Assembly (NCBI RefSeq): GCF_048403405.1
Contig: NZ_CP183129.1
DNA from: Escherichia coli
GTDB lineage: Bacteria > Pseudomonadota > Gammaproteobacteria > Enterobacterales > Enterobacteriaceae
Direction: 5' to 3' (one strand)
Length of the DNA stretch: 64,000 nucleotides
Part shown: in pieces, positions 1 to 64,000 of the stretch
How the letters are laid out: the number at the start of each line of letters is the position of its first letter
Position numbering within the stretch: position 1 is the stretch's first letter
Position numbers and translations under genes: made by a program
Notes under the pieces: generated by a model
What the model was told of the DNA's origin: nothing
Seen by the model: only the letters and a program-made list of their open reading frames with translations
The model's database searches: none

Positions 1-1
1 G

Positions 2-574
2 TATGAACAGGGCGAAATTGTTATCAACGGCGAGAAAATCACGCGCCCCGATTACGGCGACATGCTGAAACGCGGCATTGGCTATACGCCAGAAAACCGC
101 AAAGAAGCGGGGATCATTCCCTGGCTGGGCGTTGACGAAAATACAGTGCTGACCAATCGGCAAAAAATCAGCGCCAACGGTGTGCTGCAATGGTCCACCA
201 TCCGCCGCCTGACCGAAGAGGTGATGCAGCGGATGACGGTCAAGGCCGCCAGTAGCGAAACGCCCATCGGCACGCTTTCTGGCGGCAATCAGCAAAAAGT
301 GGTGATCGGTCGTTGGGTCTATGCCGCCAGCCAGATTTTGTTGCTCGACGAGCCAACGCGTGGCGTCGATATCGAAGCCAAACAGCAGATTTACCGTATT
401 GTCCGCGAGCTGGCTGCCGAAGGAAAAAGTGTGGTGTTTATCTCCAGTGAAGTGGAGGAGTTGCCGCTGGTGTGTGACCGCATCCTGTTATTACAGCACG
501 GTACGTTCTCGCAGGAGTTTCACTCGCCGGTCAATGTGGATGAGCTGATGTCCGCCATTCTGTCTGTGCACTGA
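2..574 (+). CDS. yphE: ABC transporter ATP-binding protein, C-terminal part (5' end outside window)
   Basis: Open frame runs from window edge to TGA at 572-574; ABC signature region (LSGGNQQKV) and Walker B (LLLDEPTRGVD); followed by permease as in K-12 yph cluster. Confidence 0.85.
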   Translation, partial: YEQGEIVINGEKITRPDYGDMLKRGIGYTPENRKEAGIIPWLGVDENTVLTNRQKISANGVLQWSTIRRLTEEVMQRMTVKAASSETPIGTLSGGNQQKVVIGRWVYAASQILLLDEPTRGVDIEAKQQIYRIVRELAAEGKSVVFISSEVEELPLVCDRILLLQHGTFSQEFHSPVNVDELMSAILSVH

Positions 575-598
575 TGAATTTTACCGAGGAACCTGAAG

Positions 599-1597
599 AT
601 GTCTGCTTCGTCATTACCATTGCCGCAGGGCAAGAGCGTCTCGCTCAAACAATTTGTCAGTCGCCATATTAATGAGATCGGTTTGCTGGTGGTGATCGCC
701 ATTCTTTATCTGGTCTTCTCTCTGAACGCGCCGGGTTTTATCTCATTGAATAACCAGATGAACGTGCTGCGCGATGCCGCCACCATTGGGATTGCCGCCT
801 GGGCGATGACGCTGATTATTATCTCCGGAGAAATTGATGTCAGCGTTGGGCCGATGGTGGCTTTTGTCTCGGTGTGCCTGGCATTTTTGCTGCAATTTGA
901 AGTTCCGCTGGCGATAGCTTGTCTGCTGGTGTTGCTGTTAGGCGCGCTGATGGGAACGCTGGCCGGGGTGCTGCGCGGCGTGTTTAACGTGCCAAGTTTT
1001 GTTGCCACGCTGGGTTTATGGAGCGCCCTGCGCGGAATGGGGCTGTTTATGACGAACGCCTTGCCAGTGCCGATTGACGAAAACGAAGTGCTGGACTGGC
1101 TGGGGGGACAATTTCTCGGTGTGCCGGTATCCGCGCTGATCATGATGGTGTTGTTTGCGCTGTTTGTGTTCATCAGCCGCAAAACCGCCTTCGGGCGCTC
1201 GGTTTTTGCTGTTGGCGGTAATGCCACTGCAGCACAGTTGTGCGGTATTAACGTTCGTCGGGTACGCATTCTTATTTTTACCCTTTCGGGATTATTAGCG
1301 GCGGTGACCGGCATTTTGTTGGCGGCGCGCCTCGGTTCCGGTAACGCAGGTGCCGCAAACGGTCTGGAGTTTGACGTCATCGCCGCGGTCGTGGTTGGCG
1401 GTACGGCGCTTTCCGGTGGTCGCGGCTCGTTGTTCGGTACGCTGCTTGGCGTACTGGTGATTACGCTAATCGGTAACGGTCTGGTGCTGCTCGGGATTAA
1501 CTCCTTTTTCCAGCAGGTGGTGCGCGGCGTCATCATCGTGGTGGCGGTGCTGGCGAATATCTTGCTGACTCAGCGAAGCAGTAAAGCGAAACGCTAA
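599..1597 (+). CDS. yphD: ABC transporter permease (sugar-type, multi-pass membrane)
   Basis: 332-aa hydrophobic ORF directly downstream of ATPase; matches YphD length and context. Confidence 0.9.
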   Translation: MSASSLPLPQGKSVSLKQFVSRHINEIGLLVVIAILYLVFSLNAPGFISLNNQMNVLRDAATIGIAAWAMTLIIISGEIDVSVGPMVAFVSVCLAFLLQFEVPLAIACLLVLLLGALMGTLAGVLRGVFNVPSFVATLGLWSALRGMGLFMTNALPVPIDENEVLDWLGGQFLGVPVSALIMMVLFALFVFISRKTAFGRSVFAVGGNATAAQLCGINVRRVRILIFTLSGLLAAVTGILLAARLGSGNAGAANGLEFDVIAAVVVGGTALSGGRGSLFGTLLGVLVITLIGNGLVLLGINSFFQQVVRGVIIVVAVLANILLTQRSSKAKR

Positions 1598-1662
1598 ACC
1601 TTAACGCCCCTGGCGCGGGTGCGGCAGGGATGAAAATTAATCGTATTGTTAATGAGGGATTT

Positions 1663-2724
1663 ATGAAAACGATGCTGGCAGCTTATTTACCAGGAAATTC
1701 GACCGTCGATCTGCGGGAAGTTGCGGTGCCGACGCCGGGGATTAACCAGGTACTGATCAAAATGAAATCCTCCGGGATTTGCGGAAGTGATGTCCACTAT
1801 ATCTATCATCAACACCGTGCCACGGCAGCGGCACCCGATAAACCGTTATACCAGGGATTTATCAACGGTCATGAACCGTGCGGGCAAATTGTGGAGATGG
1901 GGCAAGGCTGCCGCCATTTTAAAGAGGGCGACCGCGTGCTGGTGTATCACATTTCTGGCTGTGGTTTTTGCCCGAACTGCCGCCGCGGCTTTCCTATCTC
2001 TTGTACTGGCAAAGGAAAAGCGGCTTACGGCTGGCAGCGTGACGGCGGCCATGCTGAATACCTGCTGGCGGAAGAAAAAGATCTGATCCTGCTCCCGGAC
2101 GCGCTGAGCTATGAAGATGGTGCGTTTATCAGTTGCGGCGTTGGTACAGCGTATGAAGGGATTTTGCGCGGCGAAGTTTCCGGCAGTGATAACGTGCTGG
2201 TGGTCGGTCTGGGGCCGGTCGGCATGATGGCGATGATGCTGGCGAAAGGTCGCGGTGCAAAACGGATCATCGGCGTTGATATGCTGCCGGAACGTCTGGC
2301 GATGGCGAAACAGTTAGGGGTGATGGATCACGGCTATTTAGCAACCACCGAAGGTCTGCCGCAGATTATCGCCGAACTCACCCACGGTGGCGCGGATGTT
2401 GCGCTCGATTGTTCCGGTAATGCCGCAGGTCGCTTACTGGCGTTGCAATCCACTGCTGACTGGGGACGGGTGGTTTACATCGGAGAAACCGGAAAAGTGG
2501 AGTTCGAGGTTAGCGCCGATCTGATGCATCATCAACGGCGGATTATTGGCTCCTGGGTAACCAGTTTGTTCCATATGGAAAAATGTGCCCACGATTTGAC
2601 TGACTGGAAACTGTGGCCGCGTAATGCCATTACCCATCGCTTCACGCTGGAACAGGCAGGAGATGCCTATGCGCTGATGGCGAGCGGTAAATGCGGGAAA
2701 GTTGTGATTAACTTCCCGGATTAA
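1663..2724 (+). CDS. yphC: Zn-dependent alcohol dehydrogenase family oxidoreductase
   Basis: GHEPCG zinc-ADH motif, GLGPVG Rossmann motif; start chosen at ATG 1663 (GAGGG RBS upstream) giving 353 aa; ORF-track start 1630 probably too long. Confidence 0.88.
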   Translation: MKTMLAAYLPGNSTVDLREVAVPTPGINQVLIKMKSSGICGSDVHYIYHQHRATAAAPDKPLYQGFINGHEPCGQIVEMGQGCRHFKEGDRVLVYHISGCGFCPNCRRGFPISCTGKGKAAYGWQRDGGHAEYLLAEEKDLILLPDALSYEDGAFISCGVGTAYEGILRGEVSGSDNVLVVGLGPVGMMAMMLAKGRGAKRIIGVDMLPERLAMAKQLGVMDHGYLATTEGLPQIIAELTHGGADVALDCSGNAAGRLLALQSTADWGRVVYIGETGKVEFEVSADLMHHQRRIIGSWVTSLFHMEKCAHDLTDWKLWPRNAITHRFTLEQAGDAYALMASGKCGKVVINFPD

Positions 2725-2735
2725 GGAGTCAGCGG

Positions 2736-3608
2736 ATGACCATCTATACGTTATCTCACGGGCCGCTAGAGCTGGACGTTTCTGACCGGGGCGGCGTCAT
2801 CGAAGGCTTCTGGCGTGACGCGACGCCGCTCTTACGTCCCGGTAAAAAAAGCGGTGTGGCAACCGATGCCTCTTGTTTTCCGCTGGTGCCGTTTGCAAAC
2901 CGGGTGAGCGGCAATCGTTTTGTCTGGCAGGGGCGTGAGTATCAACTGCAACCGAATGTTGAGTGGGATGCGCACTATCTGCACGGCGACGGCTGGCTGG
3001 GGCAGTGGCAATGTGTCTCGCGCAGCGAAGATAGCTTGTGTCTGGTGTATGAACATCGCAGCGGTGTTTATCACTATCGGGTAAGTCAGGCGTTTCATTT
3101 AACGGCAGATACGCTGACGGTGACGCTCTCTGTCACCAATCAAGGGGCAGAGACGCTGCCATTTGGTACCGGCTGGCATCCTTATTTTCCGTTGTCACCA
3201 CAAACGCGGATTCAGGCGCAGGCGAGCGGTTACTGGCTGGAGCGGGAGCAGTGGCTGGCGGGTGAGTTTTGCGAGCAGCTACCGCAGGAACTGGATTTCA
3301 ACCAGCTCGCGCCGTTGCCGCGCCAGTGGGTGAACAATGGTTTTGCCGGATGGAATGGTCAGGCTCGCATCGAGCAGCCGCAGGAGGGTTATGCCATCAT
3401 CATGGAAACGACGCCACCTGCACCATGTTATTTCATCTTTGTTTCCGACCCGGCGTTTGATAAAGGATATGCGTTTGATTTCTTCTGTCTGGAACCGATG
3501 AGCCATGCGCCGGATGACCATCATCGCCCGGAAGGTGGTGATCTCATTGCGCTTGCACCAGGGGAATCAACAACTTCAGAGATGTCGTTGCGGGTTGCGT
3601 TACTGTAA
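2736..3608 (+). CDS. yphB: Aldose 1-epimerase family protein
   Basis: 290-aa ORF, length and synteny equal to YphB. Confidence 0.88.
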   Translation: MTIYTLSHGPLELDVSDRGGVIEGFWRDATPLLRPGKKSGVATDASCFPLVPFANRVSGNRFVWQGREYQLQPNVEWDAHYLHGDGWLGQWQCVSRSEDSLCLVYEHRSGVYHYRVSQAFHLTADTLTVTLSVTNQGAETLPFGTGWHPYFPLSPQTRIQAQASGYWLEREQWLAGEFCEQLPQELDFNQLAPLPRQWVNNGFAGWNGQARIEQPQEGYAIIMETTPPAPCYFIFVSDPAFDKGYAFDFFCLEPMSHAPDDHHRPEGGDLIALAPGESTTSEMSLRVALL

Positions 3609-3618
3609 TTTATAAAAT

Positions 3619-3649
3619 GCCGGATAAGGCGTTCACGCCGCATCCGGCA
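3619..3649. repeat. REP (repetitive extragenic palindromic) element
   Basis: gccggataaggcgttcacgccgcatccggc, canonical E. coli REP palindrome between convergent yphB and yphA. Confidence 0.8.
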
Positions 3650-3655
3650 TCTTTC

Positions 3656-4078
3656 CTAACGCCGATCGAGAGAAATCGCCCCCGGCCCGGTAATTGCCAA
3701 CAGCAGGAATGCGCCAGCGATACTGACATTCTTCCAGAAATTAATCATATTTGGCCCAACCGCATCGCCGGTCATATCCCAGTAATGGTGACCAATCACC
3801 GCCGTACCCAGCGTGTAGAAAATAAACAGCACCGCCAGCGGACGGGTGAAAAAGCCAAGCACGATTAATATCGCGGCGGGCACTTCCATAACTACCGCAA
3901 TAATCGCTGCCAGCATCGGCATTGGCGCGCCCAGCGAGGCCATATATTGGACCGTACCGTCAAAACCCATCATTTTGGGAAAACCAAAAATAATGAAAAT
4001 TAAGACCACGGCGATACGGGCAATTAATAACAAAACGGGGCGTGCAGCACCAAAATCAAAATAACGTAGTGAGTTCAT
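3656..4078 (-). CDS. yphA: DoxX-family inner membrane protein
   Basis: Hydrophobic 140-aa product from ATG at 4078 (MNSLRYFDF...); ORF-track start 4150 likely upstream extension. Confidence 0.85.
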
Positions 4079-4174
4079 AACCAATCCCTTTGCAAGATAA
4101 TGTGATTTAAACGTAATACACACTCTTGCACCTCGCCACGCCCCAGGCATTGAGATATTCGCTAATTATCCTGG

Positions 4175-5386
<1,212 letters not shown>

Positions 5387-6199
5387 TTAAAGATCCAGCC
5401 CAGCCGCTACGTGGCGAATGCCGCGAATCGCTAAACCCGCATCAGCGTTGATCATCACACCGCTTAATGCGCGATTATTGCGCCGCGATGCCAACATCAC
5501 ATACGGACCCGTAAAATCCGCCGGTTGCGGGAAAAATTGCAGCGGTAAAATGGCGGCAATTTTCTCCGGCGTCAGAGACTGCATTATCGAGGTTTCACTT
5601 TGCCCGAGCGCCTGTGGGCCGCGCAGGTCGCTGGCCATACCACACGGGCCGACGCCATTCACCCGCACTTTCGGTGCCAGTTCATAAGCCAGTTGGCGAA
5701 TAAGTCCGGTTGCGGCATGTTTACTGGCGGTGTACAGCGGGCCACCGCCGCCGGGATACCAGGCGGCATTTGACAGTGTGAAAATCATGCTGCCTTCACT
5801 GGCGATTAACGCCGGAGCGCAGGCTTTTGCGCCCAGCAGGTAACCGAGTACGTTGACGTTAAACAGCTCGTGGAAGCCAGTTTCGAGCGTCTCTGCGGGA
5901 GTATTAACCAGTGAGGCATTGTGATCCCAGATGCCCGCATTGCCGATAAAACAATCCAGCTTGCCAGAACGAGTCAGGATCTGATCGACCGCGCGTTGAT
6001 AATCGGCATAGCAGGTCACGTTACCTTCCACCGCCAGAATATGTTCGCCAAATCGCTGACGCAGACTGGCGACTTTTGCCGCCGACAGTTCCAGCGTGGC
6101 AACCTGCGCGCCTTCTTCGATAAATCGCTCGACCAGCGCCAGGCCTAATCCCGATCCGCCGCCGGTAATAAAGATGGACTCGTTATGCAGATCGCTCAT
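5387..6199 (-). CDS. hcaB: 2,3-dihydroxy-2,3-dihydrophenylpropionate dehydrogenase (SDR family)
   Basis: 270 aa, SDR glycine motif TGGGSGLG near N-terminus; hca synteny. Confidence 0.92.
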
Positions 6200-6515
6200 G
6201 GCTGCGCCTCCGGTAAGTCGATGAAGATGTCACCACCTTCAACGTGTACTGGATAAGTGGTTAGCGGATCGGTGGCGGGCAGGCATAACGCTTTCCCCGT
6301 TTTCAGGCAAAAACTGGCGGCGTGCAGCGGGCACTCCACCGTGGCGTCATCTTCCAGATACCCTTCTGACATCGACGCATTACCATGGCTGCAACGATCG
6401 TTAATGGCATAAAACTCGCCGCCTACGTTGAACAGGGCGATGACGGGCGAGGTATCGATCCGGAGAGCCTCACCCTCCGGCACATCCGCAACGGGACACG
6501 CATAAATTCGATTCA

Positions 6516-6516
<1 letters not shown>
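6196..6516 (-). CDS. hcaC: Rieske-type ferredoxin subunit of 3-phenylpropionate dioxygenase
   Basis: 106 aa with CSH...CPLH Rieske ligands; 4-bp overlap with hcaB start. Confidence 0.92.
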
Positions 6517-8527
<2,011 letters not shown>

Positions 8528-9418
8528 ATGGAACTACGGCATTTACGCTATTTCGTCGCAGTGGCGCAGGCACTGAACTTTACCCGTGCGGCGGAAAAAC
8601 TGCATACCTCACAGCCTTCGTTAAGCAGCCAGATCCGCGATCTTGAAAACTGTGTCGGTGTTCCGTTGCTGGTGAGGGATAAGCGCAAAGTCGCGTTGAC
8701 GGCGGCGGGAGAATGTTTTCTCCAGGACGCGCTGGCAATCCTCGAACAAGCGGAAAATGCCAAATTACGGGCGCGGAAAATTGTTCAGGAAGACAGACAA
8801 TTAACCATTGGCTTTGTGCCATCGGCGGAAGTGAATTTACTGCCAAAAGTATTACCGATGTTTCGTCTCAGACAGCCAGACACCTTAATTGAGCTGGTGA
8901 GTTTAATCACCACGGAACAGGAAGAAAAAATTCGCCGTGGTGAACTCGACGTCGGCTTAATGCGCCATCCTGTTTATAGCCCGGAGATTGATTATCTGGA
9001 GCTTTTTGACGAACCATTAGTGGTGGTGTTACCGGTTGATCACCCTTTAGCACATGAAAAAGAGATCACCGCCGCGCAACTGGATGGCGTGAATTTCGTC
9101 AGTACTGATCCTGCGTATTCCGGTTCGCTTGCGCCGATCGTTAAAGCGTGGTTTGCGCAAGAAAACAGCCAGCCAAATATCGTCCAGGTAGCAACGAATA
9201 TTCTGGTGACCATGAATCTGGTGGGGATGGGGCTGGGCGTCACTTTGATACCCGGTTATATGAATAATTTTAATACCGGCCAGGTGGTATTTCGACCCAT
9301 TGCCGGAAATGTGCCTTCCATTGCTTTACTGATGGCGTGGAAGAAAGGGGAGATGAAGCCGGCATTACGCGATTTCATCGCCATTGTGCAGGAACGTTTG
9401 GCAAGCGTAACGGCATAA
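8528..9418 (+). CDS. hcaR: LysR-family transcriptional activator of hca operon
   Basis: MELRHLRYFVAVAQ... LysR HTH N-terminus; 296 aa from ATG 8528; ORF-track start 8435 is an upstream in-frame extension. Confidence 0.92.
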   Translation: MELRHLRYFVAVAQALNFTRAAEKLHTSQPSLSSQIRDLENCVGVPLLVRDKRKVALTAAGECFLQDALAILEQAENAKLRARKIVQEDRQLTIGFVPSAEVNLLPKVLPMFRLRQPDTLIELVSLITTEQEEKIRRGELDVGLMRHPVYSPEIDYLELFDEPLVVVLPVDHPLAHEKEITAAQLDGVNFVSTDPAYSGSLAPIVKAWFAQENSQPNIVQVATNILVTMNLVGMGLGVTLIPGYMNNFNTGQVVFRPIAGNVPSIALLMAWKKGEMKPALRDFIAIVQERLASVTA

Positions 9419-9577
9419 TTACGCATTATTTTTGCAACATGCGTCGCGGATCGCAGTTTTTTAGTGCTTGTGAACTGGTGTTACAGACATCGGGAAGCAG
9501 GCTCGAATATTCTTATTTTTCAACTTGCACCAACATTCGATTAACCCCAGACTAACGCCTCCTGATGGGAGGGACTC

Positions 9578-10717
9578 ATGGTTTTGCAATCCACGCGCTG
9601 GTTGGCGCTCGGCTATTTCACATACTTTTTTAGTTACGGCATTTTTCTACCTTTCTGGAGCGTCTGGCTTAAAGGGATTGGTTTAACGCCAGAAACCATC
9701 GGCCTGTTATTGGGGGCAGGTCTGGTTGCCCGTTTTCTCGGGAGTTTGCTCATCGCGCCCCGCGTCAGCGATCCTTCTCGCCTGATTTCCGCCTTGCGCG
9801 TGCTGGCACTGCTGACACTTCTCTTTGCTGTCGCCTTCTGGGCGGGGGCGCACGTAGCGTGGCTGATGCTGGTGATGATTGGCTTTAACCTCTTTTTCTC
9901 ACCGCTGGTACCGTTGACCGATGCACTGGCGAATACGTGGCAAAAGCAGTTCCCGCTTGATTACGGCAAAGTGCGACTGTGGGGCTCGGTGGCGTTTGTC
10001 ATTGGCTCGGCGCTGACGGGCAAACTGGTCACTATGTTTGATTATCGGGTGATCCTCGCGCTGTTGACGTTGGGCGTGGCATCCATGCTGCTCGGCTTTC
10101 TCATCCGTCCGACGATTCAGCCACAAGGGGCAAGCCGCCAGCAGGAGAGCACCGGTTGGTCAGCGTGGTTGGCGCTGGTTCGCCAGAACTGGCGCTTTCT
10201 GGCCTGCGTTTGTTTATTGCAGGGGGCGCATGCGGCCTATTACGGTTTTAGCGCCATTTACTGGCAGGCCGCTGGCTACTCGGCCTCGGCGGTGGGCTAT
10301 TTGTGGTCGCTGGGCGTGGTGGCGGAAGTCATTATCTTTGCGCTGAGTAATAAACTTTTCCGCCGTTGTAGTGCACGCGATATGCTGTTGATCTCAGCGA
10401 TTTGCGGCGTAGTGCGCTGGGGCATTATGGGAGCAACTACGGCGTTGCCGTGGTTGATAGTGGTGCAAATTCTGCATTGTGGCACCTTCACGGTCTGCCA
10501 CCTGGCCGCCATGCGCTATATTGCCGCTCGCCAGGGTAGCGAAGTCATCCGTTTACAGGCGGTTTACTCTGCCGTCGCGATGGGCGGCAGTATCGCGATC
10601 ATGACCGTTTTCGCCGGTTTCCTGTATCAATATCTGGGCCACGGCGTGTTCTGGGTGATGGCGCTGGTGGCGCTTCCGGCAATGTTTTTGCGCCCGAAAG
10701 TTGTTCCCTCATGCTGA
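9578..10717 (+). CDS. hcaT: MFS transporter (3-phenylpropionate transporter family)
   Basis: 379-aa polytopic membrane protein adjacent to hcaR. Confidence 0.9.
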   Translation: MVLQSTRWLALGYFTYFFSYGIFLPFWSVWLKGIGLTPETIGLLLGAGLVARFLGSLLIAPRVSDPSRLISALRVLALLTLLFAVAFWAGAHVAWLMLVMIGFNLFFSPLVPLTDALANTWQKQFPLDYGKVRLWGSVAFVIGSALTGKLVTMFDYRVILALLTLGVASMLLGFLIRPTIQPQGASRQQESTGWSAWLALVRQNWRFLACVCLLQGAHAAYYGFSAIYWQAAGYSASAVGYLWSLGVVAEVIIFALSNKLFRRCSARDMLLISAICGVVRWGIMGATTALPWLIVVQILHCGTFTVCHLAAMRYIAARQGSEVIRLQAVYSAVAMGGSIAIMTVFAGFLYQYLGHGVFWVMALVALPAMFLRPKVVPSC

Positions 10718-11989
10718 TTCGAGCATTTTGCGGATCTGCTCCTGTTGATGTGTTGTCAACGTCAGGTCCGTATAGATCAGCGGTGGTGAAAAGAGCGGTA
10801 ACGGCATAGTATAAGGAGCAATAATCAGTGCCGCGCTGCGCGGAGCGCCTGTCTGCAAAAATGCCTTTACCGACATATGTTTAATATTGAGCGGCAGTAA
10901 CGTTAGTTCGCGTAGCTGCTGCTCAATCTGCGCTTCTCGCTCGCTATCATTCCCGGTCAGTAGAATAATCTGTTTCTCATGCAGGTCGTTTTCCTGCATT
11001 AGCCAGGCACCGAAAATCACCGCGACCAGACCGCTTTCCTCATCAGAAAGATGGACGCCGTATTCACTTTCAAATCCGGCCAGCGCCGCGCGGGTGGTGC
11101 GCACCAGGCGTGGATACAGGCGGGCGAACTCTTCCGGCAGGGTGTTATCAATACCGATGGCAAACAAACTGCGATTTAACGCCTGGGCGAGGTGGGTATA
11201 AAGCTGATCGCATAACCCCTGTTCATCATAAAAACGAACATTTCCCAGCTCACGAAAATGGTTTACCAGACGTTTGATAGACTTACGCAGTTGTCTGTCC
11301 CGCTGATGCGCATCCCGCAGTGGATCGGGAACCCGCAACATGGAAAAAAGTAATGCCATAAACAGTGGCTCATCAGGCGGTACAGGCTGGAGCGCCCGAC
11401 GCTGCCAGTGGCGTCCAATTTCCTGCGCTACCTGAAATTCAAGGCAGGATTCCGCCCAGCGACGTTGGAGCGGATTAAACTGAGGCGTAATTCCAGCGTG
11501 GTGTTGCAGCAAACAATATTGCAGATACAGACACAGGAAATGAATATCGCGCGTTTCAAAGCGTTTTTGCAGCCGTCGGGAGCAGAGATTCACTAACGCT
11601 TGTAGATTGGTATCGTCGTAAAAGTTACGCGCAATTCCGCGCCGCTTCAGTTCACTCTTCAGGGCGGGGGTGAAATGGCTGGTAATAAATGACGGACATA
11701 GACGGAAACCACGTCGTAGCCAGTGAAATAAACACAAACGTTGGTTAAGCACTGTACCTTCAACCCGGTAGCTACCGTCATAACCAGTAGTCAGTGTGAG
11801 TTGATGATAGCGCAGGATCTCACGTCCTGTTTCGCTGATATCAAGACTGGCAATATCATCATCCACACCATTAAGCTCGCTGAAAGTTGCCGTGGTGGCG
11901 GTCAACCCCGGCTGAAAGAGTGTCAGCAAGATCTGGCAGCGGCGCTGGGGAGCCGAAAGGACAGATGGTGGAGCAAGCGTAGGCATCAT
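10709..11989 (-). CDS. csiE: Stationary-phase inducible protein CsiE
   Basis: 426 aa from ATG 11989 (MMPTLAPP...); synteny between hcaT and yfhR. Confidence 0.88.
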   Translation of the reverse strand: MMPTLAPPSVLSAPQRRCQILLTLFQPGLTATTATFSELNGVDDDIASLDISETGREILRYHQLTLTTGYDGSYRVEGTVLNQRLCLFHWLRRGFRLCPSFITSHFTPALKSELKRRGIARNFYDDTNLQALVNLCSRRLQKRFETRDIHFLCLYLQYCLLQHHAGITPQFNPLQRRWAESCLEFQVAQEIGRHWQRRALQPVPPDEPLFMALLFSMLRVPDPLRDAHQRDRQLRKSIKRLVNHFRELGNVRFYDEQGLCDQLYTHLAQALNRSLFAIGIDNTLPEEFARLYPRLVRTTRAALAGFESEYGVHLSDEESGLVAVIFGAWLMQENDLHEKQIILLTGNDSEREAQIEQQLRELTLLPLNIKHMSVKAFLQTGAPRSAALIIAPYTMPLPLFSPPLIYTDLTLTTHQQEQIRKMLESA

Positions 11990-12179
11990 CTGTAGATCTC
12001 CCATAAGCATAATTGATAAGAATAGCTAAAGTTTGCTCATGGAAATGGCGAAGGGAATGCTAATCATCAGAAATGTTGGCAAGCGTCACAGAATTTTTCT
12101 CATCTTAAACTGTTCTGACCAGTGGATTAGCATGTCTTAAGGTGGTTTTGTGAATGATTATCGTGCTAGCGATCATGGG

Positions 12180-13034
12180 TTAGTTCTGCGGATTCAACGC
12201 GCTAAGGATAAAATCCACCATCTGTTCGCGATAAACATCGCCGTGACGATCGGAAAAAGCATCAATGTGTTCGCCATCCGGGATTAGGATCAACCGTTTT
12301 GGCTCTTTTGCCAGGCTATACAACTTTTCGCTGTGCTGCCATGGGATAACGTGATCAGCTTTACCGTGAATCAGTAAAAGCGGGATCGGGCTGACGCTGG
12401 CGATGTAATTTTCGCCGCTGTAACTCTCATCAAGTAAGTAGCCACTGCCGGGGATCATCTGGTTGGCGATGGTCGCATAAGAGGCAAATGTGGAGTCGAG
12501 GATCACCGCACGTATGCCTTCACGATCACCCTGACCAATAACATCCAGAATATTCGCCCCGCCAATACTCTGCCCGAACAGCACCAGCCGTTGTGGGTTT
12601 ACATCACTGCGATGGCGCACCACATTGATGGCACTTTGCGTATCGTCCAGCAATCCGGCCTGGGACGGCGTGCCTTTTGATTTACCAAACCCGCGATAAT
12701 CAAACATAAAAACGTTGAAATTACGCTCGGGTAACCAACTGACCAGCGGCCAGTGGGCGGACATATTTCCGGCATTGCCGTGAGCATGAATAATGGTGGC
12801 AATGGCATTTTCAGCGGGGCCAGTTGCAGAAGGGATAAACCAACCATGTAGGCGAGTGCCATCTTTAGCGGTGAATTCTACTGATTCGGCTGACCAGGGA
12901 TCGGGGCCGTAGATTTTGTCGTCAGGGTAATAGAAAAAATTGATGGCGATGCGCGGTATTAAATAAATGCAGAAGGCAACAACAAAGAGAATAAACAGAA
13001 TTTTGAGAACGCGTTTGTTCACTGGCAGCGCCAT
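12180..13034 (-). CDS. yfhR: Alpha/beta-hydrolase fold protein with N-terminal membrane anchor
   Basis: 284 aa from ATG 13034; GQSIGG nucleophile-elbow motif. Confidence 0.85.
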   Translation of the reverse strand: MALPVNKRVLKILFILFVVAFCIYLIPRIAINFFYYPDDKIYGPDPWSAESVEFTAKDGTRLHGWFIPSATGPAENAIATIIHAHGNAGNMSAHWPLVSWLPERNFNVFMFDYRGFGKSKGTPSQAGLLDDTQSAINVVRHRSDVNPQRLVLFGQSIGGANILDVIGQGDREGIRAVILDSTFASYATIANQMIPGSGYLLDESYSGENYIASVSPIPLLLIHGKADHVIPWQHSEKLYSLAKEPKRLILIPDGEHIDAFSDRHGDVYREQMVDFILSALNPQN

Positions 13035-13178
13035 AACCTTTCCTTGCGACTTCTTTATCATCCATTAATCGGGGAAAGATGGTGGGAGAGTGGCGAAAGA
13101 AAGTAAAGCGGTGAGGAAGTATTTCGGAATAGCGCCTGAAAGGCGAGGGCGGGTGAGTGACATCACCCGCCAGAGTCA

Positions 13179-13982
13179 TTAACGCTTCAGGGCGTCGCTT
13201 AACTCGTCACGCATGTTCGCCAGCATGGCTTTAACAACGCGCGGGTTACCAGCAACGATGTTACCGGTCAGCATGTAGTTATGACCACCGGTGAAGTCGC
13301 TGACGATGCCGCCCGCTTCACGAACCAGCAGCTCGCCTGCCGCGAAATCCCACGGACGCAGACCGATTTCAAAGAAACCGTCAACGCGACCCGCAGCAAC
13401 GTAAGCCAGATCCAGCGCCGCAGAACCGGTACGACGGAAGTCTGCACATTCGTTGAACAGTTTGCCGACGATGTTGATGTAGGTGGTGGCGTACTGTTTT
13501 GCTTTGAACGGGAAGCCGGTCGCCAGAATAGTACCGTCGAGATCGCGAGCGGTGCTGCCGCGCAGACGGTAGCCGTTCAGCTGTGCGCCCTGACCGCGAG
13601 TGGCGGTGAACAGTTCGTTACGCATAGGATCGTAAACCACAGCAACTTCAGTGCGGCCTTTGATACGAACGGCGATAGATACCGCGAAGTGCGGCAGACG
13701 TTTGATAAAGTTGGTAGTGCCATCCAGTGGATCGATAACCCATTGAACATCCTGATCAGTACCTTCAAGTTCACCGCTTTCTTCGGTGATGATGGTGTGC
13801 TGTGGGTAAGATTTACGAATCGTGTCGATAATCACCGCTTCGGCAGCTTTATCTACGTTGGTCACGAAGTCGTTACTGCCTTTCTGGCTCGCTTCTACAG
13901 CGTCCGGGGTTTCATAGTTTTTGGCAATTAAATTACCCGCCTTGCGCGCTGCGCGCACGGCGATGTTCAGCATCGGATGCAT
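13179..13982 (-). CDS. suhB: Inositol-1-monophosphatase
   Basis: 267 aa, IMPase motifs (DPLDGT, WDFAAG). Confidence 0.93.
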   Translation of the reverse strand: MHPMLNIAVRAARKAGNLIAKNYETPDAVEASQKGSNDFVTNVDKAAEAVIIDTIRKSYPQHTIITEESGELEGTDQDVQWVIDPLDGTTNFIKRLPHFAVSIAVRIKGRTEVAVVYDPMRNELFTATRGQGAQLNGYRLRGSTARDLDGTILATGFPFKAKQYATTYINIVGKLFNECADFRRTGSAALDLAYVAAGRVDGFFEIGLRPWDFAAGELLVREAGGIVSDFTGGHNYMLTGNIVAGNPRVVKAMLANMRDELSDALKR

Positions 13983-14100
13983 CGGTCTCTCTCACTGGAT
14001 GTTAAAGAACGGGAAAACGGCGCAGAGTATAGCAGCGAGATCGGCATCTGTCTTCGTTTTATGATAAGATGCGCGAATAATCTTTAGACGAAGAAAGACA

Positions 14101-14841
14101 ATGCTGCAAAATATTCGAATTGTGCTGGTGGAGACGTCACACACCGGCAATATGGGTTCTGTTGCCCGTGCCATGAAAACAATGGGATTAACCAATCTGT
14201 GGCTGGTTAATCCACTGGTGAAACCTGACTCCCAGGCGATTGCCCTGGCTGCAGGGGCCAGCGATGTGATTGGTAATGCTCATATCGTCGATACGCTCGA
14301 CGAAGCGTTAGCCGGTTGTAGCCTGGTGGTGGGCACCAGCGCACGCTCCCGCACGCTGCCGTGGCCGATGCTCGACCCGCGCGAATGCGGTCTGAAAAGC
14401 GTCGCTGAAGCGGCAAATACCCCGGTGGCGCTGGTTTTTGGTCGCGAGCGCGTCGGCTTGACCAATGAAGAGTTGCAGAAATGCCATTATCATGTCGCGA
14501 TTGCCGCTAACCCGGAATACAGTTCGCTGAACCTGGCGATGGCGGTTCAGGTTATTGCCTATGAAGTGCGCATGGCCTGGCTGGCAACTCAGGAAAATGG
14601 CGAACAAGTCGAGCATGAAGAGACGCCGTATCCGCTGGTCGATGATCTGGAGCGTTTTTATGGTCATCTGGAACAAACGCTGCTGGCAACCGGTTTTATT
14701 CGTGAAAACCATCCGGGGCAGGTGATGAATAAATTGCGCCGTCTGTTTACCCGTGCGCGCCCGGAAAGCCAGGAATTGAATATCCTGCGCGGCATTCTGG
14801 CTTCTATAGAGCAGCAGAATAAAGGTAATAAGGCCGAATAA
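14101..14841 (+). CDS. trmJ: tRNA (cytidine/uridine-2'-O)-methyltransferase, SPOUT family
   Basis: 246 aa, divergent from suhB as in K-12. Confidence 0.92.
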
Positions 14842-14852
14842 CAGTGGTTGTC

Positions 14853-14935
<83 letters not shown>

Positions 14936-14984
14936 CAGGTACAAACGCCACGATAAAAAAATGGCACTGAAGGTTAAATACCCG

Positions 14985-15075
14985 ACTAAATCAGTCAAGT
15001 AAATAGTTGACCAATTTACTCGGGAATGTCAGACTTGACCCTGCTATGCAATACCCCCACTTTTACAATAAAAAA
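14985..15075 (+). promoter_or_regulatory. isc operon promoter region with IscR autoregulatory sites
   Basis: Sequence ...aaatagttgaccaatttactcgggaatgtcagacttgaccc... upstream of iscR matches the region known to carry IscR binding sites; exact site boundaries not resolved by eye. Confidence 0.55.
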
Positions 15076-15110
15076 CCCCGGGCAGGGGCGAGTTTGAGGT
15101 GAAGTAAGAC

Positions 15111-15599
15111 ATGAGACTGACATCTAAAGGGCGCTATGCCGTGACCGCAATGCTTGACGTTGCGCTCAACTCTGAAGCGGGCCCGGTACCGTTGGCTGAT
15201 ATTTCCGAACGTCAGGGAATTTCCCTTTCTTATCTGGAACAACTGTTTTCCCGTCTGCGTAAAAATGGTCTGGTTTCCAGCGTACGTGGACCAGGCGGTG
15301 GTTATCTGTTAGGCAAAGATGCCAGCAGCATCGCCGTTGGCGAAGTGATTAGCGCCGTTGACGAATCTGTAGATGCCACCCGTTGTCAGGGTAAAGGCGG
15401 CTGCCAGGGCGGCGATAAATGCCTGACCCACGCGCTGTGGCGTGATTTGAGCGACCGTCTCACCGGTTTTCTCAACAACATTACTTTAGGCGAACTGGTT
15501 AATAACCAGGAAGTGCTGGATGTGTCTGGTCGTCAGCATACTCACGACGCGCCACGCACCCGCACACAAGACGCGATCGACGTTAAGTTACGCGCTTAA
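15111..15599 (+). CDS. iscR: Fe-S cluster assembly transcriptional regulator (Rrf2 family)
   Basis: 162 aa, [19 protein letters not shown] Rrf2 N-terminus. Confidence 0.95.
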
Positions 15600-15710
15600 T
15601 AAAAAGTATTCAGAATCAGGCCGGAGTGTTTAACACTCCGTAAACACGGTCGTACATCCAGCCGGTAGCCTGGTTCCTTGCATTGAGTGATGTACGGAGT
15701 TTATAGAGCA

Positions 15711-16925
15711 ATGAAATTACCGATTTATCTCGACTACTCCGCAACCACGCCGGTGGACCCGCGTGTTGCCGAGAAAATGATGCAGTTTATGACGATGGAC
15801 GGAACCTTTGGTAACCCGGCCTCCCGTTCTCACCGTTTCGGCTGGCAGGCTGAAGAAGCGGTAGATATCGCCCGTAATCAGATTGCCGAACTGGTCGGCG
15901 CTGACCCGCGTGAAATCGTCTTTACCTCTGGTGCAACCGAATCTGACAACCTGGCGATCAAAGGTGCAGCCAACTTTTATCAGAAAAAAGGCAAGCACAT
16001 CATCACCAGTAAAACCGAACACAAAGCGGTACTGGATACCTGCCGTCAGCTGGAGCGCGAAGGTTTCGAAGTCACCTACCTGGCACCGCAGCGTAATGGC
16101 ATTATCGACCTGAAAGAACTGGAAGCAGCGATGCGTGACGACACCATCCTCGTTTCCATCATGCACGTAAATAACGAAATCGGCGTGGTGCAGGATATCG
16201 CGGCTATCGGCGAAATGTGCCGTGCTCGCGGCATTATCTATCACGTTGATGCAACCCAGAGCGTGGGCAAACTGCCTATCGACCTGAGCCAGTTGAAAGT
16301 TGACCTGATGTCATTCTCCGGTCACAAAATCTATGGCCCGAAAGGGATCGGTGCGCTGTATGTGCGTCGTAAACCGCGCGTACGCATCGAAGCGCAAATG
16401 CACGGCGGCGGTCACGAGCGCGGTATGCGTTCCGGCACTCTGCCTGTTCACCAGATCGTTGGTATGGGCGAAGCCTATCGCATCGCAAAAGAAGAGATGG
16501 CGACCGAGATGGAACGTCTGCGCGGCCTGCGTAACCGTCTGTGGAACGGCATCAAAGATATCGAAGAAGTTTACCTGAACGGTGACCTGGAACACGGCGC
16601 GCCGAACATTCTCAACGTCAGCTTCAACTACGTTGAAGGTGAGTCGCTGATTATGGCGCTGAAAGACCTCGCGGTTTCTTCAGGTTCCGCCTGTACGTCA
16701 GCAAGCCTCGAACCGTCCTACGTGCTGCGCGCGCTGGGGCTGAACGACGAGCTGGCACATAGCTCTATCCGTTTCTCTTTAGGTCGTTTTACTACTGAAG
16801 AAGAGATCGACTACACCATCGAGTTAGTTCGTAAATCCATCGGTCGTCTGCGTGACCTTTCTCCGCTGTGGGAAATGTACAAGCAGGGCGTGGATCTGAA
16901 CAGCATCGAATGGGCACATCATTAA
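15711..16925 (+). CDS. iscS: Cysteine desulfurase
   Basis: 404 aa from ATG 15711 ([14 protein letters not shown]...), PLP lysine region [12 protein letters not shown], active-site SSGSACTS. Confidence 0.95.
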
Positions 16926-16952
16926 TCGGTATCGGAATCAGGAGAATTTATA

Positions 16953-17339
16953 ATGGCTTACAGCGAAAAAGTTATCGACCATTACGAGAATCCGCGTAAC
17001 GTGGGTTCTTTTGACAACAACGACGAGAACGTCGGCAGCGGCATGGTGGGTGCACCGGCCTGTGGCGACGTGATGAAGTTGCAGATTAAAGTCAACGATG
17101 AAGGTATCATTGAAGACGCGCGTTTTAAAACTTACGGCTGCGGTTCTGCTATCGCTTCCAGCTCCCTGGTCACCGAATGGGTGAAAGGGAAGTCTCTCGA
17201 CGAAGCGCAGGCGATCAAAAACACCGATATTGCTGAAGAACTTGAACTGCCGCCGGTGAAAATTCACTGTTCTATTCTGGCAGAAGACGCGATCAAAGCC
17301 GCCATTGCGGACTATAAAAGCAAACGTGAAGCAAAATAA
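16953..17339 (+). CDS. iscU: Fe-S cluster scaffold protein
   Basis: 128 aa; conserved Cys (GAPACGD, YGCGSA) and LPPVK motif. Confidence 0.95.
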   Translation: MAYSEKVIDHYENPRNVGSFDNNDENVGSGMVGAPACGDVMKLQIKVNDEGIIEDARFKTYGCGSAIASSSLVTEWVKGKSLDEAQAIKNTDIAEELELPPVKIHCSILAEDAIKAAIADYKSKREAK

Positions 17340-17355
17340 GAGTTGAGGTTTGGTT

Positions 17356-17679
17356 ATGTCGATTACACTGAGCGACAGTGCAGCAGCGCGAGTAAATACC
17401 TTTCTGGCTAACCGTGGCAAAGGGTTTGGCCTGCGTCTGGGCGTGAGAACCTCCGGATGTTCAGGTATGGCTTATGTACTGGAATTTGTTGACGAACCGA
17501 CGCCGGAAGACATCGTGTTTGAAGACAAAGGCGTGAAAGTCGTGGTCGATGGCAAAAGCCTGCAATTTCTGGACGGTACGCAGCTGGACTTCGTAAAAGA
17601 AGGCCTGAACGAAGGGTTTAAATTCACCAACCCGAACGTTAAAGATGAGTGTGGTTGCGGCGAAAGCTTCCACGTTTGA
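17356..17679 (+). CDS. iscA: Fe-S cluster insertion protein (A-type carrier)
   Basis: 107 aa from ATG 17356; C-terminal CGCGESF. Confidence 0.93.
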
Positions 17680-17774
17680 TGCGCATACCGATAACCCCAC
17701 CGTGGTCGCCTGCGCGTGGGGTTTGTTTTACCTGATTCGCCGTTATCGCGGCGGATCGCAGCCCTGAGAATGTT

Positions 17775-18290
17775 ATGGATTACTTCACCCTCTTTGGCTT
17801 GCCTGCCCGTTATCAACTCGATACCCAGGCGCTGAGCCTGCGTTTTCAGGATCTACAACGTCAGTATCATCCTGATAAATTCGCCAGCGGAAGCCAGGCG
17901 GAACAACTCGCCGCCGTACAGCAATCTGCAACCATTAACCAGGCCTGGCAAACGCTGCGTCATCCGTTAATGCGCGCGGAATATTTGCTTTCTTTGCACG
18001 GTTTTGATCTCGCCAGCGAGCAGCATACTGTGCGCGATACCGCGTTCCTGATGGAACAGCTGGAGCTGCGCGAAGAACTGGACGAGATCGAACAAGCGAA
18101 AGATGAAGCGCGGCTGGAAAGCTTTATCAAACGTGTGAAAAAGATGTTTGATACCCGCCATCAGTTGATGGTTGAACAGTTAGACAACGAGACGTGGGAC
18201 GCGGCGGCGGATACCGTGCGTAAGCTGCGTTTTCTCGATAAACTGCGAAGCAGTGCCGAACAACTCGAAGAAAAACTGCTCGATTTTTAA
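17775..18290 (+). CDS. hscB: J-domain co-chaperone
   Basis: 171 aa with J-domain HPD (YHPDKF). Confidence 0.93.
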
Positions 18291-18306
18291 TTTCTGGAAG
18301 CTAAAC

Positions 18307-20157
18307 ATGGCCTTATTACAAATTAGTGAACCTGGTTTGAGTGCTGCGCCGCATCAGCGTCGTCTGGCGGCCGGTATTGACCTGGGCACAACCAACTCGC
18401 TGGTGGCGACAGTGCGCAGCGGTCAGGCCGAAACGTTAGCCGACCATGAAGGCCGTCACCTGCTGCCGTCTGTTGTTCACTATCAACAGCAAGGGCATTC
18501 GGTGGGTTATGACGCGCGTACTAACGCCGCGCTCGACACCGCCAACACCATTAGTTCTGTTAAACGCCTGATGGGGCGCTCGCTGGCTGATATCCAGCAA
18601 CGCTATCCGCATCTGCCTTATCAATTCCAGGCCAGCGAAAACGGCCTGCCGATGATTGAAACGGCGGCGGGGCTGCTGAACCCGGTGCGCGTTTCTGCGG
18701 ACATCCTCAAAGCACTGGCGGCGCGGGCAACTGAAGCCCTGGCAGGCGAGCTGGATGGTGTCGTTATCACCGTTCCGGCGTACTTTGACGATGCCCAGCG
18801 TCAGGGCACCAAAGACGCGGCGCGTCTGGCGGGGTTGCATGTTCTGCGCTTACTTAACGAACCGACTGCTGCGGCTATCGCCTACGGGCTGGATTCCGGT
18901 CAGGAAGGCGTGATCGCCGTTTATGACCTCGGTGGCGGGACGTTTGATATTTCCATTCTGCGCTTAAGTCGCGGCGTGTTTGAAGTGCTGGCAACCGGCG
19001 GTGATTCCGCGCTCGGCGGCGATGATTTCGACCATCTGCTGGCGGATTACATTCGCGAGCAGGCGGGCATTCCTGATCGTAGCGATAACCGCGTTCAGCG
19101 TGAACTGCTGGATGCCGCCATTGCAGCCAAAATCGCGCTGAGCGATGCGGACTCCGTGACTGTGAATGTTGCGGGCTGGCAGGGCGAAATCAGCCGTGAA
19201 CAATTCAACGAACTGATCGCGCCACTGGTAAAACGAACCTTGCTGGCTTGTCGTCGCGCGCTGAAAGACGCTGGCGTAGAAGCTGATGAAGTGCTGGAAG
19301 TGGTGATGGTTGGCGGTTCTACTCGCGTGCCGCTGGTGCGTGAACGAGTAGGCGAATTTTTCGGTCGTCCACCGCTGACTTCTATCGACCCGGATAAAGT
19401 CGTCGCTATTGGCGCGGCGATTCAGGCGGATATTCTGGTGGGTAACAAGCCGGACAGCGAAATGCTGTTGCTGGATGTGATCCCGCTGTCGCTGGGCCTC
19501 GAAACGATGGGCGGCCTGGTGGAGAAAGTGATTCCGCGTAATACCACTATTCCGGTGGCGCGCGCTCAGGATTTCACCACCTTTAAAGATGGTCAGACGG
19601 CGATGTCTATCCATGTAATGCAGGGTGAGCGCGAACTGGTGCAGGACTGCCGCTCGTTGGCGCGTTTTGCGCTTCGTGGTATTCCGGCGCTACCGGCTGG
19701 CGGCGCGCATATTCGCGTGACGTTCCAGGTCGATGCCGACGGTCTTTTGAGCGTGACGGCGATGGAGAAATCCACCGGCGTTGAGGCGTCTATTCAGGTC
19801 AAACCTTCTTATGGCCTGACCGACAGCGAAATCGCTTCGATGATCAAAGACTCAATGAGCTATGCCGAGCAGGACGTAAAAGCCCGTATGCTGGCAGAAC
19901 AAAAAGTAGAAGCGGCGCGTGTGCTGGAAAGTCTGCACGGCGCGCTGGCTGCTGATGCCGCGCTGTTAAGCACCGCAGAGCGTCAGGTCATTGACGATGC
20001 TGCCGCTCACCTGAGTGAAGTGGCGCAGGGCGATGATGTTGACGCTATCGAACAAGCGATTAAAAACGTAGACAAACAAACCCAGGATTTCGCCGCTCGC
20101 CGCATGGACCAGTCGGTTCGTCGTGCGCTGAAAGGCCATTCCGTGGACGAGGTTTAA
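18307..20157 (+). CDS. hscA: Hsp70-type chaperone for Fe-S cluster biogenesis
   Basis: 616 aa from ATG 18307 ([10 protein letters not shown]...); Hsp70 ATPase motifs ([16 protein letters not shown]). Confidence 0.94.
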
Positions 20158-20158
20158 T

Positions 20159-20494
20159 ATGCCAAAGATTGTTATTTTGCCTCATCAGGATCTCTGCCCT
20201 GATGGCGCTGTTCTGGAAGCGAATAGTGGTGAAACCATTCTCGACGTTGCGCTGCGTAACGGTATCGAGATTGAACACGCCTGTGAAAAATCCTGTGCTT
20301 GCACCACCTGCCACTGCATCGTTCGCGAAGGTTTTGACTCGCTGCCGGAAAGCTCAGAGCAGGAAGACGACATGCTGGACAAAGCCTGGGGACTGGAGCC
20401 GGAAAGCCGTTTAAGCTGCCAGGCGCGCGTTACCGACGAAGATTTAGTGGTCGAAATCCCGCGTTACACTATCAACCATGCGCGTGAGCATTAA
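20159..20494 (+). CDS. fdx: [2Fe-2S] ferredoxin
   Basis: 111 aa with CxxxxxCxxC...C pattern. Confidence 0.93.
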
Positions 20495-20505
20495 CAGAGG
20501 TTAGT

Positions 20506-20706
20506 ATGGGACTTAAGTGGACCGATAGCCGCGAAATTGGCGAAGCACTGTACGATGCGTATCCCGATCTTGATCCGAAAACGGTTCGATTCACCGATAT
20601 GCATCAGTGGATTTGCGATCTGGAAGATTTCGACGACGACCCGCAGGCATCTAACGAAAAAATCCTCGAAGCGATTTTGTTAGTCTGGCTTGACGAAGCC
20701 GAGTGA
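20506..20706 (+). CDS. iscX: Fe-S assembly protein IscX
   Basis: 66-aa acidic protein, last gene of isc operon. Confidence 0.9.
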
Positions 20707-20719
20707 TTTCCCCGTCATG

Positions 20720-20880
20720 CTTCACGCCGCAGATGCGTTGGCTGCGCTCGTTCACCCCAGTCACATAGTTATCTATGCTCCTGGGGCTTCACTCACTTGC
20801 CGCGTGATTCGGCCTTTTGGCCTCACCCCTCCGGGGCCAGCGCAAGCGCTGTTCAAAACGCAATGCGTTTTGTCCTGCAA
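20720..20880. repeat. ERIC/IRU-like intergenic repeat
   Basis: cgctcgttcaccccagtcacatagttatctatgctcctggggcttcac resembles the ERIC core (CCCCAGTCAC...GCTCCTGGGG inverted repeat); boundaries approximate. Confidence 0.55.
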
Positions 20881-20950
20881 CGCGAATCATTTAGCGGAAA
20901 AATCCTGGGGCTGCCAACTGGCGGCCCTTTTACAAAGAAGGATAACTAAA

Positions 20951-22234
20951 ATGACAGAAGCGATGAAGATTACCCTCTCTACCCAACCTGCCGACGCGCG
21001 CTGGGGAGAAAAAGCGACTTACAGCATTAATAATGATGGCATTACCCTGCATTTGAACGGGGCAGACGATCTGGGGCTGATCCAGCGTGCGGCGCGCAAG
21101 ATTGACGGTCTGGGCATCAAGCATGTTCAGTTAAGCGGTGAAGGCTGGGATGCGGATCGCTGCTGGGCATTCTGGCAAGGTTACAAAGCCCCGAAAGGCA
21201 CGCGTAAAGTGGAGTGGCCGGATCTGGACGATGCCCAGCGCCAGGAACTGGATAACCGCCTGATGATCATCGACTGGGTGCGTGACACCATCAACGCACC
21301 GGCGGAAGAACTGGGGCCATCGCAACTGGCACAGCGTGCTGTTGATCTGATCAGCAATGTCGCGGGCGATCGTGTGACTTACCGGATCACCAAAGGCGAA
21401 GATCTGCGTGATCAAGGTTATATGGGGCTGCACACGGTCGGACGCGGTTCAGAACGTTCTCCGGTATTGCTGGCGCTGGATTACAACCCAACTGGCGATA
21501 AAGAAGCGCCAGTGTACGCGTGCCTGGTTGGTAAAGGCATCACCTTTGATTCCGGCGGCTACAGCATCAAACAGACCGCATTTATGGACTCGATGAAGTC
21601 GGACATGGGCGGCGCGGCAACGGTTACCGGGGCGCTGGCATTTGCCATTACGCGCGGACTGAACAAGCGCGTGAAGCTGTTCCTCTGCTGTGCGGATAGC
21701 CTGATTAGCGGCAATGCGTTCAAGCTGGGCGATATCATCACCTATCGCAACGGTAAAAAAGTTGAAGTGATGAACACTGATGCCGAAGGGCGTCTGGTGC
21801 TGGCCGATGGCCTGATTGATGCCAGTGCGCAGAAACCGGAACTGATCATTGATGCGGCGACCCTCACCGGGGCGGCGAAAACTGCGCTGGGTAATGATTA
21901 TCACGCGCTGTTCAGTTTTGACGATGCGCTTGCCGGTCGCTTGCTGGCGAGTGCCGCGCAGGAGAATGAACCGTTCTGGCGTCTGCCGCTGGCGGAGTTC
22001 CACCGCAGCCAGCTGCCGTCTAACTTTGCGGAACTGAACAATACCGGAAGCGCGGCGTATCCGGCAGGCGCGAGCACGGCGGCGGGCTTCCTGTCGCATT
22101 TTGTTGAGAACTATCAGCAAGGCTGGCTGCATATCGACTGCTCGGCGACTTACCGTAAAGCGCCGGTTGAACAGTGGTCTGCGGGCGCGACCGGGCTAGG
22201 TGTGCGCACGATTGCTAATCTGTTAACGGCGTAA
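20951..22234 (+). CDS. pepB: Aminopeptidase B (M17 leucyl aminopeptidase family)
   Basis: 427 aa from ATG 20951 (MTEAMKITL...); M17 motif NTDAEGRL; ORF-track start 20690 reads through the ERIC element and is rejected. Confidence 0.93.
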
Positions 22235-22243
22235 ACGTCTTAT

Positions 22244-22318
22244 TTGGCCTACAAAATTGCGAAAATCCAATAGATTGCGAATCCCTTGTAGGCCTGATAA
22301 GCGTAGCGCATCAGGCAC
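22244..22318. repeat. BIME/REP elements
   Basis: tggcctacaaaattgcg ... gtaggcctgataagcgtagcgcatcaggca REP-type palindromes. Confidence 0.7.
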
Positions 22319-22352
22319 TTGTGCCCCGAACGTTGAATGAATTGTGGTTCTT

Positions 22353-23129
22353 ATGTCCGAAACAAAAAACGAACTTGAAGATCTGCTGGAAAAAGCAGCA
22401 ACCGAACCGGCGCACCGCCCGGCCTTTTTCCGTACGCTACTGGAATCCACCGTCTGGGTGCCGGGTACGGCGGCGCAGGGCGAGGCTGTGGTTGAAGATA
22501 GCGCGCTTGATTTACAGCACTGGGAAAAAGAAGACGGCACCAGCGTCATTCCTTTTTTTACCTCGTTAGAAGCACTTCAACAGGCGGTTGAAGACGAACA
22601 GGCATTTGTCGTAATGCCCGTTCGCACATTGTTTGAGATGACCCTTGGCGAAACGCTCTTCCTTAATGCCAAACTGCCGACCGGTAAAGAATTTATGCCG
22701 CGTGAAATCAGTTTGTTGATTGGTGAAGAAGGAAATCCGCTGAGCAGCCAGGAAGTACTGGAGGGCGGTGAATCGCTGATATTATCGGAAGTCGCAGAGC
22801 CACCAGCACAAATGATTGATTCACTCACCACCTTATTTAAAACTATTAAGCCGGTGAAGCGTGCTTTTATTTGTTCAATTAAAGAGAACGAAGAGACACA
22901 GCCTAATTTACTTATTGGCATTGAAGCCGATGGTGATATCGAAGAAATTATTCAGGCGGCGGGAAGTGTAGCGACCGATACATTACCTGGCGATGAACCC
23001 ATCGATATTTGTCAGGTGAAAAAAGGGGAAAAAGGAATTAGCCACTTTATTACCGAACATATTGCGCCATTCTATGAACGTCGCTGGGGTGGCTTTTTGC
23101 GTGACTTTAAACAGAACCGGATAATCTAA
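22353..23129 (+). CDS. sseB: SseB family protein (enhancer of serine sensitivity)
   Basis: 258 aa from ATG 22353; synteny pepB-sseB. Confidence 0.88.
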   Translation: MSETKNELEDLLEKAATEPAHRPAFFRTLLESTVWVPGTAAQGEAVVEDSALDLQHWEKEDGTSVIPFFTSLEALQQAVEDEQAFVVMPVRTLFEMTLGETLFLNAKLPTGKEFMPREISLLIGEEGNPLSSQEVLEGGESLILSEVAEPPAQMIDSLTTLFKTIKPVKRAFICSIKENEETQPNLLIGIEADGDIEEIIQAAGSVATDTLPGDEPIDICQVKKGEKGISHFITEHIAPFYERRWGGFLRDFKQNRII

Positions 23130-23132
23130 AAT

Positions 23133-23160
23133 ATGCCGCCCCAAAGGGCGGCATTCGGGC
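23133..23160 (-). terminator. Rho-independent terminator (minus-strand U-tract; hairpin may also serve sseB)
   Basis: atgccgccc-caaa-gggcggcat hairpin; on minus strand followed by ATTTT. Confidence 0.6.
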
Positions 23161-23298
23161 TTACTTGCTGCTCTGAAGTTTGTTAACCACCAGTAAATTG
23201 TTACCGGAGAGACTCCGGTTATTATTTACCTCGGTTAACAGCGCACCAGAAACAATAAGTACGATACAAAAGCACCGTATCTTCATTGTGCGGTCCAT
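23161..23298 (-). CDS. Small hydrophobic protein (45 aa from ATG 23298, or 41 aa from ATG 23286), putative membrane toxin
   Basis: MDRTMKIRCFCIVLIVSGALLTEVNNNRSLSGNNLLVVNKLQSSK; first ATG sits in loop of hairpin tgcggtc/gaccgca (23289-23310); stop abuts terminator. Confidence 0.45.
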   Translation of the reverse strand: MDRTMKIRCFCIVLIVSGALLTEVNNNRSLSGNNLLVVNKLQSSK

Positions 23299-23507
23299 GC
23301 GAAGACCGCATCACGACAGCACCACTGGCGATATTGCCGCGATAGCAAGCGCTGAGACGCGCTTGCCCTAACGGTCGCGGAACATCCTTTCCTTGAGCCA
23401 GCGCCCGCTTGCGAGACGGCGGAAAGGGCCGGTGTCGATAATACGCTAAATAAACAATGATTACTCTCTTTCGCTTGACAAAAAGAGAGTTACTGGCGAG
23501 TATTGTG

Positions 23508-23608
23508 TCCGCTGAGACGCGCTTGCATTACTACGGTAATACAATCTGCTGGAAAGGCCGCGAACCAAACCAGCAACAAATAACCGCCTGATTTTGGCGG
23601 TTTTTTGT
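23508..23608 (+). ncRNA. sRNA candidate (TimR-like antitoxin sRNA), copy 1
   Basis: TTGACA at 23475-23480 with conserved gcgagtattg downstream; strong terminator aaccgcc...ggcggtt + TTTTTT at 23582-23606; 5' region gctgagacgcgcttgc is the complement of 23351-23366 in the minus-strand transcript. Confidence 0.5.
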
Positions 23609-23784
23609 TGCTTAAAGAAAGTGAATTTACATGTTTAAGTAATATCTTTTACCGGTTAGTATTTTTAATATTGAGCGGGATTTGTTTATATTTGTCTGAA
23701 TTCGGACTGATAAGCCAAATGAATTCAAAATCTATCCTTTTTTATCTACTTGACATCGTTGATGCATAAAGCGAGTATTGAGTA

Positions 23785-23873
23785 GACGAGATACACTTGC
23801 AGTAATACAACCTGCTGGAAAGGCCGCGAACCAGACCAGCAATAAAAAACCGCCAAATTCGGCGGTTTTTTAT
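23785..23873 (+). ncRNA. sRNA candidate, tandem paralog copy 2 (also bidirectional terminator with sseA)
   Basis: Second TTGACA (23750-23755) with same gcgagtattg box; ~75-nt 3' module near-identical to copy 1 and ending in ggcgg-TTTTTT; 5' seed differs from copy 1. Confidence 0.4.
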
Positions 23874-23887
23874 TGCCTGTAAAAAGC

Positions 23888-24733
23888 TTATTTCAATGGC
23901 TCAACCGGTAAATCTGCCCGTGCGCCCCATTCACTCCATGCGCCGTCGTACAGTTTCACGTTTGGCACATCAAGTGTCGCGAGTGCCAACAAAACCACGG
24001 CTGCCGTTACACCAGAGCCGCAGCTGACGATAATCGGTTTGTCATAGCTGACGCCGCGACCAAAAAATATCGCATCCAGTTCATCGGTCGTTTTTAGTTC
24101 GCCTTCGCGCACCAGTTCCGTCCACGGAACGTTCAATGCACCGGGAATATGTCCGCGACGTAAACCTGGGCGAGGTTCATCAACTTCTGCGTTAAAACGT
24201 GCAGCCGGGCGGGCATCAATAATTTGCGCCGTATTTTCATGGCTTGCCAATAACACATCGGTGACTTTCACCACGGCTTCAGGATTAAACGTGGCGTTAA
24301 ACTCTCCTTCCGGCAGCTCTACTGCACCTTCTTCTAACAGCAGATCATCGCGCTGCCAGCCTGCAAGTCCACCCCCCAGAATCGACACTTTCTCTACACC
24401 AAAGGTGCGCAGCATCCACCATGCTCGTGGGGCTGAGAAAAGATTACCTTCGTCATAGACAATCAGGTGCTTATCCTGGTTAACGCCTAATTCACGCATC
24501 GCCACGGCGAACGTTTCCGGGCGCGGCAGCATGTGCGGAAGCGGGGAAGTGTGATCAGAAAGCGCTTCGATATCAAAAAACACTGCGCCGGGAATATGTC
24601 CATTCAGATACTCCTGAGCAACGTTACGATCTTCCTGTCCAGGCGACGCCATGCGGGCATCAATAATCTGAATTTCCGGGTCATCAATATGTTCGGCGAG
24701 CCAGTCGGCTCCTACAAACCATGTCGTGGACAT
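23888..24733 (-). CDS. sseA: 3-mercaptopyruvate sulfurtransferase (two rhodanese domains)
   Basis: 281 aa from ATG 24733 (MSTTWFVGADWL...); active-site CGSGVTA. Confidence 0.92.
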   Translation of the reverse strand: MSTTWFVGADWLAEHIDDPEIQIIDARMASPGQEDRNVAQEYLNGHIPGAVFFDIEALSDHTSPLPHMLPRPETFAVAMRELGVNQDKHLIVYDEGNLFSAPRAWWMLRTFGVEKVSILGGGLAGWQRDDLLLEEGAVELPEGEFNATFNPEAVVKVTDVLLASHENTAQIIDARPAARFNAEVDEPRPGLRRGHIPGALNVPWTELVREGELKTTDELDAIFFGRGVSYDKPIIVSCGSGVTAAVVLLALATLDVPNVKLYDGAWSEWGARADLPVEPLK

Positions 24734-24939
24734 AGGCATCTCCATTTTTGCCGGGGTTAGGCTAAATTGTCGGATGTTTAGTGAAAGGCGACAAGCAAAA
24801 GAGGCTGATTTGGCTGTCTGAGCCACAATTCTCACTAAAATTCGGATTGTATGGGCGTGATACTGAATTACATAACGTAAATTCTCACGCATAATAATTA
24901 TTCGACGTTGCTAACGGGCCATTGTGGCAGGGATGAAAA

Positions 24940-27900
24940 ATGAAAAAGTTACGCGTAGCCGCCTGCATGCTAATGCTGGCGCTGGCAGGGTGCGACAACA
25001 ACGATAACGCGCCAACAGCGGTGAAAAAAGATGCGCCTTCTGAAGTTACTAAAGCGGCTTCTTCAGAAAACGTGAGTTCAGCAAAACTTTCCGCGCCGGA
25101 GCGACAAAAACTGGCCCAACAGAGTGCCGGTAAGGCGCTGACATTGCTGGATCTCTCTGAAGTTCAACTTGATGGCGCAGCCACGCTGGTGCTGACGTTC
25201 TCCATTCCTCTCGACCCGGATCAGGATTTCTCACGCGTTATCCATGTCGTCGATAAGAAAAGCGGCAAAGTGGATGGTGCCTGGGAGCTGTCAGATAATC
25301 TTAAAGAGTTGCGTTTACGCCACCTCGAACCGAAACGTGATTTGATCGTCACTATTGGCAAGGAGGTCAAAGCACTCAACAACGCAACCTTCAGTAAAGA
25401 TTACGAAAAAACTATAACTACCCGCGATATCCAACCCAGCGTCGGTTTTGCCAGCCGTGGTTCGTTGTTACCTGGTAAAGTTATTGAAGGGCTGCCGGTA
25501 ATGGCGCTCAACGTTAACAATGTTGATGTTAACTTCTTCCGTGTGAAGCCCGAATCTCTGCCTGCATTCATTAGCCAATGGGAATACCGCAATTCGCTGG
25601 CGAACTGGCAGTCTGAAAAACTGCTGCAGATGGCGGATCTGGTTTATACCGGACGGTTTGATCTCAATCCTGCGCGTAACACCCGTGAAAAATTATTGCT
25701 GCCGCTGGGCGATATCAAACCGCTTCAGCAGGCAGGCGTGTATCTGGCTGTGATGAATCAGGCTGGGCGTTACGATTACAGTAATCCCGCGACGCTGTTT
25801 ACGTTAAGTGATATCGGCGTTTCAGCTCACCGTTATCACAATCGTCTGGATATCTTTACCCAAAGTCTGGAAAACGGCGCGGCCCAGCAAGGAATAGAAG
25901 TCTCTTTATTAAATGAGAAAGGGCAGACTCTGACTCAGGCAACCAGTGATGCTCAGGGGCATGTGCAGCTGGAAAATGATAAAAACGCGGCATTACTGCT
26001 GGCGCGTAAAGACGGTCAGACAACGCTACTCGATTTAAAACTTCCGGCGCTGGACTTAGCAGAATTTAACATTGCTGGCGCGCCAGGCTATAGCAAACAG
26101 TTTTTCATGTTTGGCCCGCGCGATCTTTATCGCCCTGGTGAAACAGTCATCCTCAATGGTTTATTGCGTGATGCAGATGGAAAAGCATTGCCCGATCAAC
26201 CCATCAAGTTAGACGTGATTAAACCCGACGGGCAGATACTCAGGAGCGTCGTTAGTCAGCCGGAGAATGGCCTCTACCACTTTACCTGGCCACTCGATAG
26301 CAATGCGGCAACCGGTATGTGGCATATTCGTGCTAACACGGGCGATAACCAGTACCGGATGTGGGATTTCCACGTCGAAGATTTTATGCCAGAGCGCATG
26401 GCGCTGAATCTGACTGGTGAGAAAACCCCGCTAACGCCGAAAGATGAAGTGAGATTTTCCGTGGTGGGGTACTACCTGTATGGTGCGCCTGCTAATGGTA
26501 ATACTTTGCAAGGGCAACTTTTCCTGCGCCCACTGCGTGAAGCTGTGTCAGCCTTACCTGGTTTCGAATTCGGCGATATAGCTGCCGAAAATCTTTCCCG
26601 CACGCTGGATGAAGTTCAGTTGACGCTGGATGATAAAGGGCGTGGCGAAGTTTCTACAGAAAGCCAGTGGAAGGAAACGCATTCCCCATTACAGGTTATT
26701 TTCCAGGGTAGTTTGTTGGAATCGGGCGGTCGCCCGGTGACGCGCCGCGCTGAGCAGGCTATCTGGCCTGCCGATGCATTGCCGGGGATCCGTCCGCAGT
26801 TCGCCTCGAAATCGGTTTACGATTATCGCACTGACAGCACGGTGAAACAGCCCATTGTTGATGAAGGCAGTAACGCCGCTTTTGACATCGTTTATAGCGA
26901 TGCGCAAGGCGTGAAAAAAGCCGTGTCGGGCTTGCAGGTGCGCCTGATTCGCGAACGCCGCGATTACTACTGGAACTGGTCAGAAGATGAAGGCTGGCAA
27001 TCACAGTTTGATCAAAAAGATCTGATTGAAAATGAACAAACTCTGGATCTGAAAGCGGACGAAACCGGCAAGGTCAGTTTCCCGGTAGAGTGGGGCGCTT
27101 ATCGTCTGGAAGTCAAAGCGCCGAATGAAGCGGTCAGTAGTGTGCGTTTCTGGGCTGGCTATAGCTGGCAGGACAACAGCGACGGTAGCGGCGCAGTGCG
27201 TCCGGACCGTGTCACGCTGAAACTGGATAAAGCCAGTTATCGCCCGGGCGACACCATTAAGTTGCATATCGCCGCGCCAACGGCGGGTAAAGGTTATGCG
27301 ATGGTCGAGTCCAGTGAAGGGCCGCTGTGGTGGCAAGAGATTGATGTTCCGGCTCAAGGGCTGGATCTGACGATTCCGGTCGATAAAACCTGGAATCGTC
27401 ATGATTTGTATTTAAGTACGCTGGTGGTACGTCCTGGCGATAAATCTCGCTCTGCGACGCCAAAACGCGCAGTTGGGGTGTTGCATCTGCCGCTTGGCGA
27501 TGAAAACCGTCGTCTCGATCTGGCGCTGGAAACCCCCACCAAAATGCGCCCCAATCAGCCATTAACCGTGAAAATTAAAGCCAGCAATAAAAATGGTGAG
27601 ATGCCAAAACAGGTGAATGTGCTGGTGTCTGCCGTTGATAGCGGTGTGCTGAATATTACTGATTACGTTACCCCCGATCCGTGGCAGGCGTTCTTTGGTC
27701 AGAAACGCTATGGTGCAGACATTTACGATATTTACGGTCAGGTCATTGAAGGTCAGGGGCGTCTGGCAGCTCTGCGTTTTGGTGGCGATGGTGATGAGCT
27801 GAAACGTGGTGGTAAACCGCCGGTCAATCACGTCAATATTGTCGCGCAGCAGGCGCTGCCGGTAACGCTCAACGAACAGGGCGAAGGCTCGGTTACACTG

Positions 27901-29901
27901 CCGATTGGCGATTTTAACGGTGAATTGCGCGTCATGGCGCAAGCCTGGACGGCAGATGACTTCGGTAGCAACGAAAGCAAAGTGATAGTTGCCGCACCGG
28001 TGATTGCTGAACTGAACATGCCGCGCTTTATGGCGAGTGGCGATACCTCGCGTCTGACGCTGGATATCACTAATCTTACCGATAAACCGCAAAAACTGAA
28101 CGTTGCCCTGACCGCCAGTGGTTTGCTTGAACTGGTCAGCGTTTCACCCGCAGCCGTTGAATTAGCGCCAGGTGTGCGTACTACGCTGTTTATCCCGGTG
28201 CGAGCATTGCCGGGTTATGGCGATGGAGAAATTCAGGCCACCATTAGCGGGTTAGCGTTACCGGGTGAAACCGTTGCCGATCAGCATAAGCAGTGGAAAA
28301 TCGGCGTCCGTCCGGCGTTCCCGGCACAAACGGTTAATTACGGTACGGCGTTACAGCCTGGTGAGACATGGGCGATTCCGGCGGATGGATTGCAAAACTT
28401 CTCGCCTGTTACGCTGGAAGGGCAATTGTTGTTGAGCGGCAAACCACCGCTGAACATCGCACATTATATCAAAGAGTTAAAAGCGTATCCGTACGGGTGT
28501 CTTGAGCAAACCGCCAGCGGCCTGTTCCCGTCACTTTATACCAACGCAGCCCAACTGCAGGCGTTGGGCATCAAAGGCGACAGTGATGAGAAACGCCGTG
28601 CATCGGTCGATATCGGCGTTTCCCGTTTGCTGCAAATGCAACGTGATAACGGCGGCTTTGCGCTGTGGGATAAAAACGGTGACGAAGAGTACTGGCTGAC
28701 GGCTTACGTGATGGATTTCCTGGTCCGCGCAGGTGAGCAGGGGTACAGCGTGCCGACAGACGTCATTAACCGGGGAAATGAGCGTCTGCTGCGCTATTTA
28801 CAAGATCCGGGCATGATGTCGATCCCGTACGCGGATAATCTCAAAGCCAGTAAATTCGCCGTACAGTCTTACGCTGCGCTGGTGCTGGCCCGTCAGCAAA
28901 AAGCTCCACTGGGTGCGCTGCGTGAAATCTGGGAGCATCGTGCAGATGCCGCTTCTGGTTTACCGCTGCTGCAACTTGGCGTTGCGCTGAAAACCATGGG
29001 TGATGCGACGCGTGGTGAAGAAGCAATTGCGTTGGCGCTGAAAACGCCGCGTAATAGTGATGAGCGGATATGGCTGGGTGATTACGGTAGTCCACTGCGC
29101 GACAACGCGTTGATGCTCTCCTTGCTGGAAGAAAATAAACTGCTACCCGATGAGCAGAACACTTTGCTGAACACGCTTTCGCAGCAGGCATTTGGTGAAC
29201 GCTGGCTATCGACCCAGGAAAGCAACGCGTTGTTCCTGGCTGCCCGTACGATTCAGGATTTACCGGGTAAATGGCAGGCGCAAACCTCTTTCTCAGCTGA
29301 GCCGCTGACAGGCGAGAAAACGCTAAACAGCAATCTGAATAGCGATCAACTTGCCACCTTGCAGGTGACCAACAGTGGCGATCAGCCGTTATGGCTGCGT
29401 GTGGATGCCAGCGGTTATCCGCAATCCGCACCTTTACCGGCGAACAATGTGCTGCAAATCGAGCGTCATATTCTTGGTACTGATGGTAAGAGTAAATCGC
29501 TGGACTCGTTACGTAGCGGCGATCTGGTGCTGGTCTGGTTGCAGGTAAAAGCCAGTAACAGCGTGCCGGATGCGTTAGTCGTGGATCTGCTGCCTGCGGG
29601 TCTGGAACTGGAAAACCAGAATCTGGCGAACGGTAGCGCCAGCCTGGAGCAAAGTGGTGGCGAAGTGCAAAACTTACTGAACCAGATGCAGCAGGCGAGC
29701 ATTAAGCACATTGAGTTCCGTGATGATCGCTTTGTGGCGGCGGTTGCCGTTGATGAATACCAACCGGTAACGCTGGTGTATCTGGCGCGGGCGGTGACGC
29801 CGGGAACGTATCAGGTACCGCAACCGATGGTGGAATCAATGTATGTTCCCCAATGGCGGGCGACCGGCGCGGCTGAAGATTTGCTGATTGTCAGACCGTA
29901 A
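24940..29901 (+). CDS. yfhM: Alpha-2-macroglobulin family lipoprotein
   Basis: 1653 aa, lipobox LAGC after signal peptide; thioester-type CLEQ motif (YPYGCLEQTASG). Confidence 0.93.
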   Translation: MKKLRVAACMLMLALAGCDNNDNAPTAVKKDAPSEVTKAASSENVSSAKLSAPERQKLAQQSAGKALTLLDLSEVQLDGAATLVLTFSIPLDPDQDFSRVIHVVDKKSGKVDGAWELSDNLKELRLRHLEPKRDLIVTIGKEVKALNNATFSKDYEKTITTRDIQPSVGFASRGSLLPGKVIEGLPVMALNVNNVDVNFFRVKPESLPAFISQWEYRNSLANWQSEKLLQMADLVYTGRFDLNPARNTREKLLLPLGDIKPLQQAGVYLAVMNQAGRYDYSNPATLFTLSDIGVSAHRYHNRLDIFTQSLENGAAQQGIEVSLLNEKGQTLTQATSDAQGHVQLENDKNAALLLARKDGQTTLLDLKLPALDLAEFNIAGAPGYSKQFFMFGPRDLYRPGETVILNGLLRDADGKALPDQPIKLDVIKPDGQILRSVVSQPENGLYHFTWPLDSNAATGMWHIRANTGDNQYRMWDFHVEDFMPERMALNLTGEKTPLTPKDEVRFSVVGYYLYGAPANGNTLQGQLFLRPLREAVSALPGFEFGDIAAENLSRTLDEVQLTLDDKGRGEVSTESQWKETHSPLQVIFQGSLLESGGRPVTRRAEQAIWPADALPGIRPQFASKSVYDYRTDSTVKQPIVDEGSNAAFDIVYSDAQGVKKAVSGLQVRLIRERRDYYWNWSEDEGWQSQFDQKDLIENEQTLDLKADETGKVSFPVEWGAYRLEVKAPNEAVSSVRFWAGYSWQDNSDGSGAVRPDRVTLKLDKASYRPGDTIKLHIAAPTAGKGYAMVESSEGPLWWQEIDVPAQGLDLTIPVDKTWNRHDLYLSTLVVRPGDKSRSATPKRAVGVLHLPLGDENRRLDLALETPTKMRPNQPLTVKIKASNKNGEMPKQVNVLVSAVDSGVLNITDYVTPDPWQAFFGQKRYGADIYDIYGQVIEGQGRLAALRFGGDGDELKRGGKPPVNHVNIVAQQALPVTLNEQGEGSVTLPIGDFNGELRVMAQAWTADDFGSNESKVIVAAPVIAELNMPRFMASGDTSRLTLDITNLTDKPQKLNVALTASGLLELVSVSPAAVELAPGVRTTLFIPVRALPGYGDGEIQATISGLALPGETVADQHKQWKIGVRPAFPAQTVNYGTALQPGETWAIPADGLQNFSPVTLEGQLLLSGKPPLNIAHYIKELKAYPYGCLEQTASGLFPSLYTNAAQLQALGIKGDSDEKRRASVDIGVSRLLQMQRDNGGFALWDKNGDEEYWLTAYVMDFLVRAGEQGYSVPTDVINRGNERLLRYLQDPGMMSIPYADNLKASKFAVQSYAALVLARQQKAPLGALREIWEHRADAASGLPLLQLGVALKTMGDATRGEEAIALALKTPRNSDERIWLGDYGSPLRDNALMLSLLEENKLLPDEQNTLLNTLSQQAFGERWLSTQESNALFLAARTIQDLPGKWQAQTSFSAEPLTGEKTLNSNLNSDQLATLQVTNSGDQPLWLRVDASGYPQSAPLPANNVLQIERHILGTDGKSKSLDSLRSGDLVLVWLQVKASNSVPDALVVDLLPAGLELENQNLANGSASLEQSGGEVQNLLNQMQQASIKHIEFRDDRFVAAVAVDEYQPVTLVYLARAVTPGTYQVPQPMVESMYVPQWRATGAAEDLLIVRP

Positions 29902-32214
29902 ATGCCTCGCTTGTTAACCAAACGCGGCTGCTGGATAACGCTGGCAGCTGCGCCATTTCTCCTTTTTCTTGCAGCGTGGGGAGCAGATAAACTCTGGCCT
30001 CTACCGCTGCATGAAGTCAATCCCGCACGAGTGGTTGTGGCGCAGGATGGGACGCCGCTCTGGCGCTTTGCCGATGCGGAAGGCATCTGGCGTTATCCGG
30101 TAACAATCGAAGATGTTTCTCCACGTTACCTTGAAGCGCTGATCAATTATGAAGATCGCTGGTTCTGGAAGCATCCGGGGGTGAATCCATTCTCGGTGGC
30201 GCGCGCAGCATGGCAAGATCTCACTTCGGGAAGGGTTATTTCCGGTGGCAGCACGCTCACTATGCAGGTTGCTCGTCTGCTTGATCCTCACCCCAAAACA
30301 TTTGGCGGCAAAATTCGCCAGCTCTGGCGCGCGTTGCAACTGGAGTGGCATCTGTCTAAGCGTGAAATTCTTATCTTGTATCTTAACCGCGCTCCGTTTG
30401 GCGGTACGTTGCAGGGGATCGGTGCGGCAAGTTGGGCTTATCTCGGAAAATCGCCTGCGAATTTAAGCTATTCCGAGGCGGCAATGCTGGCGGTGTTACC
30501 GCAAGCGCCCAGCCGTCTTCGCCCGGATCGTTGGCCGGAGCGTGCCGAAGCCGCGCGTAATAAAGTGCTCGAACGGATGGCTGCGCAAGGTGTGTGGTCC
30601 CGTGAGCAGGTAAAAGAGTCAAGGGAAGAACCCATCTGGCTGGCACCCCGACAAATGCCGCAACTGGCACCGCTGTTTTCGCGCATGATGCTCGGTAAAA
30701 GCAAAAGCGACAAAATCGTTACTACGCTGGATGCCGGTCTTCAACGACGTCTGGAAGAACTGGCGCAAAACTGGAAAGGACGATTGCCGGCGCGCAGCTC
30801 ACTGGCGATGATCGTGGTTGATCATACCGATATGTGTGTTCGCGGCTGGGTGGGATCGGTAGATCTCAACGATGATTCACGCTTTGGTCATGTTGATATG
30901 GTCAATGCGATCCGATCGCCAGGATCGGTGCTCAAACCGTTTGTTTATGGTCTGGCGCTGGATGAAGGCTTGATCCACCCGGCATCACTGCTGCAAGACG
31001 TCCCCCGGCGCACCGGTGATTATCGACCAGGTAACTTTGATAGCGGTTTTCATGGCCCGATCAGCATGAGCGAGGCGCTGGTGCGCTCGCTGAATTTACC
31101 AGCTGTGCAGGTGCTGGAAGCCTATGGACCGAAACGGTTTGCAGCAAAATTACGCAATGTTGGATTGCCGTTGTATCTGCCCAACGGCGCTGCGCCGAAT
31201 CTTTCGCTCATTCTCGGCGGCGCTGGTGCAAAACTGGGGGATATGGCGGCGGCCTATACCGCGTTTGCTCGCCACGGCAAGGCAGGTAAATTGCGCTTAC
31301 AGCCTGACGATCCGCTGCTTGAACGGCCTTTAATGTCGTCGGGGGCGGCGTGGATCATTCGCCGGATTATGGCTGATGAAGCGCAACCCTTACCGGATAG
31401 TGCCTTGCCGCGCGTCGCCCCACTGGCATGGAAAACGGGCACCAGCTATGGCTATCGTGATGCCTGGGCGATTGGGGTTAACGCTCGCTATGTTATTGGG
31501 ATCTGGACTGGCAGACCGGACGGCACGCCCGTTGTTGGTCAGTTTGGCTTTGCCAGTGCCGTACCATTGTTGAATCAGGTCAATAATATCTTACTGTCGC
31601 GCAGTGCGAATCTGCCGGAAGACCCGCGCCCGAACTCAGTCACTCGTGGCGTTATCTGCTGGCCAGGCGGACAGTCTTTGCCGGAAGGTGACGGTAACTG
31701 TCGCCGCCGCCTGGCAACCTGGCTGCTGGACGGGAGTCAGCCGCCAACTCTATTACTGCCGGAGCAGGAAGGCATTAATGGCATTCGTTTCCCCATCTGG
31801 CTGGATGAAAACGGCAAACGTGTTGCCGCTGATTGCCCTCAGGCGCGACAAGAAATGATAAATGTCTGGCCGCTACCGCTGGAACCCTGGTTGCCCGCAT
31901 CAGAACGCCGCGCTGTGCGCTTACCACCGGCCTCGACAATTTGCCCGCCATACGGTCACGATGCACAACTCCCACTGCAGCTGACAGGTGTTCGCGATGG
32001 CGCGATTATTAAACGTTTACCGGGGGCAGCGGAAGCGACTTTGCCGTTGCAATCAAGTGGAGGGGCAGGTGAACGCTGGTGGTTTCTGAATGGCGAACCG
32101 CTAACTGAACGCGGGCGCAACGTGACCCTGCATTTGACGGACAAAGGCGATTATCAATTGCTGGTGATGGATGAGGTGGGGCAAATAGCAGCAGTGAAAT
32201 TTGTCATGCAATAG
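29902..32214 (+). CDS. pbpC: Penicillin-binding protein 1C (glycosyltransferase/transpeptidase)
   Basis: 770 aa, starts immediately after yfhM stop; PBP module. Confidence 0.92.
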   Translation: MPRLLTKRGCWITLAAAPFLLFLAAWGADKLWPLPLHEVNPARVVVAQDGTPLWRFADAEGIWRYPVTIEDVSPRYLEALINYEDRWFWKHPGVNPFSVARAAWQDLTSGRVISGGSTLTMQVARLLDPHPKTFGGKIRQLWRALQLEWHLSKREILILYLNRAPFGGTLQGIGAASWAYLGKSPANLSYSEAAMLAVLPQAPSRLRPDRWPERAEAARNKVLERMAAQGVWSREQVKESREEPIWLAPRQMPQLAPLFSRMMLGKSKSDKIVTTLDAGLQRRLEELAQNWKGRLPARSSLAMIVVDHTDMCVRGWVGSVDLNDDSRFGHVDMVNAIRSPGSVLKPFVYGLALDEGLIHPASLLQDVPRRTGDYRPGNFDSGFHGPISMSEALVRSLNLPAVQVLEAYGPKRFAAKLRNVGLPLYLPNGAAPNLSLILGGAGAKLGDMAAAYTAFARHGKAGKLRLQPDDPLLERPLMSSGAAWIIRRIMADEAQPLPDSALPRVAPLAWKTGTSYGYRDAWAIGVNARYVIGIWTGRPDGTPVVGQFGFASAVPLLNQVNNILLSRSANLPEDPRPNSVTRGVICWPGGQSLPEGDGNCRRRLATWLLDGSQPPTLLLPEQEGINGIRFPIWLDENGKRVAADCPQARQEMINVWPLPLEPWLPASERRAVRLPPASTICPPYGHDAQLPLQLTGVRDGAIIKRLPGAAEATLPLQSSGGAGERWWFLNGEPLTERGRNVTLHLTDKGDYQLLVMDEVGQIAAVKFVMQ

Positions 32215-32362
32215 TCTGTTTTGTCCCTGATTGTTGCTTAAACTAGGTTTATTTTAAAAAAATGTTACCTTCATCAATAGTCAACGGCCCTGTTGCTCAT
32301 TATAATCCGCGCCATCTCGTACGCTGGTACAGACAACAACAGAACAATTTACAGAGGTAAAA

Positions 32363-32794
32363 ATGGCTATTGAACGTACTTTTTCCATCATCAAACCGAA
32401 CGCGGTAGCAAAAAACGTCATAGGTAATATCTTTGCGCGCTTTGAAGCTGCAGGGTTCAAAATTGTCGGCACCAAAATGCTGCACCTGACCGTTGAACAG
32501 GCTCGTGGCTTTTATGCTGAACACGATGGAAAACCGTTCTTTGATGGTCTGGTTGAATTCATGACCTCTGGCCCGATCGTGGTTTCCGTGCTGGAGGGTG
32601 AAAACGCCGTTCAGCGTCACCGCGATCTGCTGGGCGCGACCAATCCGGCAAACGCACTGGCCGGTACTCTGCGTGCTGATTACGCTGACAGCCTGACCGA
32701 AAATGGTACCCACGGTTCTGATTCCGTCGAATCTGCCGCTCGCGAAATCGCTTATTTCTTCGGCGAAGGCGAAGTGTGCTCGCGCACCCGTTAA
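32363..32794 (+). CDS. ndk: Nucleoside diphosphate kinase
   Basis: 143 aa, active-site NGTHGSDS. Confidence 0.96.
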
Positions 32795-32943
32795 TAATTT
32801 CGTAAATGCCGCGTGCAAACGTGGCATCCGTGCGCCAGAATTTGTACAATGCAGCGCCCCCGGACGAGCAGCCGCTCACCGGGGCGTTTCTTTTTTCAAC
32901 CCTCCAGGGGCCATAACGTGTAATAACGAGGCCGGAATAGCAT

Positions 32944-34098
32944 ATGTCTGAACAATTAGTCACACCTGAAAACGTCACCACGAAAGATGGAAAAATCAAC
33001 CTGCTGGATCTCAACCGTCAGCAGATGCGGGAGTTTTTTAAAGATTTAGGTGAAAAACCCTTCCGCGCCGATCAGGTGATGAAGTGGATGTATCACTATT
33101 GCTGCGACAACTTTGATGAGATGACCGACATCAACAAAGTGTTGCGCGGCAAACTGAAAGAGGTGGCGGAGATCCGCGCACCGGAAGTGGTTGAAGAACA
33201 GCGTTCATCTGACGGCACCATTAAATGGGCAATTGCCGTTGGCGATCAGCGCGTCGAAACGGTGTATATCCCGGAAGACGACCGTGCCACGCTCTGCGTC
33301 TCTTCGCAGGTGGGGTGTGCGCTGGAGTGTAAATTCTGTTCCACCGCCCAGCAGGGCTTTAACCGCAACCTGCGGGTATCGGAAATTATCGGCCAGGTGT
33401 GGCGTGCAGCGAAAATCGTCGGCGCAGCAAAAGTCACCGGTCAGCGTCCAATCACTAACGTAGTGATGATGGGCATGGGCGAGCCGCTGCTCAACCTGAA
33501 CAATGTCGTTCCGGCGATGGAAATCATGCTTGATGATTTCGGTTTTGGCCTGTCTAAACGTCGCGTGACGCTTTCCACTTCCGGTGTAGTTCCGGCGCTG
33601 GATAAACTGGGCGATATGATCGACGTTGCACTGGCAATTTCCCTGCACGCGCCGAACGACGAAATTCGTGACGAAATTGTGCCGATCAACAAAAAGTACA
33701 ATATCGAAACGTTCCTTGCTGCGGTACGCCGTTATCTGGAGAAATCCAACGCCAATCAGGGCCGAGTCACTATTGAATACGTGATGCTTGACCACGTTAA
33801 CGACGGCACTGAACACGCGCACCAACTGGCGGAGCTACTGAAAGATACGCCGTGTAAGATCAACCTGATCCCGTGGAACCCGTTCCCTGGCGCGCCGTAT
33901 GGACGCAGTTCGAACAGCCGTATCGACCGTTTCTCAAAAGTGCTGATGAGCTACGGTTTCACCACTATTGTGCGTAAAACTCGTGGTGATGATATCGATG
34001 CTGCCTGTGGTCAGTTGGCGGGCGATGTTATCGACCGTACGAAACGTACCCTGCGTAAACGGATGCAGGGTGAAGCCATCGATATTAAAGCGGTCTGA
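32944..34098 (+). CDS. rlmN: 23S rRNA/tRNA adenine-C2 methyltransferase, radical SAM
   Basis: 384 aa, radical-SAM CxxxCxxC ([10 protein letters not shown]). Confidence 0.95.
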
Positions 34099-34101
34099 TA
34101 G

Positions 34102-34147
34102 CCATTACGCCACGGTTACTTTATGTACCGTGGCGTAATCTTTTATG
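34102..34147 (+). terminator. Rho-independent terminator after rlmN
   Basis: attacgccacgg...ccgtggcgtaat hairpin followed by CTTTT. Confidence 0.6.
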
Positions 34148-34382
34148 AATGAAGTATTAAGTTGCAATTGTCTGGTCAATATTAACGGTGCGTTTTTGCT
34201 GACTTTAAGGCAGTATGTAACGATGCAACAGTAAGTTAGCCTTAGTGAATGTGGGCTTTGTCACGAGCACACAGACGGTCTTATACTGTATGATAACGGT
34301 TAACTTAACGGATGTTTCGCGGTGTGGGTGAGCATGATGGTTCACCGGCATCTCAATTCTCATTTAAACGTACCTGCAGCGA

Positions 34383-35396
34383 ATGAATACTGAAGCCACG
34401 CACGACCAAAATGAAGCACTTACTACCGGCGCTCGCCTGCGTAATGCTCGCGAACAACTAGGACTTAGTCAGCAGGCCGTTGCCGAGCGACTTTGCCTGA
34501 AGGTTTCCACGGTACGCGACATTGAAGAAGATAAGGCACCCGCCGATCTTGCTTCAACATTCCTGCGCGGATATATCCGCTCTTATGCGCGTCTGGTACA
34601 TATTCCAGAAGAAGAACTGCTGCCAGGGCTGGAAAAGCAGGCTCCACTTCGGGCTGCAAAAGTTGCGCCGATGCAGAGTTTTTCCCTCGGTAAACGCCGC
34701 AAAAAACGCGACGGCTGGCTGATGACCTTCACCTGGCTGGTGTTGTTTGTGGTTATCGGCCTGAGCGGTGCCTGGTGGTGGCAAGACCACAAAGCTCAGC
34801 AGGAAGAGATCACCACTATGGCCGATCAATCTTCGGCGGAATTGAGCAGTAATAGCGAGCAGGGGCAGAGTGTTCCGTTAAATACGTCGACAACTACAGA
34901 CCCGGCTACAACGTCCACGCCGCCAGCGTCTGTGGATACTACCGCAACCAACACGCAAACACCTGCCGTAACTGCGCCAGCACCAGCTGTTGATCCGCAA
35001 CAGAATGCGGTTGTTTCGCCTTCGCAGGCAAATGTTGATACCGCCGCGACCCCGGCACCAACGGCAACAACAACGCCAGATGGTGCTGCGCCGTTGCCAA
35101 CCGATCAGGCTGGCGTGACCACGCCGGCGGCTGATCCGAATGCGCTGGTGATGAACTTTACTGCCGATTGCTGGCTGGAGGTCACTGATGCTACCGGTAA
35201 AAAACTGTTTAGCGGGATGCAGCGTAAAGACGGTAATTTGAATTTAACCGGCCAGGCACCGTATAAACTGAAAATTGGTGCGCCAGCCGCAGTACAGATC
35301 CAGTATCAAGGGAAACCTGTCGATCTGAGTCGTTTTATCAGAACTAACCAGGTTGCGCGTCTGACCCTCAATGCCGAACAATCACCGGCGCAGTAA
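34383..35396 (+). CDS. rodZ: Cytoskeleton protein RodZ
   Basis: 337 aa, N-terminal HTH, single TM, Pro/Thr-rich linker. Confidence 0.93.
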
Positions 35397-35422
35397 CAGA
35401 CGGGTAACGCGGGAGATTTTTC

Positions 35423-36541
35423 ATGCATAACCAGGCTCCAATTCAACGTAGAAAATCAACACGTATTTACGTTGGGAATGTGCCGATTGGCGATGGTGCT
35501 CCCATCGCCGTACAGTCCATGACCAATACGCGTACGACAGACGTCGAAGCAACGGTCAATCAAATCAAGGCGTTGGAACGTGTTGGCGCTGATATCGTCC
35601 GTGTCTCAGTACCGACGATGGACGCGGCAGAAGCGTTCAAACTCATCAAACAGCAGGTTAACGTGCCGCTGGTGGCTGACATCCACTTCGACTATCGCAT
35701 TGCGCTGAAAGTAGCGGAATACGGCGTCGATTGTCTGCGTATTAACCCTGGCAATATCGGTAATGAAGAGCGTATTCGCATGGTGGTTGACTGTGCGCGC
35801 GATAAAAACATTCCGATCCGTATTGGCGTTAACGCCGGATCGCTGGAAAAAGATCTGCAAGAAAAGTATGGCGAACCGACGCCGCAGGCGTTGCTGGAAT
35901 CCGCCATGCGTCATGTTGATCATCTCGATCGCTTGAACTTCGATCAGTTCAAAGTCAGCGTGAAAGCGTCAGACGTCTTCCTCGCTGTTGAGTCTTATCG
36001 TTTGCTGGCAAAACAGATCGATCAGCCGCTGCATCTGGGTATCACAGAAGCCGGTGGTGCGCGCAGCGGGGCGGTTAAATCCGCCATTGGTTTAGGTCTG
36101 CTGCTGTCTGAAGGCATTGGCGACACGCTGCGCGTATCGCTGGCGGCCGATCCGGTTGAAGAGATCAAAGTCGGTTTCGATATTTTGAAATCGCTACGTA
36201 TCCGTTCGCGCGGGATCAACTTCATTGCCTGCCCGACCTGTTCGCGTCAGGAGTTTGATGTTATCGGTACGGTTAACGCGTTGGAGCAACGCCTGGAAGA
36301 TATCATCACTCCAATGGACGTTTCGATTATCGGCTGCGTGGTGAATGGCCCAGGTGAGGCGCTGGTTTCTACACTCGGCGTCACCGGCGGTAACAAGAAA
36401 AGCGGCCTCTATGAAGATGGCGTGCGCAAAGACCGTCTGGACAACAACGATATGATCGACCAGTTGGAAGCACGCATTCGTGCGAAAGCCAGTCAGCTGG
36501 ACGAAGCGCGTCGAATTGACGTTCAGCAGGTTGAAAAATAA
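35423..36541 (+). CDS. ispG: 4-hydroxy-3-methylbut-2-en-1-yl diphosphate synthase
   Basis: 372 aa; C-terminal Cys cluster CPTCSR...GCVVNGPGE. Confidence 0.95.
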
Positions 36542-36651
36542 TAACGTGATGGGAAGCGCCTCGCTTCCCGTGTATGATTGACCCCGCATGGCTCCCGAAA
36601 CATTGAGGGAAGCATTGAGGGTTCATTTTTATATTCAGAAAGAGAATAAAC

Positions 36652-37926
36652 GTGGCAAAAAACATTCAAGCCATTCGCGGCATGAACGATTACCTGCCTG
36701 GCGAAACGGCCATCTGGCAGCGCATTGAAGGCACACTGAAAAACGTGCTCGGCAGCTACGGTTACAGTGAAATCCGCTTGCCGATTGTAGAGCAGACCCC
36801 GCTATTCAAACGTGCGATTGGTGAAGTCACCGACGTGGTTGAAAAAGAGATGTACACCTTTGAGGATCGCAATGGCGACAGCCTGACTCTGCGCCCTGAA
36901 GGGACGGCGGGCTGTGTACGCGCCGGCATCGAGCATGGTCTTCTGTACAATCAGGAACAGCGTCTGTGGTATATCGGGCCGATGTTCCGTCACGAGCGTC
37001 CGCAGAAAGGGCGTTATCGTCAGTTCCATCAGTTGGGCTGCGAAGTTTTCGGTCTGCAAGGCCCGGATATCGACGCTGAACTGATTATGCTCACCGCCCG
37101 CTGGTGGCGCGCGCTGGGTATCTCCGAGCACGTAACTCTTGAGCTGAACTCTATCGGTTCGCTGGAAGCACGAGCCAATTACCGCGATGCGCTGGTGGCA
37201 TTCCTTGAGCAGCATAAAGAAAAGCTGGACGAAGACTGCAAACGCCGCATGTACACTAACCCGCTGCGCGTGCTGGATTCAAAAAATCCGGAAGTGCAGG
37301 CGCTTCTCAACGACGCTCCGGCATTAGGCGATTATCTGGACGAGGAATCTCGTGAGCATTTTGCCGGTCTGTGCAAACTGCTGGAGAGCGCGGGGATCGC
37401 TTACACCGTAAACCAGCGTCTGGTGCGTGGTCTGGATTACTATAACCGTACCGTTTTCGAGTGGGTGACTAACAGTCTCGGCTCCCAGGGCACCGTGTGT
37501 GCAGGCGGTCGTTATGACGGTCTGGTGGAACAACTGGGCGGTCGTGCAACACCGGCTGTCGGTTTTGCGATGGGCCTCGAACGTCTTGTATTGTTAGTAC
37601 AGGCCGTTAATCCGGAATTTAAGGCCGATCCTGTTGTCGATATATACCTGGTGGCTTCAGGTGCTGATACACAATCTGCGGCTATGGCATTAGCTGAGCG
37701 TCTGCGTGATGAATTACCGGGCGTGAAATTGATGACCAACCACGGCGGCGGCAACTTTAAGAAACAGTTTGCCCGTGCTGATAAATGGGGGGCCCGCGTT
37801 GCTGTGGTGCTGGGTGAGTCTGAAGTGGCTAACGGCACAGCAGTAGTGAAGGATTTGCGCTCTGGTGAGCAAACGGCAGTTGCGCAGGATAGCGTAGCCG
37901 CGCATTTGCGCACGTTACTGGGTTAA
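36652..37926 (+). CDS. hisS: Histidine--tRNA ligase
   Basis: 424 aa class II aaRS. Confidence 0.95.
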
Positions 37927-37943
37927 GGAAGGAGAAGGACAGC

Positions 37944-38564
37944 GTGGAAATTTACGAGAACGAAAACGACCAGGTTGAAGCGGTTAAACGCTTTTTTGCT
38001 GAAAATGGCAAAGCCTTGGCTGTTGGGGTGATTTTGGGCGTTGGTGCACTGATTGGCTGGCGCTACTGGAACAGCCATCAGGTTGATTCTGCACGCTCCG
38101 CTTCTCTTGCCTATCAAAATGCGGTTACCGCAGTGAGCGAAGGCAAACCGGATAGCATTCCGGCGGCGGAAAAATTTGCTGCTGAAAATAAAAATACTTA
38201 TGGTGCGCTGGCTTCTTTGGAACTTGCGCAGCAATTTGTTGACAAAAATGAACTAGAGAAAGCTGCCGCCCAGTTACAACAGGGGCTGGCAGACACGAGC
38301 GATGAAAATCTCAAAGCCGTGATAAATCTGCGTCTTGCTCGCGTTCAGGTACAGCTCAAGCAGGCTGATGCCGCGCTGAAAACCCTTGATACCATCAAAG
38401 GTGAAGGGTGGGCTGCCATTGTTGCCGACCTGCGTGGTGAAGCATTGCTGAGCAAAGGTGATAAGCAAGGTGCGCGTAGTGCATGGGAAGCAGGCGTGAA
38501 AAGCGATGTTACTCCGGCACTGAGCGAAATGATGCAGATGAAAATTAATAATTTGTCCATCTGA
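37944..38564 (+). CDS. yfgM: YfgM, membrane-anchored periplasmic TPR-like protein
   Basis: 206 aa, GTG start at 37944, single N-terminal TM. Confidence 0.88.
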   Translation: MEIYENENDQVEAVKRFFAENGKALAVGVILGVGALIGWRYWNSHQVDSARSASLAYQNAVTAVSEGKPDSIPAAEKFAAENKNTYGALASLELAQQFVDKNELEKAAAQLQQGLADTSDENLKAVINLRLARVQVQLKQADAALKTLDTIKGEGWAAIVADLRGEALLSKGDKQGARSAWEAGVKSDVTPALSEMMQMKINNLSI

Positions 38565-38574
38565 GAGGGACCCG

Positions 38575-39753
38575 ATGCAATTGCGTAAATTACTGCTGCC
38601 AGGACTGCTTTCCGTTACCCTTTTAAGCGGCTGTTCGCTGTTTAACAGCGAAGAAGATGTGGTAAAGATGTCCCCATTGCCAACCGTTGAAAACCAGTTT
38701 ACGCCGACCACGGCGTGGAGCACTTCCGTTGGTAGCGGCATTGGCAACTTCTATTCCAATCTTCATCCGGCACTGGCGGACAACGTTGTCTATGCAGCGG
38801 ACCGCGCTGGTTTAGTAAAAGCGCTGAATGCGGATGATGGCAAAGAAATCTGGTCTGTCAGCCTGGCCGAGAAAGATGGCTGGTTCTCTAAAGAGCCTGC
38901 ATTACTTTCTGGCGGTGTGACCGTGTCTGGTGGGCATGTCTACATTGGCAGCGAAAAGGCGCAGGTTTACGCGCTGAATACCAGCGATGGTACTGTGGCA
39001 TGGCAAACTAAAGTCGCGGGTGAAGCACTTTCGCGTCCGGTGGTCAGCGACGGTCTGGTGTTAATCCACACCAGTAACGGTCAGTTACAAGCGCTGAACG
39101 AAGCTGACGGCGCTGTCAAATGGACAGTTAACCTCGATATGCCTTCGCTCTCTTTGCGTGGCGAGTCTGCGCCGGCAACGGCTTTTGGTGCGGCCGTCGT
39201 GGGTGGCGATAATGGTCGCGTCAGCGCAGTGCTGATGGAACAGGGCCAGATGATTTGGCAGCAGCGTATTTCCCAGGCGACCGGTTCAACCGAAATTGAC
39301 CGTCTGAGCGATGTTGACACGACTCCCGTCGTTGTTAACGGCGTTGTTTTCGCGCTGGCCTATAATGGTAACCTGACGGCGCTTGATCTGCGCAGCGGTC
39401 AGATTATGTGGAAACGCGAACTGGGTTCGGTGAATGATTTCATCGTCGACGGCAACCGCATCTATCTGGTCGATCAAAATGACCGGGTGATGGCGTTGAC
39501 CATTGATGGCGGCGTTACGCTGTGGACACAAAGCGATCTGCTGCATCGCCTGCTGACTTCTCCGGTGCTGTATAATGGCAACCTGGTGGTAGGTGACAGC
39601 GAAGGTTATCTGCACTGGATTAACGTCGAAGATGGTCGTTTCGTTGCCCAGCAAAAAGTTGATAGTTCCGGTTTCCAGACTGAACCGGTTGCCGCTGACG
39701 GCAAACTGCTGATCCAGGCAAAAGACGGAACTGTGTACTCTATTACACGTTAA
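38575..39753 (+). CDS. bamB: Outer membrane protein assembly factor BamB (lipoprotein, PQQ beta-propeller)
   Basis: 392 aa, lipobox LSGC. Confidence 0.94.
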   Translation: MQLRKLLLPGLLSVTLLSGCSLFNSEEDVVKMSPLPTVENQFTPTTAWSTSVGSGIGNFYSNLHPALADNVVYAADRAGLVKALNADDGKEIWSVSLAEKDGWFSKEPALLSGGVTVSGGHVYIGSEKAQVYALNTSDGTVAWQTKVAGEALSRPVVSDGLVLIHTSNGQLQALNEADGAVKWTVNLDMPSLSLRGESAPATAFGAAVVGGDNGRVSAVLMEQGQMIWQQRISQATGSTEIDRLSDVDTTPVVVNGVVFALAYNGNLTALDLRSGQIMWKRELGSVNDFIVDGNRIYLVDQNDRVMALTIDGGVTLWTQSDLLHRLLTSPVLYNGNLVVGDSEGYLHWINVEDGRFVAQQKVDSSGFQTEPVAADGKLLIQAKDGTVYSITR

Positions 39754-39773
39754 TCGTCTCTGTCGTTCACTTT

Positions 39774-39811
39774 GAAAACGGCTCCTGGACAGGGGCCGTT
39801 TTCCTGTTTTT
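39774..39811 (+). terminator. Rho-independent terminator after bamB
   Basis: aaaacggc...ggccgtttt hairpin followed by CCTGTTTTT. Confidence 0.6.
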
Positions 39812-39870
39812 AACAACGACACGAATATAGCGTGCGTTGTCTGATGATTTATAAAAATGAGGCTTTAAAC

Positions 39871-41343
39871 ATGGTACCTGTGGTCGCGCTTGTCGGGCGC
39901 CCTAACGTAGGAAAATCCACGTTATTTAACCGTCTAACTCGCACCCGAGATGCGCTGGTTGCGGATTTCCCGGGTCTGACTCGTGACCGTAAGTACGGTC
40001 GTGCAGAAATTGAAGGCCGTGAGTTTATCTGCATTGATACCGGCGGGATTGATGGCACAGAAGACGGTGTAGAAACTCGCATGGCGGAACAGTCGCTGCT
40101 GGCGATTGAAGAAGCGGACGTCGTACTGTTTATGGTGGATGCGCGCGCGGGCCTGATGCCGGCGGATGAAGCGATTGCTAAACATCTGCGCTCCCGTGAA
40201 AAACCGACCTTCCTGGTGGCAAACAAAACTGACGGTCTGGATCCCGATCAGGCAGTGGTTGATTTCTACTCGCTTGGTTTAGGGGAAATCTACCCGATCG
40301 CCGCGTCTCACGGTCGTGGCGTATTAAGTCTGCTGGAGCACGTGCTGCTGCCGTGGATGGAAGATCTCGCACCGCAAGAAGAAGTCGACGAAGACGCCGA
40401 ATACTGGGCGCAATTTGAAGCAGAAGAAAACGGCGAAGAAGAAGAGGAAGATGACTTCGACCCGCAAAGTCTGCCAATCAAACTGGCGATTGTGGGGCGT
40501 CCGAACGTAGGTAAGTCTACACTCACTAACCGTATTCTTGGTGAAGAGCGCGTTGTTGTTTACGACATGCCTGGCACGACGCGTGACAGCATCTACATTC
40601 CAATGGAGCGCGATGGACGTGAGTATGTACTCATTGACACCGCTGGCGTACGTAAACGCGGCAAAATCACCGATGCTGTAGAGAAATTCTCGGTAATCAA
40701 AACGTTGCAGGCCATTGAAGATGCCAACGTGGTGATGTTGGTGATTGACGCCCGCGAAGGTATTTCCGATCAGGATCTCTCGCTGCTGGGCTTTATTCTC
40801 AATAGTGGGCGCTCACTTGTCATTGTGGTGAATAAGTGGGATGGCCTGAGCCAGGATGTGAAAGAGCAGGTGAAAGAAACGCTGGACTTCCGTCTGGGCT
40901 TTATCGATTTTGCTCGTGTGCACTTTATCTCTGCCTTGCACGGCAGTGGTGTTGGTAACTTGTTTGAATCAGTGCGTGAAGCGTATGACAGCTCCACCCG
41001 TCGTGTGGGGACCTCTATGCTGACGCGCATCATGACGATGGCTGTTGAAGATCACCAACCGCCGCTGGTACGCGGTCGTCGTGTGAAGCTGAAATATGCC
41101 CACGCCGGTGGTTATAACCCGCCGATTGTGGTGATTCATGGTAACCAGGTGAAAGACCTGCCTGATTCCTACAAGCGTTACCTGATGAACTACTTCCGCA
41201 AATCGCTGGACGTAATGGGATCGCCGATTCGTATTCAGTTCAAAGAAGGGGAAAACCCGTATGCGAACAAGCGTAATACCCTGACGCCAACCCAGATGCG
41301 CAAGCGTAAGCGCCTGATGAAGCATATCAAGAAAAGTAAGTAA
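39871..41343 (+). CDS. der: Ribosome-associated GTPase Der/EngA (tandem GTPase domains)
   Basis: 490 aa from ATG 39871; two G1 motifs GRPNVGKST. Confidence 0.95.
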
Positions 41344-41405
41344 TCACTTATCTGGTTTCCCTTTCCACACGGAGAGGGAAACCGAATAACACGCGAGGAG
41401 TATTT

Positions 41406-41621
41406 ATGGCACTCAACTGTCCAACCTGCAAAACCCCTCTCGAACGCAATGGCGAGACTGCCCACTGTGCAACTTGCGACAAAGACTTTACCGTCCAGGC
41501 ACTTTGCCCTGAGTGTCATCAGCCGTTACAAGTGTTAAAAGCTTGTGGTGCTGTGGACTATTTTTGCCAACATGGGCACGGTTTAATATCTAAAAAACGC
41601 GTTGAATTTGTTATTGCTTAA
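41406..41621 (+). CDS. yfgJ: Zinc-ribbon protein YfgJ
   Basis: 71 aa with CPTC...CATC...CPEC...CQHGH. Confidence 0.88.
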   Translation: MALNCPTCKTPLERNGETAHCATCDKDFTVQALCPECHQPLQVLKACGAVDYFCQHGHGLISKKRVEFVIA

Positions 41622-41830
41622 TATCATGTGAATATATTGTTTTATCATTTATATTTAATATGTGAATGGTAAAACAATCTGTTATTAGTGGAATAACTAA
41701 TGTAATTGAGTGAAATCACTAATTTAAATAATTAAGAATATATTTATTCTTTATGACATGCCTTTCTGAATAATCAGGGATACAATATTAAAGCTTATTT
41801 TTGACTGTATCATTGTCACAGGGAAAGTGC
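41622..41830 (+). promoter_or_regulatory. AT-rich upstream region of sinH-like gene (candidate promoter / nucleoid-protein silencing region)
   Basis: About 200 bp with very high A+T, at the island's left junction. Confidence 0.45.
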
Positions 41831-44008
41831 ATGCTGCGATGGAAACGCTGTATTATTCTAACATTTATCTCTGGTGCTGCTTTCGCGGCACCAGAGATAA
41901 ATGTTAAGCAAAACGAATCGTTACCTGATTTAGGTAGCCAGGCAGCACAGCAGGATGAACAAACCAACAAGGGTAAATCGCTGAAAGAGCGCGGAGCCGA
42001 TTACGTCATCAACTCCGCCACGCAAGGGTTTGAAAACTTGACCCCTGAGGCGCTGGAATCTCAGGCCAGAAGCTATCTGCAAAGTCAAATCACCTCAACC
42101 GCACAATCTTATATTGAAGACACACTCTCTCCCTACGGTAAGGTCCGTTCGAACCTCTCCATTGGCCAGGGCGGCGATCTGGATGGCAGTTCCATCGATT
42201 ATTTTGTTCCCTGGTACGATAATCAAACCACTGTTTATTTCAGTCAATTTTCTGCGCAGCGAAAAGAAGATCGTACAATCGGGAATATTGGTCTTGGGGT
42301 AAGACATAATTTTAATGAATGGTTATTGGGTGGAAATATATTTTATGATTATGATTTTACCCGAGGACATCGCCGTTTAGGTTTAGGCGGCGAAGCGTGG
42401 ACTGATTATTTAAAATTCTCTGGCAACTATTATCATCCGCTTTCTGACTGGAAAGACTCTGAAGATTTCGACTTTTATGAAGAACGCCCTGCGCGCGGCT
42501 GGGATATTCGTGCCGAAGCCTGGTTACCTTCTTATCCGCAACTGGGAGGCAAAGTTGTCTTCGAGCAATATTACGGCGATGAAGTCGCCCTTTTTGGTAC
42601 GGATAATTTGGAGAAAGATCCCTACGCGGTAACACTTGGACTGAATTATCAACCGGTGCCATTACTAACCGTTGGGGCGGACTATAAAGCGGGGACCGGA
42701 GATAACAGCGATGTCAGCATTAATGCCACTCTTAATTATCAGTTCGGCGTTCCGCTAAAAGATCAATTGGATAGCGATAAAGTGAAAGCGGCTCACTCGT
42801 TGATGGGCAGTCGTCATGATTTTGTTGAGCGTAATAACTTTATTGTTCTGGAATACAAAGAAAAAGATCCGCTTGATGTCACCCTGTGGTTAAAAGCGGA
42901 TGCCACCAACGAGCACCCTGAGTGCGTCATTAAGGACACTCCCGAAGCGGCCGTCGGGCTGGAAAAATGTAAATGGACCATTAACGCGCTTATCAACCAC
43001 CACTACAAAATTGTCGCTGCGTCATGGCAGGCGAAAAACAATGCTGCCCGCACGCTGGTTATGCCGGTTATCAAAGAGAATACCCTGACAGAGGGTAACA
43101 ATAACCACTGGAACCTGGTGCTGCCCGCCTGGCAGTACAGCTCTGACAAAGCCGAACAAGAAAAACTCAATACCTGGCGAGTACGTCTGGCACTGGAAGA
43201 TGAAAAGGGTAACCGACAGAACTCTGGCGTGGTGGAAATCACCGTTCAGCAGGACCGTAAAATAGAGTTGATTGTTAATAACATCGCGAACGTGCCGGAA
43301 GAGAACAACCACAGCCACGAAGCCAGCGCTCAGGCAGATGGCGTTGATGGTGTGGTGATGGATCTCGATGTAACCGACAGCTTTGGCGATAACACCGACC
43401 GCAATGGCGATGCGCTGCCGGAAGATAACCTCACGCCGCAGCTTTACGACGCGCAGGACAAACGAGTGACGTTAACCAACAAGCCTTGCTCGACCGACAA
43501 CCCCTGCGTTTTTATCGCTAAACAAGATAAAGAAAAGGGCACTGTCACCCTCTCCAGTACCTTACCCGGCACCTATCGCTGGAAAGCAAAAGCTGCGCCC
43601 TACGACGACAGTAACTATGTGGATGTCACTTTCCTCGGGGCAGAAATTGGTGGGCTAAATGCATTTATCTATCGTGTGGGGGCAGCTAAACCCAGCAACC
43701 TGATAGGTAAAGATAAAGAACCGCTGCCGCTCAACAACACTTATCGATTTGTTTTGTGGCGTGACAGCAATAAAGACGGTGTCTTCCAGCAGGTCGAAAA
43801 ACTGACTGACGAAGAGATGGCGCAGTACGACTACAAGTGGGAATTTACCGGCAAGAGCATCAATGGTGAAGTGGGTGCACAGGCGAACACTTCCAATGAG
43901 GACATTGTGATTCCGGCCACTAACCGCGAAGCAGCGCAAACCTATGGCGCACAAGCGGGAGATGGCTTGCAGGGATACGGTTTACGCGTGCTGTATACCA
44001 AAAAATAA
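41831..44008 (+). CDS. sinH: Inverse autotransporter (intimin/invasin family) adhesin, SinH-like
   Basis: Signal peptide MLRWKRCIILTFISGAAFA; inverse-autotransporter beta-barrel-like segment (GNIGLGVRHNF...NIFYDYDFTRGHRRLGLGGEAW); C-terminal passenger; start 41831 preferred over ORF-track 41801. Confidence 0.8.
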   Translation: MLRWKRCIILTFISGAAFAAPEINVKQNESLPDLGSQAAQQDEQTNKGKSLKERGADYVINSATQGFENLTPEALESQARSYLQSQITSTAQSYIEDTLSPYGKVRSNLSIGQGGDLDGSSIDYFVPWYDNQTTVYFSQFSAQRKEDRTIGNIGLGVRHNFNEWLLGGNIFYDYDFTRGHRRLGLGGEAWTDYLKFSGNYYHPLSDWKDSEDFDFYEERPARGWDIRAEAWLPSYPQLGGKVVFEQYYGDEVALFGTDNLEKDPYAVTLGLNYQPVPLLTVGADYKAGTGDNSDVSINATLNYQFGVPLKDQLDSDKVKAAHSLMGSRHDFVERNNFIVLEYKEKDPLDVTLWLKADATNEHPECVIKDTPEAAVGLEKCKWTINALINHHYKIVAASWQAKNNAARTLVMPVIKENTLTEGNNNHWNLVLPAWQYSSDKAEQEKLNTWRVRLALEDEKGNRQNSGVVEITVQQDRKIELIVNNIANVPEENNHSHEASAQADGVDGVVMDLDVTDSFGDNTDRNGDALPEDNLTPQLYDAQDKRVTLTNKPCSTDNPCVFIAKQDKEKGTVTLSSTLPGTYRWKAKAAPYDDSNYVDVTFLGAEIGGLNAFIYRVGAAKPSNLIGKDKEPLPLNNTYRFVLWRDSNKDGVFQQVEKLTDEEMAQYDYKWEFTGKSINGEVGAQANTSNEDIVIPATNREAAQTYGAQAGDGLQGYGLRVLYTKK

Positions 44009-44062
44009 GATTGGCGTAAGGCCAGTCGGCCAGTCGCTGAAGGTTCATTAAGGAGAGCATCA

Positions 44063-45040
44063 ATGAAGCAGGATAAAAGACGCGGTCTGACCCGGATCGC
44101 ATTGGCGCTGGCACTGGCAGGTTATTGTGTGGCACCTGTGGCGCTGGCGGAAGAAAGCGCCTGGGTCGACAGCGGCGAAACCAATATTTTCCAGGGAACC
44201 ATTCCGTGGCTCTATTCGGAAGGGGGAAGCGCTACGACAGATGCCGACCATGTAACGTTGACTTCAGATCTAAAAGGCGCTCGCCCGACAGGTAGTGAAA
44301 CGGACAAGCGTCTTTACTCGGGTGATAAATTAACCGTAAGTTGGGAAATTGGTGATACCGAAGGCGACGTGGATCTTGGGGGATTGGGCGATAACGCAAA
44401 GACTATCGATACTATCCGCTGGATGAGCTACAAGGACGCTCAGGGTAACGATCCAAAAGAGCTGGTAACGAAGGTGACCAGTTACACCCTTACCGATGCC
44501 GACCGTGGTCGTTATATCGGTATTGAAATTACGCCAACCACGCAGACCGGTACGCCAAACGTCGGGAATGCGCTGCATCTTTATGACATTTCCACTGCCA
44601 GCGGCGGCGGAAGCGACAGCGACAACGTTGCGCCAGGGCCGGTGGTTAACCAGAACCTGAAAGTCGCCATCTTTGTTGATGGTACCAGTATCAACCTTAT
44701 CAACGGCAGCACGCCAATCGAACTTGGCAAAACCTACGTGGCCAAACTGTACTCGGATGAGAACAAAAACGGCAAGTTTGATGCGGGTACCGATGCTGAC
44801 GTTACCGCCAATTATGACTTCCGTTGGGTACTTTCTGGCAGCAGCCAGCAGCTCGGCACCTCGGGTGGTATCGTTAACTCAAGCTTCGATAATAACAATC
44901 TGGTCATCCCTGCGACCAACGAAGACGCCAGAACCAACCTTAACGGCCCTGCGCGCGATGGTAAAGAAGCTCTTACCATCCCGACCAACGGCGACGGGGT
45001 ACAGGGGTACAAACTTCACATTATTTACAAACACAAATAA
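44063..45040 (+). CDS. sinI: Secreted protein SinI-like (signal peptide; shares C-terminal domain with SinH-like passenger)
   Basis: 325 aa, signal peptide ending VALA; C-terminal ~95 aa align with SinH-like C-terminus (VIPATN...DG.QGY.L...Y.K). Confidence 0.65.
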   Translation: MKQDKRRGLTRIALALALAGYCVAPVALAEESAWVDSGETNIFQGTIPWLYSEGGSATTDADHVTLTSDLKGARPTGSETDKRLYSGDKLTVSWEIGDTEGDVDLGGLGDNAKTIDTIRWMSYKDAQGNDPKELVTKVTSYTLTDADRGRYIGIEITPTTQTGTPNVGNALHLYDISTASGGGSDSDNVAPGPVVNQNLKVAIFVDGTSINLINGSTPIELGKTYVAKLYSDENKNGKFDAGTDADVTANYDFRWVLSGSSQQLGTSGGIVNSSFDNNNLVIPATNEDARTNLNGPARDGKEALTIPTNGDGVQGYKLHIIYKHK

Positions 45041-45048
45041 CGCGTACT

Positions 45049-45085
45049 CAGCAGCATTCCCGCAAGGGAATGCTGTTTCCGCATA
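45049..45085 (+). terminator. Hairpin/terminator after sinI-like gene
   Basis: cagcattccc-gcaa-gggaatgctg followed by TTTCCGCATATTTT. Confidence 0.5.
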
Positions 45086-45116
45086 TTTTGCTTAATCCCG
45101 GATTAAGCAAAATATG
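45082..45116. promoter_or_regulatory. 35-bp perfect palindrome upstream of giant gene
   Basis: catattttgcttaatcc-c-ggattaagcaaaatatg, 17-bp arms around a single central base, ~45 bp upstream of start codon. Confidence 0.45.
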
Positions 45117-45160
45117 TTGATGCGACAAGCGTCCGTTTAACAACCGGTGGAGTTTCTGTC

Positions 45161-48100
45161 ATGTCCCTGACCCTGAATAAAATCCTTGTGTTATGCGCAT
45201 TGCTGATAAGCGCAATGCTGCCTGGGTGGTCATGGGCAGAATCTGCATGGCAAGACTCTTCAGATACGGTCGGCGAATTTAACGGTACCGTGCCCACCGC
45301 CGACAGTGCCAGCATACCCGTCTACCAGGGCAGTGTCTTTCTGGATCCTGCAAAGACGCATGAGGTAGCGTTTACCGCTAAACCGAGTGAATTCAGCGCG
45401 GATATTAGCGTCTCTAAATTGCTCGTCACCAATCCGCAAGACAGAGAAGGCGATATCATTTCCACCCCACGTTGGGAAAACCAAACGCCACCGACAGTAT
45501 CTTTAGTTTGGGCGGATGCCGCGACGCCGGACACCTTACTGGACCCACAGCCAGTCGCAGATCGCTCGTTTTGCGCTCAGGGACTTGCCGGGCGTTCGCT
45601 GGTCGCCTGGGCGCAGCCTGATCCCCAACAGACCATGCCGCTGTTATATTTACTCACCTCGACGGGCTATCCCTATGAAAGTGTTCTGACGCTCGCCGAT
45701 CAGAAAGTGACGCTGAAGATTGCGCCCGCGCAGGGTGACCTTATTTCCGTCAGCGCCGCGGGCTATGACGAATCCTCCGGTGCGGCGAAAACGACGGTTG
45801 GCGGCAGTATCACGTTAACGGTCACCACCAAAGATTGCGTCGGTAATGTTGTGGGGAATATTCCTTTTGTTATCAAACGCAAAGATGCTGAAAACCGCCA
45901 GGGTGTGGTGAACAATACTGCGCCGGTAAAACTGGGCACGACCGAATTAACCACCACCGCGACGGAATATCGTGGTACTACCGATGCGAATGGTGTTGCC
46001 ACGGTTACGGTCACCCAGGCCAACGGCCCTGGTGTAAAAACGCCGTTGGTCGCGAGCCTTGCGGGTATTGCTCAGGCCAGTGAAACGGCAGTGATCTTTA
46101 CCGTCCTCACCAGCCCGGATGTCCCGCAGGCTACAATGTGGGGTCATATGCCCGATACGCTGAAGGCCCGTGATTACACTTTTAGTCGACCAAAACTGGC
46201 GGCGGAAGTCGATAATGAAGACGGTACGGTTAACGATCACAATGAAACCTGGTCCACCTTTACCTGGAGCGGCGCGGATAAACATTGCGACATTTTGCCC
46301 GGAATGCGTCAGTTCGGTGCGCTGGCGACGGTGGTGCCAACGTCAGTGCAGGATGTGGCTGGTTGGCCGATGCAGGGTAATTTCTACTGGTCATCACTGG
46401 CGGGGATGAGTGGCCAGCACCATGCGGCGGATGTTTCGAACCGCAGCGAAGCGCAAAAACCGGACGATACGACGTTTATTGTGAGCTGTGTCGATAAAGA
46501 AGCGCCCGATGTTGAACCGAAGCTGGTACTGACGCCGGGCAGTTATGATTCGACGATAAAAGCGATGAAAGTAAAGGTGGGGGAAGAGGCTTCTTTACGC
46601 CTGACGATTACCGATAGCAAGAACAACGATCAGCCGCTGGCGTACTACTACTTTTCGCTGCATCTGGATGACGGCGTTAACCGTAAGAATCAAACTGACA
46701 CCGCGTGGCAGGCGAATCCGGTACAAATAGCGGGCGGCAGTAATGTCCATCAGGTTGACGCGCATACCTATGAAGGGATCACTGATGCTAACGGAGAGGC
46801 CTCTCTGACGCTGACCCAGCCAGGCGGTGTGGGGGTGAAAACTCACATCACCGCGAGAATGCGCAGCGATTTTACCGCCTCGGATGAGAAAGACGTTATT
46901 TTTACGGTGATCACCAGCCCTGATTCCGACAAAGCGCGGATGTGGGGACATATGTTGGGCATTATTGAAGCGAATAATATCTTTAAACGCCCACGGCTGG
47001 CGGATGAAACCGACAACGAACTGGGAGCAGTGCGGGAAAATAACGAAGACTGGGCGCTGTTTGATCAGAATAGCAGTATGCAGGCTGAGTGTGGTTTAGG
47101 TCATATTCCGAGCCAAAGCTCATTGCACAGTTTGTTTGCCGCACATCCAGCCAATGTCATCGGCACCGAATATGGCTGGCCAACGTTGCAAAAAGCGTAT
47201 CTTAGTGCGGTGGAAGAGACGTCGCACGCGTCGGTGAACCTGGCCACGGGCAACATCGACACCTATTCCGGCTTTAAGCAAAACTACCTTTCTTGTTCGG
47301 GCAATGAGATGGTCGCCCAGATTGCTGCGACCACCGATCATGATGTTTCCACAAGCAGCAGAGCGCAGGCTAAAGTGGGTGAAACGATTACCATGACGGT
47401 ACGCACCTTTAATGCCTTGAATAATGCGCCCGTGCCGTATACCGCGTTCACCATCACTAAAGATATGGGGAAAAATCGTCAGGGGCAGAGCACGGGTTTC
47501 GATGATCCAACCCGCGGCGCAATCGAGATGAATGGCACGCTCTACGGAACATCGCAACCGTCTTTAGTCTATGCAGGTACTACGGATGCGCAGGGTTTTG
47601 CTACTGTGGAAATTAAGCAACCGCAAGGTGTGGGCTTAGCGACGCCGCTGAATATTGCGCCTGTAAACTCCTATATTCCCAATACTGTTAATTACAATGT
47701 GATTTTCACTACGCTCACCAGTCCGGATGCGGTTGGCGCGCAGATGTGGGGGCATATGGATGAGACGATTACCGTCGATGCATTAACCTTTGCCCGACCC
47801 CGGCTGGCTGCGGAAGTGTCCAGCCCGGACGGCACATTAACGGAAAATAACGAAGTGTGGTCGCGCGTTAGCCAGGCCAACACTTCCAGCACCAGTAAAG
47901 GTGGCTGTGGTGCCAATATGCTCCCACGCCGTTCCCAGCTTAACGCGCTCTATGATGCTAACAGCGGTAACGCCGTTCAAACGGTACACGGTTGGCCAAC
48001 GCAGCGTCAGCCCTACTGGAGCAGTTCGCCCGCGGATCAGGTGCCGCATTACTACACCATAGCCCTCAACGATGGCGCGCGGACCGTTGGCGGTAGCACG

Positions 48101-51100
48101 GCGGTTTATGTCAGTTGCCTGACGACGGCTAACAATCCTGCCAGCAGCATTACGCTGGAAGTGGTGGACCCGGCGCAGTGGAACGCGGCAGCAAATGCGG
48201 CGAAGCTGAAAAAAGGCGAAACGCTACAGGTGAAGGTGACGGTAAAAGATGCTCAGGGCAATCCATTGGGTGATATGCCTTTTACGCTGAAGCGTGGCGA
48301 TGGTTATACCCGATCAAACGAAAAACACATTGCCGGTAGCGGTGATGCGCTGGTTGCGCCGGTTGTGATCAATAGTGGCCTGGCGGATGAAACTTCGCTC
48401 AATGATACCGCCGCAGCATACAGCGCGATGACCGGTAGCGATGGCACTAAAATTCTCACTATTACCCGCCCGGATACCCATGGCACAAAAACGTCGCTGA
48501 CCGCCGCGCTCTATTCAGACACAACGAAAAAAGCGACCCTCGATACCATTTTTACCGTTGTCACCAGCCCAGACAGCAATAAAGCGAAAATGTGGGGGCA
48601 TATGCCGGAAACGGTGACGGCTGCGGATGGAACGGTCTTTAAACGCCCATTATTGTTGAAAGAGTTATCCAGTACGTCGGGTCGAACAGCGATTGCAGAA
48701 GATAATGAGGACTGGGCGCAATTTACCCAAACTCAGGCGACAAGCACATCCTCTAATGGTTGTGGTAGTGAATATGTTCCCTCTCAGGCCGGGCTGGAGT
48801 CATTGTATGAAGCCAACCGCGGCAATGCGATGAAAACGGTTCAGGGCTGGCCCGTCGCCTCAAGTTACCTTACCAGCACGACAGGCAGCAGTAGTCTGGA
48901 ACAGCGTGACTTAAAGGCCGTCAATCTCAGTTCAGGCACCAGTTCGATAATTCCATCGGCCACAAAAGAACTGCTTACCTGCCAGACGACGCCGATCGTC
49001 AAGGCTAGCCAAATCGTTCTTGAGGCTGCGGACCCCACAAAATTTGACAGTACGAATAATGTTGTCAAAGCGAAAAAAGGGGAAGAAGTCGTGGTTCGCG
49101 TGACCACTAAAGATTCGCAGGGTAACCCGGTGGGAAATACCGCGTTTACGCTTAAACGTAACCTTAGCGTCAATCGGGCAAATGCGTCTACAACGGTGAC
49201 AGCAGGCGCGCTCATCGTGACGGATGCCTGGGGTAACACGCAGAGTAATTTTTCCTCAACAACAGCACTGATTTATGGCGTTACCGGCGCAGATGGTACG
49301 ACAACACTTGCACTGAAACAGGACAATACCACGGGTTTAAAAACCGAACTGACCGCCATGCTGGATACAGATAATAACGTAAAATCAATGCTTCCGGTGG
49401 TCTTTACGGTGATAACCAGCCCCGATACCCCTAAAGCAAAATTCTGGGGGCATATGGCCGAAACGATGACCGGTGCTGGCGGGCTTATTTATAAAAGACC
49501 GTTATTGCAAGATGAGCTTTCCGTTACAACCAGTCGAAGCTCTTTTCAGGAAGATGGAGAGAGCTGGTCACTGTTCTCGCCGGACCAGTCGAACAACACA
49601 TCTGTAAATGGTTGCGGTGCAGGATATGTCCCGGTTGAAAGTGAGCTGGAGTCACTGTATGCCGATGAAGGTTACGTGCCAATACATGACGTTACGGGAT
49701 GGCCTGTATCACGCGCCTATATCTCCAGTACGGTTGTTGCCTATTACACTCAAACATTTAATTTTAAAGCGGTTTCGTTAAAAACGGGTGATGGAACGGA
49801 GGTCATGTCAAGCAGTATAGGACTGCTAAGTTGTCGGGCTACCCCAGTGGCGGTGACCAGCCACATTATTGTTGAAGCGAACGATGCGACACAATTTGTC
49901 AAAGTTGACGAAACCCTCAGCGCACTAAAACGGAAAAAAGGTGACGACGCGGTGATTCGCGTGGTGACAAAAGATGCGCAGGGAAATGTCGTACCAAATG
50001 TTCCGTTTATTCTCAAACGTGAAGGATCGACAAATCGCCAGAATGTACAGTTGTCGAACAGAACTATCACTGTAATCAACGCTGCGGGAACGTCGGCAAG
50101 AGTGGATACTCCATCAATCTCCCTTTATGCGGTGACAGGTGCAGACGGGACAGCCACGTTTACGGTAAAGCAGGATGATTCTATAGGCCTGGTAACCAAT
50201 GTGTACGCTCAGGCCTATCAGTCGAGCCTGGAATCCAACAAATTACCCGTGATGTTTACCGTGATAACCAGCCCGGATACCCCCCTGGCAAGTTACTGGG
50301 GGCATATGGCGGAAACGTTCACTACGCGTTCTGGTACTGCCTTCAAACGCCCCTTACTCTCTGCTGAAAGATCGTCGGGCCAGTCGTTTATAGAAGACAA
50401 TGAAGAGTGGGCCGTGTTGAGATCGGCAACAAAGGGGGATATCGATAAAAGCGGGTGCGATGTACATTATCAACCACTGTTAAGCGAACTACAGGCATTG
50501 TACGACGAACACCCAAGTCGTGCGATAAAGACCGATCTGGGTATTCCGGTAAATAGCTACTGGTGGGCTTACGACATGGTGGCATATGCGGGTAACTGGT
50601 ACGATCAATATATTTATCTGTTAAATGGATCAAGTGGAAGAGCGTCTTCAACCACCTCGGCATTAATGCTGTGCCTGGTAAACCCTCATCCAGAGGCGGC
50701 TTCTATTGAAATGACCTCAACGGCGGAGGATGCAACGAAAACGGCCAGCAATGATGGCAGGCCCAGCGCAACAGCGAAGAAGGGAGAGGTTATCCCGATG
50801 ACTGTTACGGTGCGAGATAGCGCAGGCAATCCACTGCCAGGTGCCAGCTTTAACCTTAAACGAGGAACTGCGCTGAACCGCGCTAAAGCTGCGTACGATG
50901 CCTCTGCAGATGATCTTACCATCATACCTGTGGAACCTACTGGGGTAACGTCAATCTTGTATGGGGATGGGACGCAGGCTCTTCTGAAGACAGGGAGCGA
51001 TGGTAAAGCTACGTTTGAGGTCAGCCAGAATAGCAGTTATGGGCTGTCAACGCCGCTCAGCGCAGAACTCATGCGCGATACCTCGAAAAGCGTCACGCTG

Positions 51101-53203
51101 GATGTCATTTTCACGGTGATAACCAGCCCGGATTCGCCAAAAGCGAAATACTGGGGCCATATGCCGGAAACGTTTACCAGTTCGGCAGGCGTGACCTTCA
51201 AGCGCCCATTACTGGCAGCGGAAGCGACTACGGGGAGCTCGGTAAACGGTAATAATGAGACATGGTCATATATATATAGTACTCAAAAAGCGACGGCAGA
51301 TTGTTCGCTGGAATATCAACCGCGCCTCAGCGAATTGCAGGGGTTATATGACGATCACCCAAACGGGGCGTTAACGAAAGATCTGGGGTTGCCGATAGCG
51401 TCAGGAAACTGGTGGATTTATGAATTGCTTAACTCCAATGGTAGCTCCTGGTATTACCAGGTCTTTAACCTAAGTACGGGACGAGCATCATCCGCACTCT
51501 CTCCGGTTGCTCTAATGCTCTGCCTGGCACAGCCTCACTCTAAGCCGTCAAGCGTTACCCTGACTTCAATAGCATTTGATGAGACGAGAACCGCAAGTAA
51601 CGGCGGTACACCTTCGGCATCGGCGAAAAAGGGCGAGACAATCCCGTTAGTCGTGACAGTAAAAGACCAAAATGGCAACCTGCTGAGTGGCGAGAGCGTG
51701 ACGCTTCAGCGGGCACAGGCGAAAAGTCGTTCAGGAATTAGGCCCTCATCGTCGGCAGATGATCTTATTGTAGATGTCATCACACCGACAGCGGTCAGCA
51801 TTCCCTTTACTCAGGATACGGCAAAATGGCTTGGCTTTACCGGCAGTGATGGCACAGTGACGTTCAATGTTACGCAAAACGCCACCACCGGCCTGGCAAC
51901 GCCGTTTACGGTCTCGCTTGCACAAGATCCGCAGATCACGTCAAACCTGGACCTGATATTTACCGTGGTCACCAGCCCTGACTCCCTGGATGCCAACTAC
52001 TGGGGCCATATGCCAGAAACGGTGACAGCGGCAAATGGAACCGTCTTTGAACGACCGAAATTGTGGAAGGAACTGCCATCGACCTCCGGGGTAAATAAAA
52101 CCAATAACAATAATGAGGACTGGCCCTATTTTTCGTCAACCACTAAAGCAAATTCCAGCCTCAGCCCTTGTGAGGAAGCCCGGCAACCGTTGCTCAGCGA
52201 TATGAAGTCACTGTATCAACGTTATCCCAATAACACCCTTACGACGGAAACTGGCTGGTCAGTTTATTATTACTGGTGGGCGCAGGATAAGACTACAGAT
52301 GGTAAAAATCAGTCGCTCAATATGAAAGATGGCACAACGACATTGAATGGTAATGCCGCTTATCAGGCGTGTCTGGTGTCTGCGCGCGCGACGGTTTCCA
52401 GCGTCACACTGACCTCAACAGCGTTTGATGCTGACAGCCAGGCGGCGAAAGTGAAAAAAGGCGAAGCCATGCCCGTTACCGTGACGGTGAAAGACAGCGC
52501 CGGGAATACGGTACCGAATGTGGAATTTACTTTGAAACGTGGCGATGCATCGCCGCGTAACGCTGGGGCGACGTTGTATGGTGATGTGGTGGCGATGGAC
52601 GATCTCATCGTTCAGCCGTTATCTGGTTCGGCTGTTACGCTGAGTGAAAGCGGTAATACCATTAGTGGCATGACAGGCGCGGATGGGACGGCAAGTTTTA
52701 CGCTCCGCCAGGATAATACCCCTGGTTATAAAACGCCACTGACGGTTACTCTGGCTAATTACGCTTCCGCGACAGACACGCTGGACGCTATTTTTACGGT
52801 ACCAACCAGCCCGAATGTTTCCTCGGCGCACTTTTGGGGACATATGGCAGACACTGTAGTGGTGAATGGTAAATCGCTACATCGACCGTTGTTAACGACA
52901 GAATTGCCGTCCGGGGCTAATCCCGTATCCTCACCGATTATTAACTACGAAAACTGGGCTTCTGCACATATCATTGATGCCAGTAAATGGGATATTGCAA
53001 GGCAGTGTGGCAGCATAGAAAATGCACCGACATACAATGAATTAGAGTTGTTGCACACTGTTTTTAATTCACTGGGATGGCCGTCTTCACCAAGTTTTCC
53101 TTATTTGTCCTCTCAACAGTGTGGGATGGACGAAGGCACTGGAGCACAGGATTGTAGTATCACGCTAATGAATAAACCGGGTCTGGTGACCTGCTTCCAG
53201 TAA
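45161..53203 (+). CDS. Giant secreted repetitive protein, RatA/RatB-like (Ig-like/adhesin-type tandem modules)
   Basis: 2680-aa uninterrupted ORF, signal peptide ...LPGWSWA; about nine ~270-aa tandem units each with (I/V)FTV(I/V)TSPD...WGHM, a Cys-containing segment and a KKGE...V.V.VKD..GN motif. Confidence 0.8.
45760..53203 (+). repeat. Intragenic tandem repeat array (~9 units of ~805-853 bp) within giant gene
   Basis: TSPD...WGHM motif recurs near 46092, 46897, 47701, 48548, 49400, 50251, 51104, 51956, 52790 (manual count). Confidence 0.75.
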
Positions 53204-53262
53204 CCAGCATGGCGCATCTGGCGTGGCCTGGGAGCCAGTGCCGGATGCGATGCTGGCGCATC

Positions 53263-54800
<1,538 letters not shown>

Positions 54801-56267
54801 ATGCTACGTATCGCTAAAGAAGCTCTGACGTTTGACGACGTTCTCCTCGTTCCTGCTCATTCTACCGTTCTGCCGAATACTGCTGACCTCAGCACCCAGC
54901 TGACGAAAACTATTCGTCTGAATATCCCTATGCTTTCCGCAGCAATGGATACCGTAACGGAAGCGCGCCTGGCTATTGCTCTGGCTCAGGAAGGCGGTAT
55001 CGGCTTTATCCACAAAAATATGTCCATTGAACGCCAGGCGGAAGAAGTTCGCCGTGTGAAAAAACACGAATCTGGCGTGGTGACTGACCCGCAGACTGTT
55101 CTGCCAACCACGACGCTGCGCGAAGTGAAAGAACTGACCGAGCGTAACGGCTTTGCGGGCTACCCGGTCGTTACCGAAGAAAACGAACTGGTGGGTATTA
55201 TCACCGGTCGTGACGTACGTTTTGTTACCGACCTGAGCCAGCCGGTTAGCGTTTACATGACGCCGAAAGAACGTCTGGTCACCGTGCGTGAAGGTGAAGC
55301 CCGTGAAGTTGTGCTGGCAAAAATGCACGAAAAACGCGTTGAAAAAGCGCTGGTGGTTGATGACGAATTCCACCTGATCGGCATGATCACCGTGAAAGAT
55401 TTCCAGAAAGCAGAACGTAAACCGAACGCCTGTAAAGACGAGCAAGGCCGTCTGCGTGTTGGTGCAGCGGTTGGCGCGGGTGCGGGTAACGAAGAGCGTG
55501 TTGACGCGCTGGTTGCCGCAGGCGTTGACGTTCTGCTGATCGACTCCTCTCACGGTCACTCTGAAGGCGTTCTGCAGCGTATCCGTGAAACTCGTGCTAA
55601 ATATCCGGATCTGCAAATCATCGGCGGCAACGTGGCAACAGCTGCGGGGGCACGCGCTCTGGCAGAAGCTGGTTGCAGCGCGGTTAAAGTCGGCATTGGC
55701 CCTGGCTCTATCTGTACGACTCGTATCGTGACTGGCGTAGGTGTTCCGCAGATCACCGCCGTTGCTGACGCCGTAGAAGCCCTGGAAGGCACCGGTATTC
55801 CGGTTATCGCTGACGGTGGTATCCGTTTCTCAGGCGATATCGCCAAAGCTATCGCCGCAGGTGCAAGCGCGGTAATGGTGGGTTCCATGCTGGCGGGTAC
55901 TGAAGAATCTCCGGGTGAAATCGAACTCTACCAGGGCCGTTCTTACAAATCTTACCGTGGGATGGGCTCTCTGGGTGCGATGTCCAAAGGTTCTTCTGAC
56001 CGTTACTTCCAGAGCGACAACGCTGCCGACAAACTGGTGCCGGAAGGTATCGAAGGTCGCGTGGCCTATAAAGGTCGCCTGAAAGAGATCATTCACCAGC
56101 AGATGGGCGGCCTGCGCTCCTGTATGGGCCTGACCGGCTGTGGTACTATCGACGAACTGCGTACTAAAGCGGAGTTTGTACGTATCAGCGGTGCGGGCAT
56201 TCAGGAAAGCCACGTTCACGACGTGACCATTACTAAAGAGTCCCCGAACTACCGTCTGGGCTCCTGA
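54801..56267 (+). CDS. guaB: IMP dehydrogenase
   Basis: 488 aa from ATG 54801 ([21 protein letters not shown]...); CBS pair and catalytic loop [11 protein letters not shown]. Confidence 0.96.
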
Positions 56268-56335
56268 TTCTCTTCGCCCGACTTCATGTCGGGCGATTTA
56301 TATTATCTGTTTCACTTGCCTCGGAATAAGCGTCA

Positions 56336-57913
56336 ATGACGGAAAACATTCATAAGCATCGCATCCTCATTCTGGACTTCGGTTCTCAGTACACTCAACT
56401 GGTTGCGCGCCGCGTGCGTGAACTGGGTGTTTACTGCGTACTGTGGGCGTGGGATGTGACAGAAGCACAAATTCGTGACTTCAACCCAAGCGGCATTATT
56501 CTTTCCGGCGGCCCGGAAAGCACCACCGAAGAAAACAGCCCGCGTGCGCCGCAGTATGTCTTTGAAGCAGGCGTACCGGTATTCGGCGTTTGCTATGGCA
56601 TGCAGACCATGGCAATGCAGTTGGGCGGTCACGTTGAAGCCTCTAACGAACGTGAATTTGGCTACGCGCAGGTTGAAGTCGTAAACGACAGCGCACTGGT
56701 TCGCGGTATCGAAGATGCGCTGACTGCAGACGGTAAACCGCTGCTCGATGTCTGGATGAGCCACGGCGATAAAGTTACCGCTATCCCGTCCGACTTCGTC
56801 ACCGTAGCCAGCACCGAAAGCTGCCCGTTTGCCATTATGGCCAACGAAGAAAAACGCTTCTACGGCGTACAGTTCCACCCGGAAGTGACTCACACCCGCC
56901 AGGGTATGCGCATGCTGGAGCGCTTTGTGCGTGATATCTGCCAGTGTGAAGCCCTGTGGACGCCGGCGAAAATTATCGACGACGCTGTAGCTCGCATCCG
57001 CGAGCAGGTGGGCGACGATAAAGTCATCCTCGGCCTTTCTGGTGGCGTGGATTCCTCCGTAACCGCAATGCTGCTGCACCGCGCTATCGGTAAAAACCTG
57101 ACTTGCGTATTCGTCGACAACGGCCTGCTGCGTCTCAACGAAGCAGAGCAGGTTCTGGATATGTTTGGCGATCACTTTGGTCTCAATATTGTTCACGTTC
57201 CGGCAGAAGATCGCTTCCTGTCAGCGCTGGCTGGCGAAAACGATCCGGAAGCAAAACGTAAAATCATCGGGCGCGTTTTCGTTGAAGTATTCGATGAAGA
57301 AGCGCTGAAACTGGAAGACGTGAAGTGGCTGGCGCAGGGTACTATCTACCCTGACGTTATCGAATCTGCGGCGTCTGCAACCGGTAAAGCACACGTCATC
57401 AAATCTCACCACAACGTGGGCGGCCTGCCGAAAGAGATGAAGATGGGCCTGGTTGAACCGCTGAAAGAGCTGTTCAAAGACGAAGTGCGTAAGATTGGTC
57501 TGGAGCTGGGCCTGCCGTACGACATGCTGTACCGTCATCCGTTCCCGGGACCAGGCCTTGGCGTTCGTGTTCTGGGTGAAGTGAAGAAAGAGTACTGTGA
57601 CCTGCTGCGCCGCGCTGACGCCATCTTCATTGAAGAACTGCGTAAAGCGGGCCTGTACGACAAAGTCAGCCAGGCGTTCACCGTCTTCCTGCCAGTACGT
57701 TCCGTTGGCGTAATGGGCGATGGTCGTAAGTATGACTGGGTTGTCTCTCTGCGTGCTGTCGAAACCATCGACTTTATGACCGCACACTGGGCGCATCTGC
57801 CGTACGATTTCCTCGGTCGCGTTTCCAACCGCATTATCAATGAAGTGAACGGTATTTCCCGCGTGGTGTATGACATCAGCGGCAAGCCGCCAGCTACCAT
57901 TGAGTGGGAATGA
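56336..57913 (+). CDS. guaA: GMP synthase (glutamine-hydrolysing)
   Basis: 525 aa; GATase domain plus ATP-PPase motif SGGVDSSV. Confidence 0.96.
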
Positions 57914-57959
57914 TTAACAGCTAACTCATAGCAAATCATTCCTATTCAGATGCCAACTC

Positions 57960-57992
57960 AACCCTCTGTTTTTGCAGAGGGTTTTTGTTTTT
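57960..57992 (+). terminator. Rho-independent terminator of guaBA
   Basis: ccctctg-tttttg-cagaggg hairpin followed by TTTTTGTTTTT. Confidence 0.75.
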
Positions 57993-58105
57993 ATGTATTC
58001 ATTTCTATTCACTCTACACCATATTTTTCGGCGGTACAGGTGACGGTATTACCTTAAAGGTATACTCTCATACCGTCATGAAAATGGTTTCTATACGGGT
58101 GAATT

Positions 58106-59356
58106 GTGCTTACCGATACAAAATTAAAAAACCTCAAGCCGCAGGACAAACTGTACAAGGTCTCCGATCGTGACGGGCTGTATGTAGCTGTGCTTACGTC
58201 AGGCACGGTCTCGTTTCGCTATGACTACCGTATCAACGGTCGCCGCGAAACACTGGTAATCGGGCAGTATGGGCGTGACGGTATCAGCCTGGCAGAAGCG
58301 CGAGAAGAACTGATTGCTGCAAAGAAGCTGCTTAAAGCAGGCCAGTCACCGGCTGCGGCTAAACGTGACGGTATCAAAAAGATTCGTGGTGCCGAGACGT
58401 TTGCGGTACATACCGACAGTTATATGAAACATGTCATCCTGGCTGACAGTACCCGCGCAATGAAGCAGGCGGTGATCGACCGTGACATACTTCCGGTTCT
58501 TGGCAACAAAATGATGACTGAAATTACCACATCGATGGTTCGTGATTTGTGTGACCGGATTGTCGAACGCGGTGGTCGGGCAACAGCAGTGCAGGCCAGG
58601 GAGATCATCAGCAGCGTATACCGTCACGCCAATGACCGTGGTCATGGTTTGTTTAATCCTGCGGCTGACATTAAACCTTCGTCTATCGCCATATTTAAAC
58701 CACGAGAGCGAACACTGACGCCAGAAGAAATTGGCCTGTTCTTCCGCACGCTGGATGCCATTGGTGCTATGGGCACTATGAAAATGGCTTTAAAGCTGGT
58801 GCTTATCACTATGGTTCGTAAAGGCGAATTCACCAATGCAACGTGGGACGAAATAGATTTTAAAAAATGGACATGGACAATTCCTTCAGACCGCATGAAG
58901 GGAAGCCGGGCGCATGTTATTTACCTGCCTAAACAGGCACAGGATATATTGGTCGGGTTGCAGATGTGCGCTGGTGGAAGTGAATATCTGGTTCCTGGTC
59001 GTTACAACTTCCGGAAGCCATTATCTAATGCCGCGCTGAACTCTCTGATCGACAGAACGGTGAAAATAATAAATGAAGATGGTGAGCATATTCAGGACTT
59101 CACCGTACATGATATGCGCCGTACAGCCAGTACGTTGTTGCATGAGGCTGGTTATCCTTCAGACTGGATTGAAAAGGCTCTGGCACATGAGCAGAAAGGT
59201 GTGCGCGCCGTATATAACAAAGCGGAATACGCCAGACAGCGCGCCTACATGTTGCAGCAGTGGGCCGATATGATTGATTCCTGGATTGACGGGGAGCATA
59301 CGGATCTGATTCCGTTCTCCCCGTCGAAGTTTGAGAAGTGGATGGCGGGAGAATAA
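58106..59356 (+). CDS. Tyrosine recombinase, P4-type phage integrase
   Basis: GTG start; N-terminus LTDTKLKNLKPQDKLYKVSDRDGLYVAV...FRYDYRINGRRE typical of P4-family integrase arm-binding domain; C-terminal catalytic region with HDMRRT and Y near end. Confidence 0.9.
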   Translation: MLTDTKLKNLKPQDKLYKVSDRDGLYVAVLTSGTVSFRYDYRINGRRETLVIGQYGRDGISLAEAREELIAAKKLLKAGQSPAAAKRDGIKKIRGAETFAVHTDSYMKHVILADSTRAMKQAVIDRDILPVLGNKMMTEITTSMVRDLCDRIVERGGRATAVQAREIISSVYRHANDRGHGLFNPAADIKPSSIAIFKPRERTLTPEEIGLFFRTLDAIGAMGTMKMALKLVLITMVRKGEFTNATWDEIDFKKWTWTIPSDRMKGSRAHVIYLPKQAQDILVGLQMCAGGSEYLVPGRYNFRKPLSNAALNSLIDRTVKIINEDGEHIQDFTVHDMRRTASTLLHEAGYPSDWIEKALAHEQKGVRAVYNKAEYARQRAYMLQQWADMIDSWIDGEHTDLIPFSPSKFEKWMAGE

Positions 59357-59359
59357 CGT

Positions 59360-59554
59360 TTAATAGTTCTGCTGATTTTCTTCCATCTCGGCTTCTGCTG
59401 CCAGTGATTCAATTTTGTCTGCGAATATTGCTGACAGCGTTGCAAATTCAGCATCAGTGACAGCGGGAATTGGAACAAACCTGATCCCGCTGTGTGCAAG
59501 CATGTTTGCAGTTTCAAGGCATTTCCTTAAATCTGCTGGTGATGCCCTGTTCAT
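59360..59554 (-). CDS. Hypothetical small phage protein (64 aa)
   Basis: ATG 59554 overlaps methyltransferase stop (ATGA coupling); acidic C-terminus; no recognised family. Confidence 0.4.
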   Translation of the reverse strand: MNRASPADLRKCLETANMLAHSGIRFVPIPAVTDAEFATLSAIFADKIESLAAEAEMEENQQNY

Positions 59555-60201
59555 GCTGCACGCTCCCGCCCCTGGTTGTCTGTTGGTGACAGCGGAGCAT
59601 TGCTGAATGCATTTGTTAATTCGGCAATATCCAACGCGTATCCAGGGTGTAGTTGCACTGCCGGGTCTTCGCACTGATTACCCCAAACATCGAAGCCATG
59701 AGACGTCTGGCGGGCGAACAGTTCAATGCGAGAAACATCGCCTAACAATTGCACAAGTTTTTCACGAACAATATCTGGTTTTCTTGAATGCTCAAGCCGC
59801 GGTGCGGTAAATGACTGAACGATCCCTGCATTAATGCGCGTAGGTAGTTTTCCCTTTACTGCAAACAGGCAATCTTCACTATTGGCGCGAGTCATGTGTC
59901 CCATACCCATAACCAGTTTATCTGGTTGTCGACTACCACATTTTATCCACGTGAAGCCCTTCATGGTCATCAGACGGAATCCCCAGACTTCAACAACTTT
60001 TAGTGCTTCGAGTGGTTGTGTTGGCACCCACCACATGGCCAACAGACAGTTTTCATCGGCCAAATCCCACACAGGAAGGCGGCAGATATCCAGCACACTC
60101 ATAACCGGGTATTTAAAACCGGCACCGCGATTACCATCTGCGGCTTTGTCCCGGTATACCCAGGGTGGATCTGCATAGATTAGTGTGTATTTCTTAGTCA
60201 T
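59551..60201 (-). CDS. MT-A70 family DNA N6-adenine methyltransferase (phage-type)
   Basis: MTKKYTLIYADPPWVY... with catalytic DPPW motif; start at ATG 60201 preferred (GGGGTGG RBS), ORF-track GTG 60213 possible. Confidence 0.8.
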   Translation of the reverse strand: MTKKYTLIYADPPWVYRDKAADGNRGAGFKYPVMSVLDICRLPVWDLADENCLLAMWWVPTQPLEALKVVEVWGFRLMTMKGFTWIKCGSRQPDKLVMGMGHMTRANSEDCLFAVKGKLPTRINAGIVQSFTAPRLEHSRKPDIVREKLVQLLGDVSRIELFARQTSHGFDVWGNQCEDPAVQLHPGYALDIAELTNAFSNAPLSPTDNQGRERAA

Positions 60202-60493
60202 AAACCACCCCACAACATCCTATGCCGCTATAGTCGCCACGGCGAAGGCCGTTACCTTTTGTGATACATTGGTCCCTGCGAACCGCGATCCTTGCACGCT
60301 CAACATCACCAGAAGCAACATCCATACACTGAAGCCAAAGGTGGGCGGCAATGCGGAACTGCCCTTTTTTCTCTCTTTCAATCGCGCGTTTTTCGATCTC
60401 TATCGCCGCAGGAGTAACGGCAACAACCTTTGAAGGGCTGCGCATTGAAACCTTGTTCATGTGATATTTTTCAAGTCGGCTTAACTTTCTCAC
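60194..60493 (-). CDS. Hypothetical phage protein (start uncertain)
   Basis: ORF overlapping methylase start by 8 bp; basic/charged; no recognised motif. Confidence 0.35.
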   Translation of the reverse strand: MRKLSRLEKYHMNKVSMRSPSKVVAVTPAAIEIEKRAIEREKKGQFRIAAHLWLQCMDVASGDVERARIAVRRDQCITKGNGLRRGDYSGIGCCGVVYD

Positions 60494-60602
60494 TTAATCC
60501 AACCCTCTCTGAAAATTAATGCCAGCAGATAAAGCCATGCTGAAACAGAGGCCAGGAATAAGTACCATCCTGACCATTTGCTCCAGTGCCTTAGCAGCAC
60601 AC

Positions 60603-60851
60603 TCATTCCGCGTTGCTCACGGGACGATATACACGTTGCTGAACAGGAGGTTTTTTACCCTGGAACTCTGCCGGGCTTGCTGCATGACGTTCATCAAGCC
60701 AACGCTCAACTTCATCACGGTTCCATGCGCAGCGTTTATCGGTGATATACCAGCGTTTAGGAAATTCCCCTGCGCGCTCCATACGGTCGATAGTGCTCCA
60801 TGACAGTGGAACCACCGCCAGGAGTTCCTTCTTACCTAATGCACCTTTCAT
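60603..60851 (-). CDS. AlpA-family DNA-binding protein (putative excisionase / phage transcriptional regulator)
   Basis: 82 aa; LSWSTIDRMERAGEFPKRWYITDKRCAWNRDEVERWL fits the AlpA/Vis winged-helix pattern. Confidence 0.65.
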   Translation of the reverse strand: MKGALGKKELLAVVPLSWSTIDRMERAGEFPKRWYITDKRCAWNRDEVERWLDERHAASPAEFQGKKPPVQQRVYRPVSNAE

Positions 60852-60900
60852 AAATACCTCTCTTGGTTGCAGTGCGGCGCGCGTGGCGCCGCGGTGGTGG

Positions 60901-61782
60901 TTACATAGATGTTTCGTTTAATTCTTCCCGACGAACGCTGTAAACGTCGGTGGCTTTTGCCAGCAGTTCGTCATCATCTGAAAGTTTTTGTGCAATGTAT
61001 TTGTAAGCCTTATCCAGTTCGGAGACAGTGCTGTAATTCATCGCTGCGCTGGTAAAGGCCATCAGCATTTCTTCTGGATCACGGCTATCCGCTTTACGCG
61101 TTTGCTCATCAGGCTTTTTCACTGGTTTAGCGTTGATCAGACTGTTCATTCCCGCAGCAGTAGTTGTTTGCGGAGTAATGTCTCGCTCAACGCGCGGTGC
61201 CGTTTCCTGTAATTCGTCAGGGGTGTAAACACCGAGAAGTACATCAGGAGCGTGCAGGCGAGCCCATCGTTTCGTGCAAAGATAGGCAAGTTGCTGGCGC
61301 GGATCCTGTTCCCACAATGGAGAGTTACGCACTCCGGCTTGCGCCATACTGATGGTAAGCTCACGGGGTTCTGCTTCTCCTTTAAGAACTGCTGACACAG
61401 TTACCGTCAGATTCGGTGATTTATCTGTTTTGCCGTTAACATTCGACCAGTCACCGCTCCAGCGATAATTCAGGCGTGTCGCTAGCAGGCTGGAAGAGGA
61501 TACGACCGCGTTTACCAACTGTGCTTCGTAGCCTAACGTTCCGTTTACCACATGCGTTTTCTGCGCCACGGCGAAAGGGTTCATTCCCCACTGTGCCGCC
61601 TGCATGGTCACCGCCAGGCAATCGGCAGGTTTGCCTTCAAGATGTTTCGGCACAGTCGCTTTGCTTTGTGACATCAACTCCGCGAAACGCACCAGTTGAT
61701 TCATGCCCTCGGGGCTGAAGATTGCCGCAGCAGTGCCTACAGTTGCGCCTGGTTGTGATGTGATTGCGATATCATTGCTCAT
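60901..61782 (-). CDS. Putative RecT/Bet-like single-strand annealing protein
   Basis: 293 aa immediately downstream of and overlapping an exonuclease gene; region ...AAQWGMNPFAVAQKTHVVNGTLGYE... resembles RecT-family core; assignment by context and weak motif. Confidence 0.5.
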   Translation of the reverse strand: MSNDIAITSQPGATVGTAAAIFSPEGMNQLVRFAELMSQSKATVPKHLEGKPADCLAVTMQAAQWGMNPFAVAQKTHVVNGTLGYEAQLVNAVVSSSSLLATRLNYRWSGDWSNVNGKTDKSPNLTVTVSAVLKGEAEPRELTISMAQAGVRNSPLWEQDPRQQLAYLCTKRWARLHAPDVLLGVYTPDELQETAPRVERDITPQTTTAAGMNSLINAKPVKKPDEQTRKADSRDPEEMLMAFTSAAMNYSTVSELDKAYKYIAQKLSDDDELLAKATDVYSVRREELNETSM

Positions 61783-62600
61783 ACGTACATATCCTGTTTA
61801 CGTGCCCAGTCAGGGCGTTTAATAATTTCCACTCCGCCCCATTCATCGTTGATGCGGCATTCGTGATAGGTATTCAGATCCCGGCGGAACAGAGCGTGCC
61901 CGGCATCGACATCTGGCGCATCCAGCTCGAACACGCGTACCGGATACCGACCACAATCAATGCTTTCGCTCACGGCAAGAAAGAAAAAACCATGCGGCTG
62001 ACCAGTAACCCTCATTGCGCCTTCGCGGTACATTGCGTCCTGCACGTGGTAGCGGAATTCCTCGATGTGGCGTGCAAAACGGTCCATATCTGCAACCTTT
62101 TTCACGTCGACGATCACGTTGTGCTCGTTCAGCCATTTGTCTGGACGAATTCGGCACAACTCACCCGTCTCTTCATCATTCCAGTACATTGATGCTTCGC
62201 AGTAACCAGGTGCTTCCAGCATCCAGCGTGCCGCCGGGTGAGCCATTGCGCTATCACGCATCAGCTCCAGTTTCCGCCACTGCTCGGCATCAAGTACCGT
62301 AATCCCCATATCCGCCACATCACGAAGAAATGCCTCTTCGTCAGCTTTACCTTGTTTCGTCCGACGATCGAATTTCGGTGAAACAATGAAGCGTTTGTCG
62401 AACTCTCCAGGCTCCAGAAGCAGACAGTGCAATGCGGTTCCCATATCCAGTGCAGACTTTTTCTCTTCGTCTTCTGGTGCTGCCTGAACCCATTTAAGAA
62501 GCGCCGGATTCTTGGCAACCATGTCTAGTTGCGACTTACTCACTCCGTCACCGGCGTGGTAGTCTTCGTTGCTGATGTCGAAATAAATTCCCGGTTTCAT
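61779..62600 (-). CDS. PD-(D/E)XK-type exonuclease (exodeoxyribonuclease VIII / RecE-like C-terminal domain)
   Basis: 273 aa; N-terminal GIYFDISNEDYHAGDGVSKSQL and IVDVKK block fit this nuclease fold; paired with annealing protein. Confidence 0.65.
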   Translation of the reverse strand: MKPGIYFDISNEDYHAGDGVSKSQLDMVAKNPALLKWVQAAPEDEEKKSALDMGTALHCLLLEPGEFDKRFIVSPKFDRRTKQGKADEEAFLRDVADMGITVLDAEQWRKLELMRDSAMAHPAARWMLEAPGYCEASMYWNDEETGELCRIRPDKWLNEHNVIVDVKKVADMDRFARHIEEFRYHVQDAMYREGAMRVTGQPHGFFFLAVSESIDCGRYPVRVFELDAPDVDAGHALFRRDLNTYHECRINDEWGGVEIIKRPDWARKQDMYV

Positions 62601-62895
62601 GCCGCGTCCCTCTGTCCATCAAGCTGATCCGCCAGATCCCAGCGGGCGATAATTGCCATTGCCTCTCGCCGGTAGGCATCCATCAGTTCTTCGAACTCAG
62701 GGCTGTCTTTAGCAGCCTCCAGTACTTCCTGACGAACGCCTTTGCCTGTTACAACGTCGAAAGTTGAGGACAGTTGATGAAGTCGGATGCTCTCAATCAG
62801 TTCAACTTGTCGGTCATATAGCTGTTCTGACAGGCGGTAGTCCTTGTCGAATGCCAGCATGATTTTTTGAAGATTTTTCTGCTGATTAACGTTCA
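62597..62895 (-). CDS. Hypothetical phage early protein
   Basis: ~99 aa from ATG 62895 (MNVNQQKNL...); stop overlaps exonuclease start; unknown function. Confidence 0.4.
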
Positions 62896-62897
62896 TT

Positions 62898-63051
62898 ATC
62901 AGCCCTCCCATATCTCGTTATCGTTGGCCACATCGCGAGCTTCTTTGCTGACGAAAGCCCACTTAATGCCTTCCTGTAAGGTGCGGAACTTCCAGCTCAT
63001 GAATCCGCATGCAGTAACGCAGTACCAACCGTTGATGATTTTCCACTGCAT
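62898..63051 (-). CDS. Small ORF (50 aa), first gene of leftward early operon (tentative)
   Basis: MQWKIINGWYCVTACGFMSWKFRTLQEGIKWAFVSKEARDVANDNEIWEG; not in the supplied ORF track (<60 aa), found by manual translation. Confidence 0.3.
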
Positions 63052-63057
63052 AACTTG

Positions 63058-63147
63058 TTACCTCGGTCTGTTACCGTTGAGGTAATGATTATGCGTATCT
63101 GGTTTGATGTCAATAGATATGAGTTAAAAAAATTACCCAACAGGTAA
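63058..63147. promoter_or_regulatory. Early-operon promoter/operator region with inverted repeats
   Basis: TTACCTC-N14-GAGGTAA (63058-63085) and palindrome TTACCCAACAGGTAA (63133-63147), which recurs at 63845-63859. Confidence 0.5.
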
Positions 63148-63156
63148 TCTAACAGG

Positions 63157-63184
63157 CAATAAAAAAGCCGCCATGAGGCGGCTT
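63157..63184 (-). terminator. Rho-independent terminator downstream of repressor gene
   Basis: aagccgcc-atga-ggcggctt hairpin with U-tract on minus strand. Confidence 0.65.
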
Positions 63185-63204
63185 ACTTGCTGAAAACTAT
63201 AGTT

Positions 63205-63789
63205 TTATTGTTTGTTTTTTTCGTTCTGGTTGATGACAAATTCAATGTAACTTTCGATCTTTGCTTTCTCGGTTTCGGGTAACAATGCGTAGCGCGAGCG
63301 GTCATAGTTGATAGTCGCAGGGTCGTGCGGGTGAATCAGTAATTCATAGCCATGACGCCCGAATGCGGATGCAACATTCTCCAGGGTGGAAATGGAAACG
63401 CTGACCTCATTGTTTAACAGGCGGCTGATTGTCACCTGGGCGACGCCGGATGCGCGGTGTAGTTTTCCCTGCGTTGAAAGGTCGCGGCTTTCGCTCATCC
63501 AGCGTTCCAGGTTGTGAGCAGCCAGCTGACCTATATCACTCGGGCCGACAGGCTGAAAACCTTCCTGAGAAAGCGAGCGATCGATATCAAGCCAGTTACG
63601 GGGTTTATTGGCGGCAGCTTCAATTTTTCGCGCAACCTGGTCGCCGATAACCTTCTTGCCAAGAGCCCAGCGGTTTACCAGATTTGCCTGAGTTCCAAGT
63701 TTTTCTGCCATCCGCGTCTGAACACCATTGAATTCACGGTCGATCAAGTCGTTGAGATTTTGCCTGCGGACGTCCTGGATACTTTTCAT
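63205..63789 (-). CDS. Phage repressor-like protein with two HTH (XRE/CI-type) domains
   Basis: 194 aa; two helix-turn-helix-like segments (QTRMAEKLGTQANLVNRWALG and LHRASGVAQVTISRLLNNEVSVSISTL); flanked by operator-like palindromes. Confidence 0.6.
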   Translation of the reverse strand: MKSIQDVRRQNLNDLIDREFNGVQTRMAEKLGTQANLVNRWALGKKVIGDQVARKIEAAANKPRNWLDIDRSLSQEGFQPVGPSDIGQLAAHNLERWMSESRDLSTQGKLHRASGVAQVTISRLLNNEVSVSISTLENVASAFGRHGYELLIHPHDPATINYDRSRYALLPETEKAKIESYIEFVINQNEKNKQ

Positions 63790-63943
63790 TTTCTGGAAAA
63801 TCGCCTCATATATGAATCAGTAGATGATTCAATTTAAAGCAATATTACCCAACAGGTAAATGCACCTCATAGGTAACTATCCTTGATTTTTGTTACCTTA
63901 TGGGTGAATATTTATTATCTGAAATAAATATCAGGCAATAGCT
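63790..63943. promoter_or_regulatory. Divergent promoter/operator region (repressor vs rightward gene)
   Basis: Contains TTACCCAACAGGTAA (63845-63859) and GGTAAC...GTTACC inverted repeats. Confidence 0.5.
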
Positions 63944-64000
63944 ATGAGCGATAACGGACATTTCGATTTCAAAAAGCACTGGCTTGCACTTACTCCGGAC
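63944..64000 (+). CDS. Rightward phage gene, 5' fragment only (truncated by window end)
   Basis: ATG 63944 (MSDNGHFDFKKHWLALTPD...) open to window edge; divergent from repressor. Confidence 0.35.
   Translation, partial: MSDNGHFDFKKHWLALTPD

Follow-up and report, generated by a model that had tools for sequence, protein, structure and literature searches.

A long-form ERIC element between iscX and pepB of Escherichia coli and the spurious pepB reading frame that crosses it

Background

Where does the aminopeptidase PepB begin in this strain of Escherichia coli, and what is the DNA that separates its gene from iscX? The question is raised by one intergenic spacer of the window, the 64-kb stretch of E. 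coli DNA analysed here, where the list of open reading frames contains a 514-aa frame that runs from a TTG start at 20690 to 22234 and crosses the spacer in the pepB frame. A first-pass annotation, made from the sequence alone, had placed an ERIC-type repeat at 20720–20880 within a gap of about 245 bp, had called the long frame misleading, and had taken 20951 as the true start of a 427-aa PepB. It named a poor full-length alignment to the ERIC consensus as a possible refutation, and a comparison of strains with and without the element as a check. Here, the repeat was delimited and compared across complete E. coli genomes and other Enterobacterales, and the alternatives for the reading frame, for a nested insert, and for a possible effect on the isc transcript were weighed.

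Results and discussion

The iscX-pepB spacer

The genes on either side of the spacer, with the start signals that matter for PepB, are the following.

20506–20706, plus strand: iscX coding sequence, 66 aa (open reading frame list; RefSeq iscX at the homologous position in the 100%-identical genome and in K-12)
20951–22234, plus strand: pepB coding sequence, 427 aa (open reading frame list; RefSeq aminopeptidase PepB)
20938–20942, plus strand: pepB Shine-Dalgarno sequence AAGGA, 8 nt upstream of the ATG and invariant in every allele
20690–20950, plus strand: spurious 5′ extension of pepB, 87 codons through the ERIC, from a TTG within iscX

The region of the window around the spacer is 100% identical to E. 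coli TUM14771 and 99.6% identical to strain 042. The iscX stop codon is the TGA at 20704–20706 and the pepB ATG stands at 20951, which gives a spacer of 244 bp by gene ends, in agreement with the estimate of about 245 bp made at first pass. Of these 244 bases, 194 belong to an ERIC element, and the other 50 bp hold the pepB ribosome-binding site and, before it, a hairpin followed by a T-run.

The repeat is a complete ERIC element in its long form

The element and its parts, in order along the plus strand, are as follows.

20707–20900, plus strand: complete ERIC (IRU/RU-1), long variant, made up of 127 bp of ERIC and a 67-bp nested insert (full-length alignments)
20707–20754, plus strand: ERIC left arm, uninterrupted, whose terminus TTTCCCCG pairs with the right terminus (alignments, RNA fold)
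20755–20786, no strand assigned: ERIC central inverted repeat CCCCAGTCAC ATAGTTATCTAT GCTCCTGGGG (motif search, primer sites)
20787–20805, plus strand: ERIC right arm, proximal part CTTCACTCACTTGCCGCGT (alignments)
20806–20872, plus strand: 67-bp module of four hairpins, nested at site B in the right arm of the ERIC (absent from the K-12 allele; RNA fold, covariation, Rfam)
20873–20900, plus strand: ERIC right arm, distal part with the 3′ terminus TCCTGCAACGCGAATCATTTAGCGGAAA (alignments; pairs with the left terminus in RNA folds)

A single ERIC, in a long form, occupies 20707–20900, beginning at the base right after the iscX TGA; ERIC is a miniature inverted-repeat element of enterobacteria with a unit of 127 bp. 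Aligned with the published 127-nt E. coli consensus, the element matched over the full length at 105 of 127 positions (82.7%), without gaps save for a single 67-bp insertion, against 66 ± 4 for shuffled sequences and 70 for the reverse complement; the comparison that had been named as a possible refutation came out in favor of a full-length element. The consensus used was taken from Table 1a of Delihas 2007 (PMC2759123), which gives the Wilson & Sharp 2006 sequence in reverse complement; this is the RU-1 orientation of Delihas, and 20707–20900 has it too. Four typical copies (preT-yeiS, pgk-fbaA, yajO-dxs, and ybhI-ybhJ) served to build an empirical consensus of 127 bp, which was matched at 99 of 127 positions. 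In this empirical consensus, primer ERIC2 (in reverse complement) and then primer ERIC1R follow one another without a gap, both exact, and the two sites also lie head to head in the window copy, ERIC2 at 20749–20770 and ERIC1R at 20771–20792, each with 19 of 22 bases matching (3 mismatches). The sequences of these ERIC-PCR primers were confirmed in 233 papers.

The inverted-repeat core on which the first-pass annotation had relied, CCCCAGTCAC...GCTCCTGGGG, is present at 20755–20786, and this is the one occurrence of the motif CCCCAGTCAC-N12-GCTCCTGGGG in the 64-kb window, even when 3 mismatches are allowed; 100 shuffles gave 0 matches. The extent assigned to the element was partly right, in that an ERIC does lie at 20720–20880, and partly wrong, in that the ends had been clipped by 13 and 20 bases from the true limits of 20707 and 20900. 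These boundaries, the composite structure of 127 + 67 bp, and the conserved hairpin with its T-run before pepB were absent from that annotation.

Compared to consensus ERIC, the window copy is a diverged subtype (83% identity) that carries the loop ATAGTTATCTAT instead of TTACTTATGTAA and the termini TTTCC/GGAAA where the consensus has TATAC/GTATA; the copy between yjbE and yjbF belongs to the same subtype. The window copy is like other ERICs in its 127-bp unit, its central inverted repeat with both primer sites, its paired termini, and its long RNA hairpin, as well as in its intergenic position between co-oriented genes, membership of a family with some 13 or more copies in each genome, polymorphic presence among strains, and stop-free frames. 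It differs in its interruption by the 67-bp module and in having no visible TA duplication. The K-12 spacer element (134 bp), used as a query, matched 59,500 places in 5,425 of the 5,426 complete E. coli genomes (80–83% identity over 86–98% of the K-12 query; median, 13 per genome), and five other ERIC loci (yjbE-yjbF, preT-yeiS, pgk-fbaA, yajO-dxs, and ybhI-ybhJ) all lie between co-oriented genes. At the iscX-pepB locus itself, the K-12 reference annotation has no repeat feature.

Assignment of the spacer repeat to the REP/BIME family was rejected, as the GC-rich REP units of about 35 bp are unlike ERIC in sequence. What the two families share is a small size, the capacity to form hairpins, and an intergenic position at 3′ ends of E. 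coli genes, as with the Delihas RU-3 downstream of pepB. A REP pair is found in the window on the other side of pepB, at about 22226–22325.

The 514-aa frame is a by-product of the repeat

The long frame follows from the presence of the ERIC. In the present orientation, two frames of the ERIC are free of stop codons and the insert happens to be open as well, so that a 514-aa frame results as a by-product; stop codons are absent from two of the three forward frames over the full 244 bp of the spacer. Since 67 equals 3 × 22 + 1, the pepB frame, which lies in one ERIC frame before the insert, continues in the other open frame after it. This is consistent with past work, in which ERIC in the same orientation carries open frames and fusions between ERIC and open reading frames exist in other genes (Delihas 2007, PMC2759123, PMC2229807).

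That precedent (PMC2759123), together with a frame that is open from 20690, is what speaks for a PepB of truly 514 aa in this strain, with an N-terminus encoded by the ERIC as in the gene fusions of the Delihas type. We regard this as next to impossible. Translation would have to start at a TTG inside iscX without a Shine-Dalgarno sequence, whereas AAGGA stands 8 nt before the ATG at 20951, and the extension would have to run across a strong hairpin and its T-run. It is absent or frame-shifted in most strains and missing or different in 92%, whereas the PepB sequence is conserved from the ATG onward. For the identical sequence, RefSeq gives the 427-aa protein (ATG at 20951, stop at 22234), as it does for K-12, where pepB (b2523) is 1284 nt long. 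The 514-aa pepB frame is therefore an artefact and the real PepB start is 20951, as the first-pass annotation had held on both counts, with the TTG at 20690 and the stop-free ERIC frames as the source of the longer call.

Three spacer alleles in E. coli

The spacer was surveyed in 5,426 complete E. coli genomes by means of the same flanking sequence. Spans of 558, 677, and 744 bp were found, corresponding to three alleles that are cleanly nested in alignment.

Empty allele: 58-bp spacer, about 2,137 genomes (~39%), e.g., E2348/69
Plain ERIC allele: 177-bp spacer with the ERIC and then the hairpin, about 2,864 genomes (~53%), including K-12, O157:H7, and O104:H4
Long ERIC allele: 244-bp spacer with the insert at 20806–20872, 424–436 genomes (~8%), including the window, 042, and O145:H28 RM12581

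The comparison of strains with and without the element, proposed at first pass, could thus be made within the species. In the empty allele, the iscX stop codon is followed by 6 nt and then by a hairpin, GGGCTGCC-TGGG-GGTAGCCC, and a T-run. CFT073 and ST648 also appear to be without ERIC at this spacer, judging from a genome-wide search for ERIC copies. In a Citrobacter genome, the spacer measures about 55 bp and carries this hairpin as GGGCTGCC-TCT-GGCGGCCC-GTTT, and the empty site is on that account probably the ancestral one; comparison of these sequences suggests that the ancestral spacer was probably 55–58 bp long and without ERIC.

The hairpin itself has a counterpart in the window, downstream of the ERIC.

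20907–20931, plus strand: conserved GC-rich hairpin GGGGCTGCC-AACT-GGCGGCCCT followed by TTTT (RNA folds; allele comparison)

It has a 9-bp stem and a 4-nt loop, was formed in every predicted fold of the long and short forms, and is kept in all three E. coli alleles and in Citrobacter. The T-run after it reads TTTT and then ACAA, below the criterion of at least 5 T in 8, and a terminator scan of 20400–21100 on both strands returned 0 terminator-like sites. With four T and a negative scan, the hairpin is called only terminator-like; it looks like a weak terminator or a 3′-end stabilizer older than the ERIC insertion.

Taken in order, the alleles would be explained by entry of an ERIC between the stop codon and the pre-existing hairpin in an ancestor of part of E. 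coli, after which the 67-bp module would have been gained or lost within an otherwise unchanged ERIC, giving spacers of 58, 177, and 244 bp. A TA target-site duplication flanks ERIC (PMC2229807, Table 1), and none is recognizable at the window element, where the order is TGA, element, AATCCT; the left flank in K-12 is TAA. The duplication is unrecognizable because the few bases that flank the element are not the same in the different alleles, and the empty allele (TGA-ATGAAC-hairpin) cannot be converted to the filled one by a simple TA duplication. The insertion event cannot be rebuilt, since the termini (TTTCCCC...GGAAA) have diverged from TATAC...GTATA.

The nested 67-bp module

The insert that distinguishes the long allele folds into four hairpins, at approximately 20804–20826, 20827–20836, 20838–20851, and 20854–20872. 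Within E. coli, the full module is found at the iscX-pepB locus only; about 578 genomes of the ST131 type have a diverged copy upstream of uhpA, in an ERIC remnant and at the same internal position. Long variants of ERIC, extended by about 70 bp at particular internal sites, were reportedly described by Hulton et al. in 1991, by Sharp & Leach in 1996, and by Wilson & Sharp in 2006. The insert studied here is like those of these long variants in its size (67 bp, and 67–75 nt in 53 others) and in its fixed internal position.

These 53 others were found by scanning one genome per species with a pattern that is blind to the sequence of the insert (the ERIC core, 65–95 nt, and TCCTGCA). Among the 56 loci returned, 53 were true long ERICs, distributed over at least 20 Enterobacterales genera, and the other three were normal ERICs with a chance downstream match. 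The inserts are collinear homologues of one another and occupy two sites in the right arm, site A just after GGGGAT (22 loci) and site B just before TCCTGCA (the window and 31 others). Only one of the other locus sequences, Citrobacter L039, contains iscX and pepB, and its long ERIC lies elsewhere, so that the iscX-pepB insertion has no cross-species orthologue among the long-ERIC loci found.

Covariation was examined in 30 distinct site-B module sequences. Under the four-hairpin structure, 88% of cells were paired, compared to 27–50% when the partners were slid by 1–3 columns. Both sides had changed in 13 of 24 pairs, and compensatory cells numbered 64 against 14 ± 4 in shuffles; one pair switches cleanly, being C-G in 22 sequences and U-A in 8. 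This strong structural covariation argues that the module is under selection and may not be simply junk. Neither of two comparisons pointed to a functional strand: G·U and A·C cells in the module (8 vs 12) gave no signal as to the strand of selection, and the orientation of modules relative to neighboring open reading frames was mixed, in a test based on crude stop-to-stop frames that picked spurious ones for the window.

A covariance model built from the site-B alignment was searched over 522 kb of sequence and found about 19 more module copies, in ERIC left arms and on the same strand as the right-arm copies, so that some ERICs have two modules. At all three sites, the module ends in ...TTTG directly before TC. 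A weak match to the model in Dickeya (L025, 6287–6365) has no recognizable ERIC around it.

The module has no terminal inverted repeats and no target duplication, and it has hairpins at both ends, one orientation, and a short fixed target. These features recall, by analogy, elements that are moved as single-stranded DNA, whether derived from IS200/IS605 or REP-like. One could see the module as a separate element of about 70 nt, directional and with its structure under selection, rather than as a passive insertion in ERIC, a tentative proposal that we consider rather doubtful; alternatively, it could be a functional RNA domain carried by ERIC.

Gain or loss of the module

Apart from the 67 bp, the allele of K-12 and that of the window hardly differ, so that they are one gain or loss of the module apart, and the presence of alleles with and without it at one locus within E. 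coli means that this gain or loss is recent enough to be studied. Zo is said to have argued in 2011 for a reductive evolution of ERIC. Applied to this locus, the long allele would be the original ERIC form and the 127-bp form of K-12 would have arisen by loss of the module. We hold this to be quite possible, though short of probable. One indel in either direction is enough to account for the near-identity of the alleles, and the window module differs from that of Salmonella diarizonae at only 3 loop positions, which suggests an old module type; a reductive divergence of ERIC is also what the title of Zo 2011 proposes, as it is cited in PMC10969869. A deletion, however, would have had to restore exactly the short junction GCCGC-CT-TCCTGCA, which is the family-wide consensus. 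The occurrence of the module at three sites, in one orientation, and always ending TTTG/TC looks instead like targeted insertion, and the long allele is the rarest of the three, at about 8%.

The Rfam small RNA match

In Rfam, the module region matched RF02902 (AaHKsRNA22, Aggregatibacter sRNA 22) at 20808–20880 on the minus strand, with 45.3 bits against a gathering score of 39.8, and the match covers positions 1–101 of the 101 positions of the model. The Salmonella and Serratia modules also scored above this threshold, and most other modules scored below it. The order of the four hairpins and the conserved linkers are the same in the model and in the window module, and the model has a 24-nt segment that the window module does not have. 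The hosts also differ, Aggregatibacter being a member of the Pasteurellaceae and the window host one of the Enterobacteriaceae, and the window sequence is a repeat component inside an ERIC, not a stand-alone gene. Two other Rfam families, one for a Vibrio antisense RNA and one for a Shigella sRNA, matched the ERIC core below threshold.

Read literally, the match would make the 67-bp insert a true small RNA gene on the minus strand, a homologue of AaHKsRNA22 that is antisense to the iscX-pepB transcript. Its score above the gathering threshold, the full model length, the strand, and the strong covariation in the four hairpins all fit such a gene, which we nevertheless judge very improbable. The module occurs at three fixed ERIC sites in at least 20 genera, as a repeat does and a single-locus gene does not; it lies in both orientations relative to neighboring open reading frames; and it is absent from 92% of E. 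coli genomes. Its hairpins are palindromic and gave the null result for strand noted above. No promoter or terminator was found on either strand in the scan of 20400–21100, and the source paper of AaHKsRNA22 (Oogai et al., PMC5909427) mentions neither AaHKsRNA22 nor repeats. Because the same module is repeated inside ERICs, and is also called in Salmonella and Serratia, RF02902 here detects the repeat module, and the match is not to be annotated as a small RNA gene. Through RF02902, the spread of the module apparently reaches the Pasteurellaceae.

Transcription, folding, and possible effect on the isc transcript

A scan of 20400–21100 for sigma-70-like promoters found none on either strand. 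In E. coli iscR mutants, yfhJ (iscX), pepB, and sseB are derepressed together with isc, according to Giel et al. as cited in PMC4055776, and yfhJ(iscX)-pepB-sseB is likewise derepressed with isc in Yersinia iscR mutants (PMC4055776). Because the ERIC precedes the hairpin and T-run, and pepB shares the regulation of isc, the element probably belongs to the 3′ end of the isc-hsc-fdx-iscX mRNA and to any transcript that reads through into pepB. A hairpin that is at best a weak or leaky terminator fits this co-regulation (PMC4055776).

If transcribed, the element would fold as a long interrupted hairpin. The predicted RNA fold of the long form has −92.1 kcal/mol (z = −3.9) and that of the K-12 form −61.6 kcal/mol (z = −4.2), and in either form the terminus UUUCC(C/G)C is paired with GCGGAAA. 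In the predicted fold of the long form, the termini are paired, the core hairpin is intact, and the insert forms four small hairpins in a multiloop. Two stretches of complementarity were set aside as candidates for longer-range pairing, one between the ERIC core loop (20766–20773) and the pepB initiation region (20941–20948), the other between the ERIC left arm (20737–20745) and the downstream hairpin (20910–20918); both are at about the chance level for 350 nt and neither is used in the minimum free energy folds.

In Yersinia, ERICs beside stop codons lower the level of the upstream transcript (De Gregorio 2005, in the passages that report it in PMC2229807, PMC3184786, and PMC10969869), and the mechanism proposed in those same passages is that ribosomes unmask an RNase E site located in the 3′ terminal repeat. 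The window copy is like those ERICs in lying at the 3′ end of a gene, right after its stop codon, in being probably co-transcribed, and in its predicted RNA hairpin. The remark of the first-pass annotation that such elements are transcribed with operon 3′ ends and can alter the stability of isc mRNA agrees with this Yersinia literature (PMC2229807, PMC10969869), and for the present copy such an effect would suit its position. The species and the locus are different, the right arm of the window copy is altered by the module, and the putative RNase E motif is not conserved in it.

By analogy, the ERIC could be an active post-transcriptional regulator of isc: ribosomes ending translation of iscX would melt the base of the ERIC hairpin, an RNase E site would be unmasked, and the isc message would decay while pepB was spared. 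The element does start at the base right after the TGA, the ybhI-ybhJ copy has the same orientation and also adjoins a stop codon, a long RNA hairpin is predicted, and the isc mRNA is known for differential decay, with the iscRS stability element at 15600–15709; the model is outlined in PMC2229807, PMC3184786, and PMC10969869. Even so, we consider active regulation unlikely. About 39% of E. coli genomes are without the element and about 53% have a different form, so any effect is dispensable, and the right-arm consensus GA/AUU is GAAUC in the window copy. Given that about 39% of strains have no ERIC at this site, the likeliest effect would be none, or a modest change in 3′-end decay or read-through. 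Our best estimate is that this ERIC copy is a tolerated relic, neutral or weakly modulating, and not a dedicated regulator.

Conclusions

We are highly confident in the joint explanation that a long-form ERIC was inserted in the iscX-pepB spacer, that it most likely persists as a tolerated relic of selfish DNA, and that the 514-aa frame is its by-product. As such, the locus is ordinary: the repeat family, its type of location, and the type of reading-frame artefact are all known. For annotation, this means that choosing the longest frame makes pepB 87 codons too long in this strain type and that the spacer should be labelled as a repeat. The nested module is the only lead with some potential for novelty, being highly structured, with fixed insertion sites, and present in several bacterial families. 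The effect of ERIC on the stability of mRNA 3′ ends has so far been addressed in Yersinia only, and the three natural alleles right after the last gene of the isc/hsc Fe-S operon are a ready-made test of what ERIC and its module may do to 3′-end stability and read-through in E. coli.

Nested module: insertion sites and Rfam matches

Across ERIC loci L011-L066 of the one-genome-per-species scan, the four-hairpin module of ~70 nt occupied three fixed sites, one in the left arm and two (sites A and B) in the right arm, always in the same orientation and with a constant 3′ junction falling between ...TTTG and TC. Two modules were present in some of these ERICs, bringing the element to about 265-270 bp.

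Examples of four-hairpin modules within ERIC elements
L011 5801-5890 and 5935-6016
L013 8245-8329 and 8357-8445
L041 3393-3474 and 3519-3608

The Rfam family RF02902 (AaHKsRNA22, "Aggregatibacter sRNA 22") matched ERIC-nested modules above its gathering threshold in E. coli, Salmonella and Serratia, and thus seems to describe a repeat module rather than a single sRNA gene. The matches of V_AS5 (Vibrio) and CssrA (Shigella) were sub-threshold and mapped to the core and left arm of ERIC.

RF02902 matches on ERIC-nested modules (Rfam)
window 20808-20880, minus strand
L063 392-464
L037 1303-1393

Modules and ERICs in other settings

The covariance model built from the site-B module alignment gave a weak match (26 bits) in Dickeya undicola (L025 6287-6365) with the architecture of the module, and no recognizable ERIC arms surrounded it; this may be a free-standing module copy. 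An ERIC remnant upstream of uhpA in the ST131 strain 5506 (L004 333-465), carried by about 578 genomes, no longer has its central inverted repeat, but its left arm and right end persist, together with a diverged copy of the nested module.

ERIC elements were also present in two records with non-enterobacterial labels, Chryseobacterium sp. 18061 (L059), whose element is a typical site-B long form, and a Rheinheimera MAG (L026). The name of the L059 record ("18061 ... Ancestor") is patterned like that of the Citrobacter record L039 ("18056 ... Ancestor"). Contamination or mis-binning seems the likely source of the ERICs in these records.

Surroundings of pepB

The ERIC core loop TAGTTATC (window 20766-20773) is a perfect complement of 8 nt at 20941-20948, between the pepB Shine-Dalgarno sequence and the ATG, and the left arm at 20737-20745 is complementary at 8 of 9 positions to 20910-20918, in the 5′ half of the hairpin downstream. 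Complementarity of this extent is about what chance would give in the region, and the predicted folds use neither pairing.

A REP/BIME-type pair in the pepB-sseB spacer (window 22226-22325) matches the "RU-3" that Delihas described at the pepB 3′ side in O157:H7. Its left REP-like arm contains the pepB stop codon (22232-22234) and the ERIC lies on the other side of the gene, so that pepB is flanked by two unrelated repeat families.

Gathering-level Rfam matches elsewhere in the window
15600-15709, iscRS stability element
23128-23432, minus strand, ryfA
23564-23741, minus strand, IS128 RNA
36541-36632, sroE

ERIC copy number and alleles in E. coli

NZ_CP116409.1 matches the iscX-pepB spacer over its last 78 nt only (window 20873-20950, 100%) and may represent a fourth allele, disrupted or truncated. 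Within the E. coli genome collection, 44 ERIC places were plasmid-borne. Detectable places per genome numbered 3-6 in CFT073-, ST648- and ST131-type genomes and 10-18 in K-12, O157 and O111 types, indicating that the detectable ERIC copy number in E. coli is strongly lineage-dependent.

What the first reader, a model, noticed from the sequence alone, without database searches (positions are those of the whole stretch)
23133..23880. ryfA-like type I toxin-antitoxin-style locus with tandem sibling sRNA modules
The sseB-sseA intergenic region (~760 bp) holds a minus-strand transcription unit ending at a strong terminator that encodes a 41-45-aa hydrophobic peptide. It also holds two plus-strand promoter-plus-terminator modules sharing a conserved gcgagtattg box and a near-identical ~75-nt 3' body. 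The 5' segment of copy 1 (gctgagacgcgcttgc, ~23511-23526) is perfectly complementary to 23351-23366 in the putative 5' UTR of the minus-strand mRNA, a trans-pairing arrangement expected for an antitoxin sRNA. Copy 2 has a diverged 5' seed, so it may have a different target or be a decaying duplicate.
Basis: partly seen in the sequence, partly recalled or inferred. Interest (0 to 1): 0.6.

Follow-up and report, generated by a model that had tools for sequence, protein, structure and literature searches.

The report
Known timP/TimR toxin-antitoxin, spare antitoxin
This is the already published and annotated E. coli timP (ryfA)/TimR small-toxin and antisense-RNA locus; the only fresh point is that its second small-RNA gene is an intact "spare key" that matches a different version of the toxin mRNA found in other E. 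coli strains.

Summary
The window is E. coli. Bases 23128-23432(-) are ryfA (Rfam, 309 bits), now called timP. [quoted passage not shown] Plus-strand copy 1 is the cognate antitoxin sRNA TimR (RyfB): its 5' end matches stem-loop 2 of the timP 5'UTR over 17 nt, the published mechanism.

Copy 2 is not a decaying duplicate. Its promoter and seed are 100% identical to the TimR that is cognate (17/17 nt) to a rare timP allele, "class D". In 5,426 complete E. coli genomes, 394 carry this TimR-D, 39 carry timP-D, and all 39 of those carry TimR-D. The window's combination (timP-A, TimR-A, solo TimR-D) occurs in 354 genomes.

More generally, the timP SL2 and the TimR seed co-vary in four classes. About 35% of genomes, including K-12, carry a solo TimR of a foreign class; K-12's timP-adjacent TimR is the non-cognate one. 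I found no paper describing this. Whether the solo copy is expressed or does anything is untested.

The parts
23128..23432 (-). timP mRNA (formerly the sRNA RyfA), about 305 nt
   Evidence: Rfam RF00126 ryfA, 309.3 bits (gathering score 80), full-length model match 1-296. Present in 5,425 of 5,426 complete E. coli genomes.
23133..23154 (-). Intrinsic terminator of timP
   Evidence: Terminator scan: 9-bp stem with 7 G-C pairs, followed by a T-rich tail. It is the last helix of the Rfam alignment.
23161..23286 (-). TimP coding sequence, 41 aa (MKIRCFCIVLIVSGALLTEVNNNRSLSGNNLLVVNKLQSSK). An in-frame upstream ATG at 23298 would give 45 aa.
   Evidence: ORF list. [quoted passage not shown] NCBIfam NF040796.1 toxic_TimP, 83.9 bits against a cutoff of 45.
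23288..23309 (-). Conserved stem just upstream of and over the start codon region (GCGGUCUUCGCAUGGACCGCAC). This is the SD-sequestering stem-loop SL4 of the published timP 5'UTR model.
   Evidence: Unique pattern match in the window. It is a paired helix in the Rfam ryfA consensus. Equating it with SL4 is an inference from PMC11228461.
23345..23366 (-). Stem-loop 2 of the timP 5'UTR (GCAAGCGC-GUCUCA-GCGCUUGC), the TimR-binding site, specificity class A. The 17-nt pairing tract is 23350-23366, about mRNA positions 67-83, which is 64-80 nt upstream of the start codon.
   Evidence: Helix in the Rfam alignment and in the MFE fold. 17-nt exact repeat D3. This is the hypervariable block in alignments. 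The TimR site is in SL2 according to PMC11228461.
23438..23443 (-). Candidate -10 hexamer (TATTAT on the minus strand) of the timP promoter, 6-7 nt upstream of the Rfam 5' end
   Evidence: Read from the sequence. Not flagged by the consensus scan, and no good -35. Inferred only.
23475..23503 (+). Promoter of TimR copy 1: TTGACA (23475-23480), 17-nt spacer, GAGTAT (23498-23503)
   Evidence: Read from the sequence. The box is conserved with copy 2 (D6) and across E. coli loci. There are no transcription data for this strain.
23510..23608 (+). TimR copy 1 (class A, cognate antitoxin sRNA, also called RyfB), about 99 nt. It consists of the seed (23510-23526), hairpin 1 (23527-23540), hairpin 2 (23547-23575) and the terminator (23576-23608).
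   Evidence: 17/17 match to SL2. Duplex -47.8 kcal/mol, z -5.2 / -4.6. Fold. Terminator scan. The 5' end is predicted from the -10 box, not measured.
23609..23744 (.). AT-rich spacer between the two sRNA genes. It carries the Rfam 'IS128' hit (23564-23741, minus strand).
   Evidence: RF00125, 178.8 bits. In loci with two complete timP/TimR modules, the same sequence is the spacer between module 1's TimR terminator and the 3' end of the second timP. It is absent from one-copy strains.
23750..23778 (+). Promoter of TimR copy 2: TTGACA (23750-23755), 17-nt spacer, GAGTAT (23773-23778)
   Evidence: Read from the sequence. 100% identical to the promoter of the cognate TimR-D in strain 1190. No segregating site among 4 window-type loci.
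23784..23876 (+). TimR copy 2 (class D), a solo antitoxin-type sRNA gene that is non-cognate in this strain. It consists of the seed (23785-23801, GACGAGATACACTTGCA), hairpin 2 (23813-23841) and the terminator (23842-23873). It has no hairpin 1.
   Evidence: At most 5 nt match to the resident SL2, duplex z -1.3 / -1.4. 17/17 match to timP class D SL2 in L134 and L180, duplex -41.8 kcal/mol, z -6.1. Present in 394 of 5,426 genomes.

Best explanation
The region is the enterobacterial timP/TimR (ryfA/ryfB) type I toxin-antitoxin locus in its usual place between sseB and sseA.

How the core system works. The minus strand makes a roughly 305-nt mRNA that encodes the 41-aa inner-membrane toxin TimP. 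The plus strand, transcribed divergently and without overlapping timP, makes TimR copy 1. The 5' end of copy 1 pairs over 17 nt with stem-loop 2 of the timP 5'UTR, 64-80 nt upstream of the start codon. In the published Salmonella work this pairing blocks the conformational switch (pseudoknot formation) that the mRNA needs in order to be translated, so TimP is not made.

What copy 2 is. It is a second TimR-family gene with the same promoter type and the same 3' body, but its seed belongs to a different specificity class (D). It cannot pair with the resident class A timP. It pairs perfectly with the class D timP allele carried by a minority of other E. coli strains, where this same gene is the cognate antitoxin. 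In this strain it is therefore a solo, non-cognate antitoxin gene. It is most likely left over from recombination among allelic or duplicated timP/TimR modules, which share conserved bodies and flanks.

Shown here: the identity of every part, the complementarities, the co-variation, and the population counts.
Taken from the literature: TimP toxicity, translational repression by TimR, and the SL2 binding site.
Inferred: that copy 2 is transcribed here (from sequence identity with the functional copy), the transcription start sites, and how copy 2 arose.
For: Identity of the locus:
- Rfam ryfA, 309 bits.
- NCBIfam TimP, 83.9 bits against a cutoff of 45.
- RefSeq timP CDS and sseB/sseA context in the 100%-identical strain and in K-12.
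- Published mechanism with compensatory mutations, in vitro translation and structure probing (PMC7667032 sections 10, 11 and 13; PMC11228461; PMC13000454).

Cognate pairing of copy 1:
- 17-nt exact match, about 1.7e-5 expected by chance.
- Duplex -47.8 kcal/mol, z about -5.

Co-variation:
- SL2 and the TimR seed differ between E. coli classes A, B, C and D and between genera, yet match within each locus.
- The cognate ungapped run is 16-20 nt (median 19); the non-cognate median is 9.

Copy 2 is TimR class D:
- 17/17 match to timP-D SL2 in L134 and in complete genome L180.
- Reciprocal specificity in the duplex matrix: A x A -47.8, D x D -41.8, A x D -36.0, D x A -28.2 kcal/mol.
- Promoter and seed 100% identical between the window and the class D strain.

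Census of 5,426 complete genomes:
- TimR-D in 394, timP-D in 39, and all 39 of those also carry TimR-D.
- timP-A with TimR-D, the window type, in 354.
- timP-B with TimR-A, the K-12 type, in 1,554.
- The cognate TimR accompanies about 99.6% of timP-A and about 98% of timP-B.
- At most about 178 extra timP copies against roughly 2,000 extra TimR genes.

Architecture:
- Two-module loci exist (L154, L159).
- K-12 and L140 retain 17 nt of a deleted second timP.

No decay of copy 2: 1 of 132 segregating sites against 9 of 136 in the neighbouring spacer, Fisher p = 0.019, from 4 loci only.
Against: - No expression data for either plus-strand gene in this strain. The start sites are predicted from a -10 box (GAGTAT) that the consensus scan did not flag.
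- Three E. coli and Shigella studies did not detect, or saw no phenotypic role for, the ryfA-encoded peptide and treat RyfA as a regulatory RNA (PMC8205139, PMC13188913, PMC5333039). TimP toxicity has therefore been demonstrated only for the Salmonella homologue.
- Copy 2 lacks hairpin 1 of copy 1, and its pairing to timP-D has not been tested experimentally.
- The allele totals for timP-A, TimR-A, timP-B and TimR-B were derived by inclusion-exclusion from probe searches that need a 28-nt exact word, so rare variants are missed and the 'both' counts are lower bounds.
- The conservation test rests on four loci and could reflect recent shared ancestry or mosaic recombination rather than selection.
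- K-12's arrangement (timP-B beside TimR-A) cannot be derived from the observed two-module loci by a single deletion, so the proposed history is incomplete.
Confidence: 0.9

Rival explanations
1. Copy 2 is a decaying, non-functional duplicate of TimR. Its seed drifted after duplication and it no longer does anything.
For: It does not pair with the resident timP (at most 5 nt, z -1.3). It lacks hairpin 1 of copy 1. One-copy strains do without it.
Against: Its seed is not random drift: it matches timP class D over 17/17 nt. The gene, promoter included, is 100% identical to the only cognate TimR of class D strains. All 394 genomes carry it at 98% identity or better over the 52-nt probe. It has 1 of 132 segregating sites against 9 of 136 in the adjacent spacer. 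Its TTGACA-17-GAGTAT promoter and strong terminator are intact.
Confidence: 0.1
2. Copy 2 is kept because it is useful as a spare antitoxin. It neutralises timP class D mRNA arriving by recombination or transfer. It thereby permits replacement of the resident timP allele, after which the former cognate TimR becomes the solo one, as in K-12.
For: Every one of the 39 timP-D genomes has TimR-D, and it sits in the same slot as in the window. L140 (timP-A, TimR-A, TimR-B) and K-12 (timP-B, TimR-A, TimR-B) have the same architecture and differ in the SL2 class of timP. That is the pattern expected if SL2 was swapped in a genome already holding the matching TimR. About 35% of genomes hold a solo foreign-class TimR. 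Copy 2 shows low polymorphism.
Against: The same pattern arises neutrally from deletion of one toxin gene in two-module loci and from hitch-hiking in a 760-bp region. In Salmonella, deleting timR is tolerated (PMC7667032 abstract), so the selective pressure for a spare antitoxin may be weak. There is no experimental or phylogenetic test here.
Confidence: 0.2
3. Copy 2 (and perhaps TimR in general) is a trans-acting regulatory sRNA with targets outside the locus, so its seed is tuned to another mRNA and not to timP.
For: In avian pathogenic E. coli, the phenotypes of a ryfA deletion disappear when timR is also deleted. The authors read this as TimR acting on other targets when RyfA is absent (PMC13188913). 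RyfA1 overproduction lowers ompC mRNA in Shigella (PMC5333039).
Against: The seed matches a timP allele perfectly over 17 nt, which suffices to explain its sequence. No other target could be looked for with only a 64-kb window. The 52-nt probe has exactly one place per genome.
Confidence: 0.15
4. ryfA acts in E. coli purely as a non-coding regulatory RNA. The ORF is not translated, so the locus is an sRNA and anti-sRNA pair rather than a toxin-antitoxin system.
For: ORF-disrupting ryfA variants still complemented the UPEC phenotypes (PMC8205139). No peptide was detected in S. dysenteriae (PMC5333039). Loss of timR has little effect in APEC (PMC13188913).
Against: The ORF is conserved and passes the curated TimP model. 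The Salmonella homologue is translated, membrane-localised and toxic, and native TimP appears on timR deletion (PMC7667032). A regulatory role of the RNA and a coding role are not mutually exclusive.
Confidence: 0.15

Closest known systems
timP/TimR type I toxin-antitoxin system of Salmonella enterica serovar Typhimurium (Andresen et al. 2020, PMC7667032; PMC11228461; PMC13000454)
   Same: Same RNA family (Rfam ryfA) and same small protein family (NCBIfam TimP). The sRNA is likewise divergent and non-overlapping, and its 5' end pairs with a continuous 17-18 nt tract in stem-loop 2 of the 5'UTR, far upstream of the ribosome-binding site. The chromosomal neighbourhood is the same (sseB side).
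   Different: Salmonella is described with one TimR and has STM2534 between timP and sseA. This E. coli locus has a second TimR-type gene of another seed class and the IS128 spacer. TimP toxicity and TimR repression have not been shown for the E. coli alleles.
RyfA1/RyfB1 and RyfA2/RyfB2 sibling modules of Shigella dysenteriae (Fris et al. 2017, PMC5333039)
   Same: Same locus and family. That paper already reports a 'variable region' in RyfA that overlaps the RyfB-complementary tract, four versions of it in Escherichia and Shigella (CGCGT, TGTTT, CACCC, CCCCC, which are my classes A, B and C), and experimental specificity of RyfB1 for RyfA1 over RyfA2. Two-module loci of this kind occur in my sample (L154, L159).
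   Different: The window has a single ryfA/timP but two RyfB/TimR genes, so one sRNA has no partner. Its seed class (D, TGTAT on the RNA strand) is not among the four published versions.
Other chromosomal type I systems with a divergent, trans-pairing antitoxin: tisB/istR-1, shoB/ohsC, zorO/orzO, dinQ/agrB (named from my own knowledge and from the introductions of PMC7667032 and PMC11228461)
   Same: A small hydrophobic membrane toxin. The antitoxin sRNA is encoded next to the toxin gene, not opposite it, and pairs with a limited tract in the 5'UTR.
   Different: Different RNA and protein families. Most of those mRNAs need nucleolytic processing to become translatable, whereas timP uses a structural switch (PMC11228461, PMC13000454). 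The sub-threshold Rfam AgrB hit on copy 2 (28.8 bits against 40) is not evidence of relationship.
Multi-copy type I families with copy-specific antitoxins (Ibs/Sib, Ldr/Rdl, hok/sok) and orphan antitoxins of type II systems (from my own knowledge; reviews PMC10305079 and PMC7354431 appeared but were not read)
   Same: Paralogous toxin-antitoxin pairs kept insulated by a few variable nucleotides or residues, and antitoxin genes that persist without their toxin.
   Different: There the copies sit at several loci within one genome. Here the specificity classes are mainly alleles of one locus spread across strains, and the leftover partner is an sRNA gene in tandem with the cognate one.

Membership tests
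timP/TimR (ryfA/ryfB) type I toxin-antitoxin system | Toxin transcript belongs to the ryfA RNA family (sequence plus conserved secondary structure) | tested here: met
   RF00126, 309.3 bits against a gathering score of 80, full-length match, 23128-23432(-).
timP/TimR (ryfA/ryfB) type I toxin-antitoxin system | Small ORF encoding TimP (about 38-45 aa, hydrophobic N-terminal signal-like segment) | tested here: met
   41-aa ORF at 23161-23286(-). NCBIfam NF040796.1, 83.9 bits against a cutoff of 45, profile positions 1-40 of 40. RefSeq annotation as timP.
timP/TimR (ryfA/ryfB) type I toxin-antitoxin system | Divergent, non-overlapping sRNA gene upstream of timP whose 5' region is complementary to stem-loop 2 of the timP 5'UTR and which ends in an intrinsic terminator | tested here: met
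   Copy 1: 17/17 nt, 23510-23526 against 23350-23366. Duplex z about -5. Terminator at 23582-23602. Co-variation across classes and genera.
timP/TimR (ryfA/ryfB) type I toxin-antitoxin system | Chromosomal position next to sseB (E. coli: between sseB and sseA) | tested here: met
   Flanking ORFs and RefSeq annotation.
timP/TimR (ryfA/ryfB) type I toxin-antitoxin system | TimP is toxic when overproduced, and TimR represses its translation by base pairing | not testable with these tools
   Shown for Salmonella (PMC7667032). Not shown for E. coli alleles; E. coli and Shigella studies did not detect the peptide or found no phenotypic role for it.
TimR/RyfB sRNA family (applied to copy 2, 23784-23876) | Same promoter type and homologous 3' body and terminator as a bona fide TimR | tested here: met
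   TTGACA-17-GAGTAT in both copies. 70-nt body 84% identical. The 21-nt core CTGCTGGAAAGGCCGCGAACC is exact in both copies and in every E. coli TimR seen.
TimR/RyfB sRNA family (applied to copy 2, 23784-23876) | Seed complementary to the timP mRNA of its own locus (cognate antitoxin) | tested here: not met
   Longest match 5 nt. Duplex -28.2 kcal/mol, z -1.3 / -1.4.
TimR/RyfB sRNA family (applied to copy 2, 23784-23876) | Seed complementary to stem-loop 2 of some timP allele | tested here: met
   17/17 nt to timP class D in L134 and L180. Duplex -41.8 kcal/mol, z -6.1. timP-D is in 39 complete genomes, all of which carry this TimR.
TimR/RyfB sRNA family (applied to copy 2, 23784-23876) | Transcribed as a stable small RNA | not testable with these tools
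   No expression data available. Inferred from 100% identity of promoter and seed with the cognate TimR-D of class D strains.
Sibling ryfA1/ryfA2 arrangement (S. dysenteriae type, two complete modules) | Two ryfA/timP genes in tandem, each with its own divergent RyfB | tested here: not met
   Only one ryfA hit and one match of the ryfA SD-stem motif in the 64-kb window. No timP fragment in the spacer. Two-module loci do exist elsewhere (L154, L159, L166).
Rfam IS128 RNA (RF00125) | Score above the curated gathering threshold | tested here: met
   178.8 bits against 80 at 23564-23741(-). The family is a computational sRNA candidate. Here it coincides with the inter-module spacer plus the antisense of TimR copy 1's terminator. 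Whether it is a real RNA was not tested.

The most novel reading that the evidence does not exclude
E. coli timP/TimR is a multi-allelic lock-and-key system with at least four specificity classes of SL2 and seed. Roughly a third of strains, K-12 included, keep a solo TimR of a foreign class. These spare antitoxins would be maintained by selection because they neutralise, and thereby license, incoming timP alleles, so that toxin specificity can be exchanged between lineages without a lethal intermediate. A practical corollary: in K-12 the TimR gene next to timP is the non-cognate one, and the real antitoxin is the sseA-proximal copy.
Probability: 0.2. Interest if true: 0.55.

Novelty: already known. 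Interest (0 to 1): 0.25.

Why it matters
The core finding adds nothing new. The locus is named, annotated by RefSeq and mechanistically studied.

The by-product has some practical value. Anyone deleting or probing 'timR' in E. coli needs to know three things:
- Many strains carry two TimR genes of different specificity.
- In K-12-type strains (1,554 of 5,426 genomes) the timP-adjacent copy is predicted not to pair with the resident timP.
- A fifth SL2 version (class D) exists beyond the four published.

This may bear on the puzzling E. coli phenotypes, in which a timR deletion is nearly silent and RyfA-independent TimR effects are seen. If the solo copies turn out to be selected, the locus would be a compact natural example of how RNA-based toxin-antitoxin specificity diversifies and is exchanged within a species.

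Tried and rejected
(1) The genome-contig scan with the ryfA SD-stem motif GCGGTCNNNGCANNGACCGCAC. The cross-genus sample is therefore small and has no Salmonella or Klebsiella.

(2) Copy 2 pairing with the resident timP: rejected.

(3) Copy 2 as a decayed duplicate: rejected.

(4) The spacer (IS128) as a degenerate second timP. BLAST with word size 9 finds no timP piece inside it in the window. The 13-nt repeat D5 is not supported by anything longer. In two-module loci the spacer is simply what lies between the modules.

(5) Kinship of copy 2 with AgrB, RNAI or leader families: all Rfam hits are below their gathering scores and sit on the terminator hairpin.

(6) A simple deletion history from the observed two-module loci to K-12. 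It does not work: K-12 has timP-B beside TimR-A, whereas L154 has timP-B beside TimR-B. An extra recombination or conversion step is needed, and I could not resolve it.

(7) Literature search for a description of the second TimR copy. I found nothing in the ten bacterial papers read that mention TimR, RyfB, RyfA or IS128. Figure S1 and Fig. 8B of PMC7667032 and the supplementary alignments of PMC11228461 could not be viewed, so a depiction there cannot be excluded.
Full report
**1. What is there**

The window is Escherichia coli: bases 23100-23900 are 100% identical to strain TUM14771 and match 5,425 of 5,426 complete genomes. Bases 23130-23887 are the 758-bp gap between sseB (ends 23129, plus strand) and sseA (minus strand, ends 23888).

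Rfam places ryfA (RF00126) at 23128-23432 on the minus strand, with 309 bits against a gathering score of 80 and a full-length match. It also places the candidate family IS128 (RF00125) at 23564-23741 on the minus strand.

[quoted passage not shown] The corresponding window ORF (23161-23286, minus strand) scores 83.9 bits on NCBIfam NF040796 (cutoff 45).

**2. Check of the observation**

- Minus-strand unit: it ends in a 9-bp, 7-GC hairpin with a T-tail at 23154-23133.
- Two plus-strand modules: they share GCGAGTATTGNGT (12 of 13 identical) and a 70-nt 3' body that is 84% identical.
- Promoters: both read TTGACA-17 nt-GAGTAT (23475-23503 and 23750-23778). I read this from the sequence. The consensus scan did not flag them, because GAGTAT is a weak -10.
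- Terminators: both modules end in strong terminator hairpins.
- Complementarity: it is 17 nt, not 16. On the plus strand 23350-23366 equals 23510-23526, so the two oppositely transcribed RNAs are perfectly complementary there. About 1.7e-5 such repeats are expected by chance.
- Duplex energies: the predicted duplex of copy 1 with the timP 5'UTR is -47.8 kcal/mol, z = -5.2 against shuffles. For copy 2 it is -28.2 kcal/mol, z = -1.3.

**3. What it is**

This is the published timP/TimR system.

- Andresen et al. 2020 (PMC7667032) showed in Salmonella that ryfA encodes the toxic inner-membrane protein TimP. They also showed that the divergently encoded sRNA TimR pairs through its 5' region with an 18-nt tract of the timP 5'UTR to block translation. 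The evidence included compensatory mutations and in vitro translation.
- The same paper reports that every timP-bearing enterobacterium examined has such a complementary, terminator-ended sRNA gene upstream on the opposite strand.
- The binding site lies in stem-loop 2. Translation requires a pseudoknot-dependent structural switch, which TimR prevents (PMC11228461, PMC13000454).
- In the window, the 17-nt tract covers the 5' arm, the loop and the start of the 3' arm of the hairpin GCAAGCGC-GUCUCA-GCGCUUGC (23345-23366). That is about mRNA positions 67-83, which is 64-80 nt upstream of the start codon, and it fits the published model.
- In Shigella dysenteriae the same genes were described earlier as RyfA1/RyfB1 and RyfA2/RyfB2 (PMC5333039).

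Copy 1 is therefore the cognate TimR/RyfB of this strain.

**4. What copy 2 is**

Aligning the intergenic region with other E. coli strains showed two things. The SL2 tract of timP and the 5' seed of the plus-strand sRNA are the most variable parts of the region, and they change together.

I scanned metagenome contigs for the invariant 21-nt TimR core. This returned 53 contigs. I parsed them together with six complete-genome loci fetched at that point and 13 loci from other Enterobacterales. Two further complete-genome loci, L180 and L181, were fetched later.

Four classes appear in E. coli (sequences written on the window's plus strand):

| Class | timP SL2 | TimR seed |
|---|---|---|
| A | GCGCTGAGACGCGCTTGC | CGCTGAGACGCGCTTGC |
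| B | GCGCTGTGAAACACCTGC | GCTGTGAAGCACCTGC |
| C | GCACTGTGGGGTGCCTG | CACTGTGGGGTGCCTGC |
| D | GCGACGAGATACACTTGC | GACGAGATACACTTGCA |

Classes A, B and C correspond to the CGCGT, TGTTT and CACCC/CCCCC 'variable region' versions of Fris et al.. Class D is not in their list.

The window carries timP-A, TimR-A in the first slot and TimR-D in the second slot. In contig L134 and in complete genome L180 (strain 1190), timP carries SL2-D, and the second-slot sRNA matches it over 17/17 nt. That sRNA has a promoter and seed 100% identical to the window's copy 2.

The duplex matrix is reciprocal:

| sRNA x mRNA | dG (kcal/mol) | z vs shuffles |
|---|---|---|
| TimR-A x timP-A | -47.8 | -4.6 |
| TimR-D x timP-D | -41.8 | -6.1 |
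| TimR-A x timP-D | -36.0 | -2.3 |
| TimR-D x timP-A | -28.2 | -1.4 |

Across 13 distinct loci from five genera, the cognate ungapped run (Watson-Crick plus G-U) is 16-20 nt, median 19. The non-cognate median is 9. The high off-diagonal values come from sister species with the same allele, plus one G-U-mediated case: TimR-C on timP-B, 18 nt.

**5. Census**

Megablast needs a 28-nt exact word, so probes of about 50 nt with short conserved flanks are class-specific.

Measured in 5,426 complete genomes:

| Probe(s) | Genomes with any match | Genomes with both, joined |
|---|---|---|
| TimR-D | 394 | n/a |
| timP-D | 39 | n/a |
| timP-D + TimR-D | 394 | 36 |
| timP-A + TimR-D | 2,947 | 354 |
| timP-A + TimR-A | 4,543 | 2,894 |
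| timP-B + TimR-A | 4,873 | 1,554 |
| timP-B + TimR-B | 2,111 | 1,863 |
| timP-C + TimR-C | 580 | 526 |

The union equals the TimR-D count, so every timP-D genome also has TimR-D.

Derived by inclusion-exclusion: timP-A about 2,907; TimR-A about 4,530; timP-B about 1,897; TimR-B about 2,077.

- The four timP classes sum to about 5,423 genomes.
- The timP 3' half gives 5,603 places in 5,425 genomes, so at most about 178 second toxin genes exist.
- TimR genes outnumber timP genes by roughly 2,000.
- At least 1,908 genomes (35%) were directly seen with a foreign-class TimR beside timP. Of these, 1,554 are of the K-12 type and 354 of the window type.
- In K-12 itself the timP-adjacent TimR is class A (at most 11 nt pairing, even allowing G-U). 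The cognate class B copy is the sseA-proximal one, with 20 nt including one G-U.
- A cognate TimR accompanies about 99.6% of timP-A, about 98% of timP-B and all timP-D genomes.

These counts miss variants that lack a 28-mer, and the 'both' figures are lower bounds.

**6. Architecture and origin**

Mapping pieces of the window locus onto other architectures gives the following.

- Two-module loci (L154, L159, L166) read: timP, TimR, IS128 spacer, timP, TimR. This is the S. dysenteriae sibling arrangement.
- K-12 and L140 keep the spacer plus only 17 nt of the second timP's 5' end and its promoter region. A second toxin gene was deleted there, leaving its sRNA.
- One-copy strains (ST95, O157) lack exactly one repeat unit. 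Their single TimR has the first-slot seed joined to the second-slot type of 3' end, as expected from recombination between the conserved bodies.
- The window type has the full spacer and a distinct 39-nt promoter segment in front of TimR-D, with no timP remnant.

L140 (timP-A, TimR-A, TimR-B) and K-12 (timP-B, TimR-A, TimR-B) differ in the SL2 class within the same architecture. This implies an SL2 exchange by recombination, not a deletion. I could not reconstruct the full history.

Among four window-type loci, the TimR-D module has 1 segregating site in 132 nt, against 9 in 136 nt in the adjacent spacer (Fisher p = 0.019) and 13 in 77 nt in the divergent promoter region. This is suggestive of constraint. 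However, the sample is tiny and mosaic ancestry could produce the same pattern.

**7. Mechanism and caveats**

- Shown here: identity of the parts, complementarity, co-variation and population structure.
- Taken from the literature: TimP toxicity, TimR-mediated translational repression, and the SL2 site.
- Inferred: transcription start sites, expression of copy 2 in this strain, and its evolutionary origin.

It should be kept in mind that E. coli and Shigella studies did not detect the peptide, or found the ORF dispensable for ryfA phenotypes. They treat RyfA and TimR as interacting regulatory RNAs (PMC8205139, PMC13188913, PMC5333039). The APEC study reports that the ryfA-deletion phenotypes vanish in the double mutant. 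This leaves room for TimR targets outside the locus.

**8. Novelty and verdict**

The locus, its mechanism, the sibling arrangement and the existence of a variable region overlapping the pairing tract are all published, and RefSeq annotates timP here.

None of the papers I could read describes the following:
- solo, foreign-class TimR genes in single-timP loci;
- the fact that K-12's timP-adjacent TimR is non-cognate;
- SL2 class D.

The relevant supplementary figures could not be inspected. I rate the finding as already known, of low interest, with a modest novel by-product.

Noticed in passing
window 23564-23741 (-), spacer 23609-23744: There is a strong Rfam hit to the candidate sRNA family IS128 (178.8 bits). 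It consists of the AT-rich spacer between the two TimR genes plus the antisense of TimR copy 1's terminator. In two-module loci the same sequence separates module 1's TimR from the 3' end of the second timP, and it is absent from one-copy strains. Whether any RNA is made from it is unknown.
   Followed up: partly
L006 (E. coli 06-00048) 2001-2339; L073 (Citrobacter amalonaticus); L168 (metagenome): In three independent loci the timP SL2 runs straight into the TimR body: the body lies 76-81 nt after the ryfA SD-stem motif in L006 and L073, against 236-243 nt normally. This is the product expected from deletion between the 17-nt SL2/seed direct repeat. It removes both promoters and the timP 5' end in one step, a built-in way to lose toxin and antitoxin together.
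   Followed up: partly
L178 and L151 (metagenome contigs): L178 has timP-B with only a TimR-A (seed A fused to the second-slot type of body). That is the product expected from recombination between the two TimR bodies of a K-12-type locus, and it leaves the toxin without its cognate sRNA. L151 has timP-A with only a mutated TimR-B, an altered TimP (…GALFPQVNNN…) and a deletion into the sseA 3' end. Either could be an assembly chimera. In complete genomes about 0.4-2% of timP-A and timP-B lack a joined cognate probe.
   Followed up: partly
L002 (E. coli K-12 MG1655), locus 1531-2347: In K-12 the TimR gene next to timP has the class A seed and is predicted not to pair with K-12's class B timP. 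The cognate class B TimR is the sseA-proximal copy, preceded by a 17-nt remnant of a deleted second timP. This matters for the design of timR deletions and probes in K-12.
   Followed up: yes
L180 (E. coli strain 1190) about 1715-2282; L006 2391-3748; H27 (strain PK8277): Insertion sequences land repeatedly in this intergenic region. An IS200/IS605 sits immediately after hairpin 2 of TimR-D, replacing its terminator with the element's own hairpin. An ISEcB1 lies between timP and sseA. An IS1 is present in another strain.
   Followed up: no
O157-type TimR-C seed against K-12-type timP-B SL2 (L004, L156): If G-U pairs are allowed, the class C seed gives an 18-nt ungapped run on class B SL2, while the reverse combination gives only 7. 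This points to possible one-way cross-reactivity between classes.
   Followed up: no
window 23793-23874 (+): Copy 2 gives a sub-threshold Rfam hit to AgrB, the antitoxin sRNA of dinQ (RF02891, 28.8 bits against a gathering score of 40, E = 0.014). Most of it lies on the terminator hairpin, and it is probably not meaningful.
   Followed up: no
window 15600-15709 (+), 36541-36632 (+), 20808-20880 (-): There are other Rfam hits above gathering score in the window: the iscR stability element iscRS (131.7 bits), sroE (108.3 bits), and a marginal hit to Aggregatibacter sRNA 22 (45.3 bits against 39.8) upstream of or within the start of pepB.
   Followed up: no

What the first reader, a model, noticed from the sequence alone, without database searches (positions are those of the whole stretch)
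23289..23310. Start codon of the small hydrophobic ORF is embedded in a hairpin
The inverted repeat tgcggtc / gaccgca (7-bp arms, 8-nt loop) places the first ATG of the minus-strand small ORF in the loop, with the second in-frame ATG a few nucleotides downstream. Start-codon or RBS sequestration is a common way to keep type I toxin mRNAs translationally inert until processed.
Basis: seen in the sequence. Interest (0 to 1): 0.4.

Follow-up and report, generated by a model that had tools for sequence, protein, structure and literature searches.

The report
Known ribosome-site hairpin of timP toxin
The hairpin is real, but it is the already published stem-loop SL4 of the timP (ryfA) toxin mRNA, which hides the ribosome-binding sequence rather than the start codon and is opened by RNA refolding, not by RNA cutting.

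Summary
The window is E. coli, and the small minus-strand ORF is timP, carried on the ryfA RNA (Rfam RF00126, 309 bits). timP is the toxin of the timP/TimR type I toxin-antitoxin pair. The hairpin is stem-loop SL4 of the timP 5'UTR, studied by probing and mutation in the Salmonella orthologue (PMC11228461, PMC13000454). In my fold of the full transcript its pairs have probability 0.996 or more. Both arms are unchanged in 12 of 13 homologues and still pair in the thirteenth, down to about 73% overall identity.

Two parts of the interpretation fail.
- **Start codon.** The loop ATG is not the start. It is part of the Shine-Dalgarno sequence (AUGGA here, AAGGA in Salmonella, Yersinia and Serratia copies). 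The second ATG (23286) is the start in RefSeq annotation, in the NCBIfam TimP model and in Salmonella mutagenesis.
- **Activation.** timP mRNA is not processed. A structural switch frees the SD: a site 1-3 pseudoknot lets site 2 pair with the 5' arm of SL4.

All four sites are present and complementary in this window. Verdict: real, functional, already known, low interest. One small point is untested. In E. coli the U at +134 weakens the SD and creates the loop AUG.

The parts
23128..23430 (-). timP mRNA, also called ryfA RNA. +1 is at 23430, and +N = 23431-N.
   Evidence: Rfam RF00126 matches 23128-23432 at 309.3 bits against a gathering score of 80. The +1 sequence GGCCCUUUCCGCCGUC equals the Salmonella in vitro transcription primer EHO-1421. 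C57/C58/G59, G33/C34, G102/C103, G125, G131 and C138 all fall on the same bases as in the papers (sequence, numbering).
23289..23310 (-). The core stem is G122-C141 to C127-G136 plus U128-G135 (23309-23290). The outer U121-A142 pair is weak.
   Evidence: Pair probabilities are 0.996-0.999 for the core, 0.965 for U128-G135 and 0.386 for U121-A142. It is in the MFE and centroid structures and in the Rfam consensus. All 7 pairs form in 13 of 13 homologues. It was probed and mutated in Salmonella.
23294..23298 (-). Shine-Dalgarno sequence AUGGA (+133..137), which is AAGGA in Salmonella. ATG1 (23298-23296) is its first three bases.
   Evidence: The papers place the SD in the 3' flank of SL4. Predicted anti-SD pairing is -3.0 kcal/mol for E. 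coli and -5.1 for Salmonella, with 6-nt spacing to +145. Position 134 is A in 6 and U in 7 of the 13 aligned homologues.
23161..23286 (-). TimP coding sequence, 41 aa, starting at the second ATG (+145, 23286-23284).
   Evidence: RefSeq timP CDS in a 100% identical genome. NF040796 aligns from residue 5 of the 45-aa ORF. The Salmonella ORF runs +145..+261 and its ATG>AAG mutant makes no TimP.
23371..23376 (-). Site 2 (GACCGU, +55..60). It pairs with the 5' arm of SL4 (site 4, GCGGUC, +122..127 = 23309-23304) and so frees the SD.
   Evidence: Six pairs are complementary in the window, with a duplex energy of -10.1 kcal/mol. The pairs form in 94.9% of cells across 13 homologues. S2*/S4* compensatory mutants were tested in Salmonella.
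23397..23403 (-). Site 1 (CGCUGGC, +28..34) in upper SL1. It is the pseudoknot partner of site 3 and the alternative partner of site 2.
   Evidence: Seven pairs with site 3, duplex energy -13.8 kcal/mol. Three of the 7 pairs show compensatory changes. M2/M2' mutants were tested in Salmonella.
23323..23329 (-). Site 3 (GCCAGUG, +102..108) in the SL3 loop.
   Evidence: Same evidence as site 1. Yersinia and Serratia copies change both sides together (CACCGGA with UCCGGUG).
23344..23367 (-). SL2, which holds the TimR target (+65..81, 23366-23350).
   Evidence: A 17-nt exact repeat at 23350-23366 and 23510-23526 (D3). SL2 is the TimR-binding stem-loop in Salmonella. Its loop varies among E. coli alleles and tracks the upstream repeat.
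23252..23289 (-). Next hairpin ('SL5', +142..179). The true start codon A145-U146-G147 pairs in its lower stem.
   Evidence: Unpaired probabilities of the start codon bases are 0.04, 0.05 and 0.22. The hairpin is in the Rfam consensus. It is 94.4% paired in 13 homologues, with one-sided changes only. The timP papers do not name it.
23133..23154 (-). Intrinsic terminator of timP.
   Evidence: A 9-bp stem with 7 G-C pairs followed by a T run. It forms the 3' end of the Rfam match.
23509..23608 (+). timR antitoxin sRNA, divergent from timP. The ends are approximate.
   Evidence: The seed at 23510-23526 is perfectly complementary to timP +65..81. The terminator is at 23582-23602. It is collinear with the Salmonella TimR primer sequences. 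The arrangement matches that described.

Best explanation
The hairpin is stem-loop SL4 of the 5'UTR of the E. coli timP (ryfA) mRNA. timP is the toxin transcript of the timP/TimR type I toxin-antitoxin locus between sseA and sseB.

- **What SL4 does.** Its 3' arm and loop hold the Shine-Dalgarno sequence (AUGGA, +133..137). In the default fold the 30S subunit therefore cannot reach the site that serves the real start codon, the second ATG at +145.
- **How it is opened.** The transcript is not cut. It refolds. Site 1 in SL1 leaves site 2 and forms a 7-bp pseudoknot with site 3 in the SL3 loop. The freed site 2 (GACCGU) then pairs with the 5' arm of SL4 (GCGGUC), which releases the SD.
- **How it is repressed.** The divergently encoded sRNA TimR pairs with the SL2 loop through 17 perfect base pairs here. 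This disrupts the pseudoknot and keeps SL4 closed.
- **The first ATG.** It is a by-product of an A-to-U difference at +134 inside the SD, not the initiation codon.

**Shown here:** the identity of the locus, the predicted stability of the hairpin in the full transcript, conservation of SL4, and the presence and complementarity of all four sites and of the TimR seed. **Shown elsewhere, in Salmonella:** SD sequestration, the switch, TimR action and the start codon. **Inferred:** that the E. coli allele behaves in the same way.
For: **Identity of the locus.**
- Rfam ryfA match at 309 bits.
- 100% identity to E. coli genomes annotated timP between sseA and sseB.
- NCBIfam TimP match at 83 bits against a cut-off of 45.
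- The numbering maps base for base onto the Salmonella mRNA, using primers EHO-1421, +48 and +130.

**The hairpin.**
- Pair probabilities of 0.996 or more in the 303-nt transcript, and present in the MFE and centroid structures.
- Arms are identical in five E. coli alleles and in E. whittamii, although the SL2 loop varies.
- In the 13-sequence alignment, which includes plasmid copies at 72-75% identity, 5 pairs are invariant, 2 change on one side only, and all cells are paired.

**The switch elements.**
- Site 2-4 gives 6 bp and site 1-3 gives 7 bp in the window.
- The pseudoknot has compensatory changes at 3 of 7 pairs, SL1 at 7 of 10 and SL3 at 4 of 9.
- The whole structure has 15 pairs with changes on both sides, against 7.9 +/- 1.9 in shuffles and 5 or fewer in slid controls.

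**TimR.** A 17-nt perfect complement followed by a terminator.

**Literature.**
- Probing, SL4 deletion, the 'open SD' mutant, S2*/S4* and M2/M2' compensatory mutants and RNase H accessibility.
- No processing of the mRNA.
- Start codon at +145.
Against: - All the mechanistic experiments used the Salmonella allele. No E. coli timP translation or probing data were found in the paper library.
- A 2026 APEC paper states that it remains to be determined whether E. coli ryfA encodes a toxic peptide. UPEC ryfA phenotypes were complemented by alleles with the ORF destroyed.
- The E. coli SD is weaker, at -3.0 against -5.1 kcal/mol.
- E. coli has A56 where Salmonella has G56. This strengthens 2-4 pairing (A-U in place of G-U) and puts a C-A mismatch into the published site 1-2 register. 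The balance of the switch may therefore differ.
- SL4 shows no compensatory substitution in my alignment, so covariation neither supports nor contradicts it.
- The published energies make SL4 (-11 kcal/mol) more stable than the 2-4 pairing (-7). The authors themselves say that extra factors may be needed.
Confidence: 0.87

Rival explanations
1. The hairpin sequesters the start codon (the first ATG) of a 45-aa toxin ORF, and the mRNA stays inert until a nuclease removes or remodels the structure, as in hok, tisB, zorO and dinQ.
For: - ATG1 opens the longest ORF.
- A UPEC paper also predicted a 45-aa ORF from +135.
- Some database entries start at the equivalent MDRA (P0070).
- Processing is the common route for type I toxins (introduction).
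Against: - A133 and U134 are unpaired in the loop, with probability 1.0. They are exposed, not sequestered.
- ATG1 is missing in 6 of the 13 aligned homologues, including Salmonella.
- The NCBIfam model and RefSeq both start at ATG2.
- The only SD-like element before ATG1 is GGU (-2.4 kcal/mol). It lies in the 5' arm, which is paired in both conformations.
- No processing is seen for timP, and 5' truncations kill translation.
Confidence: 0.04
2. In E. coli the transcript acts mainly as the regulatory RNA RyfA. On this view SL4 is a structural or stability module, or a protein-binding one (for example for ProQ), and not a translational gate, because TimP is not meaningfully produced.
For: - UPEC ryfA phenotypes are complemented by ORF-disrupted alleles.
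- The APEC paper says a toxic peptide has not been demonstrated in E. coli.
- A paper title reports ProQ binding to RyfA (PMC10664665, listed, not read).
- The E. coli SD is weaker than the Salmonella one.
Against: - The ORF is intact and conserved. timP is present in 5425 of 5426 complete E. coli genomes, and the NCBIfam score is well above the cut-off.
- SD, SL4, sites 1-4 and the TimR seed are all retained with exact complementarity.
- The SL2 loop and TimR seed change together among alleles, which implies that selection on repression continues.
- The two roles are not mutually exclusive.
Confidence: 0.12
3. The inverted repeat is a chance hairpin without function.
For: About 36 such 7-bp hairpins are expected by chance in 64 kb, and 86 are present.
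Against: - It lies in a curated RNA family consensus.
- It is invariant across genera and on plasmid copies.
- It has been probed and mutated in the orthologue.
Confidence: 0.01

Closest known systems
SL4 of Salmonella Typhimurium timP mRNA (Eleftheraki & Holmqvist, PNAS 2024, PMC11228461; Eleftheraki et al., NAR 2026, PMC13000454)
   Same: - Same position, +122..141.
- Identical stem sequence, GCGGUC/GACCGC.
- G131 lies in the loop and G125-C138 is a stem pair.
- The SD is in the 3' flank and the start codon at +145.
- The same sites 1-4, and the same divergent TimR arrangement.
   Different: - U134 in place of A134. This gives AUGGA rather than AAGGA, a weaker predicted SD, and an extra in-frame AUG in the loop.
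- A56 in place of G56 in site 2.
- No uORF AUG at +53.
- TimP is 41 aa rather than 38, with a divergent C-terminal half.
- No direct experiments exist on the E. coli allele.
RBS-sequestering stem-loops of processing-activated type I toxin mRNAs (hok/sok, tisB/istR-1, zorO, dinQ, aapA1)
   Same: - A small membrane toxin.
- The SD is locked in a stable hairpin, which prevents co-transcriptional translation.
- An antisense sRNA targets the active form.
- tisB also uses a pseudoknot at its ribosome standby site.
   Different: timP is not cleaved. Activation is a conformational switch within the primary transcript, and 5' truncation inactivates rather than activates.
Translational riboswitches and RNA thermometers (SD/anti-SD hairpins with alternative pairings)
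   Same: Two mutually exclusive folds decide whether the SD is accessible. The authors themselves note the resemblance.
   Different: No ligand or temperature trigger is known. The anti-anti-SD (site 2) is itself controlled by a pseudoknot and by a trans sRNA.

Membership tests
ryfA/timP RNA (Rfam RF00126) | Covariance-model score at or above the family gathering threshold, over the full model | tested here: met
   309.3 bits against 80, model positions 1-296 of 296, E = 1.3e-86
TimP toxin protein (NCBIfam NF040796) | HMM score above the curated cut-off, with the model start at the protein N-terminus | tested here: met
   83.9 bits against 45. The profile aligns 1-40 to residues 1-40 of the 41-aa form, and to residues 5-44 of the 45-aa form.
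timP SL4 structural switch | A stable stem-loop at about +122..141 with the SD in its 3' flank, directly upstream of the start codon | tested here: met
   Pair probabilities of 0.996 or more. AUGGA at +133..137, with 6-nt spacing to AUG +145.
timP SL4 structural switch | Site 2 complementary to the 5' arm of SL4 (site 4) | tested here: met
   GACCGU pairs with GCGGUC over 6 pairs, -10.1 kcal/mol. 94.9% of cells are paired in 13 homologues.
timP SL4 structural switch | A site 1-site 3 pseudoknot of about 7 bp | tested here: met
   Seven pairs in the window, -13.8 kcal/mol. Three of the 7 pairs show compensatory changes.
timP SL4 structural switch | Site 1-site 2 pairing that locks the inactive form | tested here: inconclusive
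   RNAduplex finds a 7-pair duplex with an internal mismatch at -8.5 kcal/mol. In the published register (G33-C57), E. coli A56 faces C34. No covariation count was made for this pairing.
timP SL4 structural switch | Opening SL4 raises translation, and translation depends on 2-4 pairing | not testable with these tools
   Shown only for the Salmonella allele.
Type I toxin-antitoxin system | A small hydrophobic toxin ORF plus an adjacent antisense sRNA with extended complementarity and its own terminator | tested here: met
   A 41-aa TimP with a hydrophobic N-terminus. A 17-nt perfect complement on the + strand at 23510-23526 and a terminator at 23582-23602.
Type I toxin-antitoxin system | The toxin is growth-inhibitory and is repressed by the sRNA | not testable with these tools
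   Shown for Salmonella. Stated as undetermined for E. coli.
Processing-activated type I toxin mRNAs (hok/tisB type) | The primary transcript is inert and nucleolytic processing is needed for translation | not testable with these tools
   The literature on the Salmonella orthologue reports the opposite: the full-length mRNA is translated, no shorter isoforms appear, and truncations are inactive. The locus is therefore not filed under this class.

The most novel reading that the evidence does not exclude
In the Escherichia/Citrobacter lineage the A134U change does two things at once. It weakens the SD (AAGGA to AUGGA), and it places an in-frame AUG in the permanently single-stranded SL4 loop.

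My evidence does not exclude that E. coli initiates at this loop AUG. Such initiation could be at a low level and independent of the SL4 switch. It would give a 45-aa MDRT-TimP, the ORF the UPEC literature predicts.

Alternatively, the weakened SD may be the reason no TimP peptide has yet been seen in E. coli or Shigella. Either outcome would mean that the E. coli allele is gated differently from the Salmonella model.
Probability: 0.1. Interest if true: 0.35.

Novelty: already known. Interest (0 to 1): 0.1.

Why it matters
The timP switch is a published example of how a toxin mRNA can avoid co-transcriptional translation without being cut. This window simply carries the E. coli copy, with every element intact. 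It also settles which ATG should be annotated. The one residual point of value is that the E. coli allele differs from the studied Salmonella allele at two switch positions (U134 in the SD, A56 in site 2). Whether E. coli makes TimP at all remains unsettled in the literature.

Tried and rejected
- **Protein word search.** The search for homologous proteins with TimP reached essentially only Escherichia and Shigella entries, plus two partial fragments labelled Klebsiella pneumoniae, because the word index limits its reach.
- **sseB-anchored scan.** It gave 80 species loci. Only 11 carry timP next to sseB, by nhmmer with a single sequence and with a profile. It produced no distant homologues.
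- **Profile search of 1.84 billion proteins.** This added only three new full-length TimP relatives.
- **Plasmid BLAST.** This gave the most diverged copies, from Yersinia and Serratia.
- **Covariation test for SL4.** It is uninformative, because both arms are essentially invariant. I could not reach the Serratia proteamaculans, Rahnella and Hafnia chromosomal copies used in the papers. Their accessions are, but those records are not in the collections I could read.
- **SL3 register error.** In one search I gave SL3 in the wrong register, which produced 29.9% pairing. This was corrected (94.9%).
- **Supplements.** The NAR 2026 supplement is not held as text.
- **E. coli start-site data.** A paper search for ribosome-profiling evidence found nothing beyond the Salmonella paper.
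- **Rejected explanations.** A chance hairpin, ATG1 as the start codon, and processing-dependent activation.

Full report
**1. The observation**

The minus strand at 23310-23289 reads UGCGGUC-UUCGCAUG-GACCGCA. The longest minus-strand ORF (23298-23161, 45 codons, MDRTMKIR...) begins with the ATG that forms the last three loop bases. The next in-frame ATG is at 23286, two bases past the 3' arm.

As a bare pattern this is not unusual. The window has 86 perfect 7-bp hairpins with 3-10 nt loops, and dinucleotide shuffles give 36 +/- 6.5. The case for it rests on context, not on the repeat itself.

**2. What the locus is**

- The window is E. coli. [quoted passage not shown]
- Window 23128-23432 (-) matches Rfam ryfA (RF00126) end to end at 309 bits, against a gathering score of 80.
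- The ORF matches NCBIfam NF040796 (toxic_TimP) at 83 bits against a cut-off of 45.
- timP is present in 5425 of 5426 complete E. coli genomes.

**3. Literature on the orthologue**

- Andresen et al. 2020 (PMC7667032) showed that Salmonella ryfA encodes the toxin TimP. The ORF runs +145..+261, and ATG>AAG at +145 abolishes both protein and toxicity. The divergent sRNA TimR represses it.
- Eleftheraki & Holmqvist 2024 (PMC11228461) defined four stem-loops in the 5'UTR. SL4 'sequesters the Shine-Dalgarno sequence'. Lead and RNase T1 cut its loop (for example at G131) but not its stem. Deleting SL4 abolishes translation. The mRNA is not processed. A pseudoknot between SL1 and SL3 is required for translation.
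- Eleftheraki et al. 2026 (PMC13000454) added the pairing of site 2 (C57, C58, G59) with the 5' flank of SL4. This pairing frees the SD. They tested it with S2*/S4* compensatory mutants, an 'open SD' mutant and RNase H accessibility. They also described an inhibitory site 1-2 pairing.

**4. Mapping onto the window**

The Salmonella primers give +1 = GGCCCTTTCCGCCGTC, +48 = AACCCATGGCCGTAAGCG and +130 = CGCAAGGACCGCAACATGA. The first primer is identical to the window sequence from 23430. With +N = 23431-N and no indels, every numbered base of the papers lands on the same nucleotide: G33/C34, C57/C58/G59, G102/C103, G125, G131, C138 and A145 (sequence, pairs listed).

The SD is +133..137. RefSeq also starts timP there, at window 23286. 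The NCBIfam profile begins at residue 5 of the 45-aa ORF.

**5. My own tests of the hairpin**

- *Folding.* In the 303-nt transcript SL4 is in both the MFE and the centroid structure, and the whole RNA has z = -6.44. The six core pairs have probability 0.996-0.999, U128-G135 has 0.965, and the outer U121-A142 has only 0.386. Folded alone, the 22-nt hairpin gives -12.9 kcal/mol and the 30-nt segment around it gives -14.2, with z = -3.98. A133 and U134 are unpaired with probability 1.0. The first ATG is thus displayed in the loop, not buried.
- *The true start codon.* A145-U146-G147 is predicted to pair at the base of the next hairpin (+142..179), with unpaired probabilities of 0.04, 0.05 and 0.22.
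- *Conservation.* Among 80 species loci anchored on sseB, only 11 carry timP. I added three relatives found through a protein profile search and four plasmid copies from Yersinia and Serratia at 72-75% identity.
- *Pair counts for SL4.* In the 13-sequence alignment SL4 has 7 pairs. Five never vary, two vary on one side only (G-C to G-U and U-G to C-G, both in L083), and 100% of cells are paired. There is no compensatory change, so covariation says nothing either way.
- *Pair counts for the rest.* SL1 has compensatory changes at 7 of 10 pairs, SL3 at 4 of 9 and the pseudoknot at 3 of 7. The whole structure has 15 pairs with changes on both sides, against 7.9 +/- 1.9 in shuffles and 5 or fewer when partners are slid.
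- *Reading.* The near-invariance of SL4 fits a segment under several overlapping constraints: the stem, the SD, and pairing with site 2. This is an inference.
- *Within E. coli.* The 35 bases around SL4 are identical in five divergent alleles, although the SL2 loop differs and tracks the TimR seed.

**6. The first ATG**

Position 134 is U in Escherichia, Citrobacter, Superficieibacter, L082 and L084. It is A in Salmonella, L083 and the Yersinia and Serratia plasmid copies, giving AAGGA. ATG1 is therefore not conserved, and it lies inside the SD.

Predicted anti-SD pairing is -5.1 kcal/mol for Salmonella AAGGA and -3.0 for E. coli AUGGA. The GGU ahead of ATG1 gives -2.4. That GGU sits in the 5' arm, which is paired either with the 3' arm or with site 2.

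A UPEC paper nevertheless predicted the 45-aa ORF from +135, and some database entries start at the equivalent MDRA (P0070). Start-site use in E. coli has not been tested directly.

**7. The other parts in the window**

- Site 1 (+28..34) and site 3 (+102..108) can form 7 pairs, at -13.8 kcal/mol.
- Site 2 (+55..60) and site 4 (+122..127) can form 6 pairs, at -10.1 kcal/mol.
- Site 1-2 pairing is weaker, at -8.5 kcal/mol, and E. coli A56 faces C34 in the published register.
- TimR lies divergently on the + strand at about 23509-23608. Its seed at 23510-23526 is a 17-nt perfect complement of timP +65..81, and its terminator is at 23582-23602.

**8. Verdict on the interpretation**

Caveats remain. 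All the mechanism experiments are on the Salmonella allele. E. coli studies find ryfA phenotypes that do not need the ORF, and state that a toxic peptide has not yet been shown in E. coli.

**9. Novelty**

The feature is already known. The structure, its role and its antagonist pairing are published, and the gene is routinely annotated. Interest is low. The only open point is the behaviour of the E. coli-specific U134 and A56 variants.

Noticed in passing
L018 vs L024; L087 vs L086; L088 vs L085; L015 (timP strand, just upstream of SL2): Some homologous loci carry a clean deletion of about 150-160 nt. It lies exactly between the two direct repeats formed by the TimR seed (read on the timP strand) and its target in SL2. 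Both divergent promoters and timP +1 to about +62 (SL1, sites 1 and 2) are lost, while SL4 and the ORF remain intact. I saw it in S. arizonae, a Serratia plasmid (its sister plasmid is identical in the aligned flanks) and a Y. similis plasmid. A C. amalonaticus locus shows the same fusion in the multiple alignment, but I did not compare it pairwise. This looks like a recurrent way of inactivating toxin and antitoxin in one step.
   Followed up: partly
window 23787-23876 (+), with 23564-23741 (-): There is a second TimR-like gene. Its 3' 70 nt are 84% identical to TimR (23802-23871 against 23536-23605). It has its own TTGACA-17-TATTGA promoter-like site and a terminator. Its 5' seed is different (GAGAUACACUUGC) and does not match this timP SL2 well. 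The Rfam IS128 sRNA (RF00125, 179 bits) lies between the two copies. O157 and some other E. coli strains have a shorter sseA-timP spacer.
   Followed up: partly
window 23252-23289 (-): The true start codon (+145..147) is predicted to pair in the lower stem of a second hairpin, +142..179, inside the ORF. This hairpin is in the Rfam consensus but is not named in the timP mechanism papers. It is 94% paired across 13 homologues, with only wobble-compatible one-sided changes, so covariation is inconclusive.
   Followed up: partly
L085 (Y. pseudotuberculosis pGDT4), L086/L087 (Serratia plasmids), L088 (Y. similis plasmid), L083: timP/TimR copies sit on conjugative plasmids next to phospholipase-D-family genes. 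One copy (L083) lies beside hha and a umuC-like gene. This suggests a plasmid-maintenance role in addition to the chromosomal sseA-sseB copy.
   Followed up: no
80 sseB-anchored species loci (L002-L081): timP is patchily distributed. Only 11 of 80 Enterobacteriaceae species loci have it beside sseB: Escherichia, some Citrobacter, Salmonella and Superficieibacter. C. sedlakii (L019) keeps only a 3' remnant.
   Followed up: partly
window 23344-23367 (-) and 23510-23526 (+); L003, L089, L090, L091: The SL2 loop, which is the TimR target, is hypervariable among E. coli alleles and changes together with the upstream TimR seed, while SL3 and SL4 are identical. In K-12 BW25113 (L090) I found no exact match of 10 nt or more within 350 nt upstream.
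   Followed up: partly
window 23375 (+56) and 23297 (+134): There are two E. coli-specific differences from Salmonella at switch positions. A56 improves 2-4 pairing and weakens the published 1-2 register. U134 weakens the SD. The Salmonella uORF AUG at +53..55 is absent here (GCG).
   Followed up: partly

Follow-up and report, generated by a model that had tools for sequence, protein, structure and literature searches.

A chromosomal sinH-sinI-ratA-like adhesin locus between yfgJ and xseA of Escherichia coli and a conserved N-terminal motif shared by SinI and Rat proteins

The interval of 11,641 bp between yfgJ and xseA (positions 41622-53262 of the 64,000-nucleotide stretch of Escherichia coli DNA analysed here, hereafter the window) is a chromosomal sinH-sinI-ratA-like adhesin locus, which is already known and has been published as ila or as GR17 xseA..yfgJ. 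Our overall reading, which we hold as very probable, is that this ila locus is an old cassette that was lost in K-12-like lineages, and in which SinI and the RatA-like protein would be presented by SinH. The same genes, in the same order and at the same site, have been described for GR17 xseA..yfgJ of APEC and UPEC and for IatB of SMS-3-5 (PMC12928451, PMC6714894, PMC12525524); nothing substantial differs, and the window represents one allele class among several. The sequence of E. coli TUM14771 is 100% identical to the window, Nissle 1917 presents the same gene order with 96% identity over the sinH-sinI stretch (window 41622-45040), and the RefSeq annotation of the identical sequence agrees on sinH, sinI and a RatA-like gene. 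Only 7 genomes are ≥99% identical to the window over an 18-kb core flank, indicating a rare lineage.

A preliminary description of this DNA had reported about 11.6 kb encoding three signal-peptide proteins; an ORF check of the window returned exactly the same ORF positions, and the three N-termini are Sec-like by inspection. The content of 41622-53262 is limited to these three genes, a second rat gene being absent and the space too small for an autotransporter of the size of shdA. The left core flank is yfgJ (41406-41621, plus strand), coding for a zinc-ribbon protein, which in the window is a deep allele with an amino acid identity to K-12 YfgJ of only 66%. The right core flank is xseA (53263-54639, minus strand, stop at 53263), coding for the exonuclease VII large subunit, the last ~30 codons of which are of an allele type other than that of K-12. 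In a K-12-like genome the empty site consists of convergent yfgJ and xseA overlapping by 4 bp, in agreement with the adjacency of both genes in K-12 stated previously. The left leader, described before as highly AT-rich and of about 200 bp, measures 209 bp with 24.4% GC (41622-41830, plus strand); it is presumed to hold the sinH promoter region and has 2.2 copies of a 22-bp repeat unit at 41680-41727, and no promoter-like site was called inside 41622-41830. At the other end, a spacer of 59 bp (53204-53262, no strand assigned) separates the convergent stops of the ratA-like gene and xseA. Within this spacer lies GC-rich palindromic sequence, REP-like in appearance by eye only.

The locus had been regarded as horizontally acquired DNA replacing the short yfgJ-xseA junction, and reviews on ila share the view of a pathogenicity island inserted at this junction in ExPEC ancestors. 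The comparison of GC and GC3 with the flanking core genes, which had been proposed as a check, renders this doubtful: the island has 50.9% GC and its flanks 51-53% (0.509 vs 0.513-0.530), the GC3 of its genes is 0.51-0.57 vs 0.54-0.56 in the neighbouring core genes, and within the locus only the 209-bp leader is AT-rich. No tRNA or tmRNA was found in 30000-64000, antisense ORFs inside the island matched no NCBIfam family, no integrase, transposase or other mobility protein family was detected, and the direct or inverted repeats pairing the borders did not exceed 16-28-nt matches such as chance alone would produce. The absence of mobility genes and of flanking direct repeats noted earlier thus stands. 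With no tRNA, integrase, transposase, border repeats or deviant GC, a classical mobile pathogenicity island was rejected.

The distribution of the locus has also been determined. Among 5426 complete E. coli genomes, 1683 (about a third) carry sinH-sinI, in allele classes that span ≥99% to ~78% nucleotide identity, and sinH-sinI-ratA-like is absent from K-12-like genomes; the locus is therefore not a feature of essentially all E. coli, a distribution that the preliminary description had named as one that would refute it. Carriage reported in the literature is 98% in phylogroup B2, 100% in F, 100% in G and 48-67% in D, with none in commensal A/B1 strains (PMC9937491, PMC8281228). At the yfgJ/xseA site, 17 loci share the gene order der-yfgJ-sinH-sinI-rat-xseA-guaB; they come from Escherichia, Citrobacter, Pseudocitrobacter, Superficieibacter and one further Enterobacteriaceae genome, while Salmonella was covered through the literature (PMC3591323, PMC9861973). 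The Escherichia carriers at this site include E. albertii, E. whittamii and other Escherichia lineages, and an AT-rich leader (27-34% GC) occupies the same position in 16/16 uninterrupted related loci. Across genera sinH, sinI and rat are strictly linked, also in Leminorella and Buttiauxella, where the loci lie outside the yfgJ/xseA site. The Salmonella CS54 island (xseA-shdA-ratB-ratA-sinI-sinH-yfgK) shares with the window both the site and the sinH-sinI-rat core, with rat adjoining sinI (PMC3591323, PMC9861973). However, the E. coli locus lacks shdA and has one rat gene instead of two, so that the full CS54 gene set is not present, and the identity between the SinI proteins of the window and of Salmonella amounts to only 44-47%. 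The location of CS54, between xseA and yfgK(der)/yfgJ (PMC9861973, PMC3591323), is that of the window locus too, and the link to CS54 at the same xseA-flanking site that had been drawn before is well founded (PMC3591323, PMC9861973, PMC12928451).

The presence/absence pattern among E. coli, the AT-rich leader and the association with ExPEC phylogroups (PMC9937491) are all compatible with an insertion. The strongly divergent 3' ends of yfgJ and xseA between island and empty haplotypes would likewise be expected from a block brought in by recombination, and the 55% difference between SinI types within Escherichia points to allele exchange. Nevertheless, the K-12-type XseA C-terminus is found in island-carrying Citrobacter loci too, meaning that the flank alleles do not track presence or absence of the island. 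An insertion in ExPEC ancestors is further opposed by the lack of integrase, transposase, tRNA and border repeat, by the core-like GC and GC3, by identical synteny in at least five genera and by the occurrence of the island in the outgroups E. albertii and E. whittamii. Within E. coli, its presence in phylogroups regarded as early-branching also counts against an insertion. The synteny across 17 loci goes most of the way to what would refute an insertion, namely a cassette present in all close outgroups and in basal E. coli with gene trees congruent with the species tree, and we consider an insertion unlikely. Core-like GC and GC3 together with the same gene order in other genera make the empty K-12 site more simply a loss. 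In the Escherichia/Citrobacter/Salmonella group, the locus would accordingly be an old, non-mobile cassette between the convergent yfgJ and xseA; its alleles have probably been shuffled by homologous recombination, and E. coli lineages including K-12 have probably lost it. This polarity is an argument from parsimony. Against it, the mosaic yfgJ and xseA 3' alleles show repeated recombination at the site, and homologous recombination may instead have brought the locus into Escherichia long ago.

The first gene of the cassette, sinH (41831-44008, plus strand), encodes 725 aa from an ATG at 41831, which is also the RefSeq start, within an ORF that spans 41801-44008. As judged from its sequence, SinH is an intimin-like type Ve inverse autotransporter, in which an N-terminal beta-barrel of the 12-stranded type, as in the invasin/intimin family, is followed by a passenger at the C-terminus. 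A signal peptide (aa 1-19), in which the N-terminus MLRWKRCIILTFISGAAFA followed by APE resembles a Sec signal peptide by inspection, precedes the IAT beta-barrel (aa 63-336, nt 42017-42838), and the passenger of ~390 aa (aa ~337-725) lies C-terminal to the barrel. SinH scores 1489 bits against NCBIfam NF033423 (cut-off 999) and covers profile positions 1-730 of 730; the barrel matches Pfam IAT_beta over aa 63-336 with E=2.3e-108, and its likeness to the intimin/invasin adhesins extends to the solved invasin/intimin barrels PDB 4e1t and 4e1s (E=1.7e-73 and 7.1e-65). A near-perfect 22-bp hairpin (41859-41906, plus strand; folding z=-6.7) in the signal-peptide-coding part of sinH is retained in Escherichia alleles, that of E. 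albertii showing compensatory changes. The E. coli protein has been reported to be surface-localised with a surface-exposed passenger (PMC9937491), and to be a surface adhesin/invasin, a UPEC factor and a protective ExPEC vaccine antigen (PMC9937491, PMC6714894, PMC12525524). The components had previously been described as individually poorly characterised, which holds for SinI and the RatA-like protein but not for SinH, given the work on UPEC and on vaccination in these same reports.

A different role for SinH was argued by Heinz et al. 2016 (PMC4943183), in which the protein acts mainly as a translocator with a periplasmic passenger serving as substrate-binding module, and not as a surface adhesin. 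The C-terminal ~100 aa of SinH (nt 43697-44005) are homologous to the SinI C-terminus (36% identity between SinI 211-325 and SinH 623-725, E=4e-13), which would suit domain-domain recognition of this kind. A periplasmic passenger seems improbable, however, given the reported surface location of SinH, the protection of mice by antibodies against SinH domain 3 (PMC9937491, PMC12525524) and the biofilm formation conferred by IatB, the E. coli SinH orthologue, without the downstream gene (Goh 2019; PMC6714894); data of the surface-accessibility type for the passenger are already given in the vaccine papers.

The sinI gene (44063-45040, plus strand) starts 55 bp past the sinH stop; its product of 325 aa is an autotransporter-associated protein of the SinI family (336.6 bits against NF040711, cut-off 165), in which no IAT_beta domain was found with Pfam. 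A signal peptide, by inspection, is followed by a motif shared with Rat proteins (aa 30-49, nt 44150-44209) and two Ig-like beta-sandwich domains, and the AF2 model has a pLDDT of 86.5. The RatA-like gene (45161-53203, plus strand) encodes a giant repeat protein of 2680 aa that scores 5382 bits against NF011844/PRK15316 (cut-off 3870), with aa 1-2680 aligned on profile positions 1-2683. Its signal peptide (aa 1-26, by inspection) precedes the motif (aa 27-46, nt 45239-45298) and an N-terminal domain that reaches aa 213, and aa 214-2654 (nt 45800-53122) comprise nine tandem BIg21 + InvE adhesion-domain units, with nine copies each of Pfam PF05688 and PF05689 (BIg21/InvE_AD; DUF823/DUF824) and, at the DNA level, a repeat period of 804-855 nt. 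Each of these units has a match in the Ig-like plus adhesion domain of Yersinia pseudotuberculosis InvE (PDB 5n40), where the adhesion domain forms the tip of a passenger anchored by a barrel. The RatA-like protein, by contrast, repeats this domain nine times and has no barrel; SinI and the RatA-like protein both carry a signal peptide and both lack a barrel. Assignment to the equivalogs of Salmonella RatA (NF011843, 2094 bits, cut-off 3700) and RatB (NF011842, 2273 bits, cut-off 4079) was rejected. The SinH, SinI and RatA-like identities put forward earlier were confirmed, all three proteins scoring above curated NCBIfam cut-offs, and these family scores already exclude a lack of similarity to SinH, SinI or Rat proteins.

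The motif shared by SinI and Rat proteins is a conserved stretch of ~20 residues at the mature N-terminus, with the consensus LKxGxWQ-x4-[ST]T-x-x-I-[QN]-G-T-[VIP]-P, present in the window as the variant AW[VQ]DS..T...F[QN]GT[IV]P. It was aligned between both families by hhalign with E=3e-5, the cross-family profile matches hold in both directions, E reaching 5e-7 and 4e-6, and the motif is in register across 40 sequences from 20 loci. All checked hits from a search of 1.84 billion representative proteins belong to the SinI or Rat family; the restriction to these families applies to the hits checked. The motif is nearly invariant, its G and P being invariant in 101 SinI sequences, and the rest of SinI goes down to 31-45% identity. 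No mention of it was found in the literature on SinH, SinI and Rat examined, and the Rat N-terminal region was termed "highly divergent" by Heinz 2016 (PMC4943183).

That SinH exports partner proteins has been proposed earlier (PMC4943183, PMC6714894), and the shared motif provides new support for this idea. SinI and the RatA-like protein would reach the periplasm via Sec, and SinH would then present them on the cell surface or release them there, in the manner of ZirT with ZirS/ZirU, the recognised element presumably being the N-terminal motif. In the Salmonella ZirT-ZirS-ZirU system, too, a barrel protein of the inverse-autotransporter type precedes Ig-like proteins that have no barrel and are exported via Sec; ZirT-dependent secretion of ZirS has been shown (PMC2270342) whereas that by SinH was only hypothesised (PMC4943183), and the analogy to SinH was drawn before (PMC4943183, PMC6714894). 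The match of SinI to the ZirU family is weak (E=5e-7, 30.1 bits) and falls below the cut-off of 100, thus SinI is not a ZirU member, and the putative substrate at the window locus would differ from those of ZirTSU in being a protein of 2680 aa. We tentatively suggest, as a possibility with clearly less than even chances, that the motif might be a dedicated tag recruiting barrel-less SinI and Rat proteins to SinH for surface display or release.

Two hairpins are found in the sinI-ratA spacer. In hairpin 1 (45050-45077, plus strand), which resembles an intrinsic terminator, a short U-run comes after a GC-rich stem, and 6/9 pairs show compensatory changes across 15 loci. Hairpin 2 (45081-45117, plus strand) is a perfect 17-bp palindrome, the inner arms of which (TTTGCTTA/TAAGCAAA) are almost constant across genera while the outer stem covaries. 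Co-transcription of sinH-sinI is reported in the portion of PMC12525524 that cites Shea 2022; sinH and sinI would then form one transcript, and the terminator-like hairpin may lower read-through into the ratA-like gene. As candidate control points, the conserved hairpins may affect the expression of this 8-kb gene.

The terminator-like hairpin between sinI and ratA also fits a situation in which SinI and the RatA-like protein are independent of SinH, remaining in the periplasm or envelope or using another outer-membrane route, and the motif reflects ancestry or the structure of the first domain; this is quite conceivable, if somewhat short of an even chance. The SinI model has the motif well ordered and packed onto the first domain (pLDDT 80-93), for which reason it may be structural and not a free tag. 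No SinH column was found that separates loci of the two motif subtypes, hence there is no co-evolution signal naming SinH as receptor, and IatB is functional without the downstream gene (PMC6714894). In the portion of PMC3680342 that cites Kingsley 2003, Salmonella ratA and sinI mutants are listed without a virulence role. On the other hand, the first half of the motif has a pLDDT <50 in the RatA-like model, as expected for a free segment, and independence from SinH is difficult to reconcile with the strict linkage of the three genes even in Leminorella and Buttiauxella, with a motif that hardly varies in an otherwise divergent SinI and is confined to SinI and Rat among the checked hits, or with the ZirT/ZirS/ZirU precedent (PMC2270342, PMC4943183).

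The locus matters for reasons that are already known: SinH marks ExPEC lineages, acts as a colonisation factor and is a candidate for vaccines. If the cassette is ancestral at the yfgJ/xseA site, the "ExPEC association" would reflect phylogeny rather than acquisition of virulence DNA. The N-terminal motif is a candidate tag through which translocation of SinI and Rat proteins by SinH could be tested; were it to act as such, it would be to type Ve secretion what the TPS domain is to two-partner secretion, and would offer a direct handle on the export of separate substrates, one of them of 2680 aa, by an inverse autotransporter.

Between yfgJ (41406-41621, plus strand) and xseA (53263-54639, minus strand), the interval 41622-53262 (11,641 bp) holds three plus-strand genes, a layout claimed in the preliminary description and found again in the ORF map: sinH (41801-44008; the RefSeq start is the ATG at 41831, giving 725 aa), sinI (44063-45040; 325 aa) and a RatA-like gene read as a single ORF (45161-53203; 2680 aa). 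The gene calls were also right, since each product lies above the NCBIfam curated cut-off used for its assignment, with 1489 bits for SinH (cut-off 999), 336.6 bits for the SinI family (cut-off 165) and 5382 bits for the RatA-like family PRK15316 (cut-off 3870), the last alignment running end to end. The giant protein also matches the Salmonella models of RatA and RatB, but under their cut-offs. Antisense ORFs within the island matched no protein family.

Residues 63-336 of SinH form an inverse-autotransporter barrel (Pfam), which matches the solved barrels of invasin and intimin at E=1.7e-73 and 7.1e-65, respectively. The RatA-like protein consists of an N-terminal domain of ~190 aa followed by nine pairs of BIg21 and InvE adhesion domains, and in the DNA these nine units repeat every 804-855 nt; one of them matches the solved structure of InvE, a Yersinia adhesin (PDB 5n40). 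SinH and SinI share a homologous C-terminus of ~100 residues (36% identity, E=4e-13). The AlphaFold model of SinI (pLDDT 86.5) shows two beta-sandwich domains, for which a fold comparison with solved structures returned nothing at E≤0.001 and only a generic Ig/FN3-like resemblance; a sequence search of SinI against the PDB gave no match. By inspection only, the N-termini of all three proteins show a charged start, a hydrophobic core and an AxA-type cleavage site. Within the SinI signal peptide (44117-44137, aa 19-25), the segment AGYC..P shows no variation across 18 aligned sequences and is retained by at least 90% of 101; such conservation is unusual in the core of a signal peptide, and the segment is no canonical lipobox.

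The sinH-sinI-ratA locus is already known and is not new. IatB was described as the E. coli orthologue of SinH by Goh 2019, where the analogy with ZirTSU was drawn (PMC6714894), and 'GR17 xseA..yfgJ' is listed in a 2026 genome paper on APEC, which regards the ila cluster (sinH, sinI, ratA) as probably derived from CS54 (PMC12928451). Clark 2021 and Xing 2023, who developed SinH as a vaccine antigen, reported the locus in 98% of phylogroup B2, 100% of F and G and 48-67% of D, and did not detect it in commensal strains of phylogroups A and B1 (PMC8281228, PMC9937491). Counting carriage at ≥80% of its length, sinH-sinI is present in 1683 of 5426 complete E. coli genomes, in allele classes that range from ≥99% down to ~78% nucleotide identity; the remaining genomes give only paralogue matches, such as fdeC and yeeJ. 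E. coli TUM14771 shows 100% identity to the window, and RefSeq annotates the same three genes there. The window's lineage is rare, with relatives at ~98.3-98.5% that include strains ST2747 and PCN033, and its gene order is identical to that of Nissle 1917. The two flanking genes, yfgJ and xseA, converge in a K-12-like genome with an overlap of 4 bp. A 3.1-kb contig labelled 'MAG: Collinsella sp.' carries proteins 98% identical to E. coli SinH, SinI and RatA, a label that most likely reflects a binning error.

The locus had been regarded in the preliminary description as an acquired island, a polarity that is probably wrong. The GC content of the whole island is 50.9%, against 51.3-53.0% in the flanks, and GC3 lies at 0.51-0.57 in its three genes, overlapping the 0.54-0.56 of der, bamB, xseA and guaB; the sinH leader (41622-41830) has 24.4% GC. 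No mobility proteins were found at the island, no tRNA or tmRNA lies between 30 and 64 kb of the window, and no direct or inverted repeats pair both borders above chance-level matches of 16-28 nt. A SinI profile scan of one genome per species returned 23 loci, onto which the window proteins were mapped. The order der-yfgJ-sinH-sinI-rat-xseA-guaB is kept in E. coli, E. whittamii, two other Escherichia lineages, three Pseudocitrobacter, five Citrobacter, two Superficieibacter and one further Enterobacteriaceae genome, and an E. albertii contig opens with yfgJ-sinH-sinI and breaks off within the rat gene. Leminorella and Buttiauxella carry linked homologues of sinH and sinI at a different site, joined in Leminorella and in one Buttiauxella locus by a giant rat-like gene, and a short Lelliottia locus retains only the 3' end of sinH and sinI. 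Because of the conserved order across genera, the core-like composition and the lack of mobility features, the simplest reading is that of an ancestral cassette lost by K-12-like E. coli. The Salmonella CS54 island has the order xseA-shdA-ratB-ratA-sinI-sinH at the site xseA-yfgK (PMC3591323, PMC9861973); since the scan returned no Salmonella loci, this comparison is based on protein matches and the literature.

The site has also undergone repeated recombination. Evidence for this comes from three Escherichia loci in which SinH is ~88% identical to that of the window and SinI only 45%, and from YfgJ (41406-41621) and the last ~30 residues of XseA (53263-53360), which fall into deep allele types (loci L001 and L004-L025 compared) that follow neither the species tree nor island presence: at the XseA end, K-12 resembles Citrobacter and Superficieibacter, and the window resembles Pseudocitrobacter. 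Such recombination keeps alive a minority explanation, in which the cassette would be an old import brought in by homologous recombination; ancestry with loss in K-12-like strains is nonetheless the reading preferred here. Six loci (L007 and L010-L014, from Citrobacter, Superficieibacter and one further Enterobacteriaceae genome) have der and yfgJ spaced by an additional 2-5 kb that is absent in Escherichia. In E. coli E69, ~1.6 kb (7146-8792 of that locus) separates yfgJ from a sinH missing its first ~218 codons, probably through an insertion or rearrangement.

Conserved hairpins are found within the cassette. The 120-bp sinI-ratA spacer contains two plus-strand hairpins (45050-45117) that are kept, with covariation, across 15 loci of four named genera and one further Enterobacteriaceae genome; 96% of cells are paired and 12 of the 28 pairs show compensatory changes, values reached by 0 of 500 shuffles, and slid controls pair 39-51%. 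The first hairpin resembles an intrinsic terminator with a short U-run, in keeping with the reported co-transcript of sinH and sinI. The second, a perfect palindrome of 17 bp, has nearly invariant inner arms, TTTGCTTA and TAAGCAAA, and precedes a conserved GTTGA. In Escherichia sp. E1V33 this spacer measures 290 bp (4553-4842 of that locus) against the usual ~115 bp and carries a ~175-bp REP-like-looking insertion between two copies of the first hairpin. Escherichia alleles retain another near-perfect hairpin of 22 bp (41859-41906, plus strand; z=-6.7) in the part of sinH encoding the signal peptide; E. albertii has compensatory changes there, and other genera have a shorter version. Rfam holds no family for any of these hairpins, its only match being a chance miRNA hit on the sinH hairpin (E=0.55). 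The RfaH ops element (GGCGGTAGNNTG) has no site in the leader or spacer; the only one in the island, with one mismatch, lies inside ratA, and the window-wide count does not exceed chance. A scan for promoter and terminator consensus gave counts equal to those of shuffled sequence and nothing useful in the sinH leader. At 41680-41727 this leader carries 2.2 copies of a 22-bp unit, each copy with a short palindrome (TTAGT..ACTAA and AGTGA..TCACT); the repeat may be a regulator site and is poorly conserved among other alleles. Between the stop codons of the RatA-like gene and xseA lie 59 bp (53204-53262) of GC-rich, palindromic sequence that is REP-like in appearance and may act as a bidirectional terminator.

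Judged from sequence, the locus encodes one barrel protein and two predicted exported proteins that have no barrel. SinH is surface-exposed, with a role in adhesion, invasion and colonisation according to the literature, and it has been proposed as the translocator of SinI and Rat-like proteins (Heinz 2016, PMC4943183); SinI and the RatA-like protein would then be displayed at the surface or released via SinH. This export gains new support from a motif common to the mature N-termini of both proteins (SinI aa 30-49, 44150-44209; RatA-like aa 27-46, 45239-45298; plus strand), found at the same positions in loci L004-L025. It stands directly after the signal peptide, following ...ALA in SinI (EESAWVDSGETNIFQGTIPW) and ...SWA in the RatA-like protein (20 residues). 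A gapless alignment of both families across 20 loci reads LKxGxWQ....[ST]T..I[QN]GT.P, with a GT.P core in which neither G nor P varies among 101 SinI sequences and 23 Rat N-termini. A profile-profile comparison of SinI and Rat gave E=3e-5 over 22 columns; a profile of the SinI motif only reaches Rat N-termini at values down to E=5e-7, and the reverse search down to 4e-6. Cross-family motif profiles found nothing close among the other ORFs of the window. Searched against 1.84 billion representative proteins, the joint profile gave 58 matches at E≤0.001, of which the seven checked all belong to the SinI or Rat family; single-stretch matches are placed at residues ~14-69. Moreover, two motif subtypes switch jointly in SinI and Rat within a locus. 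No SinH alignment columns separating the loci of the two subtypes were found, and the motif is ordered in the SinI AlphaFold model, although its first half has pLDDT <50 in the RatA-like model; the former result and the ordered motif in SinI argue for caution on SinH-dependent export. The shared N-terminal motif is the sole lead of this locus worth an experiment.

Follow-up and report, generated by a model that had tools for sequence, protein, structure and literature searches.

The AT-rich yfgJ–sinH intergenic region of Escherichia coli: a probable H-NS-silenced promoter region joined to the 3′ end of yfgJ

The 209-bp gap that separates yfgJ from sinH in the E. coli DNA analysed here (a single stretch of 64,000 nucleotides, referred to below as the window) is best read as a composite of the 3′ end of yfgJ and an H-NS-silenced sinH promoter with its control DNA, a reading to which we give a probability of about 0.75. 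That the gap is a promoter region under H-NS silencing is supported, mostly by published work; the binding of H-NS and the silence of the sinH promoter in the laboratory were already known, and the locus is in this respect a routine example of well-known regulation. What is new here are the predicted −10 hexamer, a conserved upstream box, a hairpin following yfgJ and a hairpin in the signal-peptide codons of sinH (Table 1).

In the mechanism that we propose, the first third of the gap (approximately 41631–41683) would form an AU-rich hairpin with which the der-yfgJ transcript most likely ends. The remainder would hold the sinH promoter, with TACAAT as its −10, no usable −35, a start near 41793, a 5′ untranslated region of 38 nt and a conserved Shine–Dalgarno sequence, and a moderately curved, TpA-rich stretch (approximately 41690–41730) would lie upstream of it. 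In growing cells, H-NS and StpA coat the gap and extend over yfgJ and the 5′ part of sinH, as ChIP-seq in strain CFT073 has shown, and the coated promoter would then be silent, as it is in strain SMS-3-5. For sinH to be expressed, the H-NS block would have to be lifted and RNA polymerase brought to a promoter devoid of a −35. Genetic data indicate that LeuO can relieve the block, possibly by direct action, and a putative activator bound at the conserved box probably recruits the polymerase.

Table 1. Coordinates of the features in and around the yfgJ–sinH gap (positions in the window)
Feature	Position	Strand	Basis or remark
yfgJ, double zinc-ribbon protein, 71 aa	41406..41621	+	ORF and PGAP; island-linked divergent allele
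yfgJ–sinH intergenic region, 209 bp	41622..41830		sinH promoter, regulatory DNA and yfgJ 3′ end (proposed)
TGTGAAT, copy 1	41627..41633	+	Overlaps exact LeuO-type half-site TGAATAT (41629–41635)
AU-rich hairpin/palindrome just 3′ of yfgJ stop	41631..41683	+	Inverted repeat; 19-bp stem, about 41636–41654 with 41660–41678
LeuO-core-like 7-5-7 palindrome ATATTTA-ATATG-TGAATGG	41651..41669		11/14 positions of ATATTCA-N5-TGAATAT
TGTGAAT, copy 2	41661..41667	+	Within 3′ arm of hairpin; right arm of LeuO-like palindrome
Palindrome AGTGA-aa-TCACT	41709..41720 (element 41709..41726)		Direct reading of sequence
IHF-like WATCAR-N4-TTR, one mismatch	41714..41726		Overlaps AGTGA-aa-TCACT palindrome; coincides with predicted curvature peak
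Conserved upstream box TTAAGAATATATTTAT	41732..41747	+	Degenerate TTTAGG-N6-TTTAGG, centred near −54; candidate activator site
Sigma-70 −10 hexamer TACAAT, predicted	41781..41786	+	TAnAAT invariant in cross-genus alignment
sinH transcription start, predicted	41792..41794	+	From position of −10
Shine–Dalgarno region AGGGAAAG	41820..41827	+	Six nt before ATG
sinH (= iatB), intimin-like inverse autotransporter	41831..44008	+	PGAP annotation of 100%-identical strain
22-bp hairpin, 4-nt loop, in sinH signal-peptide codons	41859..41906	+	Inverted repeat, 95% complementary

The region fills exactly the interval between the yfgJ stop codon (TAA, 41619–41621) and the sinH ATG at 41831 annotated by PGAP, and its G+C content is 24.4%, as compared with 52.3% across the window. 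When the 64 kb are scanned in 209-bp windows, the gap is the sole trough below 30% G+C; only 0.1% of these windows are equally low, and every one of them overlaps the gap. Within the annotated portion of the window, G+C ranges from 34 to 70% in 17 further intergenic gaps. An earlier note on this DNA had claimed a strongly AT-rich leader, and the AT-richness is borne out by this unique trough; the gap is also markedly richer in AT than the genome over at least 100 bp, a property by which H-NS-bound promoters are recognized. The term leader is a misnomer, the predicted 5′ untranslated region being about 38 nt long and most of the gap being upstream DNA.

Curvature had been suggested as one way of checking the role of nucleoid-associated proteins. 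The wedge model predicts a peak of 17.6 degrees per turn at 41718, at the 98.75th percentile of the window; the curvature at approximately 41690–41730 is moderate. The sole match to what we take to be the high-affinity consensus of H-NS lies at 41721–41730 and, with two mismatches, is weak evidence. The curvature peak also carries a match to WATCAR-N4-TTR, presumably the consensus for IHF, and the TC.C-N4-TTA part of the surrounding element is kept across Escherichia. Phase variation was rejected, since no GATC site occurs in 41400–42000; an invertible element was likewise discarded, the inverted repeats within 300 bp being hairpins only, none of which flanks the promoter.

sinH, whose homologues carry the Pfam domain PF11924 (IAT_beta), is the first gene of an island comprising sinH, sinI and a large adhesin gene; this island is carried by 1699 of 5426 complete E. 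coli genomes but not by K-12. The gap is absent from K-12 as well: homology to that strain ends at TAAT (41619–41622), in agreement with the view that the gap separates yfgJ from the first island gene, with the qualification that a divergent yfgJ allele travels with the island. This allele shares 47 of 71 amino acids and 142 of 216 nucleotides (66% DNA identity) with the K-12 gene, which overlaps xseA by 4 bp in K-12; der, just upstream, is 96–100% identical to its K-12 counterpart. An AT-rich gap is found at the same yfgJ–sinH junction in Escherichia, Salmonella, Citrobacter, Pseudocitrobacter and Superficieibacter. The orthologous gaps in Escherichia and the latter three genera are mostly 200–218 bp long with 22–30% G+C (two of about 247 bp reflect a sinH match that began inside the gene), and that of Salmonella reaches 345 bp owing to an extra G+C-rich segment. 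The earlier note had explained the AT composition by the foreign origin of the DNA; this rationale is weak, because the island body, at 50.9% G+C, is host-like and because the gap is conserved in five genera. As judged from these orthologous sequences, the AT-richness has been maintained at the junction as a regulatory property and is no compositional leftover of foreign DNA.

Occupancy by H-NS and StpA has been determined by ChIP-seq in CFT073, which over 551 bp containing the gap shares 97.6% identity with the window, the two gaps aligning with few differences. The values, which are per-gene averages from a UPEC strain other than that of the window, list sinH as bound, with an H-NS occupancy of 0.116 over 2178 nt, and assign 0.407 to c3032, the 216-nt yfgJ homologue, on a scale on which hlyA reaches 0.46 and papX 0.34 (PMC9765446, Data set S1 sheet 1E). 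For both sinH and c3032 the signal drops when hns, or hns together with stpA, is mutated (PMC9765446). Since the bound list of CFT073 includes neither sinI nor the large adhesin gene, xseA or der (PMC9765446), the bound patch centres on the gap, and a short H-NS patch is also to be expected because the sinH gene body, with 48% G+C, is not AT-rich. The main text of the H-NS paper of Lucchini (2006) does not mention the sinH locus.

In SMS-3-5, whose gap can be aligned with that of the window (its identical twin CE-O153H30 is 87.7% identical over 551 bp), a fusion of the iatB (= sinH) promoter to lacZ is silent, and the protein was not detected in LB or M9 at 28, 37 or 42 °C (PMC6714894). Upregulation of sinH during human urinary tract infection is mentioned, as a cited result, in PMC9937491. 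Taken on near-identical alleles, the binding in CFT073 and the silence in SMS-3-5 uphold the proposal that the promoter region is bound and silenced by nucleoid-associated proteins (PMC9765446, PMC6714894), and the proposal that island expression is conditional agrees with a sinH promoter that is off in the laboratory and inducible by LeuO (PMC6714894). H-NS ChIP-seq, which the earlier note had named as a check, thus calls both sinH and the yfgJ homologue bound in CFT073 (PMC9765446), and constitutive transcription of sinH with no H-NS occupancy is the opposite of what has been published.

All 12 up-mutants obtained among 30,000 Tn5 insertions in SMS-3-5 activate leuO, and overexpression of LeuO raises the iatB/sinH transcript about 15-fold (PMC6714894). 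LeuO is a known H-NS antagonist (PMC6698644), and this published induction provides the response to a counter-silencer that is expected of an H-NS-bound promoter (PMC6714894). We searched for its sites with the core ATATTCA-N5-TGAATAT, which we obtained, following PMC6698644, from the palindromes of Pcas and leuO in K-12. The best matches in the window, at 41651–41669 and 41770–41788, agree at 11 of 14 positions, which is not beyond chance (P = 0.17). One of them overlaps the −10, an odd position for an activator. At the homologous position, Citrobacter MGH106 has a perfect match (14/14), equalled in none of 3000 shuffles (P < 0.0003), and E. coli E69, Escherichia E1V33, a Pseudocitrobacter MAG and Superficieibacter 1612 match at 12 of 14 positions (P about 0.01–0.02). 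ST131 has lost the match entirely, and SMS-3-5, the very strain in which LeuO induction was observed, retains only a four-mismatch site at the hairpin position. The LeuO-like palindromes double as RNA hairpins, and because their loop size varies between genera, a role in RNA fits them better than a fixed dimer site.

The TGTGAAT-type motifs to which the earlier note had drawn attention do exist in two copies, within ATGTGAAT at 41626 and 41660, which has no further copies in the window, but the repetition itself is within chance: dinucleotide-preserving shuffles of the gap contain an exact direct repeat of at least 8 bp in 70% of cases and of at least 9 bp in 30%. Had TGTGAAT been fixed in advance, P would be about 0.005, yet the motif was picked after the sequence had been seen, and CFT073 and ST131, although closely related, conserve neither copy. 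A shorter core is real at the level of the family: across 14 orthologous gaps, TGAAT is enriched about 2-fold (19 observed as against 8.9 ± 2.9) and [TG][GA]AATAT 3-fold, in lineages that are not independent. A reading of TGTGA as a CRP site was rejected by eye, the right half-sites being a poor fit to TGTGA-N6-TCACA.

The sinH promoter was located by cross-genus conservation, the promoter scan being without a match. The predicted −10 is TATAAT in Salmonella, C. freundii, Citrobacter MGH106 and ST131, and TACAAT in the window is TATAAT-like with A2 and T6 in place. No −35 hexamer was found 16–18 bp upstream by the two-hexamer scan, and none is conserved in the cross-genus alignment. The absence of a −35 is typical of activator-dependent promoters. 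Because the invariant −10 sets the predicted start near 41793, the 5′ untranslated region would be about 38 nt long. CAGGGA is the most over-represented 6-mer of the 14 orthologous gaps, occurring in 9 of them as against 0.27 expected.

In the cross-genus alignment of 13 sequences, no columns are better conserved than those of the upstream box, which occurs once per locus and a single time in the whole window. It is perfect in Salmonella and C. freundii and degenerate in the clade of the window, where both GG pairs are partly lost. Its distance to the −10 is 33–34 bp in Escherichia, Salmonella, Citrobacter and Pseudocitrobacter, and 42–45 bp in Superficieibacter and one Escherichia lineage. 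The minus strand of the box, TATTCTTA in the window and AATTCCTA in other genera, fits the RcsB-type half-site wwTTCykA; the full RcsAB box TaAGaatatTCctA is matched at 11 of 14 positions in the window and at 8 of 14 in the family consensus, and we estimate that about 0.4 half-sites would occur in the gap by chance. PhoP, PmrA, Lrp and GAD-box readings, compared by eye with what we take to be the respective consensus sequences, were rejected because of misfits in spacing or half-sites, and the sigma-54 site reported for STM2517 of Salmonella has a sequence unlike anything in the gap. It is tempting to speculate that TTTAGG-N6-TTTAGG is a direct-repeat operator common to the sinH promoters of the five genera, that a putative activator bound there, such as a response regulator that binds in tandem or a heteromer of RcsB and a partner, conveys a host signal that switches sinH on, and that the hairpin in the signal-peptide codons of Escherichia adds a post-transcriptional brake; we put this forward as a tentative possibility. 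If true, the brake could explain why protein is undetectable despite the LeuO-induced transcript.

The sequence just downstream of the yfgJ stop folds as RNA with −22.7 kcal/mol (z = −5.0), and the hairpin is kept in CFT073, SMS-3-5 and ST131; that of ST131 has z = −6.9 and a compensatory change from A-U to G-C. Non-homologous hairpins occupy the same place in E69, E1V33, Citrobacter MGH106 (with a 16-bp stem) and Pseudocitrobacter. We regard the structure as the probable 3′ hairpin of the der-yfgJ mRNA. It does not qualify as a canonical terminator: the terminator scan returned no match for an intrinsic terminator, and the stem, made of A-U and G-U pairs only and hence without a G+C-rich part, is followed by CUGUUAUUAGU, which has no U-run. 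The hairpin in the signal-peptide codons is strong, the first 100 nt of sinH folding with −42.4 kcal/mol (z = −7.6). In an alignment of 14 sequences, 85% of its cells are paired, as compared with 36–49% in slid controls, and nine pairs are changed on both sides, which none of 500 shuffles achieves. This hairpin is absent in Salmonella.

The silence of sinH might also be due mainly to the want of an activator at TTTAGG-N6-TTTAGG, H-NS being incidental and LeuO acting indirectly, for example through another regulator. The missing −35, the empty promoter scan and the position of the box, which is the most conserved element and lies at a fixed 33–34 bp from the −10, would all be in keeping with this. 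So would the weakness of the LeuO-like sites in both the window and SMS-3-5, and the findings that the transposon screen of SMS-3-5 recovered no hns insertions and that the LeuO-induced iatB transcript yielded no detectable protein (PMC6714894). We nevertheless consider this explanation doubtful in view of the strong H-NS/StpA signal on the yfgJ homologue, 0.41 as against 0.34 for papX (PMC9765446), and of the established antagonism between LeuO and H-NS (PMC6698644). The two models are in any case not exclusive, since an activator is also needed at most H-NS-silenced promoters.

Alternatively, the gap may consist for the most part of the untranslated 3′ region or terminator of the der-yfgJ operon, its palindromes, TGTGAAT included, being RNA 3′-end hairpins with no role at sinH. 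A hairpin does follow the yfgJ stop directly in most lineages, with differing sequences and compensatory changes, and a REP-like G+C-rich element stands at the same place in Salmonella. Such a reading, however, accounts for approximately 41631–41683 only, with hairpins that have neither G+C-rich stems nor U-runs and an empty terminator scan, while the box, −10 and Shine–Dalgarno sequence of the downstream 150 bp belong to sinH; for the gap as a whole it is unlikely. Control of sinH after initiation by a long structured RNA leader (a riboswitch, an attenuator or a small RNA) would suit the word used in the earlier note and the hairpins at 41631–41683 and, within the gene, at 41859–41906. It is very unlikely given that the start predicted from the invariant −10 lies a mere 38 nt or so ahead of the ATG, that no small ORF is conserved (the gap holds only AT-rich minus-strand frames of 21–24 aa, judged to be noise) and that an Rfam scan of 40800–42600 with permissive thresholds found no family at its gathering score, the best matches being eukaryotic miRNA models with 19–26 bits against gathering scores of 67–95 (E values of 0.025 or worse). 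That the gap marks where a mobile island integrated, as a scar or attachment site, and owes its AT-richness to foreign DNA is hardly credible. K-12 and about 69% of the complete E. coli genomes do lack the segment, which starts exactly at the yfgJ stop; against this stand a host-like island composition, island ends at which we found no shared direct or inverted repeats, attachment site or target duplication, the lack of integrase, tRNA or mobility genes at the island, and a junction whose gap length and composition are the same in five genera. The flanking alleles, yfgJ and the 3′ portion of xseA, are divergent, which suggests that they were exchanged through homologous recombination or that the polymorphism is old.

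SinH, a vaccine candidate against ExPEC, contributes to fitness during urinary tract infection (PMC9937491), and the timing and place of its production matter. On the preferred reading, that of an H-NS-silenced promoter joined to the 3′ end of yfgJ, sinH would normally be held off by H-NS/StpA at a short AT-rich patch and would need LeuO and probably another activator. The practical yield is a map of mutable elements, namely the −10, the box, the LeuO-like sites and the two hairpins. Caution is needed as lineages differ, ST131 having a consensus TATAAT but no LeuO-like site.

Adhesin genes under comparable control include Yersinia inv, where H-NS/YmoA is set against RovA, and the LEE5 operon tir-cesT-eae, where H-NS is set against Ler. 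The EHEC fdeC promoter is described, in a work cited by PMC6714894, as being under H-NS and temperature. Like these, sinH encodes an intimin/invasin-type adhesin that would be kept off by H-NS and freed by a dedicated antagonist, the candidate being LeuO or another protein, unlike RovA and Ler at inv and LEE5; the sinH gene body, unlike theirs, is not AT-rich. The locus also resembles the E. coli promoters controlled by LeuO and H-NS (Pcas, leuO, bgl and yjjQ-bglJ) in its AT-rich upstream DNA bound by H-NS/StpA, its silence in the laboratory and its activity with excess LeuO (PMC6698644, PMC3950696, PMC6714894), and the sinH gaps of several genera share LeuO-core-like palindromes with Pcas and leuO. 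It differs from all four in that the predicted LeuO-like sites of the window have three mismatches and are not significant, and in its additional conserved direct-repeat box. The closest relative is the orthologous sinH promoter of the Salmonella CS54 island, where yfgJ again lies upstream, TTTAGG-AATATA-TTTAGG stands 33 bp before TATAAT and TATAAT ends 43 nt before the sinH ATG. It differs in its 345-bp gap, in the REP-like G+C-rich insert after yfgJ and in the lack of the signal-peptide-codon hairpin; its box and −10 are of consensus sequence, whereas those of the window are degenerate.

The 209 bp between yfgJ and sinH form exactly the interval from the yfgJ stop codon (41619–41621) to the sinH ATG (41831), that is, 41622–41830. 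A longer sinH frame is possible from a TTG at 41801; the ATG is preferred because of its conserved Shine–Dalgarno sequence, the typical signal peptide start and the PGAP annotation. In this E. coli window, the annotation runs bamB, der, yfgJ, sinH, a SinI-family gene, an adhesin gene of 8 kb, xseA (on the opposite strand), guaB and guaA, and the 551 bp around the gap are 100% identical to TUM14771 and 97.6% identical to UPEC CFT073. The AT-richness reported in the earlier note is borne out, and is both local and extreme: the gap has 24.4% G+C as compared with 52.3% for the window, the 17 other intergenic gaps range from 34 to 70%, and nowhere else in the 64 kb does any 209-bp window fall below 30% G+C.

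The gap indeed divides yfgJ from the island, as homology to K-12 stops at the yfgJ stop codon. In K-12, yfgJ and xseA are convergent and overlap by 4 bp; therefore, the entire gap is part of the inserted segment. However, three observations speak against the proposal that its AT-richness marks foreign DNA. The G+C content of the island is ordinary (sinH 48%, sinI 53%, large adhesin gene 52%, whole island 50.9%), neither mobility genes in the island annotation nor repeats common to both island ends were found, and the yfgJ–sinH junction is also present elsewhere in E. coli and in E. albertii, E. whittamii, other Escherichia lineages, Citrobacter, Pseudocitrobacter and Superficieibacter. By these observations, the AT-rich gap is a conserved local feature. 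Most orthologous gaps measure 200–218 bp with 22–30% G+C (205 bp and 24% in C. freundii); in Salmonella enterica, a REP-like G+C-rich insert (L033 1156–1275) lies 5′ of the AT-rich part, between yfgJ and the promoter region.

The order yfgJ–sinH–sinI–large adhesin gene occupies one chromosomal junction across five genera, Escherichia, Salmonella, Citrobacter, Pseudocitrobacter and Superficieibacter (loci L004–L016, L033 and L034), with host-like G+C content, and instead of a recent gain, the ‘island’ may represent an ancestral segment that was lost repeatedly. Between the large adhesin gene and xseA, the 59-bp gap 53204–53262 (69.5% G+C) resembles a REP-type palindromic element, similar to that in Salmonella. 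In E06 (L002 4190–5384), the IS5-family element ISKpn26 stands in place of the whole AT-rich gap and the adjoining ends of yfgJ (3′) and sinH (5′), a natural promoter knockout.

The promoter was analysed in alignments of 13 gaps from four genera and of nine Escherichia gaps, to which Salmonella and C. freundii were added later; background column identity was 46%. The invariant TAnAAT, which reads TATAAT in Salmonella, both Citrobacter and ST131, appears to be the −10 hexamer; in Salmonella and the window alike, its last base lies 43–44 nt before the ATG. A −10 at this position places the predicted start near 41793 and implies a 5′UTR of ∼38 nt, so that the name ‘leader’ given to the region is inappropriate for what is mostly upstream DNA. 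No −35 was conserved in the alignments and a two-hexamer promoter scan gave no match, as expected for an activator-dependent promoter. A probable activator site, judging from the alignments, is an upstream box whose direct repeat is perfect in Salmonella and C. freundii. Exactly one box occurs per locus, and one in the whole window. Its distance to the −10 downstream is constant, at 33–34 bp, in Escherichia, Salmonella, Citrobacter and Pseudocitrobacter, and is 42–45 bp in two further lineages. Read on the minus strand, the box agrees with wwTTCykA, the RcsB-type half-site given in PMC3950696, of which ∼0.4 lone copies would be expected by chance in the gap according to our estimate. The top over-represented 6-mer across orthologous gaps is CAGGGA, the Shine–Dalgarno sequence. 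Nothing in the gap resembles TGGTACGGATCTTGCCAT, the sigma-54 site listed, with genome coordinates only, for sinH of Salmonella LT2 (STM2517) in an RpoN regulon study (PMC3844500).

Features of the yfgJ–sinH gap and the sinH 5′ end (window positions)
Feature	Position	Strand	Sequence	Remarks
TGAATAT, exact	41629–41635		TGAATAT	in TGTGAAT copy 1
LeuO-like match, 11/14	41651–41669			right arm is TGTGAAT copy 2
Small palindrome and IHF-like sequence	41709–41726			at predicted curvature peak
Upstream box	41732–41747		TTAAGAATATATTTAT	degenerate copy of family direct repeat TTTAGG-N6-TTTAGG
Second LeuO-like match, 11/14	41770–41788			overlaps −10
Predicted −10 hexamer	41781–41786	+	TACAAT	TAnAAT invariant in alignments
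sinH Shine–Dalgarno	41820–41827		AGGGAAAG	conserved
sinH hairpin, 22 bp, 4-nt loop	41859–41906			95% complementary; sinH codons ∼10–25, signal-peptide region

Predicted curvature in the gap peaks at 17.6 degrees per turn, which ranks at the 98.75th percentile within the window and is about half that of a phased A-tract control, in a wedge model with internally consistent parameters. The window maximum in this model (28.7 degrees per helical turn) is near 23018, in the timP–sseA region. The ST131 sequence of strain 4993 (L027 573–777, aligned with window 41622–41830) combines its consensus TATAAT −10, in place of TACAAT, with a 3-bp deletion in the predicted 5′UTR and a more stable yfgJ hairpin, and has no LeuO-like palindrome; given this allele, sinH regulation may differ between lineages.

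In SMS-3-5, whose gap aligns well with that of the window, Goh et al. (PMC6714894) demonstrated that the promoter of iatB is silent in laboratory media and induced by LeuO; they also showed IatB to be the E. coli orthologue of SinH. A chromosomal iatB promoter–lacZ fusion was silent, and IatB protein was undetected in LB or M9 at 28, 37 or 42°C. In a Tn5 screen of ∼30 000 insertions, 12/12 up-mutants drive leuO, and LeuO overexpression raised the iatB transcript ∼15-fold, the protein remaining undetected (PMC6714894). The ChIP-seq check suggested in the earlier note was also favourable, since H-NS and StpA occupy the locus in CFT073 grown in rich defined medium, where both sinH and its 216-nt neighbour c3032 are listed as bound (Hustmyer et al., PMC9765446). 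For sinH (2178 nt), H-NS occupancy was 0.116 in the wild type, 0.063 in hns and 0.033 in hns stpA, and StpA occupancy 0.100; the corresponding values for c3032, the next listed, were 0.407, 0.207, 0.090 and 0.367, on a scale where H-NS reached 0.88 at hlyC, 0.46 at hlyA and 0.34 at papX. The flanking list entries are yfgH and yphF; hence, sinI, the large adhesin gene, xseA and der were not called bound (PMC9765446). From its length and its position beside sinH, c3032 is the yfgJ homologue. A strong 216-nt signal next to a diluted 2.2-kb signal is what a short, gap-centred H-NS patch would give in these per-gene values. According to citations in PMC9937491 and PMC12525524, sinH expression rises in human UTI, and the gene shares a transcript with sinI.

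The TGTGAAT repeat was confirmed only in part: ATGTGAAT does occur at 41626 and 41660, but an equally long exact repeat arises in 70% of dinucleotide-preserving shuffles, and neither copy is kept in the alignments of CFT073, ST131 and SMS-3-5. Shorter cores are over-represented across 14 orthologous gaps (TGAAT ∼2-fold, [TG][GA]AATAT ∼3-fold), these lineages not being independent. The LeuO core site, found at Pcas and nearly identical at leuO, is palindromic and spans 19 bp, its two 7-bp halves being separated by a 5-bp spacer (Fragel et al., PMC6698644). Its sequence, not printed in the text of that paper, was derived by scanning the two K-12 intergenic regions, which yielded one solution, namely ATATTCA-TACTG-TGAATAT for Pcas and ATATTGA-TTTGG-TGAATAT for leuO. 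The half-site being TGAATAT, the TGTGAAT motif overlaps it. The LeuO-like matches in the window do not exceed chance expectation (P = 0.17). At the homologous position, Citrobacter MGH106 carries a perfect 14/14 site (0/3000 shuffles), and E. coli E69, Escherichia E1V33, a Pseudocitrobacter MAG and Superficieibacter 1612 carry 12/14 sites (P ∼0.01–0.02); the match is lost in ST131, and SMS-3-5 has only a 4-mismatch version.

The LeuO-like sequences just 3′ of the yfgJ stop double as predicted RNA hairpins. The window hairpin, whose 19-bp stem consists of A-U and G-U pairs, folds with −22.7 kcal/mol (z = −5.0), while that of ST131 reaches z = −6.9 and includes a compensatory A-U to G-C change. 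Hairpins also follow the yfgJ stop in SMS-3-5, E69, E1V33 and Pseudocitrobacter, and the ‘perfect LeuO site’ of MGH106 forms the upper part of a 16-bp stem whose base is G+C-rich. None was found in E. albertii or Superficieibacter 1612, and none of the hairpins is a canonical terminator, as a U-run is lacking. Because pairing is kept while loop size and sequence vary, an RNA 3′-end hairpin of der–yfgJ would suit these sequences better than a fixed protein site, and 41631–41683 is assigned with moderate confidence to the yfgJ 3′ end. The two readings may, nonetheless, both hold.

The LeuO response and the H-NS occupancy of the sinH promoter are both already published; what is modestly new is the conserved anatomy of the promoter, its direct-repeat box, a connection of TGTGAAT with LeuO half-sites or the yfgJ hairpin, the signal-peptide hairpin and the divergent flanks. 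Taken together, the data suggest that H-NS and StpA would nucleate within 41650–41800, where the DNA is TpA-rich and moderately curved, and occlude a sinH promoter that would be weak anyway for want of a −35. LeuO would lift the block, either directly at TGAATAT-type sites or indirectly, and a putative activator on the box, centred near −54, would recruit RNA polymerase. The main rival explanation, in which the activator limits the promoter and H-NS binds only incidentally, is compatible with this silencing model. The same logic of H-NS silencing and counter-silencing operates with LeuO at Pcas, leuO and bgl, and the same silencing logic with H-NS and temperature at fdeC, which belongs to the same adhesin family. 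Within this family, H-NS silencing is likewise countered by RovA at Yersinia inv and by Ler at LEE5.

The hairpin in the sinH signal-peptide codons might limit translation or affect mRNA fate, and could be related to the LeuO-induced transcript without detectable protein. The first 100 nt of sinH fold with −42.4 kcal/mol (z = −7.6). Covariation across 14 sequences supports the hairpin: 85% of cells are paired versus 36–49% in slid controls, with 9 pairs changed on both sides and 0/500 shuffles as good. In E. albertii, two compensatory pairs preserve the hairpin; Citrobacter and Pseudocitrobacter have a shorter form, and Salmonella has none.

Finally, sequence comparison indicates that two deeply divergent haplotypes of the island flanks coexist in E. 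coli. The window yfgJ (41344–41621 region) shares 142/216 nt (66%) and 47/71 aa with K-12 yfgJ, der, directly 5′ of it, is 96–100% identical to K-12, and the xseA 3′ part (53263–53700) shows 52–89% identity, recovering gradually. The replaceable unit therefore exceeds the ‘island’, and the haplotypes suggest that homologous recombination exchanged these segments, or that the polymorphism is old. In the der–yfgJ interval, where identity to K-12 collapses, a 13-bp hairpin is present at 41354–41383 (GGTTTCCCTTTCC / GGAGAGGGAAACC, 92% complementary).
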